From Hyphochytrium catenoides (taxonomy: Eukaryota > Protista > Hyphochytriomycota), in contig FLMG01002763.1 in NCBI GenBank assembly GCA_900088475.1, positions 1-64,000 of the forward strand: DNA of 64,000 nucleotides, written 5' to 3'. Shown one piece after another: positions 1 through 64,000 of the stretch. The notes beneath the pieces were generated by a model, which was given only the letters and a program-made list of their open reading frames with translations, had not been told where the DNA came from and did no database searches. Made by a program: the position numbers and the translations under genes. The number at the start of each line of letters is the position of its first letter. The stretch's first letter is position 1.

Positions 1-176
1 TGAGACAACGGACCAAAGAAAGAATGCGATAGGTCGCTAGTGAGTGATGTGAGGTAAAACTTCTTCGTCCCTTTACCCGCCCCAGCTCTCGTATTAGACG
101 CTGTTCTTCATGCTTCTGCAATGCGACTCTATAGTCTACTTTACCCTTGAAGACAGGACCTTCTCAGTTCACTGAC

Positions 177-306
177 CTAAGTCCAAGATGCGCTCTCCAG
201 GTTGTGGCTTTAGAAGTCCTTCTACGAGCGGTTGACTCACAAGATCCGCGACGAACGAAGCATTCTCCTCGTACTGCTCAGCGTTCCAATCGTCCTTGGC
301 AGCCAT
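177..306 (-). CDS. First exon of a class I SAM-dependent methyltransferase (trans-aconitate methyltransferase-like); gene continues toward or past the window start
   Basis: MAAKDDWNAEQYEENASFVADL...LLKPQPGERILDLG: WnaxxY start and ILDLG motif I, followed by donor AG|GTCAGT at 176. Confidence 0.8.
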
Positions 307-938
307 GTCTAACCTTGATCTCTGCCCCTTTCGATCCTCTTTTCTAAGCAGTTTGCTGAGACAGGACTGCTCTGGGTTCTCCAGCAAATAGAATAATGAG
401 CAGCAGGCAAACCCTGCTAGATACCCCTCTCTGATCTAACCAGAGAGCAACCTCTGACTGAGACTTACGGCAGTCGGGAAGAGACGCCACTTGATCAAGA
501 GTCGTTGCCACGACTGGCTCAACAAAGGCTGCAGCAGCAATCTTCAGCGCACTGGCAACGCATCCTCAATGTCGACATCGGACGCGGGATGAGGCTGCAG
601 AGCGCCTGAGGAGTGAGGAGGGCAAACAACCCGATGCGATCGATAGGGCCAGCAAGAGACAGAGCCGACAATAACGACCCTCAATTCTGACAAGAACTGT
701 CATTATTGATGTCAAATATAAACATACATAGCACATTTTCATTTTTGAGCATTATTGACAATGCCAACTCCGAAATTTTATAGTTATATAATTCCGCCCA
801 CCTAGTGAACTCTCGGATTTGGCAATATTAACATCCATCAGGCCAGTGTGAAATATGAAGTTGACTTCAACAAAGAGTTGAAGAGCTGTCGGAACGGAGG
901 AAGCGACGGAAGCTTGACCAGGGCAGGGCAGGGACTCT

Positions 939-2210
939 CTAGGCTGCGCGGGCCATAGGAACGCTCTGTGTGGCCAGCACATGCGCCAACAAGCCTCCAA
1001 AGCCCGCTGCCATCAGCTGCACGGCTGTCGACCTCGAGAAGCTCAACTTCTTCGCTTGCCCCTCTGTCTCTACTATCCTCTCATGTTTCCATGGGCCATT
1101 CCCAAAAGGCCCAAGGTAGGAGCAAACAATCTCTTCCATGACATCCTTTGGCAATCTGCTCGCCTCTGTCAGTGCTACGACCGGATCCTTGCATACTGAT
1201 TTGAGGGGAAGCCAGCTGGCCCTGTAGCTCACCAATCTGCTTAAGGCCAACGGGGAGAGGGAGTATGAGGAGCTCTTCAGTTCTTCTCCCCATAACTCCA
1301 AGTACCTAATAGTCGCGTTGTACTCCCATCTGTTATCTAATGCTCCAGCCCGGCTCATCCTGCGCTGGCTCTGCTTTTGACTCCACAAGTCCTTGCCTTC
1401 TCTGTCCTGTGTCTCTTCCTTCCACAAAGTCCTTTTGATTAACTTGGTAGATTGCAACGCTGTCCATCCTCTATCATCCACCGCATCTAACGGACTTCCT
1501 AAGCGAAGAAGAGTCGCTACAGCCTTCCACTTCCCTTTGCTGCTGGCGAGAGAAAGAGGAAGATGGCCCATTCCATCCTTGCTTCCTAGATCGGCCCCTG
1601 CCTGTGCTAGAACTTCTATGGAATCTGGCTCGCAGGAGCAATGCAGCGGGTAGGTGCCGTTGCGATCCGTGACATTGGGGTCGGCGCCCTGAGAGAGGAG
1701 AAGAGAGATAGAGGCTGCGTCCTTCAGGGCATGAAGGGCCGTTCTCCCGTCATTTCTTCTAAGACTTGCTTTGGCGCCATGAGAAAGAAGAAGAAGAGTG
1801 ATCTCGTGCGAAGGGGAGAGAAAGAGCGCTGTTTGTCCGAGCGCGTCTTCTCCGTTCACATCTGAGTCACAGCTTTCTAATAAGTAAGCGACCAGCTCGG
1901 GATGGTTAGCACTGACGGCCACGTGGAGTGCCGTCTCGGCGTTGAGGCCAAAGTAGACTTGTCTCAGCCCTATTCTGTCTTGATTGTCCGTCCCTCTTTG
2001 CGCATCTCCCAGGGCACATTGCTGTTCCCAATCAATCAGGAACTCCAGGTCTCCTCTTTCTATAGCTCCTCTTAGAGTTTCAAGCATTAACTCTTGGTCC
2101 ATCATCACGAGAGAACCGCTTTGAGCCAAGCTGACGAGCAGGTGATTGTAAAAGCCAACGTCCTTCTCTATCAGTCTCAAAATGAAGGCGAAAAGTTTAG
2201 GTTGAGTCAC
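939..2210 (-). CDS. Intronless ankyrin-repeat protein with a C-terminal F-box-like motif and hydrophobic tail; true start may be the Met near 2105
   Basis: Repeats ETALHVAVSANHPELVAYLL, GQTALF, GRTALH, GTYPLH, GHLPLSLA, GWTAL; C-terminal LPKDVMEEIVCSYL. Confidence 0.85.
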   Translation of the reverse strand: MTQPKLFAFILRLIEKDVGFYNHLLVSLAQSGSLVMMDQELMLETLRGAIERGDLEFLIDWEQQCALGDAQRGTDNQDRIGLRQVYFGLNAETALHVAVSANHPELVAYLLESCDSDVNGEDALGQTALFLSPSHEITLLLLSHGAKASLRRNDGRTALHALKDAASISLLLSQGADPNVTDRNGTYPLHCSCEPDSIEVLAQAGADLGSKDGMGHLPLSLASSKGKWKAVATLLRLGSPLDAVDDRGWTALQSTKLIKRTLWKEETQDREGKDLWSQKQSQRRMSRAGALDNRWEYNATIRYLELWGEELKSSSYSLSPLALSRLVSYRASWLPLKSVCKDPVVALTEASRLPKDVMEEIVCSYLGPFGNGPWKHERIVETEGQAKKLSFSRSTAVQLMAAGFGGLLAHVLATQSVPMARAA

Positions 2211-2600
2211 TCTGATGGAGCTGTCCTCTCACGATGGTGCATCGAACTTTCGTGAGCTTTAAAGATGGATAGAGCTTGGTCTTTTTAAAACTTTCTTGGC
2301 CCTACGAGCAGTACCGCTTTCTGACCTTGTCTAATACCTTTTGGCTATGGAACTCTCTCTGTCGGCGCCCTATAGCGTCTGCTATATCTCAGCCCCCATC
2401 TCGTACACTCAATCCTCTTTTCCCCCTCTCGCTCTCCTCTCTTGATGTCAGTCTACTCCCTCTCCTCTCCCGCTCTCTCTCTCTCTATTCGATGGGTCTG
2501 TCTTTGATGCTTCCATCCTGCGCGCAGGTCAGAGCTCCTGCCCTCACATCAGCGCCAGCTCTTGGGCCATCAGCAGCGAGGCTCCCGGAATCTCAGAAGC

Positions 2601-3575
2601 TCAGAAGCTCAGAACCCACAACCCTTGAACTTCAAGCACACTTCCTCTACTATTCCAAATACATGATTCTCCTTTCTCCTCATCATCAGTGTCCTGTGTA
2701 CTGTACAGCATTGTATTGTTCCATAACGGCAAGCATTCACGATAGAACCTGCACCGCTTGTATCGAATCAGAATAATGGCAAGAGCGTTTACGTCTGGAA
2801 TCGGCACGCATAAATTCTGTAATGTGCCTGACCAGGACATCAGTCTGCTTCTTGGAGGCTCCATCTCTGCATCTCAGGTCCAATAGCGCCTTCTTCTTCC
2901 AGGCCTCCAGACGACCGTCGTCTGGTCCTAGGCCGCGAGATTGTTGGCAGGATTGGGAGCACAAGGCCGGCCGGCCCGCCATCAGTAGCTGTCCAATTCT
3001 ACTAGGAACTGGCCAGACTTCCTCACGACGATATCCATGCGTTTATAGAACCCCGTAGGGCTACGCACCTCTGTTCTTAAGATCGTTATAGAGCGGGCTG
3101 CGCTTATGAACCTGTGATAGTGAATCTCCGCAAGCTTGAAGAATATCTCTCTGTCATGACCAGCGTCGGCTTACCCGAGACTTGAGTGGCAGCGGAGACA
3201 AGTTGATTGCTTTGGCTCTAAAGCTTTTTGAGATTCACTACCACCAGGGGGATTAGAGCACAAAGCATCATGGCACTCGTGCAGCAAATGATGACGACGA
3301 ACAGTTCAAGGTGCCGCTCTTCGCACCGTTTCCTGCATTCTGCCCCTTCGTCTTGGCTTTGAATGTTGAATCTTCATCATCGAGCCATTGGGGCCTGTAT
3401 CCCGCGCGGATGGCGCCCGATGGAGAGTCTTCTACATGCCCCGGGGCCCTCTTTCTTCGTAAGATGGCACCTGAACTTTGTCTCTTCTTTAGCGTGCTCT
3501 TTGTCCTTTCTTGCGAACCCCGACTCTGAAGGTTCTGATTGCTTTCTCTTGAAGCAGTCATTTCGCCGCTTTCTT
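2601..3575 (-). CDS. Possible multi-exon hypothetical protein
   Basis: Several minus-strand open segments with protein-like composition (3268-3561, 2737-2982, 2601-2700) and GT/AG sites; no recognisable domain; exon phases not fully resolved. Confidence 0.3.
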
Positions 3576-4008
3576 CTAAAGATAGAAGTCTCTAATGTCT
3601 AGCTGTTAACTGCATGATTAATGGCCGAAAGGAAGATTGAATATGGATAAATGTGTTATGAAGGCCTGGGCTGCATCGTCTTGCTAAGAAGCATCACGCT
3701 AGCTCAAATAGCGTTACATGCCACGTTCCGACTAGTTCCTCTATAACAGAGAAATGAATGTTATCATTGCTCTGGACCTCGACAGATGCAAGGCCTAAAG
3801 GGGTCATACTGTGGAAGAGCTGATACATGGCTTGCCAAGTCAGCTGTAGTACCAATCGACAGTCATTGCCAGCGCCTATGTTATCCTTCTATTGAATTTG
3901 GGGTTCTGTCTAGGCTGACGGATCTTTGTGGCTTATGCTCTCTCTAGATGTCAACAACGTGCAAGATCGTAGCTGCTTTCTTTGTTTATGTTAGGTTCTT
4001 AAGGTTGA

Positions 4009-4542
4009 TTATTTGGAGCTACCTCGCGCCGTTCCAGAAAGAACGATGTAAGCCTGTCCTGACTGCTCCTGCTGCTGCTTCAAGGCGCCCATAGTCCGTG
4101 ACTCGTACTCGCCTGTCGTTGACGGACAAGGGAAACATAGAGTATTAGAAAGTGTTCTCATCCTCTTAAAATGATCTTGCATAGATGAGGAGGAGGAGAG
4201 GAGTCGTTCACTGACCGCTGAAGATCTTCTTCGCCTTTATTTCTTCCTGGAGTTTCTTCAACCGCTTGTCCTGCTTCTTCTTCCCAGGCTTCTGTCCGTG
4301 GAATCTATAGGAAAGCTGCCGGTATGCCTCCTTCAGGGTCAGCAGCCGACCGTACTCGTCTCGATACTCAAGCTTAATCTCAGGTGCAGGATCTCCCAAT
4401 CTCTGCAGGTCCACTCTTTCATCCTTGGCTCTTCCAGCCTGCTCCTCTTTGCCTCCATCACGAAGGTCTCCCTATACACATGTCAGCAAAACGAATGGGG
4501 ACAGTGAGGAGAGAGGCAGCCCAAAAACGGGTTTGATGAAGC

Positions 4543-4584
<42 letters not shown>

Positions 4585-7154
4585 GGGCAGAGGAGGTAGA
4601 ACGGCATATTCTCTATCTGTGAGCAAGGTCATTTACCGTGTAATTTAGGAGCTGTAAGGCCGCGGCCATAGAGTGGCCAGCCAGAGGCAGATCCTGACCC
4701 CAGTTTTCCTCTTGCTTCTCTTCATCTTCGTCTTCCTCTTCTTTGCCCTCTCCCGTCCCTTCCTCAATATCCATAGCGTCTGACAGTGAGAGTAGCGGCA
4801 GCTCGCGTTAGAACAATGCCAAAAGAAATTGAGGGGCAAGGGAAATGAGAACTCAGTGCTCCAACTAGACAGACTTACCCTCTCTTCCTCTTTCCCTTCC
4901 AGCTTGGCTTCTTTCATCCCCTTTCTCTCGCATTTGGGCTTCCAATCTCCGCGAGAACTCCGTGGTTTGAGAGAAAATGATCTTCTTTCCCCCCTCGATT
5001 TCCATTCCGCTCTCCTTTCTCGCTGCCATGGCTCTGACTCGCTCTGCCATTGAGAGAGGACCACTTTCTAGCCCCCTATCTCCCTCCTTGGCTTTGGCTT
5101 TCAGGGCCAGGCGGCGTGCTCTTTCTAAGGAGAGCATAAGATCAGCGTCCTCCTCGCCATCTTCTTCTGCCAGCTGAGGAGCAGTAGGAGGTGGGGCAGC
5201 GCGTAGTTTTGCTGCTGCAGCTTCTGCCTTCTCTTTCGCAGTATTGAAAGCTTCTTTCTTCCTCTTTTGCTCTTCATTCTTGGCTGCTTCGGCTTTTGCC
5301 TGCGTGGTAGCCCTGCTGCCGTGATCTCCACTGAGAGAATGACGAAGGCAGCCAAGAAGGACAGAGAATGCGCGCTGGTCAGTAAAGTCATGTCAAGGAC
5401 TATGTGACACGAGATCAACCCCACAGAGGAAGACCGCAATATTCCGATGGCAACAGGGAATGCCTAAAGGACAGTAACAGAGCTGCCTGGCAACGCAGGA
5501 CAGCTAACTAGGAACTGACAAGCAGGGCCCTCTCACCTAGTATTTGCGGCGTCGGCCTGTTCATCTGCTGCCTCGTCTTCCTCATCCTCAACTTTCCTTC
5601 TTATCTTTTTTTTCCTAAGCTTCTTTGGCTTAGAGAACTTGGCCATCTCTTCCTGCGTGTAGTACTCCCGCGCCGCTTGAGTCTTATCCATAGCTAGAGA
5701 GAACTCCTTTGAGGGGCAAGAGACCGGTGTATCAGCAGGAGCGCTAGCGGCGGGAAAAAGTAGCCAAGAGAAAGAGGTGCNNNNNNNNNNNNNNNNNNNN
5801 NNNNNNNNNNNNNNNNNNNNNNNNNNNNNNNNNNNNAGCTTTTGAGGTAGGTGGAGCTACCTCTTTGCCTCACAAGAGACAAGAGAATTAGCATGCACGA
5901 GAGAGAGTAAGGATTACCTTCTTGCCGGGTAGTGCAATCGTTTTCTCGGCTCCCCCAACATCTAAAGCAGCTTTTCCTTGTCTGTCCAGCACGATCTGGC
6001 GCTTTGGTGCCTTTTCTTCGTCATACTGACTGAGCAGCTTGGGCTTGCCTTGCAAAGCTGACTCTGGATCTTTGAACTCGTCGTCGTCATAGCCGCTGCA
6101 GAAGAGAAGAGCGACAGGGCACAGACACAATTAGTTAGAAAAAAAGTTTGGCGAACGCAAGGAGAGGAGGCAGCTGAGGTGACCCAGAGCATAAGGGAAG
6201 CATGAGGAGAAGAAGAGAGCAAAGGGTCCGTTACCAATGAAGAGAAGAAACATGACAGAAGCAAAGCGTGAGAGGAGCGGGATAACCTGTAGGCAGGTAG
6301 CTTGGATCTCCTCTCTCTCTCTTTCCTTTCCTCCGTCTTCTGCATTTCCGTTAAATTCAGGTTCTCAAGCTCATCCTCTTCTTCACCCTCTCCTAGGACT
6401 GAGGTGTCCTTCAGGGTAAGAATCACTGAAGCGTCATCCTGGAGCTCGGAAGCGTCGTGAGCAATCTTCAATCCTGCTAGATCCTTCGACGTATAGGCTG
6501 TAGGAGAACGACATATATACGGGTGAGACTCGGCAAGATTGCCGTAGAAAGTGTGATAGAGGGAGAGGCTTGCTTTGGGAAAGAGACATTGGAAGTCAGT
6601 CTTACCTGGACCTGTTCTGGCTGCCTTCTTAGCTCTCTCTTCCTCCTCTTTGGCCTTTCTCTTTCTCTCTTCCTCCACCTTCCTGCTTCTCCCTATCCAT
6701 TTTGCCGCACTATTCATGTCTTCTTCTTCTTCCAGCACCTCCCCTAATGACTTTCCAGCGAGTTTCTGCGTCAGCAGCCGGCGGTTCCTCGCCTTCTCTA
6801 TTCTCGCCTCCATGGCAGCTCTTGCCGCTATTTCCTGCTCTTCTTCCCTCTTCTTCCTGCTGTTTTCTATTGCTTCTTGATCTTTCTTGTTTCCTCGTCC
6901 CGACGTCAAGGGCTTCAGACCTGTACATTAAAGAAAGTTGAAGGTTAACATGAGAGAAGAGACACAATATTAGTCGTTGCAGCGAGGGAGACAGACATAG
7001 TGAGTTAGTTAGCAAGCAGTTTGCGTTCAGATAGATGGGAAGAGAAAGCTGGAAGGAGATGAAACGCTGAGTGAGATGACCAACATAAAGACATAGGCAA
7101 ATAGACAGAGAAGGTTTGAATGCGCACAGAGTGCGATGATCACTTTAAGACAGG

Positions 7155-7196
<42 letters not shown>

Positions 7197-8190
7197 GAGG
7201 TGGGGGAGAGAGAGAGAGGTGTATGCTTAGCAGGTGCATGAGGATGACTGAATCTGCTCACCAAGAAGCTTGCGGATGCGATTTGTTTCCTCCACAGAAC
7301 ATGAAATCTCTCCATTCTCTTCCTTGATGGATGCTCTGGGGCCCGACCAGTTATCCTCTACCGCTTCCTCCTCTCTCTTCTCAACCTCAAGTACTTCTCT
7401 TCTGTCATCCTCTTCCCTTCCCCTAGCAGGGCTTCGGCTTCTTTCTCTCTCCCTGTCGCTCCTGGATCCCCTTTCTCTACGACGATCGTCATTGTCTCTG
7501 CTCCTGCTTCTTCTTCTCTCTCGGCTCACACTTCTACTTCTACTCCTCTTCCTTTCTCTACTGATACTTCTGCTCCTTCTTCTTTCCCTGCTTGGACTTC
7601 TTTCTCTGCTTGTACTTCGGCTCCTCCTGCCTCTCCTGCCATAGCGAGTGTCTCTGTATGAAGAGTGAGCCTTTCCCCTGTCTGGTGAGTCTCTGCGGCT
7701 TGGTCTGCTGCGGGAGCTCCTGACAGGAGATAGACAGAGAAAATGGGAAGAAGAGAGAGAAGAAGGTATTCGGTTTGCGAGTGATGATTAGCTGCTACAT
7801 AGATTGCGTGAAAGGACGGTCAGCGGTGCAGGTAATATGGAAAGAAGGAAGAGAAAAAACAGAACACGCGCGCGTGTTCGAAAGAGAGAGAGAGAGAGAG
7901 AGGAACACCCAAGATATGCTGCACACGCAAGAGGAAGGAAAAGTAAAGATAGAGGGTATCGAAGACGAAGGAGAAAAAAGAGAGACAGATAAAGAGAGAA
8001 TAGAGAGAGAGACAGACAGAGAAGGAAAGAGAAGATTGATGATTGAGGGAGTCCCAGCCAAAAAGGAAAGAAGCTTTAGCCCTCCGCGAGTGCGAAACAA
8101 TACGATAGGATTCCGCCGGGACATCAATGATAGTACTCACCCTCCATCATCCCTGTCATTCCTCTCACTTCTTCTTCTGTCCCTGTCCAT
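4009..8190 (-). CDS. SART1: U4/U6.U5 tri-snRNP-associated protein 1 (SART1/Snu66), multi-exon
   Basis: RS/RD-rich N-terminus; HIND motif ISCSVEETNRIRKLLG; VILTLKDTSVL...DELENLNL; C-terminal IKLEYRDEYGRLLTLKEAYRQLSYRFHGQKPGKKK; last exon ends AYIVLSGTARGSSK*. Confidence 0.95.
5781..5836. other. Assembly gap (N run)
   Basis: Run of n within the SART1 locus. Confidence 0.99.
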
Positions 8191-9709
8191 TTGCTCTGCA
8201 GTTCCCAGTATTCTGGGCCTTCACAATCTTAGAGCAATAGGAGAGAAAAGAGAAATGTCCTGGAAAAGTAAGGGGCCCTCAGCTGGCCAAGGCGCTCTCT
8301 CCTCGCCTTCTAGATCCACACTCTCCTCGTAACGATGAGGTCGACCAAGAGTTCAATGGAGAAAAGGATTCGCTAGCTTTATAGGGAGAGATCGCTACTT
8401 TTGCTTGGCCAGACTTATTAGAGATGCTGGCAATCTCCGTGAGCTCTGTTATCGAGTCCAGATGCTCTAGTCAGCGAGCTCTGGAAGCGCTTGTGGTGGC
8501 TTTGACAGTGTGGCCGCGCGATGTTGGGGCTTGTTTCTCGTCCTCTTGGTCCTCGAGCTTTGCAAAAGGTACTCTCTCTCCCTTCTGCTCTTCTCCCTTT
8601 CTCTCTCACAGGCATCTCACGTCTCTTCTCTCTCTCTCACTTTCATTTTCTCTTTCTCTTTCCTTTCTCACTCTCTCTCCCTCTCCCTCTCTCTCTCTCT
8701 CTNNNNNNNNNNNNNNNNNNNNNNNNNNNNNNNNNNNNNNNNNNNCTCTCTCACACACACACACACAAAATTTCCCTCTCTCTCTCTCATGTCTCTGTCT
8801 CGTTCTCCCAAGTCTCCCCCAGGAGCGATCATGGTACGCAAAATATGTTTATTTACGTGGGGGTATTCGAAACTTACAAAGGTTTCATTTTTGAAGCTTT
8901 TAACCGGTAGTGTAAACTTATGGAAGCTGGGTTTATTTCGCTTCGGATTTACTGCACCAGAAGCAATCAGATATGGAGGAATATCTTTGGGCCTACAGTA
9001 CAGACAGCCCTCGCTATACTGATGACAAGAGAGGATTATGTTCAAGGCAGAACTGAGCAAGCGCAGACGAAAAAGAGGAGAAAAGGAGTTTTTTTGATCT
9101 CCGCCAACAATAAAAGCGGACAGAAGAGAGACAGACGCTTCATGCGAGACAGAGTGTGAGACAGAGCAGCGCTTATATAGTCCATCGAACACCTGAGCAG
9201 CACAACCGAGAGAGCAAACGAGAGACAACATTCGAGCAAAATAGAGGTCGGAGAGAGCACAGAAAAGCTCTGTCTCAAGCTTCATCGGTCACTGAAGTCT
9301 GGTGCACGGATTTCTGCAGCTTTCTCGTTGTTAGATTGGACCAGCTCTGAGACGCGAAGAGGCTAGAAGCCAGTCCTTTGGCTGTGATCCCTCAATGCTT
9401 GTTGGGGTATATCGTTGAGGAGAGTAAGGAGGAGGTGGAGTGGAACAAGCCTCGTTCCCACGAACCAGCTTCTACATTAGCTTGACTGGTAAGCTCTGAG
9501 TTCTCATTGTACAATATTTTAGCATGGACTTTCGCACCTCCGATGTTACATTGTTGTCTTACCTCCTGCCCTCATGTTGCTCTGGAAAATGTAGCCACCA
9601 CCAATACAATCACCTACCGAATCCATCTAAGGCCAAGCATACCTCACGTCTGACATCGAAGCACTAGCCCACGTCCGAGAGGAAACAACCTCATCATAAA
9701 TCCTCAACG
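8191..9709. promoter_or_regulatory. Divergent intergenic region between SART1 and the SAPS gene; contains a (CT)n/(CA)n tract and an N gap (8703-8745)
   Basis: Head-to-head start codons at 8190 (-) and 9710 (+). Confidence 0.55.
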
Positions 9710-12700
9710 ATGTCGTTCTTTAGCAGCGGCATGGGTGACGGCGGATTTGGAAATGCCGCCATATGGTCGCAGGGCGTGGCTATGTTTGCCATTGAGAGGT
9801 AGGGAAAGCCTCGCTTCACTTGTGTCGTCCTCCCTAAGCTGACCCCTAATATCCTCCTCCTCGGATGAATCATGCTTCCAGCCCAGTAAATGATCTGCTC
9901 GCCAAAGATGACGTTACCCTAGAGCAACTTTTAGAGGAAGATGAACTTCTCCAAGAGGTCAAGTCCATGAATCCCAAGCTGCTAGACTTGTAAGGCGTTC
10001 GTGATCTATAGAGGAGAACCTTCACTTCAACCTCTTGTTGCGCCTTACTTTCTTCTCTCTGTCTCTGTCTCTGTCTTTCTTTCTCTTTCTCTCTTCCACT
10101 CTGCTCTCCTTCTGTCATCCTCTTTGCTCTTTGAGCTCACTAGCCCTGCTGTCGAGTTCTGTCCTTTCCTTACCCCCATCGGCTCTTCAACTCTTCTTTT
10201 CACAGCTTCGGAAAGGTAGAGAATGTGAGGAAGATGGTAGAGTACATCACAGTGCCTTTCAAGCCTGAAGACACAGACAATAGGAAGTTCAGGTATGAAG
10301 CTCTCACCTTCAGTTGCTCTGTCCTCAAGCATCTCGTCCCTCTCTTTGTGCGTTTCTTGTCTTCCTTTCCTTTTCGCGTGGTCTCTCGACGTCCCCTGCC
10401 ACGGCATCCTCTCTGTCTGGGCACATTGAGCAGCTCCTTTCCCCGTGTCCTTAAACTTCGTTCTTGTCCCCTCTCTCTTTTCGACGCTTTAGATACCCCT
10501 ACATGGCCTGCGAGGTCATCTGCTGCGATATATCACAAGTCACAGATGCTGTGGCAGAGGGAGAAAACGGATCACTCCTCGACCAGCTTTTCTCCATTCT
10601 TGACCTGCCGCCTCCTCTCGACCCACATCTTGCAGGCTACGTTGACAAGGTATTGCTGACCTAGTTGATGGTGCTCATGTCTTATGAATACGTGTCAATC
10701 ATGTCGAAGGGTCCATGCGTCACCTTCCTGACGGCCGTCTATATCAGTGATTATAGTAGTTGGCTCGTGGCCGCCTAGCGGTAAACTATTGCTTCGATCT
10801 TTGCTCGGCCGATTTTGTCTGACTTCAATTCTTGCCCGTCTCTTGTCTCTTCAGGTCTGTACCCTTCTACTGCAGAGGCGTCCAGATCCGTTGACAAAGT
10901 ATCTGAACTCGCGAGGGATAGAGCTCTTTCATCGTTTCATGAAGCACTTGGACTCCTTCTCTATTGCCCAGCTCACCAAAAAGCTTTTGCAGCCTCCAGG
11001 TAAGCTCAGCGCGGTGATGTTCTGCATTTTGGAACTAGTGGTTCACATCGAGGGATTCCTTACTCGATGTGATCTCTAGCTAGTATGGCATGTCTGAGAT
11101 ACTTTGTCATCCTTTGGTTCACTGCAGGCTTTCAAGATGAATCGATGGGGATGCCCTTAGGAATGATGGGAGGAATGGGCGAAGGGTAAGGCAGTCGACT
11201 CTGTTGTCCTCACTCTATCCCCCATTTACATCATCTGACACGGTGCCTCCCCAATCCCTGATGGCTGGACATCTCGCGCTGCCTGTTCTTGCCTTAGCAT
11301 GGGTATGAGCCTTGCCAACCTCAATTCACCTTCCATGCCCACCAGCCCTATCCATGTTTCATGGCATGATGATCCCGCCATTATCGACAGTCTGGTCGCG
11401 CTTATTCAGGTGGGCGTACTTCCTTACGTACTCCTTTTTTGCCCTACTTGTCCACGCCCGTCCTGACGATCGTGTTTCGTCTCTATAAGGTCAAGGATGA
11501 AGAAGGAAATATCCTTCGGTCAGATGTCCATGATAATGCCTCTGAAGTAAGTGCCCTTCTCATTTTGCCTCACCATTGCGCTTGTACAGTCAGTCGACGT
11601 TACATCTCACACGGCTCCTTCTGGCCCTCCGTTGCGTAGATTATTGTGGAAATAGTTCAGCACTCTGGTCGACCTTGTCATCTTGACCCCGACAACGCAC
11701 ACGATAATCAGACGGGGCTTATGTCTCACCTGCTGAGAGAAGAAACGCTGGATGGTATTTTGAATGCTGCCCTCCCCCTGACTCCTTTGGAGCAAGGGCA
11801 GAGCAGCTCCTCTGTCGTAGCGGGACTGACAGTCTTGGTATGGACAGTAATTCAAAACCTGACACATCACGTTATTGTATTGCAGCTCATACCATTAACA
11901 CTATGCCGGATGCTGCTTTTTTTTTTTTTCTCCACTTATGATGGGAGACAATGTGCCTAAGCAAGCGGAGAAATGGCTTAGCTTAGCTTACAGATGCTTG
12001 TCCCTCTGAGTCCTGTCAAAATAACCAGCACCTGCGAATATAAGGGCCTGAATGGAACTTCTCACAGTCCGTTTGTCCCTTACTTCTATCACAGGCTGCA
12101 GTTCTTTCGATATATGTCAACACACACTATATGAACCAGCCTAGTGAGGAAACGGTGCCACGGGCGATAGAGATGACGTTAGAAAGGATTCCTCGCGTGT
12201 GCGAAGAGCTCAAGAACGCGGATTGTGGAAGTGTTCGGAATCAGTTGCACGAGGAGAAGCCTCGATTAGGCATAATGAGGCTGAAGGTAAGAACGTAGGC
12301 CCCATGGGTGCGCATGTTGACCCCTTCTTTGACCCTGGCCCCGACATCTGGCGTTTTCTGTCATTTCCCACAATCCGAGCTATTCTGAAGGCTGACATGT
12401 AGCGTTGCTCTCTTCTGTCTCTCCGCTGGTGTCCTTTCGATTGAGACCGCTTGTCTGCTCTCAAAGAATATTTGCATCCCTGACTTCGCGTGTTTACTAA
12501 CAACATCGTCCCTATGACCCTTCATCATTCAGCTGGTGTATCTTATTGGCCTGCTTCTGAACTGCAAACTACATCGGATAGACGAGGTCATTAGCAAGGA
12601 GGTAAGCGAAGGGATACAAGGAAGAAGGATGGAGTATTTTGGCTCGTATGGCCTTTTCCATTGGCGGTGGAAGGCCTAAGCCTCTCTCTTGCGTATGCGC

Positions 12701-14905
12701 ATATTGCGTTGACTGACTCTTTCTTGCTAGAGAGCCTTGGACATTTGCCTGGACCTGTTCTTTCAGTTTCCGTGGGCGAACATGCTCCACTCTTACATCG
12801 AAGGGATCTGCGCCACTGTCGTTGAAAGCACAAGCGAGGTTCTGCTACGCTCTCTCTTCACCGACGCCAAACTCTTTCAGCGCATCCTTGACGCTTATAA
12901 AGAAAATGAGGTGGGGATGAATGTGGCAAAACATTGCTGCTGTTATACTCGCTTTCTACTCTCTCCCCGCTTCAGATCGTCTTATCTTCTATTTCAGCGG
13001 TCTTGGCATTAGTCAATCGTCACAAGTGGCTTGTTTTGCTGCCCTTTGACTTGCACTCATGGTTCTGCCCATTTGCGGTTCACCCAGATCTGATATTGGT
13101 TGCTGCAGGAGTTGAAAGCGAAAGAGGAGCCATTCCTGAAGGGTTACATGGGGCACCTTCACAGGATTGCCAGGATTCTTCAGGATGGGGTTGAGGACTC
13201 TAGGATGTCTAGCGATGAGATTAGGTCTGTGAGCCTCTCATCCACGTCCTGCCTGATTCGAACGGCGTCCAGGCCACCTTCCCCTTCGGTTCTTATTGGT
13301 CTACTCTCTCTCCCGACCTCTTTATGCCATATCTTGAGCAGTGCTCTTCCGTCGGTGCCACCTCCTGCCTTATGTATGTATTTTGCAATGCTTCTGAAGA
13401 TGGCTTCCTGCTATCTTTTTGGGCTCTGATAACTCAATTCATCTCTTTCCCAATCCTCTTTTGATGTAGGCGAGAGAGCTATACATCGGATGACCTTCTT
13501 GCTGTCATGCAAAGTGATCCGAAGTGGGAAGACTGGCAACAGTTCGTAAAGACTACCCTACAGGAAGTAGAGCTAGTAGAGAGTACTCCCATAGGTGGGC
13601 CAGACCCTGCAGCCATGGGCGACTCTTTTGGCTATGGGAATGGGATGAGAGGAGATGGATTGGATCCTAATGACTTCACGGTACGAGTGGATACACATGA
13701 TAGAGGCAGTAGGATAGACGTGATAGAGGCACCAGGAGGAAGAGGCGGAGGAATGAGAGGTAGAGGGACCAATAGATGTAATAGTGCTTCATAGACGGGG
13801 AGTTGGTCACGAAGAGGAAAGGAGAAAGGGAAGAACGACCCTAAAGAGAGACTTGGGCATACCATGCCTTGTCCTAAGGAACCTTCCTCTCTGTCGTCAA
13901 AGCTCATGATATGCCGTATCTCCATCACTTACCATTTCGTCATTTCGTTGTCCTTCCATCTCGCTTAGGAGCCGGAGGTTGATCATTTTTTTGCCGAGGA
14001 GATGAACAAAGCTGAAGAATTTGGCTTCAGGCCTCGCATTCCGTCGGAGGTTCGGAACAGAGCACTAGCTTGCACGATGTCTCCCTGTCTTTTCTGGTTT
14101 ACCTCTTAGAGGTCTACCCTTCTCTGTTGCTCTACCTCTATTTCTTTGGATATTACGCTCTATCAAAAGATGCCCTATATCTTTGTGTCTGTTAATAGTC
14201 ACTCTGCGCCTCTTTCAGGACGAGGTGGATACAGGCATTAGCTTCGCATCTGCTGCGGGCAGTGATCACAGAGGCCTGGGAGAAGGGAAGAAGGATGATA
14301 CTGATGGATTTGATACCAAGGCGTTCGAGGCCTTTGACTCAGATCTTCCCACCTTACAGACTGGGACATCTTCCTCTTGGTCACCTTTCGATGACACACC
14401 GAACGCAGGATCGCCTGTGAATGCTAGGTAAATGATCTATTGTTTTGAAGCAAGAGACTGTTAGTTTCTTCAAAAAGAGTCAAAGTTTATCCCACACAGT
14501 TGCGTCTCAGTTTTACTCTTTCTCACCGTTGAGTTGAGCCTTCAGGACTCTAACTTACTTACCTGGTTCTTTCCTGCCTGCATCCACCATCGCTGTTTTG
14601 TCTGCCCCGCCATGACTTCCCTCTCTGTTACATTTAGTGGCGGAGGGGGAGGATTCAACTCCTTTTCACCTTTCAATCCCTTCGAAGACTCGGCCTCTGG
14701 GCAGGCTGCTTCGCCATCTCCTCCTACTTCTACCGAAGATCTCAACAATATGTTCTCGAACTTTGAATCCTCTGTGAGAATAAGCGAGAACGCTGCTCCA
14801 ACCCAAGAAGCTGCAACAAAGGAGGGCGAGAGTGCTCCATCACCCCCTGCAGCCCCATCTTCCTTGGCCTCAACCTCTCCACCAACGCCACCTTCTTCTA
14901 CATGA
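9710..14905 (+). CDS. SIT4 phosphatase-associated (SAPS) / PP6 regulatory subunit, multi-exon
   Basis: SPVNDLLAKDDVTLEQLLEEDELLQEVKSMNPKLLDF; RKFRYPYMACEVICCD; LDLFFQFPWANMLH; GYMGHLHRIA; acidic disordered C-terminus. Confidence 0.93.
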
Positions 14906-16626
14906 GAGCAAATGGCAGACCACAGCGTTGTATCGTGTACAGAGAACCCGAAATGAAGCTGTAAGAAGATGGATCAGCTCGCTGCGCGAGAGAGGCTCGC
15001 GAGAATACAAAGGAGTAGAACCTTAGGCAACCGAGGAGATAGCCAGCAGAAAGCTTGCTTTTCAAGGGAAGCCTGCCCTTGGAAACTTTGTTTTTGAACT
15101 GATAGTCAAGACCGCGTTGGTGCTGTTCTTACCTTATCCTTTCTTGCTCAAGAGTATTGATACTCAATCCTTCCCTATGTAAGAAGAAGCAAATTGTTTG
15201 TCCCACACTTAGTGCTTCCCTTCTCTCCACCCAAAGAACGTGGCGCACGAAGACGCCAAGGGAACGGCGATGTTTAGCGAAAAAACAGAGCGCTGTCCGA
15301 TCGAAGAGACCACCAACAAGAAAGCGGCAATGGCGGTGGCGTCACCTTTACTCCTCCTTCACCTCTTCCGTTTGTGTTGCATCTGTCTAAAGCTCAGGGC
15401 CTTCTCCGTATCTTCCGACTGTCTCTATATCCTTTGAACTGTCCCGAACTGCATAGGAAGGAAGGCAAAGACAGAAGAAGACATAGCTGTCAGAACGGAC
15501 GAAAGTCGTTGGGCTATACCTCCAATCCTGTCACTGCCATTTCGCCCACTGACACATGGGGTGATAAGTCTGACTCCATCGTTTTCAGCAGATGACATTG
15601 AACAGAGGACATTGAAAAGGAGTTGATGTTCTCTCCGTATAAGGCATAGAGTATGATGATGTAAGGCACCGCCATCGGCCACCCACTGACAGCTAAACCG
15701 AATAGTTAATGAAGGACGATTATTCCCATTTCCTCTTCTTCTTGCTTGCTACTATCAGATAACAGTCATCATTCCAAGAAGCATGAAGCAGCGGGAAAGC
15801 TTTTCTTGTCATAGTTGCTCTTACGATGACACCTCGCTGACCTTCAGCCCCGCATTTTCTGATAGCAACAGCCGTTCTCACTGGTCACAGTTATACTACT
15901 CTTATTCAGTTTGCCTGTCAGCTAGCGCAGATAACGGCGACATCATCATGATATGCTCATCCATCATCCCTACTTCTCCGTTCTTGTGCCATCATCACCG
16001 CTTGTACTCATGAGAATTGCGTGGCGGTCGGTAGTAGTGGTCGTGCTATCATGCTTAGGATCATACCCGCCAGCAACCATGAAGGAAAGGTGGGCGGATA
16101 CTAAGGGGATCATACTCATTCTTGCTCGTCATTGAATGACCACGATGTACAAAAGAAAGTGATGGCAGGAGAAAGACAAAGTAAGAAGAGCCCACCACTA
16201 TGAAAGGAGGAAGAGACATGACGCAGCTGTATGAAGACGAACGAGGATATCATTACGGTGACGACCGACGATATCTCATCGAATGGTCAGTGGTGGTCGC
16301 ACTCTCCAGTCTCTTCGTTTTTGATCCTTGCACCGAACCTCATACCGCCGACGGACACCGAACGACAGGCGGAAGTCAATCAACAAATAACAGTAGTCGT
16401 GTCGTTCTTCTTCTTGCAGCCTGTCATCCTGCTAGCATTGTCGTCAATCTTCATCACCCCATGATTAATAAAGCTAGCCGCAGATCATTCTCTTCTTTGA
16501 CTTCTAGCACTAGTGTACGCAGTCGGTGTCTTAGAAGACCGCCACGTGCTACTGTGCTACTCGTACGGTCAATATATTGAACCCTACAGCCAACAACCAC
16601 TGACCTCCTGTTATCCTTCCGGCGGG

Positions 16627-16836
16627 TACTCATCAGGTTAACTTATAGCTTAACTACTCATCAGTTCATGGCCTACTCATCAACTCATGGCCTACTCATT
16701 ACTCTCCTCATAGCAGACTCATCCTAGAAGAGCCTGAATAGTACTCATGGCATGAGAAGCTTGAAGGCAAAGATGTATGAACCCACTGGAGTCTCGCATA
16801 CTCATAGAGGAGGCTCTAGGAGGAAGCAGTACTCAT
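16627..16836. repeat. Cluster of TACTCAT heptamers
   Basis: Exact copies at 16627, 16655, 16674, 16693, 16742, 16799 and 16830; ACTCAT variants; CATGGCCTACTCAT occurs twice. Confidence 0.85.
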
Positions 16837-17226
16837 AGAACATGAGAGTTACACGAGTAACCAGCCATGTTCAAAACGCATGCGTATGACCCTCATCCTG
16901 CAAGTATTGCCCCACATTAGCGCTAGTTCCCTTCCCTATGCTTTCTGGTTCCGAGGAGGGTCCAGCTTGCCTCATTGCAATATTATTGAATCTCCTTACC
17001 CAGCCAAACAAAACTTTACGATGTTAGGCCAATCTCCTACCTGTTGCCTTTCTGGCCTTCTTGGTATTAACCCACTCTTCTCTCTCTCTCTCTCACTTGT
17101 TCTCTCTTCCGTTCTCTCTCGCTCTCACTCTCTCTCTCTCTCTGTCTTTGAGAAGTGTCTTAGTGTGTGCGTCTGTCACCCACGTTGGCTCTCTGTCTCA
17201 TTGTCTGTTCATCCTTTCACGAACTT

Positions 17227-18019
17227 CTACCTCTGAATCTTTTTCCACTCTCCGCCAGCCTGACTGGACGCTCGGCACGCGTCGATGACGGCTTGGACTT
17301 TCACTCCGTCAACAATGTTAGCAGCTACAGCGACGGCAGCCAGATCTTTCTTGGGGCCAAATGCTTCCTGAAGGGCCACTGCCATCAAAGAAGTGCCGTA
17401 GGGGAAAGGATTCTCCGCTATGGCCTTGGTATGGGCGATCACTCTTCTCTCTGCGTCTGTGCAAGTCATCTCTCCCGTCCTGGGATCATAGACAATGCTT
17501 CCTCTCTCTCCTGCAATGAGGAGGTGATGAGTCTTTACATCTCCTTGGGTTACGCAGCTGGCAATGAGAGAGACAGGAATGTCTCCAGTCATTCGGAAGA
17601 GAGCCTGGAAGAAGAAGTCGCTAGTCACAGGCTTCTCTTCTCCTGTTTCATCAGGCGCTCGGAGAGAGAAATTTCTAAGGTCCGCCGAGACAGAGGTAAA
17701 GTCCTCTCTTAGCACAAAGCGAAGAAGATCGAAGCAGTGGGAGCCCAGGGCGCCTAGGAGCCCTCCTCCCTGTGCCTTGTCACACCACCAGTTCCACTTC
17801 AAAGTGGAATTAGGGCGAGAAGAGCAGTAGTTCCAGGTCACAAAGCGGACCTGACGGGATAGAGAAGAGAGAAGAGCCAGTAGAAGACGTGAGAGAGAAG
17901 AGCTGGTCAGGCTTCACTGCCAAGCAAGGGAAGGCAATGGGAACAGGAGACCCGAGGCGTATCAGAAGAGAGTGGGGGATGCGGAAAGCATAGAGAAAGC
18001 AAACGAAAGGGTAGCGCAT

Positions 18020-18050
<31 letters not shown>

Positions 18051-19090
18051 AAGAGTATAAAAAGTCTGGGCAGGTGCCTCTCTCCAACCCCATGGAACAG
18101 AGGCGTACCGAGGAGCAGCGACCAATGGCTAGCTAGACTGGGGCCATCGCCTTCTCTCCCTATCTTTCTTTCTCTCTTTTGTCTGGTTCTTACCTTTCCG
18201 ATCGTGCCCTCCGCAATCAGGTTCCTCATTCTCAGCACCGCAGGCGTGAACCGCAGCTCATGGTCAATAAGACAAAGTTTTGAACTCGCACTCGCAGCTT
18301 TCTCCATTCTCTCAGCCTCTTCCAGGTTAAAAGCTGTGGGCTTGTCACACAAGACGTGCTTTCCGCTCTGTAGGGCGAAGATAGTCATCTCTGCGTGGAG
18401 ATACGGGGGAGAGACAACGCTCACGAGATCCACTAGTGAGAGGAAGAGAGAAGAGAGAAGAGAAAAGCCTGTTGTCAGAAAGAATGGAAAATGGCGCCAG
18501 GAGGAAGGGGAGAATGGCAGGAGAGAGACAGTAGCAGAAGTGTCGTAGCAGGGAAAGAGGAGTCAAGCAAAGGAATATATGAGAAAAGGAGATAGACACG
18601 ATTGTGAAGGCTCAGGGTAAGAGAAGAGCAAGGCAGGGAAGGGCTGCCAAAAGAGAGTCATGAGTAAGTCAAAAGAAAGAAGGAAGAAAATGAAGAGAGG
18701 AAGAGAGAGAGAGAGAAAGAGAGGGAAGGCGAGGGAAATGGGAATTAGAGCCAGAGAGAGAGGCAAAAGAGAAAAAGAAGAGAAAGAAGCTAGCAGAAAG
18801 AAGAATGACTTTGTGCGAAAGAGGCACTTTCAGAGCCCAAAGGAGGTGAGCGGAGATGTAAGAGAGAGGGACATCGTACCTTCCGGGCACAGGCAGAGCG
18901 CCTTATAGTCTGAAAAGGCATGCTTAATCTTGTGCTAAACGGACACAGAAGAGAGAGAGACAGCAGAGGCGAGGGTGAGTGGGGACAAGATTTTTCTTTT
19001 TTTGGAAGAGATCCGTAGTGGTAGTTCCAAACGACAAGAAGGAGGGAGAGGGACACTCAAATAAGGCCAAAGATGGAAGGAGACTGCAGA

Positions 19091-19124
<34 letters not shown>

Positions 19125-19828
19125 TAGAGAGAGAGAGAGAAAGAAAGTACGTCTGAGCGCAGAAGACGATCTCCCTTCGCACCTCTTTTGCCAAAGCCTC
19201 AGCTCTCGACTGGCTGCGCGAATAGATAGCCACGACTTCCATCCCCGCAGCACGGAAGCGCGGTAGCTGAACCTGGCAGCGAGAAAGAGAAAGTAGAGAG
19301 CAAAGAGAGAGAAGAGAAACAGAGAGAGAGAGCAAGGATGAGAGAGAGAAGGAGGACGGAGCGGATTCAAGCATCTCTGTCGTCACAAAAGGGTGGAAAG
19401 TCGAGGAAGAGAAGAGAAACCCCAGACCAGCCGCGGGTAGATGAACTTGAGGAAACAGAGAAATGTAGAGACAGGGATAGTAACAGGAGAGACAGAGAGA
19501 TAGATAGAACCAGAGAGAAAGAAGAGAGAAAGAGAGAGACAGAGAGAGAGAGAGAAAGAAGAGCAAACCGGAAGGAAAGACTCTATGGTTGCAGGTTACA
19601 AGTCAGACTAACAACATTCTGCGGCAAAGGCGGTACCTTGAGAGCCCATCCAGTGCCTAAGAGTCCCACGCGGACCGGGCTCCTCTTTCTCTTCTCTGCC
19701 TCTCTCTTTCGCCGCGCCACCAAGGCTTGCAGCGCCACTGCGCCAGAGAGAAGCGCGAGGCCGATGAGCCCAGTACTCCCGCTGGCATCTCCTCCTCCCT
19801 CAGGCATTGGATTCACAGTGACAAGCAT
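17227..19828 (-). CDS. Gfo/Idh/MocA family NAD(P)-dependent oxidoreductase with a predicted N-terminal membrane anchor, multi-exon
   Basis: VRVGLLGTG Rossmann start; VDLVSVVSPPYLHAEM; GKHVLCDKP; IDHELRFTP; GGGLLGALGSHCFD. Confidence 0.92.
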
Positions 19829-20069
19829 CTCTCTCTCTCTCTCCTTTGATTCTGTTCAGAGACACCGTAAATCTACGCAGTGCCGCAGCTCAGTGTCTTC
19901 TTTTCTCCGCGCTGCCGTCACAGTCAGACAGCGTCCAAGAGCTGCTTCTGACTGTAACGACGGAAAGAGCTGAGAAAGATGTTCGAGTAAGAGAGGTAAG
20001 GATAGTGCATGAAAGGAGAGAAGAAAGGGAGGAAGAGGAAGAACAAGTGAGAACTGACTGAGTTATCAA

Positions 20070-20152
20070 TGAGAGAGAGAGAGAGAGAGAAAGGAAAAAG
20101 AGACGAGGGAGTGACAAAGGCAGAGAGAGAGAGAGAGAGAGGAAGAGAGAGG

Positions 20153-20183
<31 letters not shown>

Positions 20184-20262
20184 AAGGGGAGAAGAGAGAG
20201 AGAAAGAGAGAGGAAGAGAGAGAGAGAGAAAAGAGATAGAAGAGAGAAAAGGACGAGGGAGA

Positions 20263-20297
<35 letters not shown>

Positions 20298-20330
20298 AGA
20301 GGGAAGAGAGAAAAGAGAAAAGAGAGAGAA
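20070..20330 (+). repeat. Long imperfect (GA)n polypurine microsatellite
   Basis: About 260 bp of almost pure G/A. Confidence 0.95.
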
Positions 20331-20514
20331 TTCGAGAGTGAGAAGAAGGGCTTTGGCATGATAAGAAAAACGTACAGTGAGTTGAACCTAAAGGGCCCAG
20401 GCCGTTAGCGGTCCTGTAGAGCTCAACACCATCACGCGAAGAAGATGAAAGGTCACACGATTGCCCTTCTGATCCTTCTGTGCGACCGACCGCCCATCGT
20501 GCGTAGAGAGCTGG

Positions 20515-20536
20515 TTCTCTCTCTCTCTCTCTCTCT

Positions 20537-20568
<32 letters not shown>

Positions 20569-20600
20569 CTTTCTTTCTCTCTCTCTCTCTTTCTCTCTCC
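20515..20600 (+). repeat. (CT)n polypyrimidine microsatellite
   Basis: About 85 bp of pure C/T, opposite in orientation to the 20070-20330 tract. Confidence 0.95.
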
Positions 20601-20902
20601 CTATAGCCCTTGCTTCGTTGAATCCTCTAGTAAGTAGGGCAGTCTCTCGTTCCTTCGCTGTCCTCGGTCTCCGAGGCATCGCTCTCTCGCACTTCGCATT
20701 TTTTCTTAGTTGCAGAGAGCTCTGTCTTTATGTACTCATAGGAGCTTATAAGATGGCCCTCAATACCTCTTCATAGCGTTCATAGGCTTGTCTCAATATT
20801 TACAAGCCCCTAGCATACCTCTCACGCACTTCTCTCTCTTCCTCTCCCCTCTCTCTTCTCTCTCTTTCCCACTCCTCTGCTGTCTTCCCTTCTCTTCTTT
20901 CC

Positions 20903-23900
20903 TTAGAAGCCCTCAAAGTACTCTGCTGGACCCTTATAAGGTGCGACCTGGTCGTCCTCATTGTATGGATCGAAGTTGGAAGTGTCATAAAGATCCTTGA
21001 TCGGCGGCTTGTATGGCGCTGAGATCTTCTTGGCGGTGAGATTCTTCCAGCTGAAGTCCTTGGCAGCGGTGAAGTAAGGATGATCGATGATGTCCTTCAC
21101 GCCGCCTGTGAGAGCGCCTGGAGAGAGAGTGTTGGAGGAAGAGAGAGAAAGAAAGAGAGAGAAGAGAAACGTTAGTCCTGATGGCTGGTCTATATGAAAG
21201 AGCAATAAGACCCGCTAAGGAAACTGCTGCTGATAGCCGACAGAGGAAGAAAGAAACAGGAAGAGCTTGAAAGAGAGACAAACTCTCGAAGGAACAGGAA
21301 AGAGGGCTCTCTCTCTTTCTCTCTCCCTTTCTCTCTCTCGTTTTACCTAGTCTAAGCGCAGGATTAGGGTGAAGCAGCCTTCGAACAAGGTCTTCTGCGG
21401 CCTTGTCGAAGTTGTTGGGGAACTTTAGAGTCTTCTCGGAATGAATAATCTTCTCAAAGATCCGCGGCTGCTGAGGATCTTGGAAGGGTGTCACGCCTAC
21501 CAGTAACTCGTAGGTCAGGCAGCCCAGCGCCCAATAATCCACTGCTTTAGTGTGACCTTGGCTGAAGGAAGAGAACGGAGAAAGGAAGAGAGCGCGAGAG
21601 AGAGAGTTAGGAAGAGAGGATGGATTTGAGACATAAAGAGATAGAATGGGGAAGCAAAGAGAGAGACATAAACGGAAGGAAGAGAAGAGAGAGACAAGAG
21701 AGAAGTTGAACAAGCCAAGCGAAGCACGAGAGAAAAACCGAAGCCAAGACTTTGATTGAAAGGATACACATTAGGGAGACCAAGGACCCTCATAAGGAGA
21801 GATTATTGGTCTAATGAGGAGGAAAGAGGCAATCTAACCTTCGCACAAGCTCCGGAGAGAGATACTCAGGTGTACCGCAGAGAGTAAAGCTCTTCTGGTG
21901 CAATTTCTCTCCCTTATAGAATGGGATGGGCTTTGCAAAGCCAAAGTCCACCATCTTCAGGTACCCGTCAGCGGCCAACAGCAGGTTTTCAGGCTTGAGG
22001 TCGCGATAAGCCACGCCCATGCCGTGGATGTATCTATACAGATAGGAAGAGCGACAGAGAGAGACACAGAGAGAAGAGAGACAGAGAGACAGAAAGAAAG
22101 TTGTTAAGAAAGAGAAAGAAACACGGAAAGGAGGAGAAAGAGAAGGCAAATGAGATAAGAAAGAAAAGCATGCTGGAAACGGCACTCAAAGCAAATAGTG
22201 TGGGACTAACCAGACGAGAGGAAAAGGCCATGTACCTGAAGCACTCGACCACATTGGCGGTGTAGAAGCGCGCAGCATCAATGCGCAGTCCTCCCCAGAC
22301 ACTACGAGGCATGAGGTCAATCTTCTCATAGAGAAGGCTCCATAGCTCGCCACCCTGAAGGAGCTCCATGAGCATGTAAATCCTGAGAAGAGAGGGAGAA
22401 AGAACGAAAAGCCAGGATGTTAGATACACAGTTATAGACTTTTCGCTCTCACGATGTCCTCTCTCTCTCTCTCTCTCTCTCTTCCTCTCTCTCTCTTTCT
22501 CCTTCACGGTTGAGCTCACCTATCAGCATCGGAGAAGGTCTGATAGAGCTTGAGGATGAAAGGATGGTCACACTCAGCCGCAATGTTCTTCTCGTTCATG
22601 ACATTTCTCTGCTGATGAGAGCTCACGATCTGAGCCTTCTGCATACATTTCAAGGCAAAACTCTTGCCCGAAGGCTGGTGGATAACCAGCTTGACTCTTC
22701 CGAACGTGCCTGTCCCTATGGTGCGGACCTGCTTGAACTCTGAGAACTTGTACGAGGTGGTAGAGGAAGAAGCTGCTCCTTTCTTAGCGCTGTCCTTTGA
22801 GCGAGAGAGGGCTTTCTCTTGCATTGTCTCCTGACGACGCATCTCTTTCTCCAGGATGACGTTGAGATCACCGATCAACTGTGATATACGAAGAGATATG
22901 CCATGTCGAGGCGTAAAACCAGCGAGTCAGTGGAAAGACAAAGGTCTATGAATAGAGCAGTCGAAAAAGTAGATATGCCTCTTGCCTGGGTAAAGGTTTG
23001 TCTGTCCAGCACCAAGCACTCTACTTTCCCCTTGGCCACCACGTCAGCAGCGCGGGGTTCTTGCTTCAGAAGAGCGCGCTCTCCAAAGAAGTCTCCAGGT
23101 CCCAGCTCCATAATATCAGTGCCAGCTGAGGAGAGCAAGGGAACGGAACGATAAGTGTCCCACAGACGTCACATACAAAGCAACTGGCAAACCTTATCAG
23201 GGTCGACAGCAAGAAGACACATGCAAACTAAGAAGACTCAGCAGAAGAAGAAGAGAGAGAGGGAGGTGTCTGAGTTGACAACCGGAGGATTTGCTATTGC
23301 ATAGCTTATGCAGAGACTGAGAGAGGAAAGAGACACACCACGGGGAAGGAAGCGAGTGGACAATGAGGAGGTTTTATCTTACCCTTGGAGACTACCGCTC
23401 TGCCCTCATTGATAATGTAGAAGAGGTTGCCCGTCTCTCCTTCCTTGATAATCTGTTTCTTGTCTTCAAAAGTCACAACGCGGAGAGCGTTTGCCACCAG
23501 ATCCAAGTCAGCGTCTGACAGAGCCGACAGAAGAGGAACACTGCGGAGAACCCGGATGCGCATGTTGCGGTCTAGTAGCTGACAGAAGAGAGTGAGAGAG
23601 GAGGAGGGAGACGAAAGAGAGAGCAATCGTGTTACTTGCCAACAAGGACTACACAGATTAGTTTATACGGAGTGAAGACGCCAGACAGAGAGGAGACAAA
23701 AGAAGACCTCAAGTAGGGAAAGCGGAAAGGGGCACGAACTGGTCTTGTAGAGTTCGGGGGTACCTCTCTTAGTGGGCCAAGAAGCTCGTTGAACTGCTTC
23801 CTGTTCATGGTGTAGCACTCCACAGGGCCCACAGCAACGCAGTTGGCGTGCCGCGGCTCGTTTAGAAGGAGAGCCATCTCTCCGAAGTAATCCCCTTGCT

Positions 23901-25686
23901 TGAGAACACTGAGGGAAGGTAGAGTAAGACACGTGTAGCCATGGGATGTAGCGAGGGCGAGAGAAAGAAAGGGAGCATGAGAGGAGTAGGGACACACGTC
24001 GGCATTGGCACACAGCGAGAAAAGAGAGAGAGACGGAGAGGTTCAAAGCAAACGCCAAAATGGAGCGAGTTAAGCACTGCCAGGATCAAGGTGGGAGGAG
24101 AAGACTTGGCTATCCTTCGAGCCCTTCTACTGGCTAAAGCTCCCAGAAGTCAAAAGAGGTGAATGCTGTCAGGACGTTAGGCAACGTACAGGAGCTCGGT
24201 CTCGCCCTGCTTGCTGTTTGAGGTGCAGCGAACAGTTCCTTCCTTCACTACATAGAAGGTCTCGCCTTGGTCTCCCTAAGGGAACAAAGGGAGCGGCATA
24301 GGCGCGATAAGAACACACGAGGACATTAGCAGGAAATAGAACCTTGGCCGGGTTTCACTCTAGCTCTACTTCCCCTCTGGCACTATTCGCTCTCAAAGAT
24401 ATGGACCATTACCGCTTTCGTCATCTACGTAGCTCTCATATGCTTCTTTTTGTTTTGCGTATGCTATACTCTCTTCTAAGTCTCTAGGTCTCTGCATTGT
24501 TCTTGACGCCACCCTGAATGCTCCAATGCTTACCTGTCTGATGATATACTCTTTATCAGGGAAGGACTGAGTCTGCAGCGCTTCTGCAACTCTCTCCAGC
24601 TGGAAGGAGGAGAAGCCTTGAAAGATCTTTACTTTCTGGAGAAACTCGCGGCGATTTGCCTGCTCAGTATTCGCAGTAGTGGCCAACACACGGCGAAAGA
24701 CCCTTGAGAGCAAAAGAGGAGAGATCAGTTCAGCTTCCCCTCTTCCTATGTCTTCAATTCGTCCCTTTCTCTCTCTCTTGCTCACACTTACAGTCTGTCA
24801 ATGGTCCAGAGGAGGCATGGAGCTGTAGCTCTGATAGTGGCCGCGCGAGGACAGTTGTACATCAGCGCCAGCTCTCCAAAAGAATCTCCATTTTTATAGG
24901 TGCCGACGACGTTGTTGTCAATAACAATCTGCGCCTCTCCAGACTCCAACACATAGAACTTGTCTCCAGCTTCGCCTTGCTTGATGATATCCTAAGAAAG
25001 ATAGGTTATTGATACAGAGTAGCAGAGACTGCAAGGAGAAAGAGGGAAAGAGGTACGGCTTATTGAACAGATTGCAACGTCAGGAAGAAAACTCCGACGG
25101 AGGTCGATGGAACAAGTGGGACGGATAGGTAGCTCTACCTCGTTAGGGTTCCTCGTCTCCTTTGTCATGACAGCGACAATCTCCTCAAGGTCCTTATTGT
25201 CAAGATTGCTAAAGAGAGGGTGATTCTATAAAAAGAGAGAAACAGACAGAGAGAAAGGAGAGAGATGGTAAGAGGAATCCTTCCAGCTGGCTTTCTCCCG
25301 TGTCTTAACAAAGACTTGTTGGTTCTTATGAGCCTCTCAACGCGCGGTACCCCTACCTAAGTGCTTCTCCATCCACTGCTTACCTTTAAAGCGCTAATAA
25401 TATTCTTGACGGACTCTGAAGCCTTAGGAGTCTTAGGAATAGTGGAGGAGCTCTTGCTCTCGGGCTCGACAGACTGGTCAGTAATATTTGCTCTCCTCAT
25501 CGTTCTCTTGGAGGGTGAGGGCTCCACCTGCATTGGATCAGGAGGAGCAAGAGAAATGGCAATATCTCTTGTGGACACAGCCTTCCCACCCTTCTTGTCA
25601 TCTCCCTTATCCTTGCTCTTCTCCTTGAGATCGCGACTGCTGCTGCCTGTGGCCAGGCCCATAAGCTTTCTTGCAAAGGTTGCCAT
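20903..25686 (-). CDS. Cyclic-nucleotide-dependent AGC kinase with PKG-like architecture (three CNB domains plus kinase), multi-exon
   Basis: Phosphate-binding cassettes [30 protein letters not shown] and [15 protein letters not shown]; kinase motifs [34 protein letters not shown]; AGC tail DTSNFDPY...YFEGF*. Confidence 0.93.
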
Positions 25687-26785
25687 GGCTACGCTAGTGT
25701 TCTTCGTTTGTAGAAAGAGACGTGAAGGTTCGGATATATAACGCAGTGTGAGCCTTTGATCACACGACTGTTCTGCCGTCCCCACAATCGTGAGCTCCGA
25801 CCTTGATGGCGCTATGTCCACGCAGCTGGCGCGATAAGATGCAGTTGACGGGGAAGAATGAGCTTTGTGTGGGACAAAGTCCTAGGGACGAGGAGAATGG
25901 CACGGACGAACACCAAGAGATGTGAAAAAGATCCTAAGAAGAGCGGTAGAGAGACAGGCCAAGCGAAGGTAAGAGGGACAAGAAAGAATAGTTGCGCTGG
26001 TGGGAGATGAAACAACCCCACTGTCCTCTCTCTCGTCGCCCACCCTCTTACCACTGTCATCCCTCCGTGCCCCTTCTCTTTCTCCCTCTCTCTTTCTTCC
26101 TCCCTGCTCTCTCTCTCCCTCATCAACAGCTCCGCTCACACCAGCCGTTAGTAGACAGAGAAGACGCCAGCACATGAGCTCAACCTCTTTTCCCGGTGTG
26201 GTGCACTCATCACTCTCTAAGGATAGAAAGCTAACGTCCAACCTGGGCCTGGGGCGGCCGGTCTAGGGTGAAGGTCTAGTGATGGGAAAGCAGGCTCACA
26301 AACCCAGAGAGCTCCTCCTTACACACATCCTCTAGGGCTGTTTATTCTTAGTCAAACGCACACAGCGCAGCAACCTCAACCAGAAGAGTCACAGTAACCC
26401 CTCAAAGCTGAAAAGCGGTGACCCTTATGGAAGGAGGAGTAGAACATTAACTGGCCCTTCACCTGGGGCCTGGCCCTTGAAGAAGAGAAGGGGTTACATA
26501 TCTCCACCTGGATCAGTGTCTGATTCCTCTCCAAGTAACTAAAAGCTATGAAAAGGAAAAGTGATAACACCTCTTTACCGAAAGGTACGAATCAATACCG
26601 AATATATACACAAAACACGAAGGATAGTGAAGAACGCTTGGAAAGTGCTGTATAACCAAGAGAACTTCTGGATAGCCTACGAAGATAACCTAAGGAGGGA
26701 GCAGAGAGGAAGGGCTGTTGAGGGTACAAACAGTAGTAGAAGCGATGAGAAGCAGTTGGTGGTACAAGGCAGCAGACGCTGCTGT

Positions 26786-28736
26786 CTACACATTCTTATA
26801 ATGATTGACACGATATAGCAGTGCCTTCCCACGATCATTCCCTATTGCCAAGTACCCGCTGTGAGGACTAAATGCTAACGCCGTGACATAATGCAGAGGT
26901 GTCCTCATCGTGGGCCAGTTGGCGAAGACGGTACAGGTGGGCAAATGTACCAGCTTTAGGGCATCCTTCTTCCTGTGAGAGCTAATGGCGAGTAGCTGAG
27001 AGTCAAAGTTGAATACCATGTCGTCCACGCCCGTCGTAAGATTCATCACAGCCTTCAGGGGCGCCTGTCGTTGGCTCTTGGTGCCATCATAAATATTTAC
27101 CACACCGCTTTCACTTCCCACAGCGAAGTATTTGCCAAGTAGATCCGTCCCAATAGACGAAGTGGTAGTAGCACCCTCGTCTGTGTGGCGAAGGACACAG
27201 CGCCTAGTTCTTACATCCCATTTGTAGATCTCCCCATCACCTCCTCCCGCGTAGAGATACTTCGAGTCACTAGTGAAGGCTAGCGCTCGTAGCGTACCGT
27301 TAATCTTCATGGTCCCTATCGCTTGCTTGCTCTTCCCAGATACGAGCAGAATGCATCCTCCATCCCCGATGAAAGCGATGAGGCTTCCGTCTGGAGCGAC
27401 AACGAAGTTCTCCAAGCTCTTCTCTTCTCTCCCCAGAATGCGGGGTACCTTCATCACTTTGCCTGCTGCTATATCGTACTGGTAAAAAAATGGCCGACGA
27501 CCGCTGAGAATGACCTCGTTTCCACCATTAAAGAAGCGAGCGGTATGGATTGGAAGTTCGCCAAAGAAGACGGATTGGACCTTGGCGTTTTTCGTGCCTA
27601 ATTAGATTTGAGGAGGATGTTAACCTTAGAACATTAAGGAGAGAGCAACTATCAAGACTCGATCTGGCACCACGCATGGCAGGTGTAGGTCAAGCAATGT
27701 GGAGAGGGCGGGGAAGCCTTCTATCACGCGTAAGGACTTGCATAGGAGATGGAGTCAAATAACACATATTCCAAAAATTTGCCCTTACCATCAATCTGAA
27801 AGAGTCTGAGCCTTTTGTCGTAGCCCCCTGTCAGCAGGAGCTGTGAGTTCGGATGAAACTCTAGGGCCTGGATGACGGCCCCAGACGGCTCCTGTCGGTT
27901 GGCATCTCTAACTCTAGTGAGGGAGATTCTGTCGCTTAACAGAGTCTCAGAGTCCGTCTTAATCAGGCTCTCCGTTTGGTTGAGCACCAATTCGTCATCC
28001 TGATCTCGCTCTTCATCTGCATCACTATCCTCTATTGATAAGCGGATATGAGCGCCTACTTCTGGATGTAGCTACAACAGCAAATCTCAAAGCAGCTCCC
28101 TACCTGAAGCATCCTCCCCCTTCTCCCGCCTTGATGGCTTGTGTGGCTTAGCGGAAGGTAGCGTAGCCCAAGCTTGGTTGGGATTGAGCTTTGTGAACCT
28201 GTAAAGGGCAGAAACCGGCTTAGGCGCCACTGTATCTGGAAACAGATTGTGGTGCTGGCGCTTACTGATTTCGTAGTCTCTTGGCATACTCTGTGCCTGA
28301 CACGACGCTCTCCTCTTCACTCGTCCGCAGCTTGCGTAGCTGATTCTTGGTGGCAATATCAACCTCCAGCTCTTCCTCGTCGTCATCTTCCCAGGCAGGC
28401 CTCGAATTCCCGCCTTTTTTAGTAGCCCTCGCGATTTTACTTTCATTACCCAGGTCTCCTTCGTCATCATCATCTGACGCTTCTGGGGCGCCCGCCCTGA
28501 CAAAGGAGGCTATGGAGTCATCTTCCCCTTCTGATGCTGTGGGTGTTGACTTGTTTACTATAAGTGGCTTTCCGCCGAAAAGCAACTGCTGAAGCCTCTC
28601 TTCTTCTTCATCGGCTAGTTTTGATGTAAGCAAACATTAATAAACTGTCCTCTGACCTCAGAGAGGTTCCACAAGGAAGTGCAATACCTGCTGCTGTTGA
28701 ACGAGGCGCCTTTCGCTTGCGAGATTGTTTATCCAT
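26786..28736 (-). CDS. UTP18: U3 snoRNP WD40 protein UTP18, multi-exon
   Basis: EERLQQLLFG; PAWEDDDEE; LRKLR...SGTEYAKRLRNQF; C-terminal LVHLPTCTVFANWPT...FSPHSGYLAIGNDRGKALLYRVNHY. Confidence 0.93.
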
Positions 28737-29761
28737 AGTACTGTCAGGAAGAAGTATATTGACTCGTGATGCTAGAAGCTCCCACAGTGATATGCAAGAC
28801 GTAGCAGATGAGCTCAAAGCTCTGTCAGTATGCCTACCGATAATCTCTAAAAGGAGCTCCTGACTCGTGATGCATCAGAACAGAAACTCTGGTTGGCTGG
28901 CTGAAAGGAAGCACCAAGCACTTCAGTAACAAGTAGCTCTTCAGTATAAATGCGAGAGGATTTGGAATGTTAGGGAATATTCATTGCTACATCAGGAATA
29001 GTGGTACCCTTGATTGGGACCTTAGTTATCTAGCTTCACTAGGGTTAGATAATCGTATCTGCTGAATACAACGCTTGAAGTTAACAAAAACAAACAGCAT
29101 TACAGTAAAAGAGTCTACTGAAATATAGGGCCTCCAGCCCCTTACAGAATGGCGCTTACAAGGTCGTACGGGCTCATCTACTTTTGCTGTCATACAAAAG
29201 TCAAGATGGAGTCAGGACGGAGAGATGTAACGACTAGGGGAGACAGAGTAATGTGAGATCTATGTGTTAGAAGGCGGTTGAGATGTGTGGGGGGTGCGGA
29301 AGAGGTGGAGAAAGCAGAAGAAAGAGTTCAACAAGAACGATTTTCGGACCTCCGTCAGATGATGCTGAGGAGGAGATTCTTGGCGATGACTGATTCTTCC
29401 TCTGCAACATCATCCGCGCCAGGGTCCAGAGACTAAAGGAGTGCCTGCTGATGCGCTTGGCAGAGGAAGAAGGCGGCCAGAAGGACAGGGTATATCTCGT
29501 CGTTGAGCTGCTTTTGCTACAGGCTCTGCTTGACCTGGACGGTGAACATCTCTGCTTCAGTGCTCAGCTGGCGCCCCCCTAACTCTAAATCTTCACTTTT
29601 CTCGTTGTAAGGGGAGAGAAGCCGCACACCTCTCTTCTTTCCGGACTAATACTCCGACAACTGGTCACCATGGCTTGACATAGAGTTTCCCCGCAGCGGG
29701 TCAGGCTTTACTGCATCCTGGACGGAGTAGCAGCAGAGAGGTGATAAGCGGGGTGTTTCCC

Positions 29762-32700
29762 ATGGCGGCGTCCAACATCAAGAGTCTGCAACAGAAGTTT
29801 GAGCTTGCAGCTGTTGAGGCAGCGAGCAGGCTCAATCCACATCGACTCCCATTTAACGTCAAAGGTGGTGGAAGGGGAGAGGTATGTGGCACCTCAGATT
29901 ATTCGATGAAGAAAGGCATCGTCTTAGGCGATCAGTGTCCTGCCCTGATATCTATTCTCTTTGTGCGCTCCCCTTCTACCTCTCTATGTCTCTCCCTCTG
30001 TGTGTGTCTCTCTCTGTCTCCCTCTCTCCGTCTTTATTTTGGCCAATCCTAGCACAAGAGTCAGACATCGCAGGCTGAAAGAGCGGCAGCGTCCTCCTCA
30101 GGTCAGTACACAGCTGAGAGATAGTATTTATGCTAAGCTCCCGACATTTATACCTGAAAACCTTCTGCTGGATGTTTCCCTCCTACCTGACATTCCAATT
30201 TCCTATCGCATCGTCTTGATTTGGCCATAGGATTTTTCTCAGAAAGGCTCGGACAGGAATCGGCCAATAAGTATGATATTCTCATCGAATCCATCGAATC
30301 CGCCGCCCGGCAGTTGACTCCTAGTCATCAAGTAAGCATTTACTTCTGTCTCTTTCGGCTCGTCTGCATACCATTCCTCTCCCTCTTCAATGTGTTGTCT
30401 CTCTGTTGGTTGTTGGCCTTCGTCGCAAGAGGGATCCTTCATCCTTTATGCTCTTGCCTCACTGATGTTATCTCTCTAATAAAAATAACATCGCCGACTC
30501 ACGGAGAATGGGCTCATTGTAGATTCAGCGCTTCAACTTAGGGGAGCAGATCTCCTTCTTGGAGCATTGCATCCACGCCACGAGCGAGGCGTATAAGCTG
30601 TTGCAGGATCTCAATCACCTGGTGAGATAACTCCAGAAGGGAGGAAAGGCAGGGGAATGGCGATTGCCACTTCTGGTTGGTCGTCGCGAGCCTATGTTAC
30701 TTGCGCACCTCCCCTTGGTGGCTTCTACGTGGTCAAGTCCGTAAGCGACTTATAGCTCCATTTGAACTAACGCGAAGTGCTCTTTAGATCTCGAGTGAGG
30801 CAATTGACAGTGGTTTAGAGGGCGATTCTGAAGATGTAAGTTCTCACTTAGCACCTTCTACTCTCTATTTTCTCTGCCTGCTATTATCCCTTTCGGCGGG
30901 ATCCTTTCCTTCTCTTTGCGGCAGACTTTAAATTTGGATGCTTGTGACCAGGAGGACCTTCCAGAAGGTTCCTTTATGGATGTCGTTCCTGTTTCTGGAG
31001 AGGAAGCGAAAGAACTTAACGATGAGGTGCTCGCACGGCTACAAGGGATGTTCGGGGTTGACGAGGAAAAGCTGAAGGCGACGAAGGCTATAACATTTGG
31101 CTATGGACAAGGGAAAGTGCATGTTGAAGGTACATCCTTCTTTACCATCATTACTGGGAATTGATTCTATAGAATCAACCTGTCTTGGTCCAGCAGATGC
31201 TTCCCCACCGTAATTGCTTTTGCTGTCAATCTACTTTGCGCAGCCCCTCTCCCACCTAATGGTAGATTCAACTGCCCGCCGATCAGTACTAACCTATTTG
31301 CCACTCCTTCGTCCACGTAAATGCTGCATCCTTCCATTCTCTATGGTCAGACTTCTACATCTTTCTGGTGAACAATATAGAGCTGCAGCATCTGGCTCCC
31401 TTGGTCCATGATTTTGCGAGATTGCTGGTAGGAAAGATGGTCCTTCTGGTTGATTCTCTCTCTTCAGTCCTTATATTCCATTCCTCTATCTCTATCGCCG
31501 TCAAGGTCCCGCTCGCTCTCATGCAACTATAAAGTTTATTGGCCCAAGAAGTTGCTTACGAATTCACCTGCCTGCCCAGACCCACACTCGTCTGCGCCAC
31601 GAGCTCTTGAAGACGCATGTAAAGTGGACCATGAACTCGTCCTCTACATTTCTCCCTCCCTCCCCCTCTCCTTCTGCCGTCCAGCAAAGCTTCCAAGCCA
31701 GATCATCCCTCCGCCTGAGTAAAAGCAGACCAGAATCTACGGCCTCTACGTCATCCTCTTCTTTTGGGGACGCGGAGTTACCGCATACGGTAATTGCAAG
31801 TTTGTCCTCACTATTTCCTTCTCTAATGCTTGGTGCATATATCTCATTGCTGCTCTTACTCATCCTCCTTGAACTGCATGCGTGTGTGTTAAGACCTTCA
31901 GTTTGTGAGAAACGTGCCTCCACGTCATTATCTTCTCTACGTGGCTCCTGGCTAACGTCCACGCCAATGTTGGTGATCTCTTGTCATTCTTCGCAGCTGG
32001 AGACGGAACCAATCAATCATCTTATCTTCCTCATTCACGGAATCGGAGCCCACGAGGACTTCCAGGTAAGAAGCTCCTCCTGCAACAAAACGAGCGGCCC
32101 TATGGCTGGTATTGTTGTCTCTTTCTTACGCCCTTTTGATAGGACGAGAACAAACTCTCATGGGATGGAAAGGCAGGGTATGAGGGAGGGAACTTCTCAC
32201 TGAGAGAGAACCTCACTAAGCTGATGGCCACACATTTCAAGTAAGAGGAAGAGAGGAGGAGAGAGACGCGATATATTGCTTTGTATGAAGATGGCAAACG
32301 GATAGTCCCACTACCTCCTTGTGCCTTTAGCTTTTCCGTTAGTTGGTTCTCCTTTGTCGTAGGCCATTGCTGGTTGATCGACGCTAACCTGCCTGTCTTC
32401 TGCATTGTCTGCTCATGGCTACAGGGAAGTGGAGTTTAACCTAGAGATTCAGTCCATTGAGTGGCATGAAGAGCTGCACACGACGAGTGGCGTTGATGAT
32501 GTCTACGAGATGATTCGGACAGAAGGATCATCAAGGTCTCTTCTCTCTTCCGGCATATCCTTGCCTGCATTCTCCGGTGGCTGGTTACTGTCAATCTAAT
32601 CTCAAAATGTCTCAAAGTCAGATTGGGCCGAGACGTTTTCCTCAATCCTCTTATCTTTGCTGGATCGCCTACTCAGTGTTCGGTCCTAAACCTCAGGGCA

Positions 32701-35700
32701 GAGCCGAGCTCACTTACATTGCTTGCACTCTATCACCCGCCAGTCTCAGGGAATTTACCAAGGACACCATCATGGACGTGCTCTATTACGTCTCAACGAC
32801 CTATGGCCAGATTGTTATAAACACAGTGACGGAGCAGTTGAACAGCAAGTATCACACCTTCAGGGATGAGCACCCAGGTAGGATGGGCTACGTCACCTTC
32901 TTTGTCTCTTCCTCTTCCGCCCTGATGGCAATCTTGTCCTCTCTTAGGCTTTAATGGCGGGGTGAGCATAGTTTGCCACTCTCTAGGGTCAGTCATTACA
33001 TACGACTTGTTAACACATGAGAGGGGCCAAAGAGGGAGAAACGGAGTCATCTTCCCGGGACTGGATTTCAATGTCGAACACATGTTTGCTATCGGGTAAG
33101 GACTTCTTCTTTGCACCAACTGCACCAGGATCATAATCTTCTTAATCACTCTTCCTGTGGCTTGTCGCGTACCGGTCGCTGCCTAGCTGCCTGTAACCGT
33201 GCCTCCCATCACCTTCTTTAGCTCCTTCGTGACTTCTATTAAATGGGATGCGCGGATCGCTTTAACCCTCTTTAAACTCTGGTGTTGCTTAGCCTTGCTC
33301 CTGTTCGACTTGCCGGTGTTGTCCTAACAGCTCTCCTTCTGTAGCTCTCCTGTAGCAATTCTGACCTTATCCCGTGGTCAGCTGTCTTTTGCTGATGGGA
33401 CGTACCAGGGCGGGTTTCGTGAGCCAAACGCTAAGTATTACTATAATATCAACCATCCTATAGACCCCATTGGCTACAGGGTTGAACCACTTTTCAACCC
33501 TGACCTGAAAGAAGTGCCCCCAGTCATGCTTCNNNNNNNNNNNNNNNNNNNNNNNNNNNNNNNNNNNNNNNNNNNNNNNNNNNNNNNNNNNNNNNNNNNN
33601 NNNNNNNNNNNNNNNNNNNNNNNNNNNNNNNNNNACCTTCAAGCTGACCAGCCCCTCCGGCGACTAATCGATGTTAACCCTCCTCTCCTCTTACAATACA
33701 TCTATAACTCTCTATCTCTCAGGCAAAAAAGACTCAACATCTCGGCTTCGCAAAGATGATGGAGATGATGCAGGAGATAGCGGCTCCGACCAAAGGCATG
33801 AAGGCAATGCAAGTATGAGCTGCTGGCTTCCCTGGCTTCTCTTCCTTACGACCTCTCCTTCCTACGAGCTGTACGACTCCCAGCACCTGAAAAATCTATG
33901 TCTGACATTCTAATCTTGCACTCTGAATGTCAGCGAATCGACTATTCGGTACGGCTTCGAGTGAGTGAGGGAGTAATCGAGATCGTCCATGCTCTCTCTT
34001 CGCACTCTTCTTATTGGGAGAGTGAGGACTTTGCTCTCTTTATCTTGCTCTCGGTAAGCTACCAGGAGAAAGAGCACGGGAGGAAAAAAGAGAAAAAGTG
34101 AGATTTTCAGCGGGGGACAGATACACGGATATTTTTCTAAGCTTTAAGGCTTAAAAATAAGGCTATGCTAAAGGGAAATAGGCACAATGGGAGAGAAGAG
34201 GAAGCATAAGGAACAGAAGAACAAGTAAGTCCGAAGACCGGCGTCCTTGAGAGGAGAGATAATAAGACGACCAATCCCATGGCTCTGATGATCTACCCGC
34301 CTCCGTGCCACGGCCCCAGCTCTGCCGACCAATCAGTGAAAATCTGAAGCTCTACACCGCGGCAAGACTCCCTCCTCCCAAACTGGTACGGCGGGCTCTA
34401 CCGTTGACGGCCCGGAGCGCTGTGCTTGGAACCGATCGCGTGCTGTTATGGGATAGGTAAGAGTCTCTTTAGGGGTCAATGGATCTCTTGCTTAAGCTCT
34501 ACCCTTCCAACGTGATGCTCGTCTAGCAAGTGCTTAGCAGGCTCCCTGTCCCTTACCAGCAATCTTGTTGTCTCTATTGTCTCTAACCCTCACTCTTTGA
34601 TGCCTTAGCTGCACGTGGCAATGGGATAATGTGCTGGCTATAGCTGAGGACGCTGCCATCCACTTTTTGAAAAACACGACCAAACTGGCTGTCAAGAAGA
34701 GAACTAGGTAGAGGAGCTTTACAGACGAGGAAAAAGAGATTGACGAGATAGCCACTACGACTAGGAGATAGGGAGGAGGGCCCGAACTCTTGTTGGATCT
34801 ATATTATTTGTTCGTCTCCTGATGATTTCTAGCTCATTCGTACCACTACACCTGCGGTCTGTGTGTCGTTCTTTTCTGCTTTAGCTCACACAGGCTTCCT
34901 ATGTCTCTCAATAGTATCCCACTTCGAGGGTCTCAGGTCCGACTGGCAGAGGACAACCCTTTGCAGTTTGCCATCCTTACACCTGAAAAGGTCCACGAGT
35001 TGCGGGTAAGCAGATCCCCATTACTTTAAGCTTGTCTCTACACGGATCCCCCTGTCATCGCTCTCTCCCTTCTACTCATTTATCCTTTAGATCCTCGGGC
35101 CCATTCGACAACTCTTTTTTGTTCTCCCGCCCAGCCCTGACTTGCTCCTCTACTTACTGTCAGGTGGGAGACGTCCAAAGCGCCCGGGAATGGGTCGACG
35201 TAATCAATGCTGCTATTTATGCCCAGAAGCCGGAAAAGATCCAGCTGAACAGGTCCGTGCACTGATATTGTGGGCGCTTTTTCTTTATCGTTAGGCCTTA
35301 GTTCGCCGGTCCTAGCGGAAAGCGCCTACACCTCAAGCCCTCTGTTTTTCTCTAGCGTTTATAAACTCTCTGGAATAGCTCTCGCAGTTTACCTTGTATT
35401 CTTTCGCCCTGAAGATTCTCTTACCGCGTCTCGATTCTCAAACCCTGCTTTCCCTGCCGGTCCCCTACTGAAGTAACCATCTATCACTCGGCACTGTTTG
35501 CATTCCAGGCTATCTTCCCTATCGATGGATCCACTATTATTAGCCAACAACGGCTTATCTCTGGACTACTTTGGTTGCATACGAGAGGGATTTGCGGTCA
35601 AGAAGGGGAAGCAGCAAGGATGGACCTCAGAGTTAAGCTGGCGTTCAAGGTCAGAGCCAAAATCAGGAACCTATGAAAGAGGAGGAGAAGGGACGGTTCC

Positions 35701-37112
35701 TCTAGACTTGTGACCTATATTGATTCTCATCTCCCTTCATGTCTTTTGCCTTCGGAATTAGGTGGATTGTGCTGCATGAAGACCGACTGGATGTTTTCGA
35801 GTCCTTCCCGGTCATTGATGAGTTCAGACAGGTACGTCAGCGGAAGGATATTGTTTATAGAGAGGGCATGACTATTCGGCCACATTATATCAGCTTCTCT
35901 CGCCACTCAGATGTATACTACCTCTTAACCCCTGCTGCGGACCCTACAGGCCAAGCTAAAGGGTAGTCAAGTTCTCGGCTTTCCATCTTCACTCCTGTTC
36001 CGAATCCTCACGAGCACAGGCTCCACGACAGAGATGAGAGTGAACGACCGCCTGAGCTATGACAACTGGGAGAAACTCCTTAAGAGTGAGAAGTCGATCT
36101 TGTTCCCCTTCAGCCCCTGCTTCTTGGTCAAAGCTGCCGGATTGCACTGCTTTGTGTCACCTCGGCACTAACCTTTTGTGCTTCTTTGCCTTCCATTCTT
36201 CCAGCTCTGTAAAACGGTGAATAGTCTTAATTAACAGCCTCACCACCGCGTCTCCCCTTGTAGACAACAACTTCTGCAGCTTCTCAGTGCGGGAAGGCGT
36301 CAAAGAGAAGAGCCTTCCTCGCCTACTTCTGCTTCGGACCCAGCAAGCTCAAAAAGCTATGGCAAAGACCTCGCAGTTAGGAACCTTTAGGGTGCTAGTG
36401 GAAGGCTACCAGATCAAAAAGGACCATCTTGGTATGGAAGATCACCCTCTTCCACCTCCTCGACCACTACGTTGTACCCCATTTCCACCTCGTTCTTGCT
36501 CGCGCTCTCCCCTCCCTCTACTACTCTCTTGTGGCCGACCGCTCTTCTCTCTTGTCATGCAGTTCTTAGCTCCTCTCTCATAAACATCTGTCTCCGAGCT
36601 TCTTGACTCCAAACCACATTACTGCTGAAGCGCCTGCTCCTGCTTCCTTCTGGACGATACTAGATCAACCCGATATTTTCTGGCCCTCACCATTCTCTCT
36701 TAGACAAGGACTATGTGGCTTTTGTTGTCCACACGAAAGCTGATCAAGGCAACTTCGTGGTCTATCGACGGCATAACGAGTTCAAGGGCTTCCACCATAA
36801 ACTGCATGAACATATCCCCAACGAGCTACTCCCGCCACTACCCCCAACTAGGTCTGCCCGCACATTCACTCTCTTCTTATCGTCTCTCCTTTACTGACAC
36901 GATCAAACTCTTCACCGTCAATTGGCGCTTCTTGGCGCGATCTTCTCTTGCCCATCTTCAGATTGTGGAACAAGTTCGACCCGGTCTATCTTAGGCAGAA
37001 AGCTGCAGGGTTACAAGACTATGCGGTAAAGATCTCTAAAGTGTGCCAAGAGGGAGACGCAGCTCAGCTTCTCGTGGATTTCCTCACCAAACAAGAGATC
37101 GCCTTCGAGTGA
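29762..37112 (+). CDS. DDHD-family phospholipase A1 fused to two PH-like domains and a C-terminal PX domain, multi-exon; N-terminal exons less certain; N gap at 33533-33634
   Basis: HLIFLIHGIG; IEWH; MDVLYY; VCHSLGSVITYDLL; FAIGSP; NINHPIDPIGYRVEP; RIDY...SHSSYWESEDFALFIL. Phase-consistent exons continue through PH-like segments (AREWVDVINAAI; REGFAVKKG...WRSRWIVL) and PX (VVYRRHNEFKGFHHKL...LPPLPP) to a stop at 37110-37112. Confidence 0.8.
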
Positions 37113-37663
37113 AGAATCACGGTAGGGGACGTGTACGAGGGTCCAGAAACGACTGTAGCATTGGAAAGAGTGCGTTTGCCTTGGAAGGTAGGAGAGTCCA
37201 CACAAGGGAATTGAGAGACACAGCCAATATCTCTACGACGGCCACGGGATCTAGACACCGTCCACTGACTTGAGTGACGGATCATGGAGAGAGTGGATGC
37301 GTAGAGTAAGACTATTTATCAAAGTGTTAGGCCTAACCTGCTAGGCTAATGAAACACATCAGAGCCCATGCAATCGGTCATAACCGTCAGGGGCATGGCC
37401 ACCTGTTGCAATGGACGGAGAGATTCAGAGGGAGAAATCAGGAACAGCAAAGAGAGAAGAGTCGTAAGGCTCTTTCCTATTTCGGCAAGCAGTCCGCCTA
37501 GATGAGTGATTTGTTTCCGGCTGCAAAGCGCAAAGCCATAAATATCAACCGTTGCCATAGCCTTACCATGGGTAAGGGCATTATGGGAGGGTAAGTGATG
37601 GGGAAGAGAGGGAGTCACTACGATGAACGCGATAGACCTCGCCGCTTCAACTGTTTGTGACGC

Positions 37664-38429
37664 TCAGAAGCGCTCGTTCATCCTGCTGGCGACATTTCTC
37701 ATTTGGTTGTACACCTTGCCAGGAGGTGCTCCCAGGATAAGCGAACAAATCGCATCTCTCGCCAGCTTGATGTTAGCGAAGGAGCCCAGAATGTGCACTT
37801 TGGTCTCCGCCAAGACAATTCTCGTCCTGGTCGCATTCTCTATCGCATACTTTGTCTTCCCGCCTTGTCCGGCAATGCGGCCAATCGCGCGGCTCAGATG
37901 GTCTCCTCTTAGTGTCTTCACATCTGTTATATCAAAGGTCTCAACGTAGAGATCGTCGAGTCGGAGCAGTGCCACGGCATCTTGGACCTCGAAACCCATC
38001 ATGAAAGCTTGTACGAAATCACAGCCCTTCTGCAGGCCGCCAATGTCTTCAGTCATTCCTGAAGTCTTGAGCTCCACACACCGCGTCTTCGTGTTCATTC
38101 GAACCTAGATGGGAAGACGACGTTTTTAGAGTCTAGGTCTTTCTACACCCTATACACACTCAATGCTTACGGCCTACCTGGAGCTTCAGATATTCAACCA
38201 GGGGTCTTAGAATGTGCTCCCAGTTTTCCCTCAGCGGTGTGTATCGGTGATTTGGCACACGGATCTTCCTATATTCGTCAACACCTTGGTTGAGCTGACT
38301 CGCCTTAAGTGCTGGAAATGCCGGCTTGATAGTGGGTACTTCTGCCATATCCTCGTCCTCCTGGTCCATACTTCGGCGCTCAACATCTTCCGCCTTAAAG
38401 ACCATCTGATTTGTGCTTTCGACCTCCAT
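37664..38429 (-). CDS. PNO1: KH-domain ribosome biogenesis factor PNO1/DIM2, two exons
   Basis: RKIRVPNHRYTPLRENW; ALLRLDDLYVETFDITDVKTLRGDHLSRAIGRIAGQGGKTKYAIENATRTRIV; LILGAPPGKVY. Confidence 0.97.
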
Positions 38430-39192
38430 GATAGACTAAGTTCTTGTTACCTTCTTCTGTCCAACTAGCCAACACGCTCCAAAGGAATCTCTCACCCTCG
38501 TTAGACTGAAGCTCAAGCTCTGGCCGCGCTCCGTCTGAGTCTCAACTACAATCTTCATCGTTCTTCATCAGCAAAGAATAACAGCCCAGTCACTGCGGAT
38601 CAGAAGCCCATTGCAGACGCTTCAATTGGTTGGCGCAACACAGAACATTATCCCGAATCCGCTTCATCTCCTCCTGAATATCAGCCATACACATTCTTCA
38701 TGTACTCAACAAGCCCTACTCCGAGGGGATTACTCAGTGGGGTTTGAGATCATCAATGGCTCCTGGAGGAAGTCAGAATGGGGCTGCATCTGTCTTGAAG
38801 AGTAGGTGAGGTGAGGAGGTTGCACTTCCTAACAGAATATGAGGAGTCAGCAAGCCAGCACAAGTGGGACACAGCGGGAAAGTCTGACCTCTGGACCTCT
38901 GGACCTCTCTGGACTTGCAGGTGCAGCAGTAGCTGGTATTGCTATCTTCCAACTATCTTCCAGCATCATTGGCCCCTGGTTGAGCTGGCCGACGGAGAGA
39001 GCGAGCGAACAGAAGCAAGAGAGAGCCCTCTCTCTCTGAGATAGCAGTGTCTATATCGCTACCGGCCTCCGAAGCGGAGAAACTGACCGCCGTCAGTTAG
39101 ATCATACTTGCGCTTAGCTAGCTCAAGTCGAGCAAAGCCGGAGGATCTAGCTGAGGTTGAGGAGATACAGGGAGAAAGGGAAGGTGGCAAGG

Positions 39193-41824
39193 ATGGCTAG
39201 CGAGTCGAGGCCACTCTTAGGCGCCACGGGCTTGAAGAAGAGATCAAGCTTAGATGAACAATCAAGGATCGTGATCCCTCCAGAAGAGTTGGATGCCATA
39301 CAGAAAAAGCTCTCCAGGCAGCATCATGACAAACTCGGAGAGATCCCCGCCACCGCTATTTGCGGCAATGACAGTAAGATCCAATTGCCTTGCCCTTTTA
39401 TTCCTTATCACTGCTAATGTGGCAGATTGCATGGTCGTCCGTCAACTAGCCCACCATCAGACATCTCTCTCCCGCGCGGTTTCTGTCTCTCTCCCTTTGA
39501 TGTGGCACTCTCTAATGTCGTCATGTGCATCCTCTCCATTATCAATATCCTCACTATAAAGTCCTATCGAGCTGCCTCTATGTGGCTGGCACTGTGGCGG
39601 AAAAGGGTGGCATTCTGGCCCCAGTCAATCTGGCGCTTGTGGCTGGAATGCTTTATTTATTCAGAGCAATCTATGGGGAAGCAGTATCTGCTCTGCCGAT
39701 GAACGGAGGATCCTATAATGTCCTTATCAATACCACGTCCAAGCAGACCGCGGCCTTTGCTGCCTCGTTGGCAGTATTATCGTACATTGCCACCGGTAAG
39801 CTAAGCGAGTTCCTTACCTTCTCCATGTCTCAATTTCCTTTTGGCCCAACTATCTTGTGCTTGTCATAGTGACCATTGTTTTCTAGTATGTGATAGCTGT
39901 CTGCTCTACTCATTCCATTGTGATAGCCTTCTTTGCTGGCATACTTGACTGTATAATCTCTGGACGGCCCGTTCTTCTCTCGCTGGTGCAGCGTGGTCTC
40001 CCTCCGACCCGTCTGGCCATGTTTCCTGGTTCGGGTTGCCTCCCACCTCATTTTAGGCGCACATAGTCTCCGTGTTCTTCTCTGACCTTCATCCTGACTG
40101 TCTCATGTTACTCTTCCCAGGCGTTGTATCAGCCACTAGCGCAAATAACTATCTCGCTAGTATTATCGATGGTTATCCGGTGGTTCCCGCCACCATCGGT
40201 CTGTTATTCTTCTTTGCCCTCTTAAACTATATCGGGATCACAGAGAGTGCCATGGTGGCTGCAGGAATCTTCGTAGTACACACGGGGACGCTGCTCCTTC
40301 TCTGTGTAACATCTCTTTCCTACGCTATTAGCCACCCTCAGATCCTTTTGAATAACTGGCACGAACCTTGGCCTGACATTGACCTGGCTGGCGTCATTCA
40401 ACCAGGTGAGGATACTTCAGCAAACAACAGGAAGATAGAGAAAGGATCTTACTTCAGAAAGGGAAAGTCGTAAAGGAGAGGGAGCAAAGTAGAATTGGAA
40501 AAGACAGCGATGCCGATAACAGGATAGAAAAGAAAGGCATCAAAGAGCTTACTCTCGCCTCTCCTGCCCATTCTCTTCTTACCCCTCTTCAGGGACTTTC
40601 TGGACGGCTCTTTATTTTGGATGTGCTACTGCCATGCTGGGAATCTCTGGCTTCGAGAGCTCATCTCAGTTCGTACAGGAGCAAGAGAAAGGAGTATTCC
40701 CCAAGACTCTGCGGAATATGTGGCTAGGAGTTGTCATTTTCAATCCTCTTCTATCGTTTCTCTCTCTCTGCGTACTACCGCTCACGGGCTCAGGCAGCAT
40801 CCAGGAGAATAGAGACAACGTTCTTGCCGAAATGGGCAAAGTAAGTGGCGGTCGATGGCTCCAGCATTGGGTGGCCATCGACGCCTTCATCGTTCTGTCC
40901 GGTGCTGTCCTTACTGCCTATGTCGGCATAGGCGGGCTGATTCGGAGAATGGCTTCGGATCGATGCCTCCCTCAGTTTCTGCTCACGACAAATCAGTGGC
41001 GCGGCACTTATCACTACATTATCTTTGGATTCTTCTTGATTGCCTCAAGCCTGGAGCTCATTCTACGCGGAGATACTGCTGCCCTTGCTGGTGTCTATAC
41101 CTACGCCTTTCTTTCTTTGATGGCTCTCTTCTGCTTGGGGACCATCATGCTCAAGTACAAACGCCCAGAGCTTCCCAGGGAGGAAGTCTGCCCTTGGTGG
41201 AAGCTTGTGTTGGCTATGATATGTGTCTGGATGGGCTTTATCGGGAACCTATTAGGAGATCCACGAGTCCTAACTTTCTTTGCAATCTATTGGCTCGCGG
41301 TGGTGGCAGTCTTGGTGGTGATGTTTATGAGGAAGCAGTTCCTTCGGGTCCTGTTCTACGCGCTACGAATATTCTGCCCGTCTCAGCATGATCCCTCTGC
41401 TCAGCACACGGGCGCAAGAGGAGGAAGAACTGTGGCAAAGCTCTATAAAGAAGTGATGGACAGGCCAATGCTGTTCTTTGTGAAGCAGCCGGATCTGGTC
41501 ATTATGAACAAAGCGCTGCTTTATGTTAGGAACAACGAAGACACGCATCATCTCTATATGGTGCACTGCCAGGCTTCTGATGAGGAAGATCAAAGGGAAA
41601 TCTTCGAAAAGTACATCGACATCCTGCGGCAGATCTATCCGANNNNNNNNNNNNNNNNNNNNNNNNNNNNNNNNNNNNNNNNNNNNNNNNTTGGACCCGC
41701 CACTATTGATTGGCTCTCGGAGAAGTATTCAATCCCAAAGAACTTGATGTTCATCAAGTGCCCAGGAGCAGAGCTTCTGCATGATCTCGCCTCCCTTGGC
41801 GGAGTTAGGGTGATCACTGCTTAG
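39193..41824 (+). CDS. APC-superfamily amino acid permease with a cytosolic C-terminal domain; exons about 39193-39373, 39562-39795, 40121-40405, 40593-41824 (N gap 41643-41690)
   Basis: ATAICGNDILSSCLY; ALPMNGGSYNVL; LGISGFESS; IDAFIVLSGAVLTAYVG; DRCLP; many hydrophobic helices; ends LGGVRVITA*. Confidence 0.92.
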
Positions 41825-42827
41825 CTGTCCAAGGGCTCGCAGCTGTTAACTGAAAGGTTCACCGTGGTGCCGTCCTTGGTGGGTTAGGAGTTCCATGGGA
41901 GCAGTGTAAAGGCCAAGAGCAAGCAGAAGGCGAAGGAACAACCACTGCTTGCTGTTGACATGTTTTCAATAAAGTTATTGATTAGCACAGGCGTTACTGG
42001 GCGTCCTAGAGAAGACCAGACGTTCCATCTGCGAGTAAGATGTCCTGGAGACTTCCAATATGTGTAACCTACCTTGCTTGTACCCCTTATAACGCACTGC
42101 CACCCTGTTGCCCTCAGTGTACTCGAGGGCAGCTTGTTGCTACTCCCTCTTTCCTCTACTCGCTAGCGATGACTTTGTTTCACTCTTGATAGCTTGACAC
42201 TTCTGGCAGGGAAGTTTGAGACAGAAAAGCCGATGACGGCGGAGACCGATGAAGATCCCTTAGGCCCACAATGGGACAGAGACAGCAGAGAAGGCTTCTG
42301 AACTCTTTCCTCTCTTTGTAGGAAACTTCACAGGTAATGGTCCAGAGGTCGTCGTTTATATTAGCTCTTCGACAGTTTTACAGCTTTAGGACAGCCCACA
42401 TTTACTGAGGGTAATATCATGATACCTATTAAATGTAGTGACTTTCACAATGTCTTCCGACGATATTCGTATAAGAGAGAGCAAAGGGCTCTTTGTCTTT
42501 TCATTTTCTGAGAGAAACCTTCCCTAGCTTCTGGAAGTGCGGAGGCGTTGAAGAGAGGAAGGAAGGAAGATTGACACGCAGGGCTGAGACCGTGAGACCG
42601 CGCCATTGGTACACTTCTGACGCCCATCACTTGGAAGCAGAGCCTCCTCTGGACAAGCTGAGCTTCCCTTATACGATTCCTGCTCAAAGCGATAAGTCTT
42701 GCTGTTGCGGCCGTGGCTATACATATCGCGCTCCACCACGAAAGGGGTTCTGCGCTGTAGACGATAGCCCCGTTGTCGCTCCATAGTAGACGCCAGCTGG
42801 GCGTTCGCTGCCCTTGGCTAGGTCACA

Positions 42828-44840
42828 ATGGATAGGCTGGACCCCACGCAGGTAGCTCAATATGACTCTTGCTTGCGACTAGTCATTATGCTGGACATTT
42901 GAGCCGTGCGCTATGGTTCTGAACCTTTGCTTCCTTCCTAGGAGATCCAACTCTATGAAACTTCTAATGACAGAGCGAAGTACGAGGATATGGCTGACCT
43001 CTATGCAATCATCAAGGTACGGAGCAAGCCAACGTGTTCTCTCTCCACTACCCTGCGCTCCCCTCCTGTGTCACTGTCTTCAGTGTCACTGACTTCAATC
43101 TTTCTTACCCCTCGCGTTTTCACCTCTTTCCCCACTGGCTGCTGTTTGTGCTATCCCATCTCGGCTATTGTTCGAGCTGACCAGCTTATGCATACAGACC
43201 GTCGAACATCTGGAGAGAGCGTATGTCAGAGATGCCTGCAATCCGGAGGAGGTACGAGCCGCCGTTCAGATTAAGAGAGAATAGAGAGTGAATAGAGAGA
43301 TGTCTGTTAAGTGCCAGAAGAAGCAGGAGAGCTGCAGGCAGTTGAAACAAAGTGGAAGCGAAAGAGAAAGAGAGGAAAGTGAAGCTCCTAAGCAAGAGGG
43401 GAACGGGCAAAGGGAAATGCGCAGTGAATCAAGGTGTCTAGCTGACCGCCCTCTCCCTCTTCAAACTCACGTCTCTCAATCTGCTCCCATCTCTCTCGTT
43501 CCAGTACACCGACGCCTGCACGCGCCTCATTTCTCAGTTTAAGACTGCAGAGGCCACGCTGCACGCTCATGGCATCACGAGGATACACGAGTTCATAAAG
43601 CAATTCAAAATGGTGAGTGTCCCTCTGCTCTAGAGAAGGATCCACGTTTTCTCTTCTTTTCTGGACTCTCTCTATTGGCCTTGATGAGTTAGGTGCCTTC
43701 CGCGTGTAGAGATTCTCTCAAGCTTGAGGATTTACCTATCTGCCTTCTCTCTCTCTATATATATCCTTTTCTTCTCCCCGATGCTATTCACTAGGAATGC
43801 CCGAAGGCTGAGGAGCGGTTGTTGAAGCACGGAGTCCCAGCCACTGTCATTCACAATGCAAAGAGAACATCAGCGGATCCTCTCACCATCAATGCTGCTG
43901 TGAGTCCACGGCCTTTCTCTATCGTCGTCAATGTTCTGGCGCTGTCCTGCTATAGGTTTTACTGAGCTACTCGCTCCCTTTCCTTACGCACATGTCCTTC
44001 TTTATCGGTCTTACTCTGCAAGCTGCCTTTCTTGTTGCTATTTGTTCGTCGTTGGCATAGTCGGAGTGCTGGAGCTTCTTCCTTCTTGATCTTCAGTAAC
44101 TATTCACCATCTCCTCGGCGCTTCTTCTCCATATATTTTCTCTAGATCTTCTTTGATAAAAAACACCCTGGCTGACTCACCGTCTTTTGCAGACAGAGAA
44201 GTTTATTACGGCCACGGATGCGCTGAGGCTGAACGTTAGGGCCGTGGACGAGATACAGCTGCACATTGTAGACCTAGTCACCCACTTATCTAAGGTAAGC
44301 AGGAGGCAGAAGAACATTGGCTACCAAAGAAAAATGGATTACTGTTGTCAATAAGAGAAATAGTTCTTCTGCGGAGGAGACACGAAGGAGGTAGAAGGGG
44401 ATAGTCCAATGGAGGCACATCTAGAAGAGACAGCCCCAATCAACTGCGAGAGCGTTTGGTCAGAAAAACGCATTGCATTGGTTCATTGCCTCATTACATC
44501 TGTCCGATCTTCAGGTGTCTCTGGTACCAGCCAGCTTTGAAGGCACTGCCAAACTTCGGAACTGGTAAGTGAAGACTACGAAGGGAAGGAAAGCTGTCGG
44601 ATTGTTACGGGTTTTAAACGCCGGAAATTGACAATTAGGGGAAAAATGGAAAAGAAGGGAAGCGGAGCCCAACGCAGGGCCAATGAGTTTCCAATAACTG
44701 ATCTCTTCACTTACCGCAGGCTTGCCGAACTTAACAAGATGCGCGCGGCAGATCAGCTGAATGATGAGCAGATGAGTCAGCTCAGTCTGGACCTCGAACT
44801 TGCCTACATTGGCTTTAGAGGCTTCTTACAGAGCTCGTAA
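42828..44840 (+). CDS. VPS28: ESCRT-I subunit VPS28, multi-exon
   Basis: RAKYEDMADLYAIIKTVEHLERAYVRD; YTDACTRLISQFKT; CPKAEERL; FITATDALRLNVRAVDEI; LNKMRAADQL...QLSLDLELAY. Confidence 0.95.
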
Positions 44841-45626
44841 CAAATTTAGCGAGGAGAGAGCAAAGAGCAGCAGAGCAGGACGCAAAGGACAGAACCGACA
44901 GAATGTCACTATCACTTGTCGTCATCTCCACGTCCTGAATGACTGCTTCGGAGAAAGATAGGGGAATCACGACGCAATCTTGAGCCTCTGGTTAAGGGCT
45001 GGACCCACCAGAACTACTGTCCTTAAGACTCTGCTCATGGAAATGATATCTATGACTTTAACCGTTACTTAGAATGCCAGGCATTTGATTTCATCTTTAA
45101 AGAAGATAAACCTCGACACTACCATGTCGAGCACTGTCAGACAATAGACTTGAATCAATAGGTGAACAGGCCCATGTGGGCCGCAGAGGCCCCGTCTTTC
45201 TCTTCAAATTCTCCTCAAAAAACATCCAGCACAACTACGGAAAGCTGACCGAAGTCGTGCTTCTCCTTATTCTCCATAGTTTGAAGAGGTGCTTTGGACA
45301 CTGTCGCCTAGAGTAGCCCTAGCCTAGAGCAAAGAGGAAGAGGAGAGATGACACGGTCAATATGAGGACAAGGTTGGTTATATATTAGAGAAGCAGGGAA
45401 CTGCCTAGCTAGCTTGCGTCTGCAATAGATAAAGACCCAGAAGGTAGTCTTTTCAACAATCCAGCTTTGCAAGCTCTCAACTTTGTCACTCTTCTCTCCT
45501 CGCTTGGCGCTAGTTCATTGCAGGAGGATAGAGAGACACACTATGATTGTGTGAGCACTGTGCTCTAATAGCAGAATAATGGATAGTGCAACTGAGAGGA
45601 GGACAAGAACGGTAGAAAGGACTTGA

Positions 45627-48600
45627 TCAAAACGTCCTCTGCTTGGTGGATTTTCGTCTCTGCATCTCTTTAAGCTCTTTGTTCGAGAGATACCAGGCCC
45701 CAAGAAGAAAGATCAAGGCGTAAGTGCTAGCAAAGAGCACAAACCGGAAGCCTGAACCGCATCCGCACCCATGAATGTCAGACAAACGGACGGAGGACAA
45801 GTAATGAGGACCTATCAAGCAGAAGAATCGAGCGAGCGATTGTCGACATGGAGAAGTGGGAGGAGTAGGGCTAAGGGCTCAGAGGGAGGCGGCTAGACGA
45901 GGGCAACAATCGCACCCAAAGAGCTGACTAAGAGAGCACATGAAGCCTGCCTATCGTGGCCTTTCTTGGACGGCGACACCAAAAGATATAGCCGGCAGAA
46001 GGAGGAGGGAAGGTTATCTTCTAGGTGCTTACCAAGACGGTATGAGCAGGCGTTATTACATCCTTCAAAGTATGACCCCGGAACTGAGCTTCGATTGTGA
46101 ATCACATTCATCAGCCAACCTGCAAGCAGTGAAAAAGGTTACCCGAGGACCGTCATTCTGTCTTTCCAAGTTCTTTGCCACTACCCGTTCAATGCCTTTC
46201 ATGCTCAAATATGCTACCATCAGTCCATAATCAGGACAGAACCCCTTCTCCGACTGTGACTCGTAGTTGAATCTTCTCATGACTCACCTGAGGAGACTGG
46301 GGAAAGAAAATAGCCAAAGGTGTTGAAGACAATGACGGAGAATGACGAGGCGAAGGGACGCGATTCCCGAGGGACACTGGATATAAAGATTCCTGTGCAA
46401 GGGGAGAGCACACATCCACCTAAAGAAGTAGCGGGAGTCACATTAGGAGCGCAAGAAAAGAGAGTAAGAGGGGTAGCAAGACAGGTCCACCGTTTTAGAA
46501 CCATTTGCATCAGAGACAGTGTGCATTAGCTCGCAGGTGCCAAAAGGTGATGCACTTACCGAAGAAGAGCAAAGCCCAAAGAAGCAGGGCACAAACGTCT
46601 GCAGTGGGGAAAGAGGAAGCAGACGCATTAAGGTCTCAACTTGAGCCAGGAAGTATCTCAAATAACGCGTGAGACAAAACGGACTACGGACTGTGGGGTG
46701 GCAGACTGGGGCCATGATGCACTTTCGATATAGAGCTTGATAGAGGACTCACAGAGATTGTCTACGTAAGTGACTGGCGCTGCACAGCAGAGCGCCAGAA
46801 AGCCCAAGATGCAGCACACCTTCAACGTCCGAGTTCTGCAGTAGAGGAGGGAGAGTAGAGTCAAGGGCAAAGAATTTGGAATCCTTCCTGACTAGTCATA
46901 ACCTGAAGACCCTTACTTATCTCTGATGTTGATGTGGTATAGCGTGTGCCTATATTTGTTAGCGCTCACCTGTTCACAAGCCCATCATACCCGCCTAGTC
47001 TATCAATTAACCAACCACCTAGAAAAACTCCGAGAAGAGGGCCAGTGGCTGAGACGACGACGTAGAGTATATTCACGATGTAGGTTGAGCCGTGGAGCGC
47101 AGAGATCATGTACGCTGTGCTCCAGAATTGAATGCCCTAATAGACATAAGGCAGATGGCGCGTGAGACGAACACTCTCAAAACGGCGACTTCTCAAAGAC
47201 GCATTTGTTGGACGAGGAGAGAGATGGCGCGTGAGACGAACATTCTCAAAACGGCGACTTCTCAAAGACGCATTTGTTGGATGAGGAGAGAACAGGGAGA
47301 CAGACAAAAAGTAGACTAGTGTGACGAGGTGCATAAGTATTTGATAGCGCGAGATCGAGGTCAACGAAAGGCAGAGGAGGCTCAATCTGGCTGGTGTTAC
47401 ACGACCAAAATGATGCGGCAAACCCTTTCCCTAGTCTCACACCCTTTCTCTCACCGTGACTACAAAGTAGAGCGCTGTTAAGGCGAAGACTGTCAGGTTG
47501 AAGACAGGAATCTTCAAAAATGTTACGGACTTCTTGCTTGTCACCTCTGCCTCTCTGAAGCCGTTACCATCCTTCTGGAATGTGCTTCCATAGTTACCAG
47601 CCGGACTTTCAATATGATTAGCCCTTTCCGGCGATAAGGCCGGCTCACTGCTGGTTGTGGATTCTTCGGCCACTTCCTTGACGTCTGGTATGTCCTCAAA
47701 GCGGTTGCTCGGCCTTCTTTGCGCTGAGTCAAGCTCCCTAGATCGCGACACATTGCCAAATATGTTAGCAAAGACGTCTCCAAGAGTCTGGCTTGTATCG
47801 TCTCTACGAGAACCTTACTCTGCACAGTTAAGAAATACTGCTGTGCGGTTCCTGTGGTTCCTCCCACATCCCTCCATCTCCTTACAATCTCTCTTACCCT
47901 GCATCCATGTCAAATCTCCCAGGCTCGAAGGAATCGAGCCTGTACCGAGGAGTGAGGTAAGAAGCACGAAGAGCGAAGAGCTCAGCTTCCTTGATAGCAG
48001 GATGGTGATGTCCCGAGCCCAAGTCGTCCAGAACGATCTTGGTCTCCGCTTCCCATTCATAATCAGGCTACGATAACGTACTTAGTAAAAACTGCTTGCA
48101 GAGAAGGCCAACAGATCTAATGAGATCGTGCTCGCTATGATAGAGACTTTTGCCGTAATAGAAAATAGCGGAGGGGAAGTAGTAGCAGAGTCTACTGGCA
48201 ATTGCGACACCCACCCCTAATCGGCCAGGAAAAGGGAAACGTCGACCTACCTCCTCTACGGTTGTGAGACGTCGCAGGAATCTTTCCTCGACCTTCATGT
48301 GCCGCCGAGGGATGAAAAACGTGCCAACGGCAAGTGGGGCCACAAGCACAGCCTGCGGAAGTACGTTGGGAGACCATATAATTCAGAATCGAGTGAGCGA
48401 TACGGAGAACAGGAGGAGAAACAAGGTATGTAACCCCTACAGGGTGACACAGCATAGCGAAGCTAAGACTGGAAGAGGCCCACAAAGGATAGAGGGCAAG
48501 CATGTCATAGCGATGACGACAGCGGAAAGTACGGGAACAATTGACTTCTAGCAAGATAGCCCATGCCCATGCTAAAAGTGGTAGAAGACGGCTAAACAGA

Positions 48601-50487
48601 GGTACACAGTTCGCACCTGTAGTACGAAAGGAAGGCGCCAACATGCTAGGACACCACAGCCTGTAGCGCTGGAGACTGCCAGAGAGAAGGCGGCAATGGC
48701 ATATCCTGCCATAACCCCCAGAGGAACAGACCCTTGCAGAAAGCTGAGCCATCCCGTGCGCTTAGCCTGAGTCATCGAAAACCGTCTTGAGATCCTCAAG
48801 AGAGTCGTACATCCGAACAAGACGAGTAGAAGAAGCACTAAAGGGGGGTATGGCACAAAGTACGGCGAGCAAAGCAAGCAAAGACAGAGAACACACATGG
48901 GATAATCGGCATTGCAACTTCTTGAAATGAGCCTCCCCAAATACAACAAATAGCAGAGTGGTAGAGTTCAAGAGGAATACTTCTCAAAAGATGATGAGAC
49001 GGAAGTTTGCGAGAGGAGGCACCTTCGGTGCAAATTCGTCGACCCACAGCGGCGAGTAGACGCAGAGAAATGCCTGTGAATATCCAATCATCGCTCTACA
49101 CAGAATAAGAAGGAGGCTGCTCCACGAGTAGCCGGTTGGGGTGAGTGCGAACGCCAATGTCGCGATGTCATTCAAGATCAGAGCCACGCCCATCACTGTC
49201 CGCACATCGTAATGCTGACAGCAGATTAGAGCCATGCGAGAGATTGTGCCAGGGTGGAGGAGACGCGGCGTTAAATGAAAAAAAAAAAGCCAACTGATAC
49301 TGTGTGCAGAGAGGAAGAAGCATAGACTGCCATTAAGATGCATGACTGAAAGAGCCAAGAGAGAGACGTAGTGCCCGCCTAGTAAGCATCGGCGAGGAGC
49401 AAATGGGGCCCATTGGCAATGAGATAAGGAGGCACGTGGAGAGAGGAAGGCATGAATGGAGCGCGAGCAGAGGCAGAAGAGCGAAAGAGAGGGAAATCAA
49501 CCTTGAGTAAATAGGCTGCTGAGGGCGATGCTAAGCTAATTGTAAGATACACGATCCCTCCCAGCATCCCTTGTTCCGCCAAGCTCATGTTAAAGCTCTC
49601 CGCCAGCTCTACCAACAGTGCAGGCACACAGCCTGCCTCCAGATATATAAAGATCTGGAAGATTATCATCCACTAAGACGAGGAGTAAGAGCGTTAGCAA
49701 AAGAACTAGACAGATAATGAAGACCTTGGAGATGACAAGGATCAGCTATATGAGAGGGAGAACGTAAGGCCCAGCAAGGTGATAAACATTGATAACGAGA
49801 GGGATACGGTCCAAAACAAAGGGAGAAAACATCGATCGAAGTGAATAAGGAATATCGAAAAGCTACAGAGCTGGACACAGGGCGTAGACAGCCGGGAATG
49901 TCGGAGAGCCAACTAATAGAAGAACAAAAGCGAGTCATGACCCAAGAGGAGGCTGATAGGACTGAAAGGCTGGACATCTCCATACCGGGAACAGGTAAGC
50001 CGCGCCGTAGGGGTCGAGATCGGTACATTCTTCCTCCTGATACGGCGATGGAGAGACACCATCCACAGGCGAGTGCAGATTGGGTCCAGCCAATCTGGGA
50101 GGCCTCTGTAAGAGAGGGACCACAGTGCAGAGGACAGGAAGTAAGAAGGAGCTGGAGACGAGAATGAAGAGAGAGGAGCAGAGGGTAGAAGAGAAAAAGA
50201 GATTGGCCAGAAGAGGACTGGATACCTAGAGACTGGTTGCAGTCTCAGGGATCAGAAGGCCCGACAAGAGCGGATGGTCAACATAAGAGCGGCCCCTTCC
50301 CATTGCTAATGACATATGGGACGTGCTGGTGGCCAATAGATCGCACAAAGATGTAGCCAACGGTAGAAATAGATGGACTGACGTCGCATGCTGTACCTAC
50401 CTTCCTCTCTTCTGCGTCTGGACTGCTCAATTCTCCATCAGAAACGGAGGAGAGCAGGAGCGGCGTCCTCTCGTTGGCCCTCGGCAT
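45627..50487 (-). CDS. Spinster-like MFS transporter, multi-exon
   Basis: IYLEAGCVPALL...QGMLGGIVY; RAMIGYSQAFLCVYSPLWVDEFAP; WLSFLQGSVPLGVMAGY; WRLPFVLQ; last helix GFRFVLFASTYALIFLLGAW; N-terminal ERTPLL. Confidence 0.85.
47153..47291. repeat. Intronic tandem duplication, 69-bp unit x2
   Basis: AGATGGCGCGTGAGACGAAC...GAGGAGAG at 47153 and 47222, about 2 mismatches. Confidence 0.93.
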
Positions 50488-50964
50488 TTCTCCTTGCTTG
50501 AGACAGGAGACCGCAAGGGTCCCACCAATGAGAATGGGTCTCTTATAGGTAGAGAATGACAGGATCTCCCATACTTAGTGCCCTTCTGAAAACAGCGACT
50601 GAGGTAACTCAGAGCTACTTGTAAGAGAACGAAGAAGTTGAGATTAGCTGCCACCGACTGCACCGAGAGGAAGGAAGATAGAGAGGTATAGAGAGGAGAC
50701 CCAGTGAAGATAAGGCGCGACGAATTAAGGCATTGGAAGAAAATGATATTAGAAGAGATGCATCTCCAGATCCTCGCTCAGAGCTCCCTCTACCTTGGGT
50801 CAGGGCTGCCGTCGGCTCTAATAACCTTGTAAGGGCGAACAGCTTCTCAGGTCTACGAGCTTCTCCTACTCCGTGCTTCTTCTTCCTTGACCTTTCCCGC
50901 TCTATCTTTATTGGACTTCGTGCTAAGGATCGCCGACCCACGCTCCCTACTCCTTCTGGTCGGC

Positions 50965-51148
50965 CTTTCTCTCTCTCTCTCTCTGCTCTCTCTGCTCTCT
51001 CCGCTCGCTCTCTCTCTCTGTCTCTCTCTCTCTCTCTCATTCCCCTCTCTCTCTCTNNNNNNNNNNNNNNNNNNNNNNNNNNNNNNNNNNNNNNNNNNNN
51101 NNNNNNNNNNNNNNTCTCTCTCTCTCTCTCCCTCTCTCCCTCCTTCCT
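50965..51148 (+). repeat. (CT)n microsatellite with N gap (51057-51114) upstream of the MFS gene
   Basis: Seen directly. Confidence 0.9.
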
Positions 51149-51938
51149 GACGTGAGACTGCTGCTGCTGTTCCTGCTGCTCTCCTGTCACCTTCGTCACC
51201 CTTTCCCGCTCTCCTACCAGCGCACTAACTACTTCTCTTCCTCCTCCTTTATCACTTTGTCAGTAAAGAGCCGTTTGCGGCTAACATTCCAACCCAAACA
51301 CACAGAGTTGAGATCGTATTAAGCCATTACAAATCGCCATTTTGCCCGGACTCCTCTCTGTTCAGTGGAAGCTCGAAAGTGTCCTTGTCCACTTTAAGGT
51401 CGTACGCGATTTCAATACGCACTTGAAGCTTTCTCTCTGTCCTTGGACAACGAAGATCTGCACAAAATCTGAAGATTCTTCACCCGGAAACCGGACATAC
51501 TTCTAAAGCTTCGAAGGAGATCAAGACAATGGGAAGGAAGAAGGCGATGGCTCCAGGACATGGTGAAAGCCTCTGATGCCGACCAATATCTTCAATATGT
51601 GAAGATGAGCAAGAGGAGCGGATACAGTTTGTGAGTCGGTGGTATGTTGGACAGTTCTGGACCTCTAAGATTTGCTGTCGCTACCATGTTCCTCCACATT
51701 CGTTGCCATAAGAGACTCGGCAGACTCAGACATCTTTGTCTAGTGCTACGCTAGCGAGCTTCGTTGTTTCAATAGGCTACTAAAGACGAGACATAATGAG
51801 CACTGACAGGCACCAAAAGAACTGTTCCCAATCAATGATTGATTTACATGGCTTACTATGGACTTCACTATAGACATTATGGTACAACCTCCTCGTTGAA
51901 GTTCCACAACAGGCGAGATAAGGCCAAGAGATATGATG

Positions 51939-54900
51939 CTACTTCTTCCCGGCGCTTGCGCTTGAGAGTGTCTTGGGTTTGGACTTCTTGACAATCACCT
52001 TCGTACTCTTTTTAGAGACGGTCTTCTTCGACTTTAGGACCCCTTTACCCGCCTTTGACTTGGTGGCGCCTTTCTTTGAGGTGGAGCCTTCCCCGTGCCC
52101 TCCACTTGCCGCCTGGACTTTAGAGGCACTGCTTGAGGTTCCCCCACCTGCGGTGGCTGCGGAAGGGAAAAGCGAGGGCTTCTTCTTCTTCTTGAAACTC
52201 TTTTTCTTCTTCTTAGAACCTCCTCCTCCACTTCCTCCTGCCCTTGCGGCCTCTGCTGCTGCGGTGAGAGCTCCCATTGTTGATCCTTTTGCCGCTCCCC
52301 CTCCCCCTTTTGCTTTCTTCTTCTTGATGGCAACTTTGGCCTTCTTGCTAGCAGGACCCTCCTCCTTTTTCTCACCTACAGGAGCAGTGTTCCCTACTTT
52401 GGGGGTCGGAGGAGGACTGCGTGGGCGCTTCAGGCTCTTTGTTAGGGCTCTGGGTTTCTTCCATCCTACGGATGAGAGACGGTAAGAAGCGACAATAAGG
52501 ACAAGCAAGGTCAGTTCATTGAGAGCCATTAAAGATGACCTTATGAAAGAGGTGGGGCGGTAGAAAGTCTAGGTCGCTTGGGAGGACTGCTATCCATCAT
52601 ATGGCCTTTGTATCTTACTCTCTCTCCACCTTTCTCTCTTCCTCGTTCACTCTCTGTTTCCCCATCTCTCACCTTGTTCCTGCGGCGCTCCACAGCTGGC
52701 ATGGTTCTCATCCCAGCTGTTCATCACACAGTACCAGACCCTCGGCAGTTTTTCTATGTCCATATCTTTTAACAGGGCACGCCATTTCCCACAAAGAGGG
52801 TTACAGCATTGGATCCAATTGACCTCGTCCGGCTTTACTTCTGAGTGGTCAGCTCTCTAAGGAAGACGAAGATTAGACGAAGATTAGGGCAGTTGCGGAT
52901 GGAGAGAAGAAGTAGAGCGAGACAAAGACCTAGGAGGAAAATTAGACGATAGAAGAGCCACTTAGACGAAGATTAGGACAGATGCGGATGGACAAGAGGA
53001 AGTAGAGCGAGACAAAGACCTAGGAGGAATATTAGACGATAGAAGAGCCACGAGTGGCAAGTACTGAGAGGATTAGATGCACACTAGAGTTAAAGAGCAA
53101 AGCAGTACACTGAAGAGGAATAGCTAGATAATAGGCATAGAGGGTCAAAAGAAGGGCGATGGGCGTCACCTTTAGGTTCTTTGTCACTTTCACGGCAAGC
53201 CTGAGCCGTCTAGCAAGTGCCTTCATGGCCCTCCGGGCTCTAATATCACTGTACACACCTTCTGCCAGAGTCACTTTGTACTCTTCCTCTGACTTTTCAC
53301 AGGCCTGAAAGAGGGACAGGATCGTGTTAGCCACACGGGAAACCGAGTTAGACGCATGATGGCTAAAGAAGAAAATCGTGACTCTTTGGGAGCCGGGAAA
53401 GGGAATGGCGGATGTCAAAGAGTGAATAGAGGGAACACTTGTAGGCGAGAAGACCTTCTGAGGCAGCCGAGAAGCGTTATGAAGAAGCGAATAACGATGC
53501 CGTACATTTCTATTTTGATCCCATTTGTTCATGGCGCAGTACCAGCGTGTTGGCAGTGCTTCCGCGTCAACGAAATCGGGCAGTCTTCTCCACTTGAGAC
53601 ACTTGTCGCACTGCACCCAGACATCATCCCGCCTTTCCACCAGGACAGAGTTGCCCTCTCCTTCATCCCCTTCCTTTTCCTCTTTCTCTACAGAAGGTTT
53701 GATGCCATCCTTTTGGCCATCTTTTGAAGCAGTCTTGGCTGCTTTCTCCCGTTGATTCATCTTCTTGCTATACTCCTCGTCATAGAGGGGATCATCATAC
53801 CAATCACTCTCCTCACTAGAAAAAGAGTCAACCTCATCTAAGGCAGATATCGGAACAGAAGGTCCCTTTGCCCCCTTTTTTCCTTTCTTCCCTTTGATCT
53901 TCTGCTGTGCGATGATGTGCCTTTGCTGTTTTCTTCTTCTCGCTCCCTCCATCAGCCGATCTCGGACGGCGGCTTCACCCTGTGCTATCTCTGGATCTAG
54001 TGTTTTGAAGCGAAAGAGGCGAACGGCCTGAGAGAGAGATGGAGAAGGGTGTGATGCCTTCTCTGTTGTTCCTTTCGAAGGTATTGGTTGGCTATCTGTT
54101 GATGGAGGAAAGATTAAGGACGCTATCAGCGATGGAGCAAGGAGAACGGCGAGACCAAGAGAGAGAGATGAGAGAAAGCCCTTAATACTGCGCGGAACCT
54201 AAACCTGAACCCTGTTCCCCCATGGAACCATATCAGATGTGAAAAAGATGACCACGAAACGCGAAAAAATGTAAGCGGAGAGGCGTGTGCGATGCACGCC
54301 AACACGCTTCACTTCATCCTGGGTCTCTCCTGTGGTGCTCACCTGCAAGACTGGCGATTATCGAAGCCACCCATAAGTCGGTCTCAGGATGAGAGTCAGA
54401 GATGAGTTTCTTCCTTCCTTGGCCGAGGACTTCCTCTGCCCTGATCAGAGGCTCGTCTCTCTTCTTCTCATCCTCCTGCTTCTTTCTTTCTAGAAATTCC
54501 CTAAGGATCTTATCTTTCAATGGACGCAGAGCCGCCTCCCGCTGATGAAGAATTTGCATACGATTCCATGTGGAACTATAGGATAGACGGGAGGAGCAAA
54601 GAATTGGCTATTGGCGATGAAGGAGGAGCAGACATAGAGGCACAGAGAATGATTGAGACCTAAAAGGACAGAGAAGAGCCACAGACCAATAGAGAAGCGT
54701 GGGAAAGAGGAGAGGGCTTAAAAAGGGATAGAAGACCTTTTCAATAGAGAGAATATAGGGAGTTAAGGGAGACAGAGTCACCGACAAGAGGGTTCATCTT
54801 ACGCATTATGCAACAGTTCCTTCCGAATGGAGTACTGGATTTCTTCCGGCGCCGCGTTGTGTAAGGGTTCCTTGCCACTTGTCTTTAGTCTCTCAGCCTC

Positions 54901-57900
54901 GTGAGAGCCTTGCTCAAGGACGTCAAAGCCTGAGAAGCTCTCCGGCTTGTGTGAAGAGAATGCAAGAGAATTTACCAAAGATCCAGCGATTAGACACAAT
55001 TTGTCAAGCACTTCCTCACTGCACCATGCTCTATCTATCGATAAACGTAGATCATTCTGCTGGGGTTCGGACTTCCCTCATGGAGGATACAGTTCCTTTC
55101 CTTAAGGAACCTTACTTCATCACTCTGTACCCCTTACCTTCTCACTCCTAAAGACTTGTAATGTGACAGTCTCCCGCCTGTGCTGCAGCCTCTCGGTTGG
55201 ATCATCCTCTATCTTCACCTTCTCACCGGGATGGTCTATTGGGCCCATATCCACCTCCGTCATCTCCCTTTCTGTCAATTTTGACATGGCCGTCGGGGTA
55301 GGGAGAAAAGCAGCGAAAGAGATAGGAGTCGAAGGGCAAGAGGAAGAGGAATCTGAGGAGAAGCCGGACGTTGGAGAGCTGAGTGGACCTTTCTTCGTAA
55401 AAGGCCCTCCTCCACCCTTGACTTTGTGCTTAGGAGAGACCTTGCTGAGCTTTATGGCTTTCTTCGACTTCACTGCTGTCGACCCGGCAGTCTTCCTCTT
55501 CCCATTTGCAAGAGGGGACTTGGTTTTGAGCTTGATAGCTGTTCAGTATCAACATGAACCAGAGCAGGAGGGAGAGGAGGCTTTGTTTAGTGAGGCACGT
55601 GACTATAGACCTAGGAAATGTAGCGCCTGGCAGGAACCTACATAGGAAGCAGCGAGAAAGGCAACACCGTTACGCGAGAAGATTTACCTTCTTTCTCTTC
55701 ATGCTCGTCTCTCTCAGAGTCCGAGGAGAGTCTTTGCATTACGCCGCTTCCTCCTCCAGAGGCTCTCAGAGCCTTCGCAAGAGCAGTCCCCTGTCTGATC
55801 TCCTCTTCCTCATCCGAGTCGTTGGCGCCGAAACCTTCCATAGATGCCAAAAGATGGAGAGGCGTCATAGGGAACGAGCGAGACCGAGACCATGAGTTAG
55901 AGCAGAGAGTGCGCAGAGCAACTCGTTAGCTTGGCTTTTCAAAGAATGCGTAGGTTGTTGGAGCGCAGCAGAGAAAGGAAGACGTTGCAGGAGCTTCACG
56001 TGAACTACAGCGAGTACTTATATAACCAAGAGCACCTGTAAGTTGGCTCTTTGGCGTCGACAGCTTTTCCTTCTTGACTTTGGCAGTGATTTTCTTCTAC
56101 GTAGAGGCAAGTTAGTTGTCATCTGACGCGGACAGCTACGAGTCAATAACGTAGCTACCTTTTCTCCTCCTCCTTCGCCTTTTGAGGCCTTCGATAGCTT
56201 CTTGAGGAGTGTGCCATCTCCATCTTTTTTCTCCTTGCCTTTACTTGGGGTCTTAAGCGGTTGGGGCGTGGTCGCTGCTGCTGCCGGAGAGAGAGTGTCA
56301 GCCAATCACTTAGAGGACAATGGGAAGAGTGGGAAGCAAGAGCGAGGCAAGAACGTGGCCACGAGAGACGCAGCACTTGTAAGAGAGGCACACCTGCGCT
56401 TGCCGTTACTAAGCCAGAGAGCCCTATCCCAAATCGAAAGAGAGACCAGGAGGAGCGTTAGAATCGTCAAGTCAGAGCGCAGTCTGTTAAGAAATGTCAT
56501 GTAAAACCACTAGCCCATATTTGGCGCTGACGATGCACTCAAACTGGCAGAGCAAAAGCAACAAATTATGCATTTGGCGGGTCGCCTACTCTTACCCTCA
56601 ATGCGTGGCTTCCAGAATCGCTTTCTATTGTTTGTGAACCAATTGGTCAGCTGCTTCATCTCGATGCCTGTCGCGTTCATAATCTCTCTTTTCTGCGCTT
56701 CTGTAGGATAAGGATGCTTGATATGCTTTGGATCCATGATCCAATTCTTGAGGTACTCGACAGTAGAGGTCGGCAAAACAATCTTGCCCCTCTTTTTTGA
56801 GCCATTTGACGTTGAATGGCCTCTATCTGCCCGCTCACCCCCTTTGTCTTCTCCGCTTTTTCCGGATTTGGGTTCTTCATTCCCTGTGTTGTCAGACGAC
56901 TCCGAAGAGGAAGAACCTCCCTTCTGGAGTTCCAGCACTTCTTTACTCTCCAAGGATGATTGAAGCGGGGATGCGGGAGCCGGAGAGAGAGGAGAAGCGG
57001 GGCCATTCGAGACCACTGAAGGTGTCGTTTTAGCTCTCTCTATTGAGAAATGATGAGAAGATTGAGCCTGCTCCCTGGCAGCCGCAGGAGCACTGCTAGC
57101 GGAGGAAGGGTGCACCTTTCCTGCTGGTGCCAAGGTTTGAATGTGACCTACAGATTGATTTCCTGATGCTTGTGAAGAGGAAGAGATATGAGAGTGAGGG
57201 GAAGGATAGGTGTAATGATGAGGCAGAGATCCCTGGAACGGGCTCTGATGAGCAAAGCCCTGCTGCTGGTCGGTCCCCGATCTGCTGTTGCCAAGGTTAT
57301 TAGAAGGAAGCCGAAGAGCAGGAAGGCCCAGGGACAAGTTCATAGGTCCTACGAAGACGGTGCGGCAGACGAGGTAAACGTTTTGGTCTCTGTTCGGATG
57401 GTCTTGCACAGTAAAGCTTACCCTTTATACTCCCAGGAAGTGAGCGAAGCTCCTGTGGCTGATCTCTCTGCATGTGTGGCTCGGTTTGAATGTCGTTGGT
57501 GAGGGAGATGCCTCCTGGACCTTTCATGTAAGGTGAAGGAAGGCGATTCTGTTGCATGTCATTGTGCCTGCAAAGCGTAACAGTCGAGGTAAGAAATGGT
57601 AAGTCTGGAGAGACGTAAATAGTAATTGCCATATCGGTAACGCCTTGAAGCTGTTGGAGCTTACTATGGCGATCCGATTGAGATGCACAAAAGTAGAGGA
57701 GCTTGACTCAATGGGAGGATACAAGTGCAAGGAGCTCAGTTTGAAAGAGGTTGCTGTCGTACATTTGATGTCCATATCTATCTTGGGGTTGCTGGAACGA
57801 TGCTGGGCTCATATAGTTCGGAGGCATCTGGGAACCATACATTGGGATGTTCAGAGGCGGTGGAGCGTGGTGCTGGTGACTGAGAGACGAGGACGACATT

Positions 57901-59993
57901 ATGGGTTGCAGCTGCGGAGGGTGGTGCCCTCGATTGCCAGCTTCAGATTTTTTGGATGACGAAGGTGTTCCAGATAGTGATGACACCTTCCTAGCTCCCG
58001 TCTCGGCGCCGTTCTCCTCTTCTTCGTAGTCCTTAGAAGTCCTGGGAGTGGCTGGAAATCCAATAATCTCTTTCTTTCCCTTCTCCGCTCCTAAAGCTCC
58101 TCCTCCTCTCTTCAAAGCAGGTTGCGGCTCCGTTGCGGGTGGAGAGCTTCCTTCCTTTTCCACTGCTTTTCCAGCGGTAGGCTTTTTCTTTATGGGCTTC
58201 TTCTTGGTAGGAGTCTCTTCGGCCATCTCTTTGTTCTCCTTCTTCCCCTTCTTAACCCCTTTTGGTTTGGCATGTGGGGTACCGGTTTTTCCCTTCTGGT
58301 TAGACAGCTGTTGCGCTGACGAAGGACCATGAGATGGTGTCTGCTGTGGTTGATGGTGGCGAGAGGAGAGAGAGGTAGACGAGGAAGGAGGTCCCGGCTG
58401 AGGCTGTATGTGGTGCTGATGGTGTTGGTGCTGAGAGGAAGAAGACTGTTGCGGCATTACCATCTGTGACATAGACGGAGGAGGGTGCCTGAGGCTGCCC
58501 TGAGACTGTAAAGGAGAGAGCATGGGCGGCGCCCAGTCGGTTCTGAACTGATGAGGGCCCATCTGGTGTTGGTGCCCCACAAGAGACTGGTGTGAAGGCA
58601 TGTGACCCTGGTGTCCACCCATGTGATGCATTCTACCAAAGATAGGGTAAGAGGCTATGCACTCAGAGGATACTATGTACTGGGTAAAGCAACAGGCCAA
58701 CTAGCAGGTCGTAGAGGGGCGGTGACAAAAAGCAAATGAAGAGATGCCAAACAGACTCTCAAACATCTATCAAAAATAAAAGGGCAGAGAGGAAAAGCCG
58801 AAGCTTGAGAAATGTATACGGAAGGGACAAAAGCGAAAAAGGGGTCGACCAAGAGCTACAATAGAGGACTAAAGGTTAAGGCACCGCTAACAGGACGCGA
58901 ACTAACCTGTCATGATGAAGAGAAGGCAGAGGAACCATACTACTCGCAGGGCCAGGAGGGAAGCTGGACATCATCCTCTGGGGCGGAAGGGAATAACCCT
59001 GAGGCCCTCCCTGGTGGGCAAAGGGATTGTGATGATGCATAGTTGGGTGCTGCGGGAAGCCCGACGAGACACCCATTAGAGGTGGGATGGGCATCATCAT
59101 TCCTCTCATGCCAATTGAAGAAGGCACAGGACTACGCCGTTCGGGTATATCCTTCTAAAGACCGAGGAGAAGACAGAGAACGGGCCAAACAAGAAATATC
59201 GAGTTTAGCGTAAGTCAGGGGCACTAGAGGCGTACTGAACGGGCAGAAGGAGCTTTCAGATATAAAGAAAACCGCCACTTGTGCGATGCAGAGTGTGGCT
59301 CAGGACAGGTCAACAGGGAGTAACGCTGCCTAGAGTAATCGAGTAAGAAGGCAAGGCGGAAACGTTGCAGGACAGACATACAGACTTCACGGAGGCGCAT
59401 ACATCGTATTTTGAGCCCTTTCCCTGTGACGGATGATCTCCCCCGCCGCCGCCTTGTTTCTCCTGGCGGCTGCTACTAGGAGTCCCGTTGTTTAGCTGAG
59501 GTTTCCACAAGCGCTTCCTGGCATTGGCAAACCAAGTGTTCACTTGTTTGATCTCTAGACCAGTGGATTGGGCCAGCTGGCGCTTTTCCTGCAAGCCACA
59601 AGCACAAGAGAAGACAAATGGGTAGAGAAGGGCCGACGGACGGCTTACAATCAGATGAAAGGGATACGCTGAATAGCGGCGTCGCAGCAGCGAGGAGTCA
59701 GAAGCAATCTTTCGAATAGAGAAACGAGAGACACCGAGGCGGCCAGTGGGAGACAAAGAGGGAGTAGAGGGATTTTACTGAGAAGAAAGAAAAGAGGGCA
59801 AGGAAAGGAAAGCTGCAAGCACCTCTTCCGTGGGATAGGGATGCCCAACATGCTCCTTTGCCATCATCCACTCTTTCAGCATTGCCACAGCGTCTGCCGG
59901 TAGTCCGTCCTTTCGCACATTACTCGGCTTCTTTCCACCGCTATCCATGTCGCCCATACTGGACCGCTCTTGTCCCTTATTGCGATCCTTCAT
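51939..59993 (-). CDS. Large nuclear protein with two TALE-class homeodomains, two CW-type zinc fingers and a Lys-rich tail, about 15 exons
   Basis: HD1 [45 protein letters not shown]; HD2 [24 protein letters not shown]...[12 protein letters not shown]; CW1 [13 protein letters not shown]...WYCAMNKWD...C; CW2 [15 protein letters not shown]...WYCVMNSWD...C; exon phases are consistent from end to end. Confidence 0.82.
52873..53051. repeat. Intronic tandem duplication, about 89-bp unit x2
   Basis: TTAGACGAAGATTAGG...TAGAAGAGCCAC at 52873 and 52962, a few mismatches. Confidence 0.9.
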
Positions 59994-60658
59994 AGGACCC
60001 AATGATGAGCTTGTCCGGGTCTAGGAAAGTATTCAAAATGCCATGTGTAGACTTCTACGCCTGAAGATGTTGTGAGTAAGCAATGATAAACTAAATCAAA
60101 TCTCAGGCATATACAGAAAGGCGGAAGAGGATGCTTGCGGGCCAACCTCCAACCGCAGGGAAACGCGACGGGTGAGGAGCATAAACACCAAGGCCAGAAG
60201 GTCGATTTGCTGTTGCTGAGGGAACAACCAGGAGACTCTTGCGGACTTACCTTTAGAACCTCGTATCACCTCCACGGCAATCGCCTGCAGCAGGGCGCTA
60301 TTTCCGCACCAAATGGCCTGCAGGGAAAAGGGCTACCAGGGTTCAGCTTGGCACTGCAGCGCCTGTTTGCGCTCCGTGGAGCTAGAGAGGGGATTTTCAA
60401 GTTAATGTTAGACAGGGAAACGCCTCCCTTTGATCTTCCTTGATGGCAAGCGTGTAGAGGCGACGGAAGACGATAGAAATTGCCCCAAGGACGACCCACA
60501 AAAGCGTGAGTTCGCAATGGCGAAGATTTTCTGCACTGATCTCCGTCTCTTACACCTTCCTTCACCGCCGTCTGATGGCTTGCAGACTTGATGCCCCGAT
60601 TCTTCCTTTTTCTGCCCTAGGAAAGTATTGGGCGCTGAGTGCGCCCTCTGTTCCCCAG

Positions 60659-60666
60659 TCCTCTCT

Positions 60667-60707
<41 letters not shown>

Positions 60708-60728
60708 CCTCTGCCTCTGTCTCTGTCT
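60659..60728 (+). repeat. (CT)n microsatellite upstream of the homeobox gene (GA on its sense strand)
   Basis: Seen directly. Confidence 0.9.
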
Positions 60729-63005
60729 GGGCGGCTGCATGATGATGTTAGTGACCTACAGGCGGTCTCGCTCCCAACATCAACGCAGTCGACCTTCTCC
60801 CGCTTTTTTGCTCTTCCCCTGCTCTCTCGCTCTATCTAACCGCTCATTCTTCCTAGTTCCAATAATGCTACTACCTATAAAGAGTCTGAAATCTCTCCCT
60901 CCGCTCTGGCTTCCGTTTCTGTCCATTCTCAAAGTGTCTTTGGGTAAACTACGGTACATGATGTGATGGGTGGCGGTCCCACCCACCCTTAGAGAATATA
61001 ACTACAAGAATCCTAGCTCCCACCCATCCTTCTTGATCCGCAACAGGCTGATGACTCCTATTACTAAGCCCTCGTACCGTAAGAAAAGGCCCCAAGCAGA
61101 GTGATTAGTGGCGGTACTACTATGACCTACCCTCCATGGAACTTGCCTTCTTTAGTGCCTATGTTTTCTTAGGAGAAGAGGCTGATGATGGCTGTCCCGG
61201 AACCACGCCCGTTAGCTGTCTTTTTGTTCTTGTCCCCGGCTGCTTGTTACTCTCTTATGATACTGCCAAACGAGCTTTCCTAGTCAAAGTGATGGGCGAT
61301 GGTTGGCAAGCTGTACACAGTGTAATGAGGGAATGAAGAAGAAAAAGAACCACACAGGGCAGAACCTTAGGCTACGAGACAGAGAGGGAGAAATGCAGAT
61401 ACAAAGACAGCTAAGAGATACGTTAGAGATTTGGGATCACTGGAGAAGAACGAATAGCGGAGAAGGCTTGGGTGGAAGTTGATGTCTTGATCACTCCTGA
61501 AGAGTGATTCCTCCGCAGAAAAAGTCTCAAAATAGACGGAGGGCGGAGTAAGTGGGGGAACAAAGAGGGTTCATCTAAAGAAGATAGACGGCACTTATTT
61601 CGCTGCAGGGGAACAAAGGTCGTCCAGCTTTGTGGAGGGCGTGCAAGGTAGAGGCGTACAGAGATATACTGTACTACTGCTAATTGTACCGGGATATATA
61701 AGACAGAGCGGGAAGAGATGAGTTGATGGGTGACACACGAGGGGAGGCAGAAGTGGTGTTTGCTCTTGCCATCAGCCAAGCTCCTGAGTGTATTACTACG
61801 CTACAAATGAATGGACATACAGTTAGAATTTAGTTTGATGTCCTCATACTACTACTGACATCTTGGTCATTGGTTTGGCTAAACTGTATGTTTTTATCAT
61901 CAACCTGAAAATAGTCCGCTCTGGGAAGACCTATGCACTTACAGTAATAGCCTTTATAACAAGGCCTTACAAGACATGGGCCAGTTATAGTAATAGCAGG
62001 TTTTGATGCTTGCAGAAAATTTAGTCAGAGTGGGTAGCACGATTGTTGGCTATGTATATATACATGGGATGGGTGGGCAACGGCGCGGATTTGGGATTGT
62101 AACTGCTGGACAGTCTTTTTGGGTTGAGAATAATCTGATCCTTCGCCGCCATTGATCTTATGAGCCGTCCCTAGTACCGTCCTGAGCTATAGCAATGCTG
62201 ATAGTAGTTAAAAAACTGTACAAGTGAGATGCTTCCAGTAGATACACCGCCTATCAAAGCAGGCTCTAAGGCCAAGACTCAAGTCTTCCTGGATGTCTCT
62301 TCGTTCTATCTGCTTTGTCTCGAGGCACAAGTGCTACTCGTAGAGAAAACAGTGGTGGAGCAGGTGAGGCATTCCTTAGAGTTTTGCGATGACAGGTTCA
62401 CGATGAGCTTCTCCTCCTCGCTCACCGCTGACCAACTCCTTCTCTTCGCAGTCACTCTACAGAGCCTTTCTCCATATCTCCCATGGCCCCGGTTCATCCG
62501 TAATCTTCTAACCTACCTGGCTGTAGAGCTAAATCTGGGCCATTTCCATAGTCCTTACCTCACCAGCGCAGTAATCCAGGTGCAACAATAAATGGATTCC
62601 CCTAGAACTCCTAATGTAGCCTCGTGGCGGCGATGCCTTACTCCGTAGCAGCTCTTTCTTGGTAACCCGAGATTGATTCCATAGTTGGCGGCACTGTCAC
62701 CGTGGCTTTAGGGGGCCACACCCTTGAAGCAGGGGAGCGGCATACGATAGAGGAGATAGCAAAGGAACATAGACTCCTGGTACTTATGATGTAGAGTGGA
62801 GGGTCTGTCCTTTGAAATCGCACTCGTATTCCTGTTTCGCCACTGCTGCAGGAAAGTGGTAGTCTATATGAGAAACATGAGAGTGACAAGAGTTTTAACG
62901 TTAAGAAGGTGGAGCTTGAGAGGAGGCGAATGCGTCGGGCTGTATCTACAGGGCATATAAATGGCTCCAGGATTGGCCGTACTAGAATTTGTACATCCTT
63001 TGTTC

Positions 63006-64000
63006 CTAGCGACGTTTCCTAGAGCTAACGTCATCATCCCCACGCATCTCTCGATAACTCCGTTTCCCCGGTGCATCGTGATCTCTTCTCCCGTCTCGGT
63101 CTCTCCCTCTTTCCCTGTCACCCCTACTTTCACCTCTCCCGCCTCCTCTTTCTCTGCTACGATCTCGGGAGTGTCGCTCACGATCACGATCCCTACTGCC
63201 TCTATTCCTATCATGCCGGTCTCTGCTGGTGTCTCTTTCTCTTCTTCGTTCTCTATCCCTGTGTTCCCGACCATCACGGTCTCTCGAGTCATCCCTCTTT
63301 CGATGAGACTCCTGTCTGCTACGCCTGGCTCCATCTCTTTCACCATGATCTCTTTCCCTTTCTGCTTTGTCTTTGTCGTCCTTAGAAGGTGGCCTTCCTT
63401 GTCCTCCTCTGCCTCTTCCTGCTTGCTGTTCCATCCACGGACCTGGAGGAAAGGCGCCCGGCGGAGGACCACCCATCCATGGTGCCATCCCGCCAGCCAT
63501 ATCAAACATTCCCATGGCGGCAGGACCGGCCCCTGCCATCCATGGTGGCCTAGGACCTCCCATGTCTCCTGGGCCCCAACCAGGCCGTCCTCTTCCCCCG
63601 CTCTGACCTGGACCAGCATAGGGAGGTCCGGGAGGCCCACGTGGGGCTCCAGGGTAGCCCATCAGAGAGGCTCCAGGACCCCATAAAGGGCCACGAGGAG
63701 GAGGAGCGCCAGGAATCGGAAGGGAAGCTGTAGTACTTGAAGAGGGAGAAGAAGCCGGAGTCTCTCCTTGACTTTGGCTTTTGTTTGGGGTTCTGCTAGC
63801 AGATTCGGAAGCAGGTGCAGCATTGGTTTTGCTCCCTTGCGTCTCCTGCCGCAGTTAAGATTGACACGACAAGTTAGCAACAGACTACAGGGTCAGAAGG
63901 GGTCCCATCAATATAAAGTAAGGAATTGACTATCTAGCATCCATGGAAGATCAGATCACCGTTCGTTACCTTAGAAGGTGCGGTTTCAGTCTGGACGTGT
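63006..64000 (-). CDS. 3' end of a probable RNA-processing protein with Pro/Gly/Met-rich and RE/RD-rich regions; 5' part lies beyond the window
   Basis: Terminal exon about 63006-63846 reads ...PPPRGPLWGPG...GPPPGAFPPGPW...RERDHGERD...SSRKRR*; upstream exon with AAG|GTAACG donor near 63969. Composition resembles FIP1/CPSF6-type tails, but no diagnostic domain is visible. Confidence 0.65.

Follow-up and report, generated by a model that had tools for sequence, protein, structure and literature searches.

A 64,000-nucleotide stretch of a Hyphochytrium catenoides contig (hereinafter, the window) carries two TALE homeodomains (HD1 and HD2) and two CW-type zinc fingers (CW1 and CW2), all on the minus strand, which raises the question of whether the four domains belong to a single protein, as proposed in the initial annotation, or to adjacent genes. 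Positions 59993-51939 of the minus strand most likely represent one gene of 16 exons, predicted to encode a nuclear protein of ~1617 aa. The splice chain, computed from the genomic sequence, is phase-consistent with GT-AG introns and extends from the ATG at 59993 to the TAG at 51941-51939 (4854 nt, 1617 aa), bridging no frame disruption; both ends agree with those originally assigned. Of the claim that one protein combines two homeodomains with two CW domains, the presence of the domains and of an open, in-phase chain connecting them is borne out, and the single mRNA is a prediction with indirect support. Scanned in six frames with HMMs, the whole window contains no homeodomain or CW domain beyond these four.

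TALE homeodomains are characterized by a three-residue extension of the loop between helices 1 and 2 (P-Y-P, positions 24-26) and by a recognition helix with W48, F49, N51 and basic residues at positions 53-55. Both homeodomains of the model belong to this superclass: each contains HPYP, which aligns onto the HPYP of PKNOX1 and MEIS2, and the recognition helices read WFANARKR in HD1 and WFTNNRKR in HD2. HD1 is split by a 234-nt intron, its N-terminal half (aa 29-57) being encoded in exon 1 (59823..59993) together with the ATG and its C-terminal half in exon 2 (59403..59588), and splicing restores a continuous domain (59909-59823 plus 59588-59493). The C-terminal half matches the Pfam profile Homeobox_KN (4.4e-11, 42.9 bits; cutoff 24), whereas the N-terminal half, which includes HPYP, scores 0.03 when taken alone; a tblastn search with oomycete double-homeodomain proteins aligns to exon 1, at 59927-59823. 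The true start of exon 1 is uncertain because an AG acceptor with an open frame is located at ~60030, just upstream of the ATG. HD2 (56788-56600, HPYPTEAQK...), contained in exon 6 (56596..57348), matches Homeobox_KN at 1e-14 (54.5 bits; cutoff 24), and its best solved match is PKNOX1 (1.6e-12). The approximate positions and TALE assignment initially given for the two domains (Homeobox_KN at 59909-59493 and 56788-56600) are hence upheld, as is the difference at position 50, which is Ala in HD1 and Thr in HD2 (numbering relative to PKNOX1/MEIS2, WFINARRR).

By sequence comparison, HD1 and HD2 fall into different classes. In a homeodomain tree built on 73 columns, which bears on class rather than on orthology with the oomycete or MAST domains or on the order of events, HD2 is placed apart from HD1 in the ochrophyte class (99/95 support), and it is 78% identical to the ochrophyte TALE homeodomains with which it forms this supported clade. 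Like the window's homeodomains, animal MEIS, PKNOX, TGIF and PBX combine an HPYP loop extension with a WFxNxRKR helix, but they have Ile or Gly at residue 50, as opposed to Ala or Thr; the loop between helices 1 and 2 exceeds that of MEIS and PKNOX by two residues in the window. No MEINOX, PBC or BELL/SKY dimerisation domain was detected upstream of HD1, where the model holds 28 aa, and Pfam recognizes no family other than the homeodomain in exons 1-6; a further exon upstream is conceivable, given the frame that is open from the acceptor at ~60030. These exons place two Homeobox_KN domains in one predicted polypeptide, as in the double-TALE proteins of other stramenopiles.

Between HD1 (aa 29-89) and HD2 (aa 728-790), the model contains a low-complexity linker of 638 aa, rich in S, P, G, Q and H, in which exons 3-5 (59154-58907, 58632-57763 and 57567-57422) yielded no match in a Pfam scan. 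The 507-aa spacer between HD2 and CW1, encoded by exons 7-9 (56280-56159, 56096-56036 and 55834-55688) and 10-12 (55475-55138, 54945-54803 and 54575-54343), is charged, rich in K, E and S, and contains no recognized domain. Most of CW1 (aa 1298-1344) is found in exon 13 (53506..54095), at 53622-53506. Exon 14 (53170..53304) supplies the end of the domain (53304-53281, ACEKSEEE), including the fourth zinc-binding Cys, at the position where MORC3 reads ...FRNCEVPEE, and continues into the ~50-aa linker to CW2. CW2 (aa 1394-1442) is located at 52820-52674 in exon 15 (52673..52856). Exon 16 (51939..52465) encodes the 175-aa tail, which ends at the TAG, has no match in a Pfam scan and, with 25% K, 15% G, 14% A and 14% S, is indeed as Lys-rich as the initial annotation described it.

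Both CW domains are recovered by the zf-CW profile (PF07496, cutoff 27.5), CW1 at 53622-53281 with 53.1 bits (3.1e-14) and CW2 with 57.7 bits (1.2e-15) over profile positions 1-47 of 47. The Pfam scan thus returns the two Homeobox_KN and two zf-CW domains that were anticipated, with CW1 where it had been placed and CW2 in an exon with ends identical to those predicted. Each domain retains four Cys and three Trp, with a C-x2-C...C...C pattern in CW1 after splicing and C-x4-C...C...C in CW2. Among the solved H3K4me readers MORC3, ZCWPW1 and ASHH2, which share the four Cys, the three Trp and both pocket Trp with the window's domains, MORC3 is the closest to CW1 (4e-12; WVQCDACLKWRKLPD in CW1), whereas CW2 aligns to ZCWPW1 (2e61; 3.3e-7), which has the same C-x4-C spacing. 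In both copies, the two pocket residues (the Trp in WVQC/WIQC and that in KWR) coincide with their MORC3 and ZCWPW1 counterparts in the alignments, in agreement with the original remark that the Trp cage is kept; the roles of these residues have been described, and MORC2, which does not bind, has lost the 'floor' Trp (PMC9043364, PMC5811534). The methylation-state preference of CW1 and CW2 is not readable from sequence. The solved readers differ in their host proteins, in which the CW domain accompanies an ATPase, PWWP or SET domain rather than a homeodomain pair.

The region CW1-linker-CW2 (aa 1298-1442) produces a single continuous alignment to many multi-CW proteins and is a conserved module. 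The proteins concerned include those of protists, such as Thraustotheca clavata THRCLA_22383 (P0006, 3 CW), an MMETSP entry (P0049) and one from Chlorokybus (P0001), and their CW domains have similar K/E-rich flanks. However, these proteins usually contain three or four CW domains, with no homeodomain in the protein or nearby on the contig. In the same vein, none of the best 150 CW matches contains a homeodomain (0/150), a region search with P0140, a long multi-CW protein, as the query yielded 23 proteins with CW only, and no HD-CW linkage was apparent around three long multi-CW genes or around two oomycete homeodomain genes.

The homeodomain pair has relatives of its own. Proteins with two TALE homeodomains, P0158-P0164 among them, were found in Saprolegnia, Achlya, Thraustotheca, Aphanomyces, Phytophthora and Thalassiosira exigua. 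The oomycete representatives (Saprolegnia diclina SDRG_14172 (P0159), Achlya ACHHYP_16135 and Thraustotheca THRCLA_11300) resemble the window's protein in having two Homeobox_KN per chain, the first near the N-terminus, a P/H-rich linker and no MEINOX or PBC, and their BLAST alignments extend from HD1 into exon 3. They also combine one Thr50 with one Ala50 homeodomain, although in the reverse order. By contrast, the oomycete proteins are only ~500 aa long, lack CW, end ~130 aa after the second homeodomain next to an unrelated neighbour and conserve a C-terminal motif (…MNFQDIL…) that is absent in the window.

The sole positive of the searches for a homeodomain-CW architecture, which used pieces of the predicted protein and a length filter that hides long relatives, was P0255 (EukProt GSMAST32.ASY1.ANO1.836.1, 539 aa), presumably, from its entry name, derived from a single-cell assembly of a marine stramenopile (MAST). 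This protein, which is a gene prediction with no recorded DNA, consists of two TALE homeodomains (66-125 and 142-200) followed by zf-CW (304-338), in the same order and with the same homeodomain signature as in the window. However, it has only a third of the length, its homeodomains being 17 aa apart and its CW following after about 100 aa, and only one CW was detected, as a truncated match (profile positions 3-37) in which the first Trp is replaced by Tyr. Furthermore, neither of its homeodomains shares the ochrophyte side of the tree with the window's HD2. At the level of sequence, two-TALE proteins of this kind are conserved in other stramenopiles, namely oomycetes, some diatoms and the source of P0255. 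All of these double-TALE proteins, P0255 included, are uncharacterized.

No HD+CW cluster is present in the Atlas cluster sets, 65 metagenome loci with this homeodomain class contain no CW, and a full-text literature search for a TALE homeodomain with a CW-type zinc finger retrieved no paper on such a combination. The protein encoded at the locus had no self-match in searches of 1.84 billion representative or 5.8 billion proteins. The initial suggestion that the architecture is absent among characterized proteins stands in that none is characterized and no paper was found, but it has to be tempered by partial precedent in the double-TALE proteins and P0255; the architecture searches turned up only the latter, with one CW. 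HD-HD-CW-CW would be a new domain architecture assembled from known parts.

Gap sizes and splice scores bear on whether the two halves of the chain are continuous. The introns of the model measure 62-315 nt (mean 213; the largest internal gap is 315 nt), compared with a genome-wide mean of 208 bp in Hyphochytrium catenoides (PMC5795050), and the nearest minus-strand coding blocks are ~1.9 kb downstream and ~3.0 kb upstream. In splice scoring, the donor after the HD2 exon and the exon 6-to-7 junction as a whole are strong, and this junction carries the homeodomain gene past HD2. Between exons 6 and 9, the model outscores all others among 284 open splice paths. Nevertheless, the acceptor of exon 9 (55834), one of two AAG acceptors used, is the weakest in the model (3.1 versus 4.3-13.9 for the others), in-frame ATGs are found just upstream, at 55868 and 55841, and intron 8 contains a TATATAA heptamer (56025-56018). 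These features, as well as the oomycete double-homeodomain genes of ~500 aa with no CW in the gene or next to it and the stand-alone status of the closest CW relatives, would fit two adjacent same-strand genes, a double-TALE factor (exons 1-7 or 1-8) and a CW-CW reader starting from ATG 55868 or 55841 (exons 9-16), most likely separated at the exon 8/9 junction. We regard such a split as possible but unlikely. Besides the strong exon 6-to-7 junction, exons 7 and 8 look coding, and a first stop at ~56018 or ~55930 would leave only 60-150 nt to accommodate the 3' UTR of one gene and the promoter and 5' UTR of the next, in a locus with flanks of 2-3 kb. The weak acceptor can be avoided altogether, given that exon 9 (147 nt, phase 1-1) can be skipped with exon 8 joining exon 10 in frame, and P0255 presents HD-HD-CW in one predicted chain of another stramenopile.

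The ATGs and the TATA-like element of intron 8 could also belong to a locus with two outputs, in which a full-length fusion is accompanied by HD-only and CW-only isoforms through an internal promoter or alternative poly(A). Such an arrangement is compatible with every argument for continuity, and exon 9 would be a frame-neutral cassette; we nonetheless consider it rather improbable, with multiple splice forms in only 406 of the 18,481 gene models of the Hyphochytrium catenoides annotation (PMC5795050).

Coding scores and polymorphism add to the evidence on the chain. In leave-one-out codon scoring, the model frame ranks first in 16/16 exons and nearly all introns are negative, although this score largely follows purine richness and is also high for GA microsatellites; a sliding coding score, which likewise follows purine richness and mis-scored a membrane-protein gene, was given little weight. 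A codon model trained on the long ORFs of the window was dropped, many of these ORFs being antisense low complexity. The sequencing runs aligned to the locus consist of genomic contigs, which extend through introns and contain no joints. One of them (X3), with a 454 adaptor in its loose end, was considered as cDNA and rejected: it covers introns 2, 4, 6 and 11 and has zero depth on the 870-nt exon 4. Of the 40 differences listed in DNA contigs, introns (2252 nt) account for 23 and exons (3748 nt) for 17, and 11 of the 17 exonic differences are at codon position 3. All five SNPs listed for exons 7, 8 and 10, within the HD2-CW1 bridge, are at this position, whereas among the seven in exon 4 three are synonymous and four are not. 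One could argue for a relic, decaying or unexpressed, whose open chain is an artefact of flexible exon choice, in view of the long low-complexity stretches, the two AAG acceptors and the ease with which an open path is found when one sub-region offers 284. This appears highly improbable: none of the four domains is disrupted, their scores far exceed the Pfam cutoffs and their key residues are retained, the exons are depleted in polymorphism, with a bias to third codon positions, and there is no frame disruption to bridge. The evidence for one gene, namely, gap sizes, splice and coding scores, the polymorphism pattern, the CW-linker-CW module and P0255, is indirect but converges, and one HD-HD-CW-CW gene, together with the mechanism outlined below, is in our judgement the probable explanation of the locus as a whole.

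In plants, green algae, brown algae and fungi, TALE homeodomain proteins act as heterodimers in conserved switches between the haploid and diploid phases. Because HD1 and HD2 differ in class and at residue 50, they probably recognize two DNA half-sites while belonging to the same chain, and would accomplish intramolecularly a task for which TALE proteins usually pair as heterodimers of two proteins. DUX4 is an example of a homeodomain pair within one polypeptide that can bind DNA jointly, but its homeodomains are non-TALE and joined by a short linker instead of 638 aa. CW1 and CW2 probably bind methylated H3K4 tails because both keep both pocket tryptophans, and such binding would tie sequence-specific binding to the chromatin state of promoters. 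Nuclear import, or non-specific contact with DNA or the nucleosome, would be the role of the Lys-rich tail. Both H3K4me reading and the intramolecular homeodomain pair are thus suggested by conserved residues, and the link to life-cycle control by analogy with GSP1/GSM1 or ORO/SAM may be envisaged.

Conceptually, plant PHD-finger homeodomain proteins likewise fuse a DNA-binding domain to a histone-tail zinc finger, the reader being PHD and not CW; a Streptophyta PHD + Homeodomain Atlas cluster was found among the look-alikes of P0255. The repressors VAL1/VAL2 combine B3 with CW and offer a similar match, with B3 in place of the homeodomain. Both groups come from unrelated lineages, and any sequence relationship is confined to the domains. 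A bolder scenario, which we consider doubtful, is that HD-HD-CW is an old stramenopile invention, kept in hyphochytrids (Hyphochytrium itself being probably a stramenopile 'pseudofungus') and a MAST lineage, with the CW lost in oomycetes and diatoms. The heterodimer would have been replaced by a pair of TALE homeodomains from different classes, and the CW would make DNA binding dependent on H3K4 methylation in a developmental or life-cycle switch with direct access to the state of chromatin. If the one-gene reading is correct, two TALE homeodomains per chain with no dimerisation domain and with methyl-lysine readers would amount to a differently wired switch, and sequence-specific binding would be directly linked to H3K4 methylation in little-studied eukaryotes. 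The analysis also brings to attention an uncharacterized double-TALE family across diatoms, MAST lineages and oomycetes, the last of which include major plant and fish pathogens.

The minus-strand locus reads as a chain of 16 exons, joined by script from the strand sequence, in which every intron is bounded by GT-AG and the phase is kept throughout. The coding sequence (4854 nt; 1617 aa) runs from an ATG at 59993 to a TAG at 51939 and would encode two TALE homeodomains, HD1 (aa 29–89) and HD2 (aa 728–790), two zf-CW fingers, CW1 (aa 1298–1344) and CW2 (aa 1394–1442), and a Lys-rich tail occupying the last 175 aa. The four domains described in the initial annotation were confirmed by Pfam on the minus strand, coordinates included. 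Homeobox_KN matched the C-terminal half of HD1 (4.4e-11; the N-terminal half with HPYP falls in the ORF piece before it, with a score of 0.03) and HD2 (56788–56600; 1e-14), and zf-CW matched CW1 (mostly in exon 54095–53506; 3.1e-14) and CW2 (1.2e-15, a full-length profile match), the latter in the small exon 52856–52673 flagged in that annotation. Family HMMs run over the full 64 kb in six frames detected no other homeodomain or CW. Two of the predicted introns are validated by the domains that they interrupt: removal of the 234-nt intron in HD1 makes the homeodomain continuous, and oomycete proteins align across it; splicing of the 201-nt intron in CW1 adds ACEKSEEE with the fourth zinc-binding Cys, at the position held by ...FRNCEVPEE in MORC3.

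We consider it probable that the locus is one gene. The 15 spliced-out gaps span 62–315 nt, with a mean of 213, and the mean intron and exon of the Hyphochytrium catenoides genome measure 208 bp and 228 bp, respectively (PMC5795050). The closest minus-strand coding blocks encode an MFS-like transporter about 1.9 kb downstream and an RD/RS-rich protein about 3.0 kb upstream. When junctions were scored with position weight matrices trained on the model's other junctions, the model topped 284 open paths between exon 6 (57348–56596), which carries HD2, and exon 9. Exons 6 and 7 meet at a strong junction (donor 9.4, acceptor 12.5), and the reading frame therefore runs on past HD2. Further along, the CW1-linker-CW2 segment (aa 1298–1442) aligns as a single block to the CW tandems of many multi-CW proteins, which supports the predicted junctions of exons 13, 14 and 15. 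The leave-one-out codon score ranks the model frame first in 16/16 exons and is negative in nearly all introns, but this is weak support, because the score largely tracks purine richness and wrongly preferred the plus strand at 48190–50030. Among 40 listed differences between DNA contigs and the window, introns (2252 nt) account for 23 and exons (3748 nt) for 17. Of these 17, 11 affect the third base of a codon and nine are synonymous; the five in exons 7, 8 and 10, which bridge HD2 and CW1, all affect the third base. Over 53500–59499, public DNA contigs show 83 differences in 6 kb (~1% in introns), as would fit a heterozygous diploid or a difference between strains. These contigs are genomic, and the DNA runs aligned to the locus contain no splice joints; in run X3, a loose end at 57411 contains a 454 adaptor.

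The lowest splice score in the model, 3.1, belongs to the acceptor of exon 9 (AAG, 55834). With in-frame ATGs just upstream at 55868 and 55841 and a TATATAA at 56025–56018, this junction could mark the point where a homeodomain gene has ended and a separate CW-CW gene starts. Such a reading would, however, leave only 60–150 nt between the end of the homeodomain gene and the next start codon, and exon 8 can alternatively splice in frame to the strong acceptor of exon 10; we regard two genes as unlikely. That alternative splice follows from exon 9 (55688–55834) being a 147-nt, phase 1-1, frame-neutral cassette. Since it is frame-neutral, has the weakest acceptor and is closely preceded by in-frame ATGs, exon 9 is a site where transcripts may be alternatively spliced or where an internal start may lie. 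A mixture of isoforms, a reading intermediate between one gene and two, is likewise considered unlikely. The earlier proposal of a single protein with two homeodomains and two CWs is thus partly, and indirectly, supported by gap sizes, splice scores, polymorphism, the CW module and the stramenopile protein P0255 described below.

Homologues were sought with parts of the model rather than with the whole spliced protein, under a length filter that excluded long proteins. Queried with the HD2 exon, the searches returned stramenopile TALE proteins only. Several of these carry two homeodomains, as in Saprolegnia diclina SDRG_14172 (53–113 and 307–371), S. parasitica, Achlya, Thraustotheca, Aphanomyces and Thalassiosira exigua, where the two lie 17 aa apart; in Phytophthora and Peronospora the second copy is degenerate. 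Chains of two TALE homeodomains thus recur among stramenopiles and are uncharacterised. In common with the locus, the oomycete genes have a P/H-rich linker and pair one Ala50 with one Thr50 homeodomain, albeit in reversed order. Unlike the locus, they encode ~500 aa, terminate ~130 aa past the second homeodomain and lack a CW neighbour. Tandem TALE homeodomains on one strand also occur on the metagenome contigs L059 (JACCDI010024091.1, 4536–5406), L003 and L004, with no CW detected on them; L059 extends ~1.8 kb past the second homeodomain.

In homeodomain trees of 73 columns and low resolution, from which ORO, SAM and the third Ectocarpus TALE were absent, HD2 groups with ochrophyte homeodomains (clade support 99/95; identity up to 78%), HD1 lies on the other side with oomycete and P0255 domains, and the diatom pair represents a local duplication of its own. 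Because they fall on opposite sides of these trees, HD1 and HD2 are of different classes and not recent copies. The difference at residue 50 noted previously, Ala in HD1 versus Thr in HD2, is borne out by the sequence. The predicted protein falls outside the heterodimerising GSP1/GSM1 and KNOX/BELL classes cited in the initial annotation, since Pfam found no MEINOX, PBC or BELL domain. The stramenopile TALE group comprising HD2 and its relatives P0158–P0224 (W[ML][ML]SPEH..HPYP) has a helix 1–2 loop two residues longer than that of PKNOX1 and MEIS2, with an extension of five residues instead of three. In a second unusual architecture, four members of the HD2 group, from Logan, ENA and JGI assemblies, combine a TALE homeodomain with a C-terminal RING finger (P0220, P0275, P0282, P0269); among the 65 members of the corresponding Atlas cluster, Bacillariophyta is the phylum most often recorded.

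The best 150 CW matches among 1.84 billion representatives are mostly three- or four-CW proteins of protists and metagenomes (for example, Thraustotheca clavata THRCLA_22383, an MMETSP transcript and Chlorokybus), and none of the 150 contains a homeodomain. Nor was a homeodomain found near three multi-CW genes on long contigs, or a CW among 65 homeodomain loci on JGI metagenome contigs scanned with P0255. The combination of homeodomain and CW is therefore rare; in the sets searched, it was found only at the locus and in P0255 (EukProt GSMAST32.ASY1.ANO1.836.1; 539 aa), which was retrieved with an oomycete double-homeodomain protein. This protein of another stramenopile, itself a gene prediction with a truncated CW match, has homeodomains at 66–125 and 142–200 and a zf-CW at 304–338, that is, HD-HD-CW in the order of the locus. 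We found no paper on the combination. The initial annotation named no characterised protein with this architecture; partial precedents exist, in that double-TALE chains recur and P0255 is HD-HD-CW. We take the architecture to be probably real and, within our searches, undescribed. Its parts are known; what is new is their combination, not the kind of system.

The methyl-lysine pocket of CW is formed by two Trp (PMC9043364), and H3K4me3 binding is absent from MORC2, in which the ‘floor’ Trp is missing (PMC5811534). Both pocket tryptophans and the core tryptophan are kept in CW1, closest to the H3K4me3-binding CW of MORC3 (4e-12), and in CW2, closest to ZCWPW1. In the likely working model, the protein would act in the nucleus: its homeodomains, which are unlike each other, would contact two DNA sites from a single chain, with the CW pair bound to methylated H3K4 tails. 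Plant PHD-homeodomain proteins, represented by an Atlas cluster, and the B3+CW repressors, which join a DNA-binding domain to CW, are precedents in concept.

As to the surroundings, the next minus-strand gene downstream comprises hydrophobic, MFS-transporter-like ORF pieces at 48190–50030 (e.g. ...LCRAMIGYSQAFLCVYSPLWVDEFAPK). The upstream minus-strand ORF at 63006–63662 (218 aa) is G/P-rich in its N-terminal part and has RD/RE/RS repeats of splicing-factor-like low complexity in its C-terminal part. (GA)n/(CT)n microsatellites lie on both sides of the locus (~50800–51250 and 60550–60850), the downstream one holding a run of N that marks an assembly gap.
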